Below are positions 1-22,887 of a stretch of 22,887 nucleotides of DNA, one piece after another (positions within the stretch are counted from its first letter, which is position 1; every line of letters starts with the position of its first letter). The stretch lies in IMG/VR virus record IMGVR_UViG_3300032893_000022; one strand, written 5' to 3'. A program made the position numbers and the translations under genes. The DNA is from an uncultured virus (IMG/VR IMGVR_UViG_3300032893_000022). Taxonomy: Duplodnaviria > Heunggongvirae > Uroviricota > Caudoviricetes. A model generated the notes under the pieces. That model was not told the origin of the DNA. It worked only from the letters and a program-made list of their open reading frames with translations, and made no database searches.

Positions 1-282
1 TTGTTTAGATTCAACAATGGAATGAACTTGATAATTTCCTTTTTGAGCAAGGACAGAACCACCATCTTTAACAACCTTACAAACATGATCATTTGTAAGA
101 ATCCAACTTTTATGTGTTGAAGAATTATAAACGAGACCAGTTCCTCCATGGTTCATTGCTCGATTAGTAATCATAACGGCATTTGATCCGATATCATTAG
201 TATTTTTCTTTGTATGAAAAAATGTATATCCTAATACTAAAACTCCGGCTAAGATTAGCCCTTTCCCTAGCTTATTTCTCAT
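1..282 (-). CDS. Trypsin-like (S1) serine protease with N-terminal hydrophobic anchor/signal; runs off the window edge
   Basis: Not in ORF track. Hand translation from ATG 282: MRNKLGKGLILAGVLVLGYTFF...NHGGTGLVYNSSTHKSWILTNDHVCKVV... GGTG..WILTNDHVC matches the S1/HtrA GSG...ILTNxHV His motif. Catalytic Asp/Ser would lie outside the window. Confidence 0.75.
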   Translation of the reverse strand, partial: MRNKLGKGLILAGVLVLGYTFFHTKKNTNDIGSNAVMITNRAMNHGGTGLVYNSSTHKSWILTNDHVCKVVKDGGSVLAQKGNYQVHSIVESKQ

Positions 283-571
283 TATCTTCTTTTCCTTCCA
301 ATTCTATAGATTGATCATCAAGGTCAATTTTAACTTTGTCTAATTTTCGTAAACGATAACTTATAAATCCTAATAATACAAATATATAACTCATTCCAGT
401 GGCTGTATAAGTTACTTTATTAAAATGTAATAAAATCAATGATATAACAGCTAAAAATCCAGATAACCAATAAAATAATAAAGTTACTGAAGGACTTTTT
501 GTTTCTGGATCATAACAGAAAGGTAATTTTATTCCTTCTTCGGCCCATTTTTTAATTACTTCTTTTAACAT
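272..571 (-). CDS. Small two-TM membrane protein (holin-like topology, function unproven)
   Basis: Two hydrophobic stretches (VTLLFYWLSGFLAVISLILL; GMSYIFVLLGFISY) and a charged C-terminal tail. Confidence 0.6.
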   Translation of the reverse strand: MLKEVIKKWAEEGIKLPFCYDPETKSPSVTLLFYWLSGFLAVISLILLHFNKVTYTATGMSYIFVLLGFISYRLRKLDKVKIDLDDQSIELEGKEDNEK

Positions 572-580
572 ATATATTAT

Positions 581-610
581 ATTATACTATTAAATAATAA
601 TAATTGTCAA
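581..610 (-). promoter_or_regulatory. Sigma70-type promoter
   Basis: TTGACA (610-605), 18-nt spacer, TATAAT (586-581), just upstream of ATG 571. Confidence 0.65.
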
Positions 611-1092
611 GTATTTTTTAAATATTCTGCAGCTTTCATACAAATCTTAAAATCGTCTTGTAAAAGACCTATACCCCTATTACAATTATAACAAAGCAAT
701 CCTCTAATTTTTCCAGTTTTATGACAATGATCTACAGATAAAGCTTGTTTAAATTCGTTATTATTTTTTAAACAGATTTTACAACAATAATTTTGTTCTT
801 CTAAAAATTTATTATATATTTCTAAAGTTATATTAAAATTTCTTTTTAACCATCTATTTTTAGATTTATTCGGATGTTTTTTTTCATATTCACGAAAATA
901 GTTTGGATTTTCTTTTCTAAATTGTTTATTTCTTATTTTAGTTAATTCTTTAGAATGTGAATTTTGTCTATATTTTCTTTCATAAATGTTATTACAATTT
1001 TTACATCTATAATTTAATCCATCATTATGTCTTTTATTTTTTGTAAAATCTTTTAATTCTTTAATTTGTTTACATTTAGTACATTGTTTCAT
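607..1092 (-). CDS. Endonuclease VII-family (His-Me) nuclease with N-terminal Cys motifs
   Basis: CKIC...LSVDHCHKTGKIRGLLCYNCNRGIG is the EndoVII signature. N-terminal CTKC...CKNC. Confidence 0.85.
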   Translation of the reverse strand: MKQCTKCKQIKELKDFTKNKRHNDGLNYRCKNCNNIYERKYRQNSHSKELTKIRNKQFRKENPNYFREYEKKHPNKSKNRWLKRNFNITLEIYNKFLEEQNYCCKICLKNNNEFKQALSVDHCHKTGKIRGLLCYNCNRGIGLLQDDFKICMKAAEYLKNT

Positions 1093-1538
1093 ATATTTTT
1101 TTTATTCTTTTTTTCTTGTTTTTTTAATAATCTTTCTATTTCTTTTTTATCAGCACTATGAGTTGCACGCATTTTGTCTTCCACATCGCTCTTAACCGTA
1201 TGGCACGCATGGCATAAGATCTGTACGTTTTCTACATCGCAAAATAATCTTTCTATAATAATTGTCCAATCAGGGCCTCCAGTTATTGGATGTATTGGAA
1301 ATCCACTATAGGGAACAATAGGTTCAATATGATCTTTAGCATATTCTTTAGCTTTAAACAATCCACCACACATTGCACATTCATATAATCCACGATCTTT
1401 TCTAGCTCTTTTTTCTGCCTCATTTAATGCGGGCCAACGGTATGAGGCACGACGTAAAGTGCTCATTATCCAAGTCTTTTTATTAATCTTCTTTCCGTTG
1501 GCTAAGAAGATATATTCTTTATCTTTTTTATCATCCAT
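1089..1538 (-). CDS. HNH endonuclease
   Basis: YECAMCG...KDHIEPIV...ENVQILCHACHTVKS. Confidence 0.8.
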   Translation of the reverse strand: MDDKKDKEYIFLANGKKINKKTWIMSTLRRASYRWPALNEAEKRARKDRGLYECAMCGGLFKAKEYAKDHIEPIVPYSGFPIHPITGGPDWTIIIERLFCDVENVQILCHACHTVKSDVEDKMRATHSADKKEIERLLKKQEKKNKKNI

Positions 1539-1812
1539 GATTCTTAATAATTAATTCTCTATGTCCACATAAAGTACAAATTTTAAATTTTCTTATTCCT
1601 AGATCAGTTATACTGATAGTTCCTTTTCCACAGGATTCACATTTAGGTTCTTCTTTTCGAGATTTCTTCTCTTTTATAGGAGATTTTAACATTAAATCTC
1701 TTTCAAGCTGTCGTATTCTTTGATCTTTTCTTCGTATTTCTTTTTTGAGTTCTCGAAGCTTTCCTAGAAGATATTCGTCGGGTTTGTGATTCTTTTGTTT
1801 GTTTTTGCCCAT
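1531..1812 (-). CDS. Hypothetical protein, coiled-coil plus C-terminal zinc ribbon
   Basis: Basic heptad-like helix followed by CESCGKG...CTLCGHR. Confidence 0.6.
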   Translation of the reverse strand: MGKNKQKNHKPDEYLLGKLRELKKEIRRKDQRIRQLERDLMLKSPIKEKKSRKEEPKCESCGKGTISITDLGIRKFKICTLCGHRELIIKNHG

Positions 1813-1876
1813 CGAACCAGATTTCCATTTCTTTTAAGATTTGAGTTATTGGTGTAAAATATTTAAATTTTTTCAT
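1703..1876 (-). CDS. Possible 57-aa ORF, overlapping the next gene by 110 nt
   Basis: Not in ORF track. ATG 1876 overlaps the dUTPase TGA (ATGA). MKKFKYFTPITQILKEMEIWFDGQKQ...TTA*. Confidence 0.35.
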   Translation of the reverse strand: MKKFKYFTPITQILKEMEIWFDGQKQTKESQTRRISSRKASRTQKRNTKKRSKNTTA

Positions 1877-2340
1877 GATCCTGTACTTCCAAATCCACCA
1901 GTTCCACGTTCAGAATTAGATAATTTATTAACCTCTTCAAATTCAATTTTAGGATAAGGAATAATTATTAATTGTCCAATTTTATCGCCAATATTATAAG
2001 AATTATGAATAGAATTAGGATTTACTCGAAATTTAAATTTAATTTCACCACGATATCCACTATCTATAACTCCAACAGAATTACTCAATTCCATATTAGA
2101 TTTATAAATAGAAGATCGAGGAAAAATTAAACCAACATATCCTTCAGGAATTTCAACACTTAAACCAGTTCCATAAGTAATAATATGAGGTCTTTGTTCT
2201 TTTATAACTCCACATTCAACATATAATTTATCTAAAGTTTTATCTATAGAAATGGCAGTTAGATCAAGTCCCGCATCGCCTTCTTTAGCATATAGAGGAA
2301 TTTTGGCATCAGGATGAAGTTTTCTAATTTTAACCTTCAT
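1873..2340 (-). CDS. dut: dUTPase (trimeric family)
   Basis: All five motifs: DAGLDL, FPRSS, GVIDSGYRGEI, KIGQLI, RGTGGFGSTG. Confidence 0.97.
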   Translation of the reverse strand: MKVKIRKLHPDAKIPLYAKEGDAGLDLTAISIDKTLDKLYVECGVIKEQRPHIITYGTGLSVEIPEGYVGLIFPRSSIYKSNMELSNSVGVIDSGYRGEIKFKFRVNPNSIHNSYNIGDKIGQLIIIPYPKIEFEEVNKLSNSERGTGGFGSTGS

Positions 2341-2522
2341 TTCTTCCTCGAATTTTTTATCATCTTTTCAAATGTTTTAAATTCTTTATCTAATTTATTT
2401 AAGGAATTAATAACAGATTTGGGAAGTTTTTTAACGCCAGATTTTTTAAGTTCAATAAATCCTTCTTCAATTTCATCTAAAGCGGCGTGAGCTTCTCTTT
2501 CTAACTTATTGATGCGTTTCAT
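2337..2522 (-). CDS. Hypothetical protein
   Basis: 61-aa helical ORF with ATGA coupling on both sides. Confidence 0.6.
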   Translation of the reverse strand: MKRINKLEREAHAALDEIEEGFIELKKSGVKKLPKSVINSLNKLDKEFKTFEKMIKNSRKK

Positions 2523-2710
2523 TTACTAATCCTTATCCCATAAATTTCTTTAGAAACATCCACAAAACTATCTACTTTATAACCTTCAGCTTCTAAAGTA
2601 TCACAAACCAAAGCACTTTCTTCGATTAAATTGACATCTTTATTTGTTACAACTACAGGAAATGATTTAGCTTCTTGCACCATTGTTAACACTTTTTCCA
2701 ACACGTTCAT
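2519..2710 (-). CDS. Hypothetical protein
   Basis: AAGGAG RBS 6 nt before ATG 2710. Overlaps the upstream gene by 44 nt. Confidence 0.6.
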   Translation of the reverse strand: MNVLEKVLTMVQEAKSFPVVVTNKDVNLIEESALVCDTLEAEGYKVDSFVDVSKEIYGIRISK

Positions 2711-3521
2711 CCTTTACTCCTTCTGGAAGAGGAGTGGCGTCGCTATAGAGTCTTATTTCTATAAAATCGAAATCACCACTAACAACTGAACAATAAGTTT
2801 CACCCATTCCAGGGCGTTTAATTGTTCCAATTGTATTTCCAAAATATTTCTTTTTGGGATCTAATTGCTTAGTTTCCCAAAGATTTTTCCACATATTATC
2901 AATAATAAGATCTTTAAGTAATTCATATGCTTTATCAGGATATTTTAATAATTCTTTTACATCCAAAGGTCTTAGAGCAACTCTATCTACGTAAGTATCT
3001 TTATATAAATTATCATAATTTAAAGAAGCAATTCCAGGTTTATTAAGATTAAAAGCTTCTTGATTATTACTTTTAATTCTTGTAACTCCTGGTTTATATT
3101 CAAATTTTTCAGGAATACTCACTTTATTTGTCATTGCGCCATCATTGTCTAATTTATAACCTTTTGTAATAAGTTGTAAAGCTCTCTCAATATCCTTTAA
3201 AATAGCGTTTAAAGGCTCTATTAGGCTCTCTGCTGGGATTTCTCCGTTAGGAGCTTCAAAGGGATTAACCTTTACAGGAACAACTTTCCCGGGCTTTATA
3301 ACGATTGGGGGTTGACCATTGGATTTAATAAGAACTGGTTCTGGAAGATCTTCCTCTTCTTCAACAACTTTCTTTTTCCTGGGTTTACGAGCTTTTACAC
3401 GTTCTTTATATTCAGCTAAAGCTTTTAAACGAGCTGCTTCTTCAGCCGCAGCTTCTTCAGGTGTTTTAGCTTTATCTAGGGACTCCCCCGTCTCGGGGTT
3501 ATATTTCATAACAGGAGCCAT
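2667..3521 (-). CDS. Hypothetical protein with low-complexity Glu/Lys/Pro-rich N-terminus
   Basis: 284-aa ORF with GGAG RBS and its own predicted promoter. No family recognised. Confidence 0.75.
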   Translation of the reverse strand: MAPVMKYNPETGESLDKAKTPEEAAAEEAARLKALAEYKERVKARKPRKKKVVEEEEDLPEPVLIKSNGQPPIVIKPGKVVPVKVNPFEAPNGEIPAESLIEPLNAILKDIERALQLITKGYKLDNDGAMTNKVSIPEKFEYKPGVTRIKSNNQEAFNLNKPGIASLNYDNLYKDTYVDRVALRPLDVKELLKYPDKAYELLKDLIIDNMWKNLWETKQLDPKKKYFGNTIGTIKRPGMGETYCSVVSGDFDFIEIRLYSDATPLPEGVKDERVGKSVNNGARS

Positions 3522-3524
3522 TAT

Positions 3525-3950
3525 TTATTCTCCAATTGAAGATTTAACATTAACACTTATAGTAACAGGTTCTTCTTGTTTTGTCAACTCTTTATCTTGT
3601 TCTTGTTCAATTTCTTTTTGTAAAAGAGCTAACATTCTCCAGGCAGCTTTTGCAGTATGACGTTTACCATCTGTGTCTATAGTGCCTCTTTGAAGGAAAT
3701 GACGCATACAAGTATCTGCTTCATCGCCAGATTTACTTCTAGTCCAACGTAATGGAAGTCCTGGATTATGTTGATCATTTCCAGCTTTAGATATTTCAGA
3801 TATAGCCACTATAGCATCAGGAAAGTAATCTAATACTCCACTAGCTATTGGAAAATTCTTTCGGGATTGGGCATCGTTTGGAAGAGATGTAGCTCTAGTT
3901 GGAGCGCCACCTTCTCCACGCATTCGGTTTTTTTCTCTTTCGTCACTCAT
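3525..3950 (-). CDS. dATP/dGTP diphosphohydrolase-domain protein (DUF5664-like)
   Basis: RKNFPIASGVLDYFPDAIVAISEISKAGNDQH...W...MRHF...DTDGKRHTAKAAWRMLALLQ fits this phage family. Confidence 0.75.
   Translation of the reverse strand: MSDEREKNRMRGEGGAPTRATSLPNDAQSRKNFPIASGVLDYFPDAIVAISEISKAGNDQHNPGLPLRWTRSKSGDEADTCMRHFLQRGTIDTDGKRHTAKAAWRMLALLQKEIEQEQDKELTKQEEPVTISVNVKSSIGE
3559..3587 (-). promoter_or_regulatory. Sigma70-type promoter with extended -10, embedded in the 3' end of the upstream gene
   Basis: TTGACA (3587-3582), 17-nt spacer AAACAAGAAGAACCTGT, TACTAT (3564-3559). TGn precedes the -10. Confidence 0.65.
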
Positions 3951-3952
3951 TG

Positions 3953-4180
3953 TTAAGCCTCTTGGTTGGCTTGTTCATCTTTCATGACAACTGGACCTTC
4001 GGCGACCATCTCTTTTAATACGGCTTCCAAAGTCTTAGCTTTTTTAAGAACTTCAACAACTTTAAAGACTTCGGCATATGGACGAGAAGATACATAATTT
4101 AACATTTCTTGAAGATCTCCAAGAGTTAGGACTACTTTTTGATCTAAATTAGGTGTTTTTGTTTCTTTTGCTTCAGACAT
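3953..4180 (-). CDS. Hypothetical protein
   Basis: 75 aa, strong AAGGAG RBS. Confidence 0.7.
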   Translation of the reverse strand: MSEAKETKTPNLDQKVVLTLGDLQEMLNYVSSRPYAEVFKVVEVLKKAKTLEAVLKEMVAEGPVVMKDEQANQEA

Positions 4181-4319
4181 TTATCTCTCCTTTTAATTCG
4201 ATAACATGAGCATCTTTAAATCTTTTAAATTCAAAAGAACCTTCTACAATTTCTTTTGTGGCTCCAGTATACAAAATTCTACCTGAAATGTCAACTAAAA
4301 TCCATAAAGACATTGTCAT
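4173..4319 (-). CDS. Possible 48-aa hypothetical protein
   Basis: Not in ORF track. MTMSLWILVDISGRILYTGATKEIVEGSFEFKRFKDAHVIELKGEINV*. Starts 2 nt after the upstream stop and fills the gap exactly. Confidence 0.45.
   Translation of the reverse strand: MTMSLWILVDISGRILYTGATKEIVEGSFEFKRFKDAHVIELKGEINV
4266..4294 (-). promoter_or_regulatory. Sigma70-type promoter
   Basis: TTGACA (4294-4289), 17-nt spacer TTTCAGGTAGAATTTTG, TATACT (4271-4266). Confidence 0.7.
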
Positions 4320-4321
4320 TA

Positions 4322-5116
4322 TTAAACCTTCTTTCTAAGATTTTCTTTTTGTTTTTTAGATAATAAATTATTCTTAGCACCTTTTTTTCTAGACCAAGTA
4401 CCACAGTCTTGACATTGATAACGTTGGAATTTACCATCAGAAGTTATAGAAAATCCTCGCTTTTGAAGTCTTTTACTTCCACAATTACATACAACATCTT
4501 TAAGATCACTATAAAGATCAAAGTTAATTTTATTATCCCAAGGAGCAAGTTTTTTATAAACTTCTTCTGTAGCTAACACGTCTATTTTGTTATATTTCTC
4601 CATTTCTTCCCATGCTTCAGGATTCTTGGCTTCACATTGACGCCATAATTCTCTTCCGGGGAACTTTTTATGATCTGATTTTTGATATTTTATATGTAAG
4701 TATTTACATAAATCTTTTAAACTATTGGATGTAAAACCAAATTTATTCTTCGCTACAACTTTTGTGTCAAAATGTTTAAAAGGACTTGTAGCTTTTAAAT
4801 CATAGAACGCAAATCGAGCATTTAAACGTTTAATATCAAATGATTTACCATTTTGCGTAACAATAATATCAGCTTCATTAAGAAGCTTATGAATTCCTCT
4901 AATAATCTTCTCATCGTCTCTAGGATCTTTTCTATCTCTATTATCCATATACATCATTTTTTCTGGAGAATCTCCGAGCCATTTAGCGGCCCAGCTAGCT
5001 ACGCACCAATCTTTAATAATTTGATCAGGAAGAATTTTTTGATCCCAAATTCCCCAAGTTTCAACAACATATCCAAAGGTTTCTATATCTAAGACGAGGA
5101 CTTTAGCTTTACTCAT
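4322..5116 (-). CDS. RNase H-fold (DEDD/RNase_H_2-like) 3'-5' exonuclease with C-terminal zinc ribbon
   Basis: VLVLDIET, TQNGKSFDI, KYNKIDV exonuclease motifs. C-terminal CNCGS...RYQCQDCG. Confidence 0.85.
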   Translation of the reverse strand: MSKAKVLVLDIETFGYVVETWGIWDQKILPDQIIKDWCVASWAAKWLGDSPEKMMYMDNRDRKDPRDDEKIIRGIHKLLNEADIIVTQNGKSFDIKRLNARFAFYDLKATSPFKHFDTKVVAKNKFGFTSNSLKDLCKYLHIKYQKSDHKKFPGRELWRQCEAKNPEAWEEMEKYNKIDVLATEEVYKKLAPWDNKINFDLYSDLKDVVCNCGSKRLQKRGFSITSDGKFQRYQCQDCGTWSRKKGAKNNLLSKKQKENLRKKV

Positions 5117-5162
5117 TTATATAATATCTCCATATAAGACGTGTAAACATAGTTGTTAATCA

Positions 5163-5552
5163 TCACCCTCTAAATCTTTTACTTGTGTCTATTATACCAT
5201 TTTTATATAAAATTTGCGAGAATTTTAAAGCAATTCGTGCAGTTAATTCATAATGTTCTGGAGTATGTTCAAATCCAGTTTTTACATGAGCCAATTCGTG
5301 CGCCAAAGTGTCTAAAATTATAGATATAGAACTTCCTGAGTATTTTGAATAGCCTACAAGATTATGAGTTTTTATGTTTATAGAATATTTACCTTTTTTA
5401 TAAATTGTCGATCCATAAGCTAATTCTTCACATCCTTTACGTACTTTATATCCTCGAATATTTGTAATTTTATTTAAAGGAATAAGTTTTGAAGAACATT
5501 CAACAAAAGGTTTCAACCATAATACATTTTTAGTGTATTTAATTTTATTCAC
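5163..5552 (-). CDS. HExxH zinc metallopeptidase-like protein (SprT/WLM-like)
   Basis: LDTLAHELAHVKTGFEHTPEH: HExxH plus a downstream third His. Confidence 0.7.
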   Translation of the reverse strand: MNKIKYTKNVLWLKPFVECSSKLIPLNKITNIRGYKVRKGCEELAYGSTIYKKGKYSINIKTHNLVGYSKYSGSSISIILDTLAHELAHVKTGFEHTPEHYELTARIALKFSQILYKNGIIDTSKRFRG

Positions 5553-5799
5553 ATTTACCTTTATTTGCGAGTATTTGCTTATGGTGTGACAAATGAATAT
5601 CCAAAATCATCTTACTATCTTCAATACATAAAAGAGTTTCTTGTAAAGAAGTATATTCTCTAAAAGGTTTTAAACCTTGATGAGCTAAAGTAAGTATATG
5701 GATTACTTTTTCAAGATCCTTTACAATTCTTTTGGCTTTTTTATATTTATTAAAATCATTAATGGAAGTCAGAATTATCTCCTTCCAAATACTTTTCAC
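5545..5799 (-). CDS. Hypothetical protein (start uncertain)
   Basis: 84-aa ORF from GTG overlapping the ligase 3' end. Confidence 0.5.
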   Translation of the reverse strand: MKSIWKEIILTSINDFNKYKKAKRIVKDLEKVIHILTLAHQGLKPFREYTSLQETLLCIEDSKMILDIHLSHHKQILANKGKCE

Positions 5800-6934
5800 T
5801 TAACCATTTAACACACTTCTTATTAGAAGGCATAAAATCATCATTATAATTATATCGAGATTTTATGACAATACCTTCGCGTACTTTTTGTTTTTCACAA
5901 TATACACTTGGGCCTTTTGTTAAATCATAAGCAATTTCTTTATTAAATTTTCCATAATACAATCTAGAAACCATATCAAATCCACGAGTTTGTGCATAAT
6001 ATTCAACTTCTTCAGGATTTAACCATTTAGTAGTTCCATCTTCTTGAAGAACTTTTACGTCAAACAAAACAAAGTGATGTTCTTTATGTCCATAATCATA
6101 ATTCTTTTGAATACCTTCACCAATTAATTCACCGTAGATAATTTCTCCAGGCTTTATTTTTTCAAAAGCTTTAACACGTTCAAGAACTTTACCATAAACA
6201 TTTTCACCATACCATCCAGTATATCCACGACGTTCTTGTAATTGAACATTATTACTTCCATAACAATGCTCATATTGAGGAGCAAGTTTTAAAAGTTTAA
6301 GGATTTTCTTCCAAAGAGTATTGGCTTTAAAAGGAAGAATTGCAGCTCTACAACAAGAACCATGAAGTTTTTCTTGGATAACAACTTCTTCATCTTCTTT
6401 AAAGAGTTCTGGATACCATTTAATATTCTCGACTCCATTGTATTTATGGAAATAAGGATTTTCTTTGGGTTTATCACGGGGAGTTATAGATCTTTGATAG
6501 GTAGCTTCGGGAGGTTGGTATTTTGTTATTCCAAGTGTATTAGATAAATCATATTCAAGTAAATCTGGATCGTTAATTTCTAACCAGGCATATTTAGTTG
6601 AATCTAATGCAATCATTCCATCTTCAGAAACATCTTCTATATCAATAATCATTCCTTGAGAATAGTGGCCGCAGATCTTGATTTGACGTACTCTTGAATT
6701 ATTAAGTTTAATTTTAGAATCAACTGGAAATAATTTTTTTTCTAAATCGAAAGGAAGAATACTATCAATTGGAACATATATAACTTTGTCTCCAACTTTA
6801 TATTCATTTTTACGAACAATAACATTAAAGTCATATACTTTTACATATTCAAGAGCTGTTGCATTTGGATGAGGGAAGATTTCTTTAATCGTTGTTATTG
6901 GAACTTTATGGGTACTTCCTTCTTGTTCACTCAT
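5759..6934 (-). CDS. ATP-dependent RNA ligase, DRB0094/Rnl5-like, with N-terminal OB-fold
   Basis: N-terminal HPNATALE...YKVGDKVIYVPIDS...SQG. Nucleotidyltransferase motifs QEKLHGS, IYGELIG, FVLFDV, REGIVIK. Confidence 0.88.
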   Translation of the reverse strand: MSEQEGSTHKVPITTIKEIFPHPNATALEYVKVYDFNVIVRKNEYKVGDKVIYVPIDSILPFDLEKKLFPVDSKIKLNNSRVRQIKICGHYSQGMIIDIEDVSEDGMIALDSTKYAWLEINDPDLLEYDLSNTLGITKYQPPEATYQRSITPRDKPKENPYFHKYNGVENIKWYPELFKEDEEVVIQEKLHGSCCRAAILPFKANTLWKKILKLLKLAPQYEHCYGSNNVQLQERRGYTGWYGENVYGKVLERVKAFEKIKPGEIIYGELIGEGIQKNYDYGHKEHHFVLFDVKVLQEDGTTKWLNPEEVEYYAQTRGFDMVSRLYYGKFNKEIAYDLTKGPSVYCEKQKVREGIVIKSRYNYNDDFMPSNKKCVKWLSEKYLEGDNSDFH

Positions 6935-7059
6935 TTGTTAACCTCACAAAAAGGATTCCATTGACTGTTTCCAAAATAATATGCACTAGAACAAGAAAGA
7001 ATGATAATAAAAAATGATATCATAATAAATGTGCCAATTAAAAAGAAAATATTTTTCAT
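6931..7059 (-). CDS. 42-aa hydrophobic (single TM/signal) protein
   Basis: Not in ORF track. MKNIFFLIGTFIMISFFIIILSCSSAYYFGNSQWNPFCEVNK*. ATGA-coupled at both ends. Confidence 0.6.
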   Translation of the reverse strand: MKNIFFLIGTFIMISFFIIILSCSSAYYFGNSQWNPFCEVNK

Positions 7060-7262
7060 TTCATCTCCAACAATTTTTTAAGATCTTTCTTGGAAAAAAG
7101 TTTTCTGGGTCTTCCACGTTTTCCGGTTTTAATTGTCCAGGTTGATAATTCCATTATTAATTCTAATCTTCCTGCCATTGTTCGAGGTATTTTATTACCT
7201 AATTCTATTGAAATAGCTGCCGCACTTTTTAAGCTTTTTTCTGAATTATTTCGATTACTCAC
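7056..7262 (-). CDS. Small basic protein with AT-hook-like motif
   Basis: Contains KRGRPRK. Confidence 0.55.
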   Translation of the reverse strand: MSNRNNSEKSLKSAAAISIELGNKIPRTMAGRLELIMELSTWTIKTGKRGRPRKLFSKKDLKKLLEMK

Positions 7263-7842
7263 TTAAAACTCCAGCTTCAATCGTTTCTACCAAGATATGT
7301 AATATTAACATATGTAGCTCTTGAATTCTATCACTATTTTTTCCAGGAACGATTATATAATTATTTATTAAATTTTTTATTCTTCCACCATCTTTACCTA
7401 ATAAAGCAAAACTTTTAAGAAGTTTTTTATTGGCCGATGTTATAACTTTACAAATATTCTCAGAATTTCCACTAGTTGACAAGACAATTAAAAGATCTTC
7501 GGGTTTAGCTAAAGCTTCAAATTCTCTAGAAAACACTTCTTCAAATCCAAAATCATTAGAGACACAGGTTAAATGGGCTGGATTACTTCCTAATGCGACC
7601 GCTGGGAGGGATTTTCTATCATTCCTATACCTTCCAGTCAATTCCTCGGCAAAGTGCATAGCATCAGCGTGGGAGCCTCCATTACCACATATAAAGATTT
7701 TCCCTCCATTTTTTATTGTTTCTATAGCTAAGATGGATAATTTTTGAAGTTTGCTATAAACTTCAGGCCCTGAATAATAAAATTCTTTGAGATACATTCT
7801 TGCGTCAGACAAAGATTCTAACCAAATATCGTTAAGATTCAT
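7255..7842 (-). CDS. gmhA: Sedoheptulose-7-phosphate (phosphoheptose) isomerase
   Basis: CGNGGSHADAMHFAEELTGRY, NDFGFEEVFSR, LSTSGNS, LGKDGG, DRIQELH are typical GmhA motifs. Start reassigned to ATG 7842 (MNLNDIW) to avoid a long overlap. Confidence 0.93.
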   Translation of the reverse strand: MNLNDIWLESLSDARMYLKEFYYSGPEVYSKLQKLSILAIETIKNGGKIFICGNGGSHADAMHFAEELTGRYRNDRKSLPAVALGSNPAHLTCVSNDFGFEEVFSREFEALAKPEDLLIVLSTSGNSENICKVITSANKKLLKSFALLGKDGGRIKNLINNYIIVPGKNSDRIQELHMLILHILVETIEAGVLSE

Positions 7843-8671
7843 TTTTAGCCGCCAATAATAAATGTACATTATGAGAAAATTCTTCAAAAGTTGGGGCATA
7901 GCATCCTAGATGCTTTACAGATTCTCCGGCGGCTATACAAGCAATATCCATCGCCCATTCTTCGGTTTCACCTTTAGCTAATTCGCTTGTGAACCAGGAA
8001 ACAAATGTATCGCCTGCGCCAGTTACATCTACAACATTATCTACTCTATGTTGCACATGATAATCTTCGTAATCCTTTCGCATTAAAACTGCACCATTTT
8101 CTCCAATAGTTTTTAAAATTTTATAATCGTTACGTTTAGGAAAAAGTTTATTATATTCACTTTGATTAACTTTTAAATAATCAACACCACAATAAAAGGA
8201 AGATCCTCGACTTTTATGACCATCAGCTATAATTACAGCCTTTGGATTGTAATTTCTAATCGCTTTAATAATTTCTTGAATAAATTCTTCTGTAAAGAAG
8301 CCTTTGTTATAATCTTGAAGAATAACTGCATTTACATCTTTATTACTTTTTATAAATCGTAAAAGAAGGGATTTTTCCATTTTCGAGAGTTCATCAGTAT
8401 TGTCTTCATCAATTCTATAAAGATAATGCTTACCTGCATAATATCTATTTTTCTTTGTTGTTGGATATTCAAAGTTATCTTTTGTATAGCTTATGACTTC
8501 ATTGCCCGCAGCTTCAAGATTTCTAATGACATTTCCAGACATTCCAGGAATTTCTTCTTTAGATTCTATGGAGAATATAGGAATAGGAGCTTCTGGAGAG
8601 ATTTTATGGACATTGCCATAATAATTTACGTCCACGCATATATCTCCTAAGACTAAAATTCTATTAGCCAC
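7832..8671 (-). CDS. Stand-alone D-glycero-D-manno-heptose-7-phosphate kinase (HldE/RfaE domain I, PfkB family)
   Basis: ILVLGDICVD..YYG..KISPEAPIP, PGMSGNV, VILQDYNKG, DVTGAGDT. No C-terminal adenylyltransferase domain. Confidence 0.88.
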   Translation of the reverse strand: MANRILVLGDICVDVNYYGNVHKISPEAPIPIFSIESKEEIPGMSGNVIRNLEAAGNEVISYTKDNFEYPTTKKNRYYAGKHYLYRIDEDNTDELSKMEKSLLLRFIKSNKDVNAVILQDYNKGFFTEEFIQEIIKAIRNYNPKAVIIADGHKSRGSSFYCGVDYLKVNQSEYNKLFPKRNDYKILKTIGENGAVLMRKDYEDYHVQHRVDNVVDVTGAGDTFVSWFTSELAKGETEEWAMDIACIAAGESVKHLGCYAPTFEEFSHNVHLLLAAKNES

Positions 8672-9269
8672 GAGTTATATCCTCAAATTTATCTAAATAT
8701 GTAAATCCTACATTCTTTAAATCTAAACATTTTACATTAGAAAAAAGTTCTTGTCCATAAGATTTCTTGAATCCAATTAAACCCCACGCTGAATATTTTG
8801 TGTCATTGGATAAGTAATCAGGTTTTTCTAATAAAACATATCTAGGAGTTATGATGCCCCATTTATCTGGGTCTGTAACCTCGTGTAAGGCTATTACAGC
8901 GTTGTTTCCAAGTTCAAGGCCACGTTGTATATCTTGTATACATTTAAAGCTGCTAAATCGAGTGTCTGGAAGAATTAACATATTATTTTCAACCCAGTGA
9001 TCTTTAGAAGCTAAAACAGTTTCATTCCATTCACCTTTTACTTCTATATCTATAAACTCAACTCCTTGATTAAAAAGATATTGTCTAAGATCTTGTTTTT
9101 CCTTACGAGTTATGACAAGAGGTTCCATTTTAAAAGCTTTACAAAGATCTAGAGCATATTGGATGATAGGTTGATGTTTATATCCAGGATCTGGAAGCAT
9201 TTCTTTGGATTTATTCATTGCCATGGACATTCGGGTTCCGAAGCCCGCAGCTGGAATTATACACTTCAT
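8664..9269 (-). CDS. Sugar-phosphate nucleotidyltransferase (RmlA/HddC-like NTP_transferase fold)
   Basis: IIPAAGFGTRM...KEMLP...PIIQY, LILPDT, WGII...EKP. Start at ATG 9269 is ATGA-coupled to the upstream stop. Confidence 0.82.
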   Translation of the reverse strand: MKCIIPAAGFGTRMSMAMNKSKEMLPDPGYKHQPIIQYALDLCKAFKMEPLVITRKEKQDLRQYLFNQGVEFIDIEVKGEWNETVLASKDHWVENNMLILPDTRFSSFKCIQDIQRGLELGNNAVIALHEVTDPDKWGIITPRYVLLEKPDYLSNDTKYSAWGLIGFKKSYGQELFSNVKCLDLKNVGFTYLDKFEDITRG

Positions 9270-9535
9270 ATGTATTTTTTCCAATCAATTTCATCTTGCC
9301 AATTACCTTCAGTAAATCCCATAATTCGATAAAATTTTCCATTTAAAAAATCATAAGAATGACAAGTTCCATATGATCCTTGAACTTCAAAACCCATTGC
9401 ATTCCAATCAAATTCTTCATCTTCATTACCATCAAAATCAGCTTTTCTTCCAGAATAATCTTGAATTCTAACATCTAATCCTTTTTCATGGAGACGTTTA
9501 AAAAATTCTTTTGCTAATTTAAGATCTGTTTTCAT
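9266..9535 (-). CDS. Hypothetical acidic protein inside the sugar cluster
   Basis: 89 aa, ATGA-coupled on both sides. Confidence 0.6.
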   Translation of the reverse strand: MKTDLKLAKEFFKRLHEKGLDVRIQDYSGRKADFDGNEDEEFDWNAMGFEVQGSYGTCHSYDFLNGKFYRIMGFTEGNWQDEIDWKKYI

Positions 9536-10374
9536 TTAACTTTCTCCGCGTAATCTCTAAGAAATTCTAAAAAATCACCTTCGGCTTTATAACGATTTTG
9601 GTGAGTACTGATATTTTCAGGATGATTAAGATCTAACCCACTATATTGAAAACAAGTTAATTCATGAAAATAATTACCCATTATATTAGAATCATTTAAA
9701 ATTGTATATCTGTTATTTAATTTCATAAAATTTCCTGGTTTATATCTCCAATAAGCATAATTATATCCTGGATCTCTAAGTATTCTAACCTTATCCACAA
9801 AAAAAGGCAAGAAATTTAACCAACTTTGATCTAGATAGGTTTCTTTTGTTGTTTTAACCTTTGTTTTCATTATTTCATCTTGCCATTCCAAGAACTTAAT
9901 AATTTCTGGACAATTTCTAAAGGATATAACATCTGTTGAAATATGTCCAGTGAAACTTACTGAAGCATTACTAGGAAATTTATCATCTTCTGGAAGGGGT
10001 TCTAGGATATGAGGAGTAACTACTGCTTGACATGTATTTCCATAAATAAATGGATCTATTAATTTATTTGGAAATTGAAAAAATTCAACTTTAGCTCCGA
10101 GAAAAACTACTACATCATATCCTTCTTTAAAAGTTTCCAAAACTGCTCTAGCTCTTAAACTACAAATGCGTTCTAATCTATTATAAGAAGGATCACATTC
10201 ATTATACCAGTCATTTATATGAATATATTGATCATAATCTAATTGTCTTTGATCATTGCCTATATAAAAAAACATTTGTTTATAATATGGAGCGTGTTTT
10301 TTTAAAGAATTATATAATACGTCGTAGTATTTTAAGTACTCCTCGCTGCATATAGCAATAAAACAAACTTTCAT
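9532..10374 (-). CDS. GT-A-fold glycosyltransferase-like protein
   Basis: N-terminal AICSEEYL...LYNSLKKH, VTPHILEP, FLEW, DQSWLNFLP...ILRDPGYNYAYW...FQYSG resemble a widespread bacterial GT-A (GT8-like) family. Confidence 0.7.
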   Translation of the reverse strand: MKVCFIAICSEEYLKYYDVLYNSLKKHAPYYKQMFFYIGNDQRQLDYDQYIHINDWYNECDPSYNRLERICSLRARAVLETFKEGYDVVVFLGAKVEFFQFPNKLIDPFIYGNTCQAVVTPHILEPLPEDDKFPSNASVSFTGHISTDVISFRNCPEIIKFLEWQDEIMKTKVKTTKETYLDQSWLNFLPFFVDKVRILRDPGYNYAYWRYKPGNFMKLNNRYTILNDSNIMGNYFHELTCFQYSGLDLNHPENISTHQNRYKAEGDFLEFLRDYAEKVK

Positions 10375-10922
10375 AGTTTTTGAATCACCAATTCTATTTC
10401 ATATTGACCAGGACTATGTACTTCTTCGGGCGTTGAATAATCATGACCTTTGTCATTATCTTGCAAGTGACGAACTCTAAAACCATTAACAGAAAGCGCG
10501 TCTTCAAATTCTTTCAATAAATTAGACGGTCGATAAAACACTTTATGATCTTGGTTCCAACGACTAGGCAACTGGGCTCTTTTTTCATATAAATCTTGAT
10601 GTGGCACCACAGTAATAATATATCCGCCAGATTTTACGACTCTAAACCATTCTCTAATAACTTCCGCACGATTAGAAATGTGCTCTAAAACATGGGAAGA
10701 ATAGACATGTTGTTGAGAATTATCTGGAAATGGAAGATGAATTCCGTCATAGCCAGGATAATTAAGATCTACTCCAATGGCACCAGCTAAAATTGGCACA
10801 ACATTTTCTTCATAACCTTTATATCCAATATCAAGACCGTTGCCCCACATATATTTTAGAAAAAACCCATTGGAAAGCTTTTCGACATAGGTTTTTTTAG
10901 ATTCTCCACCTACGTTTCTCAT
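10371..10922 (-). CDS. Class I SAM-dependent methyltransferase
   Basis: GLDIGYKG (motif I), LPFPDNS..VYSSHVLEHI, EWFRVVKSGGYI..VVP. Confidence 0.88.
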   Translation of the reverse strand: MRNVGGESKKTYVEKLSNGFFLKYMWGNGLDIGYKGYEENVVPILAGAIGVDLNYPGYDGIHLPFPDNSQQHVYSSHVLEHISNRAEVIREWFRVVKSGGYIITVVPHQDLYEKRAQLPSRWNQDHKVFYRPSNLLKEFEDALSVNGFRVRHLQDNDKGHDYSTPEEVHSPGQYEIELVIQKL

Positions 10923-11101
10923 AAAATATTCTTTTTAATTTTTTCATATTCATCTAATGATATTTTATAAGATAAATTTGAATAAAAAGATTCTTTCATT
11001 TTTATTTCTACATAATTGTTATATTTAGACAAATAATGTATTTCGGCAATTGGAATCATTCTTGTGTGCTCATTAATATCAGTAAATTCTAAAAATTTCA
11101 C
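10919..11101 (-). CDS. Hypothetical protein, weak LytTR-like pattern
   Basis: IPIAEIHYLSKYNNYVEIKM...KISLDEYEK. Confidence 0.45.
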   Translation of the reverse strand: MKFLEFTDINEHTRMIPIAEIHYLSKYNNYVEIKMKESFYSNLSYKISLDEYEKIKKNIL

Positions 11102-12048
11102 AAAACCTTCTCCAAAGCTTCGATAAAATCTTCCACTCTCAAAGATTTAATCATTTCGTAATCTCCATAATAACAAAAACGGAGATCCACGTCAAAAAGA
11201 AAATCTATATTGGATTGAAAAAATCTATCTATACAGGTTTCTGGAGGAACAATTGGATAACAATTCCACCCAAGTTGATTGTTTCTATATGGTAAACGAA
11301 GATGTGGAGCTACACTAGTATAAGCACTAATTATAGGAGTATCGGTACATCCAGCAACATGGAGCAATCCATTATCAAGTCCAATAATGCATTTACTTCC
11401 CGCAATAATTTTTCCAGCTTCCAAAAGACTAGTTTTATCAACTAAACTTATACCTTTTGTGTAATCTATTTCATTGTTGAAATTTCCAATAATATCATCA
11501 ACTCCAGAGACTCCAGTATTTGCTTGACGACTTCCAAGAAAAACCACTGGCATATTTCTTTCATTGAGATATTTAACAATTGCGTTGACTTTTTCAGGAA
11601 GAAACTCACGGATTTTTGCAGTAAAGCCTGTGGTTATTACTACATAATCTTTCGGTAAATCAAACTTCTCAATTTTTATTGGATTCAAATCTAGTTTAAG
11701 ATAATTTTTATGTTCAGGACCAACTTGTTTATTAGCTAAACAATTAAAATTATAATCCACCAAATGTGTAGATAAACTATCATGTCCTTTAAGACGAGTT
11801 TGACGACCTGGCCAATTACTATTGAATGATTTCTTCATCTTTGAAAAAGATCTAATAATCATATTAGGTAACATATTTCTAGCCAATGGTAGGAAATAAT
11901 CAGGAACATAAAGATAAGGAACAACCCATGGATAGGTATCTTGGATAAATTTCATTGCAGGAAGTGCGGCTATGTTGTCCCCCATCCCACCTGTGTTTAA
12001 AACAAAATTCACGTTAACTCTTGGGAATTCCGTTCCTTTTCTAAGCAA
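11098..12048 (-). CDS. Glycosyltransferase family 9 (heptosyltransferase-like, GT-B fold)
   Basis: GGMGDNIAALPAMKFI, VVFLGS, SLVDKTSLLEAGKIIAGSKCIIGLDNGLLHVAGCTDTPIISAY match the WaaC/WaaF GD... and DSG..H.A motifs. Confidence 0.88.
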   Translation of the reverse strand: MLRKGTEFPRVNVNFVLNTGGMGDNIAALPAMKFIQDTYPWVVPYLYVPDYFLPLARNMLPNMIIRSFSKMKKSFNSNWPGRQTRLKGHDSLSTHLVDYNFNCLANKQVGPEHKNYLKLDLNPIKIEKFDLPKDYVVITTGFTAKIREFLPEKVNAIVKYLNERNMPVVFLGSRQANTGVSGVDDIIGNFNNEIDYTKGISLVDKTSLLEAGKIIAGSKCIIGLDNGLLHVAGCTDTPIISAYTSVAPHLRLPYRNNQLGWNCYPIVPPETCIDRFFQSNIDFLFDVDLRFCYYGDYEMIKSLRVEDFIEALEKVL

Positions 12049-12349
12049 GTTTCTTTAAATCCTTTTCGGAAAAATATGTGTCTAAACTCATATCTTTATA
12101 AAATAATTCTACTCTTACAAAATTTCTTTTATCTTTAAAATCATCATCTTGAGCACCATATCCAACAACTAAACCTTTAAGTTTCACTCTACGAGCTTTA
12201 GATAAAAGCCACATTGCAATTTCTTCGTAATATTCTTTCCTAAATTCCCTAGTACTAGGTGTTTCAAAAACTTCTACAATATGTTCAGTATGCCAACTAT
12301 GACATTTAGCGGTTAATTGAACTTTGTCTCCGGGTTTTAATTTATTCAT
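12041..12349 (-). CDS. Hypothetical protein (possible SH3/KOW-like barrel)
   Basis: LKPGDKVQL...KGLVVGY...VRVELF...FSEKDL pattern. Confidence 0.55.
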   Translation of the reverse strand: MNKLKPGDKVQLTAKCHSWHTEHIVEVFETPSTREFRKEYYEEIAMWLLSKARRVKLKGLVVGYGAQDDDFKDKRNFVRVELFYKDMSLDTYFSEKDLKKLA

Positions 12350-13017
12350 CTTAAATTCTCCAATAATTCCTTATTTTTTTTAAGTGTATAATTTGGAAAC
12401 ATTTTTATATCTATAACCTTAGCAAATATTTTAACAGTATCGTGAAGTTTTTTCAAGAGTTTTGTTTGAGAATAATTACCATCAAAATTTTCTACAAGAG
12501 ATAAACTATCGTCTTCTTTAAAATAAACCCATATCCTATTACCTTCAACATATTCTGTATTATCTATTGCATCTCTAATCTTGGATTCATTGGTTCTTGG
12601 GGAATTCATAGTTTTGTCAGTAATTGTCTTTCTTGCAGCAAATCGTTTAATATCTTTTATATCCAAAATCTCTTTGGCATACTTATTGTATAAATCTAGA
12701 TAATTATCATTATCATTAAGCATTAAATTTAACATTTCTTTAATAAATTCACGCAAAGCTAATTCTTTTCCTGGGGCTTTTATGGCAGATCCTTTATATT
12801 TGATTTCACCTTTTTCATCTAAGAGAACATAATTTTTAGCTTTTAAAATTATAACCTTTTTGTAATAACCGTCATCACTCCAAGTCATAAACTCTGGAGA
12901 TTTATCGTTAATATCCTTAATAAAAGCTTTTCGTTCTTCTAAGGGAATAAAAGAACCATCTGGTTTACAAAATGAGATCGAATCTGTGTCTACATTGGCT
13001 ATTTGAAAGTTATTCAC
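12346..13017 (-). CDS. Family B DNA polymerase, C-terminal part (motif C, palm/thumb)
   Basis: IANVDTDSISF (motif C), KAKNYVL...KYKGS. Likely start GTG 13017 overlaps the mini-gene TGA (GTGA); the ORF track starts at TTG 13035. Confidence 0.88.
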   Translation of the reverse strand: MNNFQIANVDTDSISFCKPDGSFIPLEERKAFIKDINDKSPEFMTWSDDGYYKKVIILKAKNYVLLDEKGEIKYKGSAIKAPGKELALREFIKEMLNLMLNDNDNYLDLYNKYAKEILDIKDIKRFAARKTITDKTMNSPRTNESKIRDAIDNTEYVEGNRIWVYFKEDDSLSLVENFDGNYSQTKLLKKLHDTVKIFAKVIDIKMFPNYTLKKNKELLENLR

Positions 13018-13115
13018 TTCTTTTTTCTCATACAAGCTTTAGAACAAATATCAGGATATTCCATAGATGATTTGAAATATTCCCTACCACAAACTTTACA
13101 CTTCACTAGACTCAT
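13014..13115 (-). CDS. 33-aa four-Cys (zinc-finger-like) mini-protein between the two PolB halves
   Basis: Not in ORF track. AAGGAG (13128-13123) lies 7 nt before ATG 13115. MSLVKCKVCGREYFKSSMEYPDICSKACMRKKK* (CxxC...CxxxC). Confidence 0.75.
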   Translation of the reverse strand: MSLVKCKVCGREYFKSSMEYPDICSKACMRKKK

Positions 13116-14643
13116 CTTTGTTCTCCTTCATATATTGCTTATAAAATTCCATATCTTTTCCAGAAGCCCATTTCAAACTAAATTCTATTATATCTCGCGT
13201 CTCTTTGGTAATCTTTTTTGCCATCCACAAACAATTAAAATTAAGACCAGCAGTATTACAAAGACCATATGCACTATTGATAACAATTTTATTGGCTTGT
13301 TCACGATCGTAATAATAGCGGTCTTTAGTTTCTTTATATTTATCCTTAAGCTCAAATCGTTCATAAGTAAAATGATGAACCATTTTATAGAAATTACCAT
13401 TGGGATCTTTTTCTTTATCATAAAGTTTAAAACGTAATATTTGCGAAGGATATGCAGATTTAAGATCTATCTTTATGACATTACTATATATTCCAGGAAT
13501 ACCAAAACTAATGCCCCCTTTCACATATTCAACCTCACTAGCTTTAGGAACACTATGCGCTTCTTGGATATAACTTCTCAATAAAAAAGAATTGAGTTGT
13601 GAGCCACTTGCACTACAAATCATTTCCTGAAAACTCTTTGGAACACTTTGGGAAAGATAAAACTTAGCTGGACACATTAAATCAAACAACGCAAGAGCAT
13701 CGTCGCTATCATCTACGCAATATTCTTTTATTTTGACCCATTCTTCAGGGATATGATATTTAAAGCGTATTTGATTTGCATCATAAAATGTTCGACCAGG
13801 TTTTTCAAGTTTTTCTTTATTAACAATATACTTTAATCCATAACTATCATATTTCTTTTCAACAATATCATAATCAATGGATAGAAAATAGGTATCTACA
13901 ATTTCTCGGCCATAAACTTTAGAACTTTTAAATTCAATGTCTTGAGTTTGATCTTTACGTTTATAACTTGAATATTTATTGAACTTTATGGGACTTTCAT
14001 CACGACCTAGATAAAGATTAGTTTTAAATTTCTTCGCGCGGCTATATAAATAAGGTAAATCAAAACAGAAAACATTGTGTCCAATAAGACAATCGGGATT
14101 CCAAAGTCTTACATACTCACACCAGTCATCAATCATCGCACCTTCATCTTCATAATCATCATAGGCGAATAGATGTTTATATATTTTTCCTTGGTGACGA
14201 AAGGTATTGGAAATTAAAAGGAGTTTAGCTTCGGGAATTTCAGGGTCTAAACTTGTGGTTTCTATATCAAAAGAAAGAACAGAAAGATCTTTGGGCTTTA
14301 AACCTTTATAATAAGTTAAACCTTTGTTGACCATGGAAGATTCTTTTCCATCATTAATACAAAAAACATCTTCACCATCTTGATTTAAAAAGAATTTAGC
14401 CTGTTTCATTTCAGGTAAAGTTCTATATTGCTTTCCCCATTTATAATAAAGATCACCTTTAAGTTTTACCCAAGATTTATCTATAGGATTCGCAGATAAA
14501 ATCCAGTATTTATTAGGAATGCTAGATTCTTTTAAAGATCCATCTGGAAAACGTTGCCAAATTTTTAAAGATTCAACTTCAGGCTCGATACTCGTGATAT
14601 AAGGCATAGGATCTTTACCATAGATGAGTCTTTCATTCATCAT
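13096..14643 (-). CDS. Family B DNA polymerase, N-terminal part (3'-5' exonuclease, motifs A and B)
   Basis: ExoI SFDIET, ExoII GHNVFCFDLPYL, ExoIII YCVDD, motif A KIDLKSAYPS, motif B KIVINSAYG. Lacks DTDS. Confidence 0.92.
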   Translation of the reverse strand: MMNERLIYGKDPMPYITSIEPEVESLKIWQRFPDGSLKESSIPNKYWILSANPIDKSWVKLKGDLYYKWGKQYRTLPEMKQAKFFLNQDGEDVFCINDGKESSMVNKGLTYYKGLKPKDLSVLSFDIETTSLDPEIPEAKLLLISNTFRHQGKIYKHLFAYDDYEDEGAMIDDWCEYVRLWNPDCLIGHNVFCFDLPYLYSRAKKFKTNLYLGRDESPIKFNKYSSYKRKDQTQDIEFKSSKVYGREIVDTYFLSIDYDIVEKKYDSYGLKYIVNKEKLEKPGRTFYDANQIRFKYHIPEEWVKIKEYCVDDSDDALALFDLMCPAKFYLSQSVPKSFQEMICSASGSQLNSFLLRSYIQEAHSVPKASEVEYVKGGISFGIPGIYSNVIKIDLKSAYPSQILRFKLYDKEKDPNGNFYKMVHHFTYERFELKDKYKETKDRYYYDREQANKIVINSAYGLCNTAGLNFNCLWMAKKITKETRDIIEFSLKWASGKDMEFYKQYMKENKDESSEV

Positions 14644-14645
14644 TA

Positions 14646-14966
14646 TTAATTACTCGTTCCATCTGTAGGGAGTTGACTAAGAATTTCATCAAATCCATCA
14701 CTGTCTTTAACGATATCCCCTCCAGCGATTAAATCTTTTCTTAAAAATCTTGTAATTCCATCTGGAGTATCTCCAAGATATATATAAGTATCATCAATAT
14801 CAAGAACAAAACCTCTAACGGCTAAAGGATTTTGTTGAATTAAACTACCTTCTTCACTATGATCTTCACTTTTAAAATACACCGATAAAATAAATTCAAC
14901 CTGTTGGCCCATAAAATTGGCCGCAAACACATTTTGGACAAAGTCTTGATCATCTTTTTTACTCAT
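14646..14966 (-). CDS. Hypothetical protein, possible Sm/Hfq-like beta-barrel
   Basis: Likely start ATG 14966 (MSKKDD), 1 nt after the helicase stop. GQQVEFIL...VRGFVLDIDDTYIYL...FLRKDLI. Confidence 0.55.
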   Translation of the reverse strand: MSKKDDQDFVQNVFAANFMGQQVEFILSVYFKSEDHSEEGSLIQQNPLAVRGFVLDIDDTYIYLGDTPDGITRFLRKDLIAGGDIVKDSDGFDEILSQLPTDGTSN

Positions 14967-14967
14967 A

Positions 14968-16923
14968 TTACTCCCAGGCTTTATTTGTTTCCAAAATTTC
15001 AGCAGTTTTATCATCTCTCTTTTTCTTTCTAAAAGCTCTTAGTTCTTCTACTTGTTCTTCTGTTAAAGAATTTATCTCTCCAGTTACTCCATTCCAGCTA
15101 AAATCTCCACTCCATAAACTTCCAAAACGATTTTTAACAATAGCAAAAGAAATATATCTATCATCCTCTGCATATTTAGGAGAATAACCTTCTCTCCAAA
15201 GTGTTAAAATCGTTGTACAACTTTGTTCAATAACACTCGATCCTTTAACTCCTTTTAAACTCATTAATGGATCAGATACTTCAGGAGTTGAATGTTTTTG
15301 AGTTTGGAGCAATAATAGTATACATACTTCTAGTTCATTTGCCAAGTCTTTTAAAGTATTAGCAATGAATCCAGTATTTGCAGTTTGATCTCCATAAGGT
15401 CCAGCAATACATTCTAGATAATCTACAATTACAAGCTTTACCTTCTTTCCAATAATTTCTTCTTGTTGTCTTATCATTTCTTTCATATCACTAGCAGTGA
15501 GACCAGCGCGGAAAGTAAAGTTAACATTTGTATAATCTTCCTTCATAATAGAGTTCGCAAGAAGTCTTGCTTCTTCAGGTTGTGTTTTGACAAAATTAAG
15601 AGCTTCTTTAAAATCAAATCCAGTCTTTTGTTGGATAATTTTAGCTGTTACTATAGGTTTTCCCATATCCAAAGAAAAGAAAGCTGAAGGAATTCCCATT
15701 TTAGAACTATACTTAAGATAATTCATTGCCATAGTAGTTTTACCCGCGCCAGGTTGACCAAGTAGCCCATTTAATGTAGAGGTTGCAAGTATTAGTTTTT
15801 CATCAAGTTTTACAATTCCGGTTTTAATAATATTCTTCTCAAAATCTTGTGAAAATTTCACCAAATCATCGAACATTTCGTCGAATTTAACAAAGGGTTT
15901 ATCTTCAATATTTCGATCTTTACAAGAATGTTCTCCTAATTGATTACAATAGTCTTGTAACCACCCAGCTTTTTTACAAGTATATTGACCTCCTTCCCAA
16001 CTATCCGTAAATACTGTATCTTCAATAATATTCTTATAAAGTTCAGATTTATCTGTTGTACCTTGTCCATAAAGATCAATAGAACGTCGTAATGCTCCTT
16101 TACATAAGTCATATGTCATTTCTTTAGTAAATCCTAGACCTCTACACGTTGAAGCTAATACCATCAATGCTGAATGTCTTTCTCCAGTTTTAAAATGACC
16201 TTGAGCTAAAGACCATTTACAATTCTTCCATTGAGAAGGCTTTTTAGATATATCTGTAACATCGTAATTCTTCTTAGGTTGAGTTTTTTCTTCTGGAACC
16301 ACTAACATATCCTCCGGTATTGTTATAGAGCCTTCTAGAGGCTGTAATTCTTTAGGTTCTAGGGCTAATTCTTTTATTTGTTCTATGGATGATTTATTAA
16401 GTATTGAATAAGATATAGGTATTTTGAATAAACCACTCTTTTGATGACGCGTATTAGGAATACGAAGAATTCTAGAAGCATTATAAAGCCCCTTATCCAA
16501 CGTTTTTAAATCTTTTCCTAAAATATTTAATGCTAAGTGCGCGACTTGATTAGGTGTTAAAAGTTTGGAAACTTGAAGTTTTACAGTAAATCCCTTTTGT
16601 CCCGAGAAATATAATTCAATGTTTTTAGGTTGGATATGAAATTGCTCACGAAGTCTTTGGACAAGAGTTAATGCATCTTTACGAGCTAGTTCTAAATCAT
16701 CCTTACTATCAAAATCAAATACCAATTGATCGGTCATTACATCTTTTATACCTGATACACTTTTCTTTGCTTGAAATTGTTTAGCATGATCATCATTGTA
16801 ATAAAAAATACTTGCATAGTGATCCACGTCTGGATTTTTTACAGGAAATTTCGCTGAAGAATTTATTAAAATACCTGGATCGTCTAAGGTTTTTGTGATT
16901 CTGACATATTGAGTCATTTGCAT
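14968..16923 (-). CDS. Primase-helicase fusion (AEP-type primase, PriCT-like helix, DnaB/SF4 helicase)
   Basis: LVFDFDS, YFSGQKG, D..LYNASRILRIPNT, GERHSAL. Walker A GQPGAGKTT, FFSLDM, VIVDYL, IEQ, VKNRFG. Confidence 0.88.
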   Translation of the reverse strand: MQMTQYVRITKTLDDPGILINSSAKFPVKNPDVDHYASIFYYNDDHAKQFQAKKSVSGIKDVMTDQLVFDFDSKDDLELARKDALTLVQRLREQFHIQPKNIELYFSGQKGFTVKLQVSKLLTPNQVAHLALNILGKDLKTLDKGLYNASRILRIPNTRHQKSGLFKIPISYSILNKSSIEQIKELALEPKELQPLEGSITIPEDMLVVPEEKTQPKKNYDVTDISKKPSQWKNCKWSLAQGHFKTGERHSALMVLASTCRGLGFTKEMTYDLCKGALRRSIDLYGQGTTDKSELYKNIIEDTVFTDSWEGGQYTCKKAGWLQDYCNQLGEHSCKDRNIEDKPFVKFDEMFDDLVKFSQDFEKNIIKTGIVKLDEKLILATSTLNGLLGQPGAGKTTMAMNYLKYSSKMGIPSAFFSLDMGKPIVTAKIIQQKTGFDFKEALNFVKTQPEEARLLANSIMKEDYTNVNFTFRAGLTASDMKEMIRQQEEIIGKKVKLVIVDYLECIAGPYGDQTANTGFIANTLKDLANELEVCILLLLQTQKHSTPEVSDPLMSLKGVKGSSVIEQSCTTILTLWREGYSPKYAEDDRYISFAIVKNRFGSLWSGDFSWNGVTGEINSLTEEQVEELRAFRKKKRDDKTAEILETNKAWE

Positions 16924-16936
16924 TCATACTCCTGAT

Positions 16937-16975
16937 AAAAAAGAACCCCAAGTCTCATCCTTGAGGTTAGGGGTC
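16937..16975 (-). terminator. Intrinsic terminator-like hairpin with U-tract
   Basis: GACCCC..CTCA-AGGA-TGAG..GGGGTT followed by CTTTTTT. Confidence 0.6.
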
Positions 16976-16977
16976 TA

Positions 16978-16996
16978 ATAGAACTTCCTGTCCTAT
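16978..16996 (-). promoter_or_regulatory. Second RNA hairpin with GGA-containing loop
   Basis: ATAGGAC-AGGAA-GTTCTAT: 7-bp stem with one G-U pair. Confidence 0.5.
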
Positions 16997-17005
16997 GGTG
17001 AGTAT

Positions 17006-17290
17006 TTATTTTTCTTCTGTAACTACCGCTTCAAACTTAACGTATTCAGGAATCTTTTCAACCCTTTCTTTCAAATACTTAAAAGTATCTGCATCAATTT
17101 TTTCAGCTTTTAAAAGATTTTGAAGATCAGATAATTGTTCAGCTTTGGTTTCCAAATTAATATATTGTCCATCACGAAGAACGTAGCTTCCTGGATTACC
17201 GTCTTTATCTTTAATATAAGCTTTAATTACAAATCGTCCATCTTTTTTCTTGGTTACAGAACCCAATTTAACTCTACGATTTTTAGCCAT
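17006..17290 (-). CDS. Hypothetical protein
   Basis: Likely start ATG 17290 (MAKNRR) after GAGGAG. No family recognised. Confidence 0.65.
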   Translation of the reverse strand: MAKNRRVKLGSVTKKKDGRFVIKAYIKDKDGNPGSYVLRDGQYINLETKAEQLSDLQNLLKAEKIDADTFKYLKERVEKIPEYVKFEAVVTEEK

Positions 17291-17711
17291 TTTCTTTTTT
17301 CTCCTCTTTAACATCTTTCTTTAATTTATCTAAAGTTTCTTTAGCCATTTGTTCGTTAATAATATACTTATACATCAAATATTTAACTTCTAGTAATTGA
17401 TTTCCAATAAAAAATGCATCTTCTTCTTTTTTATCTTTCCATTTTAACTTTCCAGTTTCCAATGGATAAGCCATAAGAGTTTTAATGACTCTCGCGGCAG
17501 CTTTCTTAGGAAGTCCATCTATAAGATTATGAAAATACATTGTATACATTTTAAAGAACTTAGCATTAAATTCCATTTGTTGATCTTGAGGAAGATTTTC
17601 AGCTTTAAGTTCTTCAGGTTTTTCTTCAGCTAACTTTCCAGTTTCTTCTGCAAATTCAGCCGCAACCTCAGAAAAAGCCTTTTGAATTTCTTCTGTTTTA
17701 TTTTCTTCCAT
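17283..17711 (-). CDS. Hypothetical protein
   Basis: 142-aa ORF in tight operon context. Confidence 0.7.
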   Translation of the reverse strand: MEENKTEEIQKAFSEVAAEFAEETGKLAEEKPEELKAENLPQDQQMEFNAKFFKMYTMYFHNLIDGLPKKAAARVIKTLMAYPLETGKLKWKDKKEEDAFFIGNQLLEVKYLMYKYIINEQMAKETLDKLKKDVKEEKKENG

Positions 17712-17714
17712 TTA

Positions 17715-18278
17715 TTATTCCCAGCCATCTACCGTTGCAGTTGTTCCATTAACCTTCGCGGAACCATTAGCTTTAGCTGCTACAGGAAGTGTAGGTTCGG
17801 CTGGTACTTCAGCTTTTTTGGCTTCTTTAGCAAAGCTTGCGGCTTTGCGACCCGTTGGAACAGGAGCATCTTTAGGAGTTGTACTTCTATTTGTCGCAGC
17901 TTCGCCATCGTCGTCTTTGGCACCCATATTTACAAAGGATTGAAGTCCATAACGTCTAGCATAAGAAATTCCAGAACCTTCAGCTTGGGGATCGTTTAAT
18001 TTTCCTACCTTAATTTCTGTAAGGCTACTTAGAAACTCACCAGATTCATGCATAAGAGTTGTTTCTACATAATTTTTACCATCAACTACGACTGTAGGTT
18101 GTAGAGCAACAATTCCATTACGATTTAGAGGAGGAAGAACTGCTTCACGAATCGCATTAAGATCTGCATAAGAGCTTTTAAAAAAAGGATTAGAAGATCC
18201 TTTTGTTGCATTCCCCATTTCAGATTGTGCTTTTACAAGCGCCGCGGCTAGTTTTGTAATTGTTTCACTTCTAGTCAT
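17715..18278 (-). CDS. erf: ERF-family single-strand annealing protein
   Basis: NPFFKSSYADL, TTLMHESGE, DPQAEGSGISYARRYGL...DDDG. AAGGAG RBS. Confidence 0.93.
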   Translation of the reverse strand: MTRSETITKLAAALVKAQSEMGNATKGSSNPFFKSSYADLNAIREAVLPPLNRNGIVALQPTVVVDGKNYVETTLMHESGEFLSSLTEIKVGKLNDPQAEGSGISYARRYGLQSFVNMGAKDDDGEAATNRSTTPKDAPVPTGRKAASFAKEAKKAEVPAEPTLPVAAKANGSAKVNGTTATVDGWE

Positions 18279-18288
18279 TTTTATCTCC

Positions 18289-18570
18289 TTACCATTTATT
18301 CCCAGAATTATTAAAAATATCTAAACCATCAAGTTCAGCAGGATTTACAGCATCAATTTTAAAACGTTCTTTAATATAAGCTAAACCTTCACCAGTGCGT
18401 CTTTTTTCAGGAGTTCCTACATCTCCAGTTACAGGATTATACTTAATAACTACCAAAGACCATCCTTCACCTGGAATATGACACATACTAATGGCATTAT
18501 GTGTTAATTGAACTTCATCAACGGTATTTCCGATATTATCTTCTAATAATGCTTCTTTCATTTTTCCCAT
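18289..18570 (-). CDS. Hypothetical protein
   Basis: 93-aa ORF in operon context. Confidence 0.6.
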   Translation of the reverse strand: MGKMKEALLEDNIGNTVDEVQLTHNAISMCHIPGEGWSLVVIKYNPVTGDVGTPEKRRTGEGLAYIKERFKIDAVNPAELDGLDIFNNSGNKW

Positions 18571-18571
18571 A

Positions 18572-18787
18572 TTATCTTTCCTCTTTTAGTGTACAACTAT
18601 AGATATATTGTTTCTTTAAGACGCGTTTTGGATTGCCTGGATCTGTAAAATATTGATCCTCAGTATCTTCTAAAAATTTCTTTAAAAAAGCTCTACGAGC
18701 ATTTTCACTTTCAGCTTTAATTTCAATTACAATTTTATCAGAAGTTTTTAACATCTCTAATTCATGTACATATACTTTTTCGCTCAT
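18572..18787 (-). CDS. Hypothetical protein
   Basis: 71 aa, GAGG RBS, directly downstream of a predicted promoter. Confidence 0.65.
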   Translation of the reverse strand: MSEKVYVHELEMLKTSDKIVIEIKAESENARRAFLKKFLEDTEDQYFTDPGNPKRVLKKQYIYSCTLKEER

Positions 18788-18805
18788 TTTTACCTCTTGT
18801 TACAT

Positions 18806-18834
18806 ATAATAACAAAATTCTTCTGGAAATGCAA
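18806..18834 (-). promoter_or_regulatory. Sigma70-type promoter with extended -10
   Basis: TTGCAT (18834-18829), 17-nt spacer TTCCAGAAGAATTTTGT, TATTAT (18811-18806). Intergenic. Confidence 0.6.
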
Positions 18835-18836
18835 GT

Positions 18837-19556
18837 TTATTTGTTCAATTCCCAGCATCTTTTTAGTAATAAAGAATTCATATATTTGGCAGCCGAAATA
18901 GATGTTCCAGTTAACTTTCCAACTTGATTTTTAGGTAATAAAACAGGTACATCGACTCCCATTTCCGATCTTGCGTTTGGATGTGTGAGATAATTACTTC
19001 TATAATCTAATTTTTCGTTTTTATCTATATTTTGAACAACAAATAAATTGGGAAACAAATAACACGCGGGAAAGGCTCCTTTACATTCGCCAGTTTGTGT
19101 TAAATTTTTAGATTGATTACCAGCGGCTACCGTAATTATTACACCTTTATCTGTTAAACTCTTTATAAGCTCTTTTTCTTTTTCATTTGACTCTTCACCA
19201 GTAGAAGAATAATTAATATAGTTAATATTTTCATTTAAAGCGCGTCTAAAACAGTTATTTGAGGGTTCAATATAATTTCGATCCCAAGGAAAATAATATC
19301 TACAACTAACTAGTTCAATTTGATTACAAGTTTCTTTTAAAATAAGACCAGCGATGGCTGTTCCATGGCCATTATCATCTAAATAATTAAGATCCCAAGG
19401 TTCTTTTACGTGTGATTTAATTTCTTTATGAGAAGTATCGACACCTGTATCTATAACTAAGACTTTAATTCGTTCTTGAGCATCAGATACCATACTAATC
19501 CATAGACAAACAAGAATAGCAGTAATTATAAGAAATATTTCGTTAATTTTATTCAT
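18837..19556 (-). CDS. Subtilisin-like (S8) serine protease with N-terminal signal/TM segment
   Basis: Catalytic motifs VLVIDTGVD, DDNGHGTAIAG, VAAGN, LTGTSISAA. Hydrophobic N-terminus. Confidence 0.9.
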   Translation of the reverse strand: MNKINEIFLIITAILVCLWISMVSDAQERIKVLVIDTGVDTSHKEIKSHVKEPWDLNYLDDNGHGTAIAGLILKETCNQIELVSCRYYFPWDRNYIEPSNNCFRRALNENINYINYSSTGEESNEKEKELIKSLTDKGVIITVAAGNQSKNLTQTGECKGAFPACYLFPNLFVVQNIDKNEKLDYRSNYLTHPNARSEMGVDVPVLLPKNQVGKLTGTSISAAKYMNSLLLKRCWELNK

Positions 19557-19559
19557 TGT

Positions 19560-20078
19560 CTATAATTTACCACAATCTTTTAGAAAATGATATGTATTTT
19601 TAATCCAAGAGAAAAAATCTCCTTGTGGATCTATATGTTTAAAATAATTACAGCGTTTACAAGAAGTTACACAATTTTCTAATGTATATCCTTTATTATT
19701 ATCTATTCTATCAATTCCATTATAGATACATTTACTTTTTTGACATTTATTTGCGTCTGAATACATGGTTTGTTTGGGAATTGAATTACAATAATAACAA
19801 TTTTTAGAAATAAAATTTTCAAATTGTTCAACAGATAAATTCCATTCTAAATTTCTTTTTTTAGCTCCATGTTTATACTTAGAATATAAAGTATTAAATC
19901 CAGCCATTTTAGAATTTTTTGTTCGACATCCACAAGTTTTAATATTTCCAGTTAATATATCATATTTTTTAGCTTTTTTCTCTTTTCCACAACGACATTT
20001 TAAAAGATAAAAATATCCTTCCATTTTTTCTAGAACAGTTAAATAGTTATATTCTTTTCCAATTTCTAATTCAATCAT
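19560..20078 (-). CDS. HNH-type (homing) endonuclease-like protein
   Basis: IGKEYNYLTV...KCRCG...TCGC, then CYYC...GIDRIDNNKGYTLENCVTSCKRCN. Confidence 0.78.
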   Translation of the reverse strand: MIELEIGKEYNYLTVLEKMEGYFYLLKCRCGKEKKAKKYDILTGNIKTCGCRTKNSKMAGFNTLYSKYKHGAKKRNLEWNLSVEQFENFISKNCYYCNSIPKQTMYSDANKCQKSKCIYNGIDRIDNNKGYTLENCVTSCKRCNYFKHIDPQGDFFSWIKNTYHFLKDCGKL

Positions 20079-20499
20079 TTTTTATAATTAAAATCTTGTT
20101 AAAACCTTCTTCAATCTGAGGTATCTCGAAAGTCTTTGTAAAATTATATACAATTTCTTGATTTTTTTCAAGAGAAAAGTTTTCTTTAATGGTTGGATGA
20201 TTTTTTCGTTCTGATATCCGTTTGACGCACACTTCAGGATTTACTGCCAAATATACAGCGTTGATATCTTTGATTCCAAATCTTTGGGCTTCACGTATCC
20301 ATATAGACCTCTGAAGACGATTTATGTTGCATCTGTCTACTATAATATTTTGACCTTCTCTGGCCGCTTTTCTAAAAGCTTCTAAACATTTTAAACGATC
20401 GCCCATTTTGTCTTGGTTGACTACCATATAATTATTATACTTAGCTGCAAAAGTAGATTTTCCACTTCCGGGCATTCCAACCATTATGATGAGCTTCAT
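20071..20499 (-). CDS. P-loop kinase, polynucleotide-kinase-like (AAA_33)
   Basis: IIMVGMPGSGKST, VNQD, IIVDRCN...QR, RISERKNHPT. Confidence 0.8.
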   Translation of the reverse strand: MKLIIMVGMPGSGKSTFAAKYNNYMVVNQDKMGDRLKCLEAFRKAAREGQNIIVDRCNINRLQRSIWIREAQRFGIKDINAVYLAVNPEVCVKRISERKNHPTIKENFSLEKNQEIVYNFTKTFEIPQIEEGFNKILIIKND

Positions 20500-20699
20500 T
20501 TTTCTTCCAATTCATTCATAATATCTTTAAGAGCCGCACGATATCCTTGAGCATAATCACCCGTTGCACCTCTTGTTGGATCTTTGACAATATATTGAAG
20601 GAGTTTCTCTACTTTATCTTGAGCAATAGTCGCGGCCACTAATCTATCAGTATTATCTTCAAAATAAGTAAAATCAGAAGGTTTAAAGATCTTTTTCAT
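20496..20699 (-). CDS. Hypothetical protein
   Basis: 67 aa, AAGGAG upstream, ATGA coupling downstream. Confidence 0.6.
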   Translation of the reverse strand: MKKIFKPSDFTYFEDNTDRLVAATIAQDKVEKLLQYIVKDPTRGATGDYAQGYRAALKDIMNELEEK

Positions 20700-21681
20700 T
20701 CTTTTTCTCCTTTTTTGGAAGTTTTATGAACTCAGGATTTCCTTCATAATAATTATAATATGAACATCGTTGATAATACTTATTAAGTTCTTTTCTATGC
20801 TCGGTTGCAAATTCTTTATTAATAATTTTATTATTTACATCATCAAATGTTTCTATAACACGTTTTTCATCTGATTCATCTACTTGGTTTAATATAATAT
20901 CAATATCAACACTAGGATTAATAGTAACATCAAATTCTCCATTACATCTATTATAAATAGGGCCTTTTTCAGTTAAATCGGGTATATTTTCATTGCAAGT
21001 TTTATGATTTGTTTCACATATCATACCACATTTTTTACATTTTTTCACTTTATTTTTATTAATTTTCTTGGACATTACAATATATCCAACACCATCAAGT
21101 TTATATTTATCCTTTACAATATAATAGGACAAAGGTAATTGTTGTCCCATTTTTGCACTATCAGGAGCATATTTTACACTGGATGATTTATTATCTAATA
21201 AATATGTCTTTCCATCTTCCCATTTAACAATTAAATCCAATATTCCTGTTATTTCATCACCATCGGCATTTTTAAGACTCATTCTTTCTTGGACAGCTAT
21301 GACTTTCTTTATTCGAGGAAGGATATCTTTATAATATTGTTCAAGAAATAAATTTCCTTTATAGAAAAGAGAAAGCCAAGATGCGCTATGTAAATTAGAC
21401 CATTCTACACTAAAATATTCTATTAATTCTTGATCTAAATCACTTTTAGAAAAATCAGTCATTTCATCATTTACCTTACTCCATTGTTTATGAAAAATAT
21501 TTGTTGCTTCCGCAAGATCTTTTGTTAAAAGAAGATGATTAAGTCCCGAATCGAGTGCGGAACCAAAAAGTAACGCGGATTTTTGTCTCACAGGACGTAT
21601 ACCATCTAAATAATGTAATTTATAACATAATGAACATTCTAGATATTTTTCGACCGCGGTGTGACTAAGTTTATTGGACAT
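20683..21681 (-). CDS. PD-(D/E)XK nuclease (RecB/Cas4-like phage exonuclease) with Cys-rich insert
   Basis: LSHTAVEKYLECSLCY...ALLFGS, ITGILDL...LLDNKS, QL motif. Insert CKKCG...C...C. Confidence 0.85.
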   Translation of the reverse strand: MSNKLSHTAVEKYLECSLCYKLHYLDGIRPVRQKSALLFGSALDSGLNHLLLTKDLAEATNIFHKQWSKVNDEMTDFSKSDLDQELIEYFSVEWSNLHSASWLSLFYKGNLFLEQYYKDILPRIKKVIAVQERMSLKNADGDEITGILDLIVKWEDGKTYLLDNKSSSVKYAPDSAKMGQQLPLSYYIVKDKYKLDGVGYIVMSKKINKNKVKKCKKCGMICETNHKTCNENIPDLTEKGPIYNRCNGEFDVTINPSVDIDIILNQVDESDEKRVIETFDDVNNKIINKEFATEHRKELNKYYQRCSYYNYYEGNPEFIKLPKKEKKNEKDL

Positions 21682-21973
21682 TTAATAATCTTCTTATAAT
21701 TTTAAAAACAAATTCATTTGTAAATTGATCATCGCTATGTTCTCTTTTACACCTAACCCAAAAAGGTTCTTCCATAGCATTTTTATCTTTAACTTCTAAA
21801 GTTAAAACACTAGTATAACCTATAATTCTACTTTTAGTTTCATCGCTTCTTTTAATATAATCATATTGAGGCCAAAAAGATTCTACTAATCTAAGATCTT
21901 CCCATTCTTTAAGAATTCTGGGAGATGGTTTTGCGGGTTCTTTATATTCTTCTTTTTTCTTTCGTTTAAACAT
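21671..21973 (-). CDS. Hypothetical protein
   Basis: 100-aa ORF with overlapping start/stop. Confidence 0.6.
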   Translation of the reverse strand: MFKRKKKEEYKEPAKPSPRILKEWEDLRLVESFWPQYDYIKRSDETKSRIIGYTSVLTLEVKDKNAMEEPFWVRCKREHSDDQFTNEFVFKIIRRLLNVQ

Positions 21974-22190
21974 TTAATTTACTCCCGATCCATTTTCCAA
22001 ATTTATAAGAAAAATTTAATATTGGAGCTAATAATGATACAATAAAAGAAATCATCAAGAAAGAGAGAATTAGAGGCCAAATTATAGCTAATGACTCTTC
22101 AAAATCCCAAATTTCAAACACTCCATAAAAAATAGCAATACTTATTATATAACTTATAATTATTAATAAAATAATCAAAATAATTTCCAT
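21966..22190 (-). CDS. Small membrane protein
   Basis: Two long hydrophobic segments. Confidence 0.6.
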   Translation of the reverse strand: MEIILIILLIIISYIISIAIFYGVFEIWDFEESLAIIWPLILSFLMISFIVSLLAPILNFSYKFGKWIGSKLNV

Positions 22191-22510
22191 CCTAAGTTCA
22201 TTTGTACCGTATTATCAAAGTAATATCCAGCACCTAAAACGACACCATCATATTGAGGAGAAACTTCAAATCCAATACCAGGTGTAATTTGGTATCTATT
22301 ATCCACATTTAAAGTGTCTACAGAACTAGAACTACTAGTAGATGTAGTAGTTTTCTTAGTTTTTATACTACTAGATTGTGAACTACTTTGACTTACACCA
22401 GATTCACTATATCCGTTTACACCATATTTCCAAAGAGTATTGATTGTTAAACCGGCATTAGCGATACTTGTCAAGAAAAGGATCAAAATCGTAATCATAA
22501 TCACTTTCAT
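22175..22510 (-). CDS. Exported Ser/Thr-rich protein with amphipathic beta-strands and C-terminal Phe (outer-membrane-protein-like)
   Basis: GGAGG (22524-22520) 9 nt before ATG 22510. Signal peptide MKVIMITILILFLTSIANA, Ser/Thr tract, ends ...VQMNLGWKLF. Confidence 0.6.
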   Translation of the reverse strand: MKVIMITILILFLTSIANAGLTINTLWKYGVNGYSESGVSQSSSQSSSIKTKKTTTSTSSSSSVDTLNVDNRYQITPGIGFEVSPQYDGVVLGAGYYFDNTVQMNLGWKLF

Positions 22511-22631
22511 TATCATAATCCTCCATTGTCTCAGTATACACAAGATCTTCTAAAAAGTCAACTCTATGTTGAAGTTTAGAATTCTTAAGTTTTAGAACTT
22601 CAATTTCATTAAGTGCTTCTTCCAGAGTCAT
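22458..22631 (-). CDS. Hypothetical coiled-coil protein
   Basis: Likely start ATG 22631 (MTLEEALNEIEVLK). Confidence 0.5.
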   Translation of the reverse strand: MTLEEALNEIEVLKLKNSKLQHRVDFLEDLVYTETMEDYDNESDYDYDFDPFLDKYR

Positions 22632-22848
22632 TATCTTTTTTCCTTTCAATTAAAATATAATCTTCATTCTTGATCAACCAACTTACCGTTTGGAATAATA
22701 TAATTCCCAAAAGTATTATTGGCCCTAAAATTGCTAAAAACGATGATTTAACCAAATCACCAATGGTTATTTGATCATCACTAAAATAATATATACATAA
22801 ACTTAAAAAGAAACCTATTAAATACCAAACGGTTAATATCATTTTCAA
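22609..22848 (-). CDS. Small two-TM membrane protein
   Basis: GGAGGG RBS before TTG start, two hydrophobic segments. Confidence 0.6.
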   Translation of the reverse strand: MKMILTVWYLIGFFLSLCIYYFSDDQITIGDLVKSSFLAILGPIILLGIILFQTVSWLIKNEDYILIERKKDNDSGRST

Positions 22849-22887
22849 AAAACCCTCCTCAAATTGATTAAGTTTAATCTTCGGGAT

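Follow-up and report, generated by a model that had tools for sequence, protein, structure and literature searches.

Our analysis confirms a compact gene block in an uncultured phage and partly supports its interpretation as a glycan-decoration cassette, organized around a phage-only relative of the bacterial heptose transferases. We tentatively propose that this cassette contains two sub-modules that jointly assemble a short and decorated glycan on an acceptor that can be reached from the cytoplasm. The window, by which we mean the whole stretch of DNA analyzed, covers 22.9 kb of an 85-kb phage.

As the initial annotation described, eight back-to-back, overlapping ORFs occupy the minus strand from 7255 to 12048 (Table 1) within what family searches of the window identify as a set of phage replication genes; all eight are present at the coordinates it gave, with corrected starts for GmhA and the nucleotidyltransferase (NTase). 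The cassette lies right after the DNA polymerase and is translationally coupled to the split PolB. The coupled block extends to a 102-aa ORF on one side and a basic 68-aa ORF on the other, and the coordinates give gene-to-gene overlaps of 4 or 8 nt all the way from PolB-C to the 68-aa ORF, the exception being a short gap ahead of GmhA if its translation starts at Met20. No terminator-like site was found on the minus strand from 16944 to 6284, and we propose that the cassette is expressed early, as part of an early replication operon. All of the cassette proteins are soluble. The 102-, 60-, and 89-aa ORFs have no Pfam, PHROG, or NCBIfam match and the 68-aa ORF has none in Pfam or PHROG; tblastn of the GT9-bearing locus L003 yielded no homolog of the 102-aa ORF, and the 60-aa ORF was not detected in relatives.

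Table 1. Features of the coupled block, in order of transcription
Feature	Position	Strand	Evidence
102-aa ORF	12041..12349	-	4-nt overlap with PolB-C stop, 8-nt overlap with GT9 start
GT9-family glycosyltransferase, GT-B fold, predicted heptosyltransferase	11098..12048	-	PF01075
60-aa ORF	10919..11101	-	4-nt overlap at either end
Class I SAM methyltransferase	10371..10922	-	Methyltransf_11, 4.8e-11
GT-A-fold glycosyltransferase, 280 aa, GT6/GT8/GT34-like	9532..10374	-	Predicted fold
89-aa ORF, acidic	9266..9535	-	ORF coordinates, composition
Sugar-1-phosphate nucleotidyltransferase, GalU/RmlA/GlmU-N fold	8664..9284	-	PF00483, TIGR01099, PDB
HldA/HldE-type heptose-7-P kinase	7832..8671	-	TIGR02198 (rfaE_dom_I), PDB, PHROG
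GmhA, sedoheptulose-7-phosphate isomerase	7255..7842 (ORF open to 7899)	-	TIGR00441, PDB, PHROG
68-aa ORF, very basic, pI 10.8	7056..7262	-	8-nt overlap with GmhA stop

The assignment of the first transferase to GT9 holds: it matches PF01075 with 55.8 bits (cut-off 22), and profile alignment places its N-terminal GD and C-terminal DxGxxH (DxGLxH) motifs onto those of WaaC and WaaF. It falls into an extensive clade made up almost entirely of phage sequences (382 clusters at E ≤ 1e-30); the closest cellular protein that aligns over the full length shares 28% identity with it. A tblastn search of 50,697 phage records with the GT9 and GT-A queries found no match. In structural comparison, GT9 is most similar to the protein heptosyltransferase TibC, with 3tov tied within 1 Z, and 29 of 32 family members weakly match the Aah/TibC model. 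The enzyme likely uses ADP-heptose as donor.

After removing the near-duplicates L009, L023, and L024, we surveyed the neighborhoods of related GT9 genes at 21 loci, with 188 ORFs of at least 110 aa in the ±4.5 kb around them. Methyltransferases of three families occur at 6 of the 21 (Methyltransf_11 at L003, L004, and L010; TylF at L005; FkbM at L018 and L026). Polysaccharide pyruvyl transferases are found at two (L005 and L017), and one protein among the 150 best profile matches, P0223, is a GT9::pyruvyl-transferase fusion. Packaging or portal genes are present around four loci, and proteases of three families near seven. The link between glycosylation and methylation drawn in the initial annotation is supported by the recurrence of GT9-methyltransferase pairs among relatives; homologs of the cassette's own methyltransferase, with 50–65% identity, accompany GT9 in 4 of 24 GT9-bearing viral records. 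Since the best solved relative of this protein, although weak (4.6e-4), is the D-glucose O-methyltransferase 6uv6, it may well be a sugar O-methyltransferase.

Profile and PDB matches identify GmhA and the HldE-type kinase as bona fide homologs, as had been claimed. GmhA narrowly misses the TIGR00441 cut-off (3.3e-61, 205.9 bits versus 209.45) and aligns over the whole chain with the solved Vibrio and E. coli enzymes (1x94, 7.7e-50; 2i22, 4e-49); it also matches phrog_14703 (3.6e-51). As the profile alignments begin at Met20 (7842), this residue is most likely the start. The kinase matches rfaE_dom_I at 1.7e-50 (172 bits versus a cut-off of 345) and phrog_8133 at 9e-45; among solved structures it comes closest to Burkholderia HldA (4e84, 1.6e-15). 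Its relatives occur in 37 phage records, mostly of cyanomyoviruses, with 27–34% identity among the 30 matches listed. Profile searches of the 22.9-kb window revealed no homologs of GmhB, HldC, or HldD, although HldC, GmhB, a ThyS, or a dioxygenase could be encoded in the rest of the 85-kb genome. Among the 24 GT9-bearing viral records, heptose genes are found in just one further phage, G005, a complete 47-kb genome that encodes a GT9 of the same clade, a 61%-identical methyltransferase, an rfaE_dom_I kinase, GmhA, and a canonical HldC-type (rfaE_dom_II) adenylyltransferase. With identities to the window's proteins of only 27% for the kinase and 34% for GmhA, the two sets were acquired separately.

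The remaining two enzymes appear to belong together. The NTase, whose probable start is the ATG at 9269, matches PF00483 weakly (1e-4), TIGR01099 galU at 6.7e-9, and GalU in the PDB at 2.3e-5; HddC reaches only 3.5e-3, and the nearest relatives are GalU and RmlA. The 280-aa ORF has no Pfam family, and none of its 61 homologs carries a precomputed Pfam domain. Its structural model (pLDDT 90.2) is closest in the PDB to GT6 enzymes (Foldseek E ~1e-8, TM 0.44–0.62) and in BFVD to viral GT34/GT8/GT6-like proteins, so that its designation as a GT-A transferase is a fold call rather than a family match. Full-length GT-A homologs are present in 3 of the 24 GT9-bearing records (G001, G004, and G008); the NTase occurs in the same three, adjoining GT-A in each, and all three are without GmhA and kinase. 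G005 has neither NTase nor GT-A. These co-occurrences represent few independent lineages, as G004 and G008 are near-duplicates. As a proxy link, the GT9 and GT-A match lists have 22 equal "longest contig" values, the window counted.

As the NTase follows GT-A rather than the heptose genes, and as G005 uses HldC, we consider a layout with two branches reasonably probable. In the heptose branch, phage GmhA would convert sedoheptulose-7-P to heptose-7-P and the HldA-type kinase would form the beta-1,7-bisphosphate, which host GmhB and HldC/HldE, possibly with HldD, may then turn into ADP-heptose. By raising the host's ADP-heptose supply, the two phage enzymes would feed the phage-clade GT9, whose transferred heptose could be O-methylated by the adjacent SAM methyltransferase. 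In the second branch, the GalU-fold NTase would activate a sugar-1-phosphate, probably of a hexose, for transfer by the GT6-like GT-A enzyme. Gene identities, folds, motifs, synteny, and co-occurrence are observed, and from them we infer which sugars are donated, how the steps follow one another, what the host contributes, and what the acceptor is.

Could the pathway instead be linear, with the GalU-fold NTase as a non-orthologous replacement for HldC/HddC in a largely self-sufficient phage route to NDP-heptose, which GT9 and perhaps GT-A then transfer? The NTase, kinase, and GmhA genes are consecutive, with an 8-nt overlap between the first two, in the adenylyltransferase-kinase-isomerase order of the cyanophage P-SSM2; the window has no HldC-type gene, and HddC, an enzyme of GDP-heptose synthesis, shares the NTP_transferase fold and matches, if weakly. 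However, the NTase adjoins GT-A and not the heptose genes wherever it recurs, its best matches are GalU and RmlA, G005 has rfaE_dom_II, and GmhB would also be missing from the window. PfkB-type kinases yield the beta-anomer, whereas enzymes with the RmlA/GalU/HddC fold accept alpha-D-sugar-1-phosphates. The NTase is thus probably not the heptose-activating step suggested at first, and we regard the linear route as rather unlikely. Far less probable still is a mis-assembled host LPS locus within a phage contig. GmhA is ~50% identical to gammaproteobacterial GmhA, as read off the alignment, and since the kinase has no close relative in IMG/VR or JGI contigs, the junctions lack independent confirmation. 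Yet 4- or 8-nt overlaps join the block to phage genes at both sides, its GC (0.32–0.33) and GC3 (0.19–0.22) are those of the neighboring genes, GmhA and the kinase have strong phage PHROG matches, the cassette is syntenic with IMG/VR phage contigs, with the flanking gene order retained in L003, and the GT9, methyltransferase, GT-A, and NTase core is found again in independent phage contigs. The cassette is therefore phage-borne, as proposed.

For the two-branch cassette, what is the acceptor? Our top-rated option, still a tentative one, is a negatively charged glycolipid in the envelope of a Gram-negative host, which could be LPS core under synthesis or a glycan linked to a lipid. If so, the cell surface would change during infection, resulting in superinfection exclusion or keeping progeny off debris. 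A protein acceptor seems less likely, and we are doubtful of its specific form, in which GT9 would act like TibC/AAH on a virion, other phage, or host protein and GT-A and the methyltransferase would extend and cap the sugar; the proteases near GT9 could hint at a protein substrate. Improbable in our view is a methylated heptose glycan that shields phage DNA or RNA from nucleases, an idea that came from the adjacency to PolB. Phage gene clusters have produced heptosyl- and di-heptosyl-5hmC DNA, according to bioRxiv 10.1101/2023.12.21.572611. DNA polymerases of either family lie within ±4.5 kb of GT9 at 6 of the 21 loci as well as in the window, GT9 has a basic N-domain (pI 9.6, versus 5.05 for the C-domain), the window, L014, and L017 each carry MazZ-like dGTP_diPhyd_N genes, and in L003 and L004, as in the window, RNA-repair ligases flank the cassette. 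However, searches of the window gave no match to ThyS, C5-MTase, or Tet_JBP, and among the 24 relatives ThyS is found in one, C5-MTase in two, TGT in none, and Tet_JBP likewise in none, the Tet_JBP census having been run without a positive control. With the enzymes that open the published DNA-glycosylation routes missing from the window and seldom present among relatives, we consider DNA an unlikely target.

The initial suggestion that no characterized phage system has this composition must be tempered, as published annotations of cyanophages (PMC7378029) already include heptose genes, described as host-acquired LPS genes, and heptosyl-5hmC phage DNA has been reconstituted (bioRxiv 10.1101/2023.12.21.572611) using enzymes unrelated to those of the window. 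The cyanomyovirus trio (P-SSM2 PSSM2_309-311; also S-CAM1, S-SSM7, and SynMITS9220M01) likewise clusters GmhA with a PfkB heptose-7-P kinase, and in P-SSM2 the order nucleotidyltransferase-kinase-isomerase is that of the window. However, the cyanophage nucleotidyltransferase is an HldC-type adenylyltransferase, whereas in the window a GalU-fold NTase is present and HldC is not. Annotation of a 12.7-kb stretch of P-SSM2 shows no GT9, GT-A, or Methyltransf_11 partner, all three of which the window has. Clusters for sugar hypermodification of DNA (Pyle et al., bioRxiv 10.1101/2023.12.21.572611; 5hoC, PMC13326640) resemble the window in combining sugar activation with GT-A and GT-B enzymes, and heptose is among the sugars installed by those of Pyle et al. 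Such clusters need a C5-MTase plus 5mYOX or a thymidylate-synthase homolog, which the window is without, and their GT-Bs resemble T4 beta-GT, BshA, and MshA, whereas that of the window is a GT9.

Compared with the bacterial ADP-L-glycero-beta-D-manno-heptose pathway (GmhA, HldE or HldA plus HldC, GmhB, and HldD), the window is without GmhB, HldC, and HldD. Its GT9 falls far below the equivalog cut-offs for the WaaC, WaaF, and WaaQ enzymes (CAZy GT9; 36.9 versus 134.6 and 30.6 versus 185.3), its N-terminal acceptor domain cannot be aligned with theirs by sequence, and its clade is viral. Unlike TibC/AAH (BAHT; PDB 4RAP, 4RB4; TIGR04414), it is without three of the four Cys and the TibC_1st domain, is ~90 residues shorter, gives no TIGR04414 match, and has no autotransporter substrate adjacent. 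In the chlorovirus PBCV-1, virus-encoded glycosyltransferases and a methyltransferase domain build a methyl-capped glycan on the major capsid protein, independently of the host glycosylation machinery. Although PBCV-1 is a eukaryotic giant virus with GT families unlike those of the window, and its acceptor is known to be the major capsid protein whereas those for the window are candidates, it shares with the window the combination of several virus-encoded glycosyltransferases with a sugar methyltransferase.

The window holds the early and replication region of the phage, encoded on one strand at ~30% GC. Besides the features collected in the table below, it encodes Erf, a PD-(D/E)XK exonuclease, a polymerase-type 3′-5′ exonuclease, dUTPase, endonuclease VII, and two HNH endonucleases. 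A GT9 protein identical to that of the window occurs on a single 85,012-bp contig. A search of sequencing runs for the window DNA returned one run, labelled as a wetland metagenome and probably the source; no RNA run was listed. Since the nearest deposited phages by family-B DNA polymerase (PolB), which infect Salinibacter, are ~27% identical, the phage belongs to an uncultured lineage; a DNA-level search against phages returned one 249-bp match at 68% identity. A tRNA scan of the window found none, and promoter- or terminator-like sites were not above shuffled expectation.

Features of the window, with the matches or properties that describe them
Feature	Position	Strand	Match or property
284-aa ORF	2667-3521	-	no family
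MazZ-like protein	3525-3950	-	dATP/dGTP diphosphohydrolase N-terminal domain, PF18909
RNA ligase	5759-6934	-	PF09414 with PHA02142 OB domain
Basic 68-aa ORF	7056-7262	-	pI 10.8
GmhA	7255-7842 (ORF open to 7899)	-	TIGR00441, 205.9 bits against 209.45
PfkB kinase	7832-8671	-	rfaE_dom_I, 1.7e-50; HldA 4e84, 1.6e-15
Nucleotidyltransferase (NTase)	8664-9284 (start probably 9269)	-	PF00483, 1e-4; GalU/RmlA-like
89-aa ORF	9266-9535	-	no family match
280-aa protein (GT-A)	9532-10374	-	no Pfam match; GT-A fold
SAM methyltransferase (MTase)	10371-10922	-	Methyltransf_11, 4.8e-11
60-aa ORF	10919-11101	-	no family match
GT9	11098-12048	-	PF01075, 55.8 bits against cut-off of 22
102-aa ORF	12041-12349	-	no family match
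Split PolB	12346-14643	-	515-aa and 229-aa ORFs, same frame, split between motifs B and C
PolB gap	13036-13095		60 nt; four stops (TAA, TAG, TGA, TAA)
Mini-ORF	13014-13115	-	33 aa, CxxC...CxxxC; bridges PolB gap in other frame
Primase-helicase	14968-16923		replication gene
S8 subtilase, short	18837-19556	-	
Homolog of the HNH endonuclease inserted in L003	19560-20078		

The eight contiguous genes described in the initial annotation, from GT9 to GmhA, are confirmed after slight adjustment of start codons, "GT-A" being an assignment from fold alone. Together with the 102-aa and basic 68-aa ORFs at either end, they form a gapless series directly downstream of the polymerase, their coordinates overlapping mostly by 4 or 8 nt, and no membrane-spanning segments were found in any cassette protein. 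The polymerase itself is split, and recoding was ruled out because the gap contains four stops of three kinds; the PolB homologs of two GT9-bearing IMG/VR loci, L003 and L004, are each encoded by one uninterrupted ORF (724 and 742 aa). The 284-aa ORF gave a poor Atlas model (pTM 0.26) with no Atlas neighbor; part of it is conserved in L003, where residues 95-272 align at 41% identity.

The GT9 protein matches PF01075 (Glyco_transf_9) over residues 93-258, above the gathering score, and has a GT-B fold whose closest solved structures are GT9 enzymes: TibC (Foldseek TMq 0.72-0.74), 3tov (0.66), WaaF (0.62), and WaaC (0.55-0.57). Among 32 aligned GT9 sequences, G23 and D24 of the N-terminal GD motif are nearly invariant, and D225, G227, and H230 of the C-terminal D-x-G-x-x-H nucleotide-sugar motif are invariant. 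Both GD and DxGLxH of the family profile align onto their WaaC and WaaF counterparts, and we take the Asp of GD to be the counterpart of the WaaC catalytic Asp. By sequence, this profile matched WaaF (2.6e-8) and WaaC (0.011) and, at E ≤ 10, none of the TibC chains. All 32 aligned members match the models for LPS heptosyltransferases I and II, far below the curated cut-offs; against the equivalogs of types I, II, and III (WaaC, WaaF, WaaQ), the window protein scores 36.9 bits against 134.6 for TIGR02195, 30.6 against 185.3 for TIGR02193, and 31.8 against 467 for NF007742.

The window protein is also set apart from the bacterial autotransporter heptosyltransferases (BAHT) TibC and AAH. The Aah/TibC model TIGR04414 (hepto_Aah_TibC) has weak matches in 29/32 family members (best 1.7e-11), the window protein being one of the three without a match at E ≤ 0.01. 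At four C-terminal columns, 22, 24, 28, and 22 of the 32 members have Cys, and BAHT enzymes carry a four-Cys iron-finger; the window protein has D, F, C, and M at these columns, and its closest relatives likewise keep one Cys. The N-terminal TibC_1st domain (PF21129) was not matched in the window protein, whose VIA alignment begins at TibC residue 74, and the window ORFs include no autotransporter or adhesin families and no adjoining BAHT-type substrate gene. Judged by its sequence, the protein is a GT9 enzyme with intact donor-side motifs that falls outside both named subfamilies, the LPS heptosyltransferases and BAHT. Its acceptor class is indicated by neither fold nor sequence.

How widespread is this clade? 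A word-indexed search returned 253 GT9 homologs, many of them from contigs 55-91 kb long, and an exhaustive profile search returned 3,555 proteins at E ≤ 1e-3, falling to 677 at E ≤ 1e-10 and to 382 at E ≤ 1e-30, the last of these being clusters at 50% identity. With the window protein as query, tblastn found no match in 50,697 deposited phage records, and a single-protein pattern scan of IMG/VR found no relatives. Across 185,579 species genomes, relatives were encoded at 35 loci, several on short MAG contigs, and the best full-length match was 28% identical. The ESM Atlas neighbors, which we treat as a lead only, are 90-100% viral. By these searches, the clade is essentially confined to viruses.

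For the sugar-precursor genes, GmhA matches solved GmhA over its full length (7.7e-50 and 4e-49), with DiaA weaker (1.3e-30), and scores 3.5 bits under the TIGR00441 cut-off. The best family for the kinase is rfaE_dom_I (172 bits, where the cut-off is 345), and among solved structures its best relative is HldA. The window ORFs gave no HAD, CTP_transf_like, or epimerase matches, nor were GmhB, HldC, or HldD found in the window, which spans 22.9 kb of the 85-kb genome. The GDP-heptose pathway differs in using a GHMP-type α-kinase, HddA, whereas the window kinase is PfkB, and in having the guanylyltransferase HddC, whereas the window NTase scores 17 bits against the NF049965 cut-off of 300. The best NTase matches are galU (6.7e-9) and solved GalU (2.3e-5), with HddC at only 3.5e-3, and its fold is that of GalU/RmlA/GlmU-N rather than the HldC cytidylyltransferase fold. 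The GT-A model (pLDDT 90.2) is nearest in Foldseek to GT6 enzymes (a3GalT, BoGT6a, and GTA/GTB; E 1.4e-8 to ~1e-7, TMq 0.44-0.53, TMt ≤ 0.62) and structurally near GT34-, GT8-, and GT6-like proteins from uncultured phages and giant viruses. Of 33 GT-A relatives, eight match DUF1647 weakly and one matches Nucleotid_trans; the family profile gave only chance matches (E > 1) against PDB sequences. The best solved relative of the MTase is a D-glucose O-methyltransferase (weak, 4.6e-4).

The initial annotation had raised the concern that the cassette is a mis-assembled host LPS locus, which our analysis does not bear out. The GmhA and kinase junctions have no match in an independent assembly. However, GC and GC3 are uniform throughout the cassette block, the cassette genes overlap phage neighbors at both ends, the flanking genes retain the order seen in L003, and both GmhA and the kinase have counterparts among the phage PHROGs, making such an artefact very unlikely. 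A pattern scan with the kinase found no relatives in IMG/VR and only relatives ≤33% identical in metagenomes.

Alignment of the GT9 family retrieved 24 IMG/VR loci (L numbers; G numbers denote the full viral records behind them). The 76.6-kb L003 is syntenic with the window (tblastn with 32 window proteins), its order being primase-helicase, unsplit PolB, GT9, MTase, an HNH insertion, GT-A, NTase, RNA ligase, and an exonuclease block; GmhA and the kinase were not found there by tblastn with the window proteins. The HNH endonuclease, at L003:11936-12529 between MTase and GT-A, indicates that the cassette tolerates mobile insertions. RNA ligases recur at one position beside the cassette: PF09414-type in the window, T4 Rnl1-type at L003:14194-15261, and RtcB at L004:8040-9251. 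Three types at one position suggest repeated replacement of an RNA-repair function. In L004 (8040-12423), a complete 89-kb relative, MTase-GT9 is flanked by RtcB, a Tad2-like protein (Tad2 is Thoeris anti-defence 2), and an IMP dehydrogenase/GMP reductase homolog. The MazZ-like proteins of the window and L003 share 83% identity, and such a gene lies near GT9 again at L014:1642-2073 and L017:11466-11939.

Neighbors were scanned with Pfam using 188 ORFs of at least 110 aa within ±4.5 kb of GT9 at 21 loci, leaving out the near-duplicates L009, L023, and L024 and the GT9 ORFs themselves. The census covered the entire record from which each of the 24 loci came, nine of these records being at least 90% complete; G004 and G008 are near-duplicates. 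NTase was counted by protein query, as the PF00483 model (0/24) misses known homologs and is insensitive.

Genes near GT9 (21 loci) and cassette genes in the full records (24 records)
Gene	Count	Where found
Methyltransferase	6/21 loci	Methyltransf_11 L003, L004, L010; TylF L005; FkbM L018, L026
Polysaccharide pyruvyl transferase	2/21 loci	L005, L017
DNA polymerase	6/21 loci	PolB L003, L004; PolA L008, L010, L016, L018
Packaging or portal genes	4/21 loci	L011, L012, L013, L021
Protease, three families	7/21 loci	Trypsin_2 L008; Peptidase_C1 L012, L013; Peptidase_S8 L005, L014, L017, L020
Full-length GT-A	3/24 records	G001, G004, G008; N-terminal fragments also G012, G015
Window NTase	3/24 records	G001, G004, G008 again; adjoins GT-A every time
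Window MTase	4/24 records	G001, G002, G005, G010; 50-65% identity
GmhA (SIS_2)	1/24 records	G005
PfkB kinase	1/24 records	G005
HldC-type CTP_transf_like	1/24 records	G005

Since the recurrent partner of GT9 is a sugar-decorating enzyme, these neighborhoods support assignment of the MTase as a sugar O-methyltransferase. One protein among the 150 best profile matches, P0223 (638 aa, E 8e-93), is a fusion of GT9 to polysaccharide pyruvyl transferase. The Atlas suggests, as a structural lead only, viral fusions of GT9 with FkbM methyltransferase, GT8, GT2, and GT4 domains; a sequence search for longer, fused GT9 homologs returned none. The recurrence of proteases (subtilase S8, Trypsin_2, and papain C1) near GT9 could point to a substrate that is a protein, or could reflect backbone synteny.

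The one record that carries the heptose genes, G005, comprises a complete PolA phage of 47 kb, whose proteins match rfaE_dom_I (5.3e-37), GmhA (1.6e-43), and rfaE_dom_II (2.9e-21). Because its kinase and GmhA are 27% and 34% identical to those of the window while its MTase is 61% identical, the heptose-precursor genes were acquired separately in two GT9+MTase lineages. Where a phage-encoded nucleotidyl step accompanies heptose genes, as in G005, it is predicted to be the canonical ADP-forming enzyme; the putative GalU-fold NTase travels with the GT-A gene. Counting the window, 22 longest contigs of equal size are common to the GT9 and GT-A homolog lists, a loose proxy which suggests that this pair is common within the window's own subclade.

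We propose that the cassette has two branches. In one, GmhA and a putatively β-specific kinase would push sedoheptulose-7-P into heptose-1,7-bisphosphate, host GmhB and HldC/HldE would finish ADP-heptose, GT9 would transfer the heptose, and the MTase would methylate it. In the other, the NTase would activate another sugar-1-phosphate and GT-A would transfer that sugar. The heptose-precursor genes that accompany GT9 in the window and in G005 point indirectly to ADP-heptose as the GT9 donor. A rival reading takes the genes as a single linear pathway to NDP-heptose, in which the NTase would stand in for HldC. The GalU-type fold of the NTase and its constant association with GT-A fit two branches better, and we consider a linear pathway rather improbable; we retain it because the order NTase-kinase-GmhA mirrors the adenylyltransferase-kinase-isomerase order of P-SSM2.

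If the two-branch cassette transfers heptose, what is the acceptor? The evidence is split between an envelope glycolipid and protein, and we lean tentatively toward the glycolipid. The sequence affinity of GT9 to WaaF and WaaC, the soluble nature and early expression of the enzymes, and their polysaccharide-type decorating partners are consistent with an envelope target; the N-terminal domain of GT9 is basic (pI 9.6), which is compatible with Kdo2-lipid A or inner core without being specific for either. A protein acceptor, which we regard as somewhat unlikely, would fit the position of TibC as marginal top structural match, the weak TibC-model matches and Cys cluster of most GT9 relatives, the location of GT9 within the packaging module at 4/21 loci, and the proteases found near GT9.

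Phage DNA, also suggested in the initial annotation, is an unlikely acceptor. As outlined in their sources, one route to glycosylated phage DNA begins from a thymidylate-synthase (ThyS) homolog (PMC13326640) and another from the pairing of a C5-MTase with a TET-like dioxygenase; the latter includes heptosyl-5hmC, formed by a HAD/APH enzyme together with a cytidylyltransferase and a T4-beta-GT-like GT-B (bioRxiv 10.1101/2023.12.21.572611). Unlike these systems, the window ORFs include no ThyS homolog, no C5-MTase, and no 5mYOX/TET, and such acceptor-base enzymes are rare in the 24 relatives (ThyS 1/24, C5-MTase 2/24, TGT 0/24, and Tet_JBP 0/24 in a search without positive control). As PurZ-like adenylosuccinate synthetase is likewise found in 0/24, a Z-genome is not indicated. 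It is conceivable, and in our view highly improbable, that the phage-only GT9 clade comprises nucleic-acid glycosyltransferases that place a methyl- or pyruvyl-capped heptose onto phage DNA without a ThyS homolog or C5-MTase/TET pair. If true, this would explain both the location of GT9 beside DNA polymerases from two unrelated families and its strongly basic acceptor domain.

Phages carry "LPS-like" sugar genes, and to our knowledge a product or target has been demonstrated for hardly any of them. Our literature search for phage GT9 or BAHT-like enzymes, which did not extend to the contig tables in Pyle et al., found no paper describing them. In different phage lineages, GT9 has repeatedly teamed with sugar-methylating or -pyruvylating enzymes, and the heptose-precursor genes gained by the window phage and, separately, by an unrelated one make ADP-heptose a testable donor for a compact set of soluble enzymes suited to expression. 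The acceptor would show what environmental lytic phages do with the sugar: they might alter the surface of their host, add glycans to phage proteins, or introduce a new type of nucleic-acid modification. Each outcome would matter for phage-host recognition and defense evasion. Phage-borne heptose genes as such are already known: they are annotated in cyanophages (PMC7378029), and rfaE is annotated in pelagimyophages (PMC7029224), in both cases, as far as these sources describe them, as annotation without functional work. Set beside those genes, the window cassette is of interest for its GT9 clade, which is both large and exclusive to phages, and for the question of its acceptor.

Follow-up and report, generated by a model that had tools for sequence, protein, structure and literature searches.

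A family B DNA polymerase divided ahead of motif C in an uncultured phage, at a junction that holds homing endonucleases or small ORFs in its relatives

Background

Family B DNA polymerases (PolBs) encoded by two genes are already known from the T4-like phages 44RR and 25, from PhiKZ and from archaea; the original prediction on the DNA analysed here had stated that split PolBs occur in some phages and archaea. In these T4-related Aeromonas phages gene 43 is divided into two adjacent cistrons, gp43A and gp43B (Petrov, Ratnayaka & Karam 2010), with a short spacer between them in some relatives and a free-standing GIY-YIG-type endonuclease in others. The gp43A and gp43B proteins of Aeromonas phage 25 have been reported to purify together and to show activity, and the NrdA enzyme split by mobE is likewise reported as active (PMC2988022). 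The latter case, nrdA/mobE of phage Aeh1 (Crona et al. 2011, PMC3045599), is described as an essential gene that a free-standing endonuclease has fractured in the absence of an intein or intron, with unique tails at the break on both products. In PolB of PhiKZ and the chimalliviruses the catalytic aspartates of motif A and motif C reside on separate chains and the break falls in an insertion of the palm domain (bioRxiv 2026, PMC13648687). The split PolBs of Methanobacteriales and Nanoarchaeum equitans are also two-gene enzymes, a state ascribed to a history with mobile elements in the form of inteins (PMC4104785, PMC2677866). In one published model the invading endonuclease supplies both a stop for the upstream fragment and a start for the downstream one (PMC2677866), and an AUGA coupling has been described as functional in a split Pfu polymerase (PMC3061061).

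Here we consider the PolB of an uncultured phage (IMG/VR IMGVR_UViG_3300032893_000022), encoded within a stretch of 22,887 nucleotides, hereafter the window, by two adjacent ORFs that share a frame and both lie on the minus strand. It resembles each of the above systems in the features just listed, and departs from each in others. Gene 43 is split in the finger tip (PMC3061061), whereas the break in the window lies beyond the fingers and some 8 residues ahead of motif C; furthermore, the gene 43 spacer is described as untranslated intercistronic sequence, whereas that of the window is taken up by a 33-aa ORF that is translated and overlaps each of its neighbours. The phage also belongs to a lineage other than that of 44RR and 25, with the N-terminal half of its polymerase matching only 17 of 50,697 phage records, at 26-28% identity, and the C-terminal half matching none of them in a tblastn search. 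Aeh1 nrdA encodes a different enzyme, and its tails are reported as proven essential for activity (PMC3045599), whereas the tail on the N-terminal half in the window (FYKQYMKE-) appears conserved by sequence and additionally encodes the Shine-Dalgarno motif of the next cistron. PhiKZ carries the fingers on its C-terminal chain rather than the N-terminal one, its halves gp82 and gp50 have non-adjacent gene numbers, and it possesses a clamp-derived subunit with no counterpart seen in the window (PMC13648687). The archaeal enzymes are cellular rather than viral, and in N. equitans the genes are non-adjacent and their products are joined through trans-splicing by a split intein (PMC4104785, PMC2677866). 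The known phage PolB splits of 44RR/25 and PhiKZ, as described in these sources, thus lie at positions other than that of the window.

The two polymerase halves

The polymerase ORFs, hereafter the N-half and the C-half, are:

13096-14643, minus strand: N-half of PolB, 515 aa, with Exo I-III and motifs A and B
12346-13017, minus strand: C-half of PolB, 223 aa from a GTG at 13017, with an alternative TTG start at 13035

Read in translation, the N-half runs through the N-terminal and 3'-5' exonuclease domains, palm motif A, fingers motif B, a palm helix and a tail, and displays the motifs FDIET, NVFCFD, YCVDDSDD, DLKSAYPS and KIVINSAYG. It matches the Pfam families DNA_pol_B_exo1 (8.1e-15) and DNA_pol_B (6.8e-07), and its profile aligns with the KOD PolB chain 1wns_A over residues 52-531. 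The C-half comprises the palm hairpin with motif C (DTDS, in NVDTDSISF), the KYKG region and the thumb; by itself it had no match in Pfam or PHROG, and its profile aligned with archaeal PolB chains, beginning at their residue 532/533. Against the KOD, Tgo and Pfu PolB chains the N-half profile reached 1.7e-29 and the C-half profile 6.8e-09. All the features of family B membership, namely Exo I-III and motifs A, B and C, are present across the two halves, and the break falls about 8 residues ahead of the motif C strand, at residue ~531|532 of KOD PolB. The halves share a frame (14643-13035 = 1608 = 3x536). The same coordinates, frame and motifs were found again as in the original prediction, including the placement of motif C on an ORF of its own and hence of the motif A and motif C aspartates on different chains. 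By analogy with the split enzymes described above, the two halves would presumably assemble as a heterodimer. The N-half ends in a clade-specific tail of about 20 aa (KDMEFYKQYMKENKDESSEV), which is kept in the two closest relatives of the window, the loci L001 (60% identity) and L002 (58%).

Recurrence of the break in related phages

Among 34 related loci with a visible junction, 12 are split at the same site and 22 are contiguous; the contiguous relatives align across the break, with the halves of the window adjacent, in the same orientation and colinear with them. Given this recurrence, the two-gene PolB is real, neither an error nor a product of stop recoding, and the identical break point in 11 further loci bears out the earlier claim that a single sequencing error is not responsible. 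In the relatives the C-half starts at the same aligned position, 3-5 residues ahead of a conserved F, and we take the GTG at 13017 as the start in the window because the start codons of the relatives align there. A wider profile search with the C-half recovered 554 representatives at E<=1e-3, and the best 150 of these include 62 stand-alone C-halves (defined as starting with M and having D[TS]D[SG] within 30 residues), some of which could be gene-caller products on fragmentary contigs, alongside 35 contiguous polymerases. From the metagenome scan, L016 reaches the junction and is contiguous and L017 stops short of it, while L059 and L060, two weak partial matches, were left aside. In a quick tree the main split clade excludes L041 and L042, both of them split, and takes in the contiguous locus L045; L045 and another contiguous locus, L056, bear a loop of 36-45 aa at the break site.

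Junction occupants and recombination

The 12 split loci differ in what lies between the halves: a GIY-YIG homing endonuclease in four, an HNH endonuclease in one, nothing in two and unrelated small ORFs in five. The GIY-YIG endonucleases of L047, L051 and L055 are accompanied by NUMOD3 (Pfam 6.6e-9, 2.3e-7 and 4.1e-10; phrog_314 ~1e-30), and the fourth, in L061, is a putative one, counted as GIY-YIG for its likeness to the L055 ORF. The HNH ORF is that of L041 (phrog_374 4.3e-17), and in L037 and L042 the halves overlap directly with no ORF between them. Small occupants that belong to no family are found in the window, L038, L039 and L052/L058, with sizes of 33, 46, 68 and 113 aa; L001 and L002 have unrelated ORFs of 113 aa and 46 aa respectively. 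The 33-aa ORF of the window is missing from all of the other 11 split loci.

An endonuclease thus separates the halves in five of the 12 split loci, and in the window itself there is none, so that the window is best filed as the endonuclease-free state of an endonuclease-fractured locus. The original prediction had held its arrangement to be unusual; it is instead one of the states of a polymorphic site where homing endonucleases land, and is known in kind from T4-like gene 43 and Aeh1 nrdA, as these are described in the literature cited above.

Comparison of L001 with the locus L007 reveals the kind of recombination patch that is a feature of endonuclease-fractured genes, in these relatives and not in the window itself. 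The two are 100% identical until about 1.2 kb ahead of the junction, where identity drops to 77-94% and then to 69-73%; they are unalignable across the junction, and identity returns to 100% about 200 nt past it. The difference amounts to a patch of about 2 kb centred on the junction in phages that are otherwise ~100% identical. Between these loci dN/dS comes to 0.20 (N-half part) and 0.31 (C-half part), and 31 of the 38 strain differences listed for the N-half of the window are at third codon positions. These substitution patterns indicate purifying selection on both halves.

The gap and the 33-aa ORF

The region between the halves contains the following:

13018-13098, minus strand: gap of 81 nt, from the last N-half sense codon to the C-half GTG
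13014-13115, minus strand: mini ORF of 33 aa with CxxC..CxxxC, in a frame other than that of the halves
13123-13128, minus strand: AAGGAG Shine-Dalgarno of the mini ORF, 7 nt ahead of its ATG

The gap holds four in-frame stops (TAA, TAG, TGA, TAA), and recoding of a stop codon is ruled out because all three stop codons occur there in frame. The mini ORF (MSLVKCKVCGREYF...ICSKACMRKKK) begins within the N-half, with an ATG that lies 20 nt inside it, and ends in a TGA overlapping the GTG of the C-half as GTGA. Both the stops and this AAGGAG-led ORF with its overlap onto the C-half GTG were found as originally described. The AAGGAG is formed by K-E codons of the N-half tail, which is a dual use of the sequence, and GAGGA or AAGGAG occurs at the equivalent place in L001, L002 and L037. 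The hexamer GAAGTG is present at both edges of the gap; a duplication of the two GAAGTG contexts was considered, and at 17/30 positions identical by eye it is too weak to claim. The only direct repeats around the junction are two 8-nt AT-rich pairs, and an Rfam scan of 12300-14700 gave no match at E<=1. Together with the folding result given below, this lends no support to a group I intron, a riboswitch or a bypass hairpin.

Sequence searches with the mini ORF returned hits below significance. Its score against Pfam zf-C2HC_2 (E 0.0018, 18.3 bits) lies under the family cut-off of 27 bits, its PHROG matches to HNH families are weak (phrog_1271, E 0.03; phrog_15471, E 0.063), and in the protein atlas every match was <0.9, among them one cluster at 0.86, 14% of which is labelled YacG. 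BLASTP gave no alignment between it and the HNH ORF of L041. A degenerate DNA pattern for CKVCGREY retrieved 17 IMG/VR ORFs, about 9 of which have a second knuckle of the form C[ST]xxC as judged by eye; each of the 17 is either a free small ORF resembling a zinc ribbon or a piece of some unrelated protein, with none in a PolB.

The original prediction had pointed to read coverage across the junction. In a second study, 13017-13155 is covered by a 151-nt contig that differs through 5 substitutions and lacks indels, representing a strain of ~96% identity in which the changes listed for the mini ORF are one synonymous and one R>K (by eye); the filtered Logan contigs of the probable source run, which represent 58% of that run, leave 12885-14039 without coverage, a hole that allows no inference either way.

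Translation of the C-half

Neither the GTG nor the TTG start of the C-half has a GGAG-like motif in the 25 nt ahead of it, in agreement with the earlier statement that the GTG has no clear ribosome-binding site. The same is true of 18 of the 36 starts listed in the window, the N-half included (a count that takes both C-half starts). In the 10 split loci that were dissected, the cistron ahead of the C-half always stops 1-17 nt past the C-half start codon, and all 8 intervening ORFs in them start inside the N-half. Judged from coordinates by eye, about 20 of the 36 gene junctions in the window overlap, so overlap alone is the normal style of this genome. The coupled translation of the C-half that the original prediction ascribed to the mini ORF is plausible and the layout agrees with it, but does not single it out, since overlaps are the default here and half of the starts (18/36) are without such a motif.

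Proposed history and alternatives

We consider it probable that the window encodes a working two-polypeptide PolB, in which the break is a homing-endonuclease harbour and the mini ORF a variable occupant that relays ribosomes. The break in the PolB gene would lie ahead of motif C, in a surface extension of the palm that is particular to the clade, and would be an old one shared widely among these uncultured phages. As an intergenic point inside an essential and conserved gene it would act as a safe harbour, which free-standing GIY-YIG and HNH genes would enter and leave, carrying flanking polymerase sequence along with them; the split itself probably originated with such an endonuclease. The 33-aa zinc-finger ORF would be one among several unrelated small occupants. 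The three cistrons are chained, with the N-half tail providing the ribosome-binding site of the mini ORF and the end of the mini ORF leading into the C-half GTG. Given this chaining and the lack of a Shine-Dalgarno belonging to the C-half, ribosomes that finish the mini ORF would most likely reinitiate on the C-half, a termination-reinitiation coupling in which the mini protein itself would presumably have no dedicated polymerase role.

Other readings assign the mini ORF a different origin or function. It might be the collapsed relic of a homing endonuclease, for instance of an HNH enzyme that lost its catalytic core and retained the two zinc knuckles, and would have been kept because translating it supplies the C-half with ribosomes. 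The two HNH PHROGs, counted as the only family hints, point this way, as do the intact HNH or GIY-YIG genes at the same site in five of the split loci and the truncated endonuclease genes described in T4-like phages (PMC2993671). However, the HNH E-values are not significant, there is no BLASTP alignment to the L041 HNH ORF, the termini of the mini ORF are unlike those of the relatives' endonucleases, and the CKVCGREY-sharing ORFs (n=17) are all free small or unrelated ones; we regard this origin as unlikely. The mini protein was originally suggested to be a third subunit, and it could more generally be a true accessory, such as an assembly clamp or a DNA/RNA-binding helper. Four cysteines in knuckle spacing, a basic tail, the strongest Shine-Dalgarno of the neighbourhood, a layout that builds in stoichiometric co-translation with both halves, and its maintenance without indels in the ~96%-identical strain from another study are all consistent with such a role. 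Nevertheless, the ORF lacks any significant family match in Pfam, PHROG or the protein atlas, and its place in the 11 other split loci, the closest relatives L001 and L002 included, is taken by an endonuclease, another small ORF or, in two cases, nothing. A special role as third subunit is unsupported because of this absence, and an accessory function of any kind seems improbable to us.

Three further readings dispense with two independent working chains. Decay into a pseudogene, or an artefact of sequencing or assembly, could be imagined from the contiguous relatives (22/34 loci) and the coverage hole in the source-run contigs; against this, the break point is common to 11 other loci and many representative clusters, both halves are intact with all motifs present, the third-position bias and dN/dS values given above speak for selection, and the contig from the independent run crosses the mini ORF without indels, making decay or artefact very improbable. 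Equally remote is a single polymerase made through ribosomal bypass from the terminal GTG of the N-half to the GAAGTG 81 nt downstream. The halves share a frame, and with GAA GTG TAA as take-off and GAA GTG AAT as landing site the codons match and a stop directly follows take-off; moreover, the bypass element of T4 gene 60 travels with a homing endonuclease. Yet the gap of gene 60 is 50 nt, as against 81 nt here with an ORF and a strong Shine-Dalgarno inside it, and the fold of 13000-13130 on the minus strand (-19.4 kcal/mol, z 0.05, with 102/200 shuffles equally good) reveals no stable hairpin. The gaps of the relatives range from 0 to ~650 nt with other end codons, and the landing GTG coincides exactly with their ATG starts. 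Finally, the halves could be joined post-translationally by a split intein; metagenomes have yielded fractured genes whose halves flank an endonuclease (Dassa et al. 2009, PMC2677866). This is the least credible of all, for the N-half extends just ~20 residues beyond its PolB-aligned part and the C-half has only 3 ahead of its conserved F. Moreover, no intein or Hint family was found in Pfam at E<=1, and the C-half begins N-N-F, with no starting Cys, Ser or Thr nucleophile.

Implications

An essential replicase evidently tolerates a break beside its catalytic motif C, and this break is a stable and widespread state in uncultured phages, placed unlike those of the split PolBs studied so far. 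The series of loci, from contiguous, through contiguous with a loop and split but empty, to split with GIY-YIG or HNH genes and split with small ORFs, reads as a time course, laid out in nature, in which homing endonucleases break an essential gene, settle in it and depart again. Annotators will tend to call such polymerases truncated or pseudogenes.

A bolder interpretation, which we rate as unlikely, is that these loci represent a large undescribed clade of constitutively two-chain phage PolBs, in which the junction is a docking bay with an obligatory translational relay. The break before motif C would then be a third position beside the T4-like and PhiKZ splits, and any gene that lands there, whether an endonuclease, a lipoprotein-like ORF or a zinc finger, would be forced into a relay that the polymerase needs. 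The zinc-finger peptide of the window would on such a scheme be a co-opted stoichiometric accessory of the split enzyme, and the looped contiguous polymerases of L045 and L056 would be secondary re-fusions.

Organization of the split polymerase

Examination of the minus strand of the window reveals a family B DNA polymerase (PolB) encoded by two genes, an N-half and a C-half, with a mini ORF at the junction between them:

13096-14643, minus strand: PolB N-half, 515 aa, with Exo I-III and motifs A and B
12346-13017/13035, minus strand: PolB C-half, 223-229 aa, with motif C (NVDTDSISF)
13014-13115, minus strand: mini ORF, 33 aa, in a frame different from that of the PolB halves, with CxxC and CxxxC pairs and a basic tail

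The N-half displays Exo I (FDIET), Exo II (NVFCFD), Exo III (YCVDDSDD), motif A (DLKSAYPS) and motif B (KIVINSAYG), and matches the Pfam families DNA_pol_B_exo1 (8.1e-15) and DNA_pol_B (6.8e-07); the C-half has no match in Pfam or PHROGs. As originally predicted, the halves share one frame and are separated in it by four stops (TAA, TAG, TGA, TAA); joining the halves by one error, or by recoding one stop codon, is thus impossible. The G+C content of the window is 30.7%. Upstream of PolB lies a 651-aa ORF (14968-16923, minus strand) with, by eye, primase-like N-terminal and DnaB/helicase-like C-terminal features and a Walker A motif (GQPGAGKT); an alignable ORF sits directly upstream of the polymerase in the related locus L003.

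Breadth and authenticity of the split

Against 50,697 phage records the N-half matched only 17, those of Salinibacter and Nostoc/Anabaena/Dolichospermum phages, at 26-28% identity, and the C-half matched none; the Salinibacter phage PolB gene inspected is one contiguous ORF. The junction is readable in 34 loci including the window, drawn from IMG/VR scans, one metagenome scan and one genome-contig scan, with the partial loci L017, L059 and L060 left out of the count. Comparison of these homologues shows PolB to be contiguous in 22 and split exactly at the window's position in 12: the window, L001 (=L038), L002 (=L039), L007 (=L047), L037, L041, L042, L051, L052, L058 (matching L052 at the junction and identical to it in the N part), L055 and L061. 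One locus contiguous at the motif C site, L043, has a frame shift just before motif B, with overlapping frames (1529-2947 and 2839-3669) carrying the continuation; the cause is either faulty assembly or a frameshift in the gene itself.

When 1.84 billion representative proteins were searched with a profile built from four C-halves, 554 matched at E<=1e-3, of which 185 reached E<=1e-30. Among the best 150 of the 554, with the caveat that some short entries may be contig fragments, 62 are stand-alone C-halves (M start and D[TS]D[SG] within 30 residues), 6 have this motif within 30 residues without an M start, 35 are contiguous, 15 are intermediate and 32 fall outside the motif expression used for sorting. 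Only two matches were found in 185,579 species genomes: L061, split and with a GIY-YIG-like occupant, on a contig binned in a Flavobacteriaceae MAG, and L062, with a contiguous PolB of 791 aa, on one binned in an Akkermansiaceae MAG. Since the binning of phage contigs is unreliable, we make no host call from these MAGs.

An artefactual origin of the window's split is rejected, as 11 further loci are broken at the same position. At the level of independent sequence, a 151-nt contig from a second study crosses 13017-13155 with 5 substitutions and no indels; a wetland-metagenome run containing 99% of the sampled words is the probable source of the window, and the contigs compared from it do not reach the junction and carry no weight there. 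Third codon positions account for 31 of the 38 listed strain differences in the window's N-half. Between L001 and L007 both halves are under purifying selection, with dN/dS of 0.20 for the N-half part (~390 codons) and 0.31 for the C-half part (~177 codons, with only 13 differences). The division of PolB into two genes, as first proposed, is thus borne out by the recurrence of the break and by selection on both halves; the split PolB is real and widespread and, judging from its sequence, looks functional.

Position of the break

The N-half profile aligns with the Thermococcus KOD PolB (1wns_A) as far as residue 531, and the C-half profile begins at residue 532/533 of the same kind of chains. 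Given these bounds, the N-half comprises the N-terminal and exonuclease domains, the first part of the palm and the fingers, and the C-half the motif C hairpin and the thumb. Two contiguous polymerases, L045 (=L008) and L056, have an in-frame loop of 36-45 aa precisely at the split site, and the tail motif of N-halves (KDYW...) and the start motif of C-halves (HNF) are both retained in it. The split and looped forms have in common an extension following WA[ST]G (KD.(D)[YF][WY]...), which plain contiguous ones lack. The split of T4-like gene 43 lies in the finger tip (PMC3061061), and that of the PhiKZ PolB lies in a palm insertion leaving the fingers with the C-terminal chain (PMC13648687); relative to these, the break before motif C is a third position. 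A literature search, with supplements and Petrov et al. 2010 outside its scope, turned up no account of a phage PolB broken at this point.

Occupants and mobility of the junction

Occupants of the junction in the split loci

GIY-YIG/NUMOD3 homing endonuclease, by family matches: L047, L051, L055
GIY-YIG/NUMOD3-type, by likeness to L055 only: L061
HNH endonuclease: L041 (phrog_374 4.3e-17; Pfam HNH only 0.003)
No occupant, N-half stop 11 nt past the C-half ATG: L037, L042
Small ORFs without Pfam or PHROG family: window (33 aa), L038 (113 aa), L039 (46 aa), L052/L058 (68 aa)

The split PolB probably belongs to a known class, essential phage genes that free-standing homing endonucleases have broken in two, and the window is an endonuclease-free state of the junction with a small zinc-finger ORF as occupant. 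L001 and L007 are 100% identical for >1.2 kb on the left side and from ~200 nt past the junction on the right; between these flanks identity falls stepwise, to 77-94% and then 69-73%, and the sequences no longer align at the junction itself, where L001 has the 113-aa ORF and L007 carries a GIY-YIG gene. This patch would be the pattern expected of endonuclease-driven co-conversion or marker exclusion, in the light of homing biology (PMC2988022). The occupant shared by L052 (2799-3005) and L058 is Cys-rich, starts with a lipoprotein-like signal (MKNKILKVILTMVLFNLTSC...) and overlaps ~90 nt of the N-half tail in a different frame.

The mini ORF shows no resemblance to any small-ORF occupant of the other split loci. 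Its matches are all sub-threshold: zf-C2HC_2 at 18.3 bits against a cut-off of 27 bits, HNH PHROGs at E 0.03-0.06, and protein-atlas matches all <0.9. The string CKVCGREY is common to 17 IMG/VR ORFs, about 9 of which have, by reading, a C[ST]xxC second knuckle, and none of the 17 lies within a polymerase. The mini protein looks like a generic small zinc ribbon. The original prediction had cast it as a possible third subunit; it is missing from 11 of the 12 split loci, which makes a dedicated polymerase subunit quite unlikely. That it is a relic of a homing endonuclease is possible, if doubtful, and sequence alignment offers no support for it. A hint of a gene 60-like ribosomal hop is the presence of GAA GTG on each edge of the gap, one copy (13096-13101) closing the N-half right before TAA and the other (13015-13020) opening the C-half, both on the minus strand and 84 nt apart from start to start. 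However, folding gives no hairpin at the junction, the gap is 81 nt, and the junctions of relatives vary freely; the repeated GAAGTG may be a trace of junction duplication, or chance. No Rfam family matched at the junction region, and a split intein is excluded by the short tails of the halves and the lack of a Hint family.

Translation of the C-half

The mini ORF begins 20 nt within the N-half, with AAGGAG 7 nt ahead of its ATG, and its TGA overlaps the C-half GTG. The earlier claim that this GTG has no clear ribosome-binding site stands, in that no GGAG-like motif occurs in the 25 nt upstream, but it is hardly distinctive: 18 of the 36 listed starts, including that of the N-half, equally want one. 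Overlap affects about 20 of the window's 36 gene junctions, by reading of coordinates. In all ten dissected split loci the cistron before the C-half stops 1-17 nt past the C-half start codon, by GTGA in the window, by ATGA in L038 and L039, and inside the conserved [HY]-[ND]-F codons in the others; all eight intervening ORFs begin within the N-half. In the window, L037, L038 and L039 the Shine-Dalgarno sequence of the cistron that follows is built from the K-E codons of the N-half tail. In the window (13123-13131, minus strand) and at the equivalent places of L001, L002 and L037 the conserved tail (…YMKE…) is encoded by ATGAAGGAG-like DNA with this double role, and hence its conservation may partly be at the nucleotide level. 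This layout fits two published descriptions: Dassa et al. propose that the endonuclease gene, on invasion, brings an upstream stop and a downstream start (PMC2677866), and AUGA coupling functions in an engineered split Pfu polymerase (PMC3061061). We infer that translation of the C-half is probably coupled to that of the mini ORF. New here are the position of the break, the breadth of the split and a translated bridge replacing an untranslated spacer.

History of the split

In a quick tree with 11 split rows, the window, L038 and L039 form a group (support 99), and these nest in a six-row set of five split loci and L045, which is contiguous and looped (support 98). A larger group (support 88) takes in nine of the 11 split rows together with L045; L041 and L042 fall in the poorly supported base, and the place of L047 is unsafe because it is mosaic. 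The gene could have split once, long ago, and re-fused at least once, or it could have split several times. L045 sits inside the split clade beside the occupant-free L037, and this position hints that a split gene may have re-fused.

In L003 (4004-6772) a contiguous PolB and a uracil-DNA glycosylase domain make up one in-frame fusion of 922 aa (Pfam UDG 5.8e-16, residues 749-910), and L001 and L007 have a separate ORF of 197-199 aa, two ORFs downstream of the C-half, alignable to this part of L003. Directly following this glycosylase-like gene, L007 has an extra 154-aa ORF (4607-5071) whose HNH signatures are weak (Pfam HNH E 0.0057, below cut-off), missing from the near-identical L001 (7313-7316), which looks like a second mobile-endonuclease polymorphism in the same replication module.
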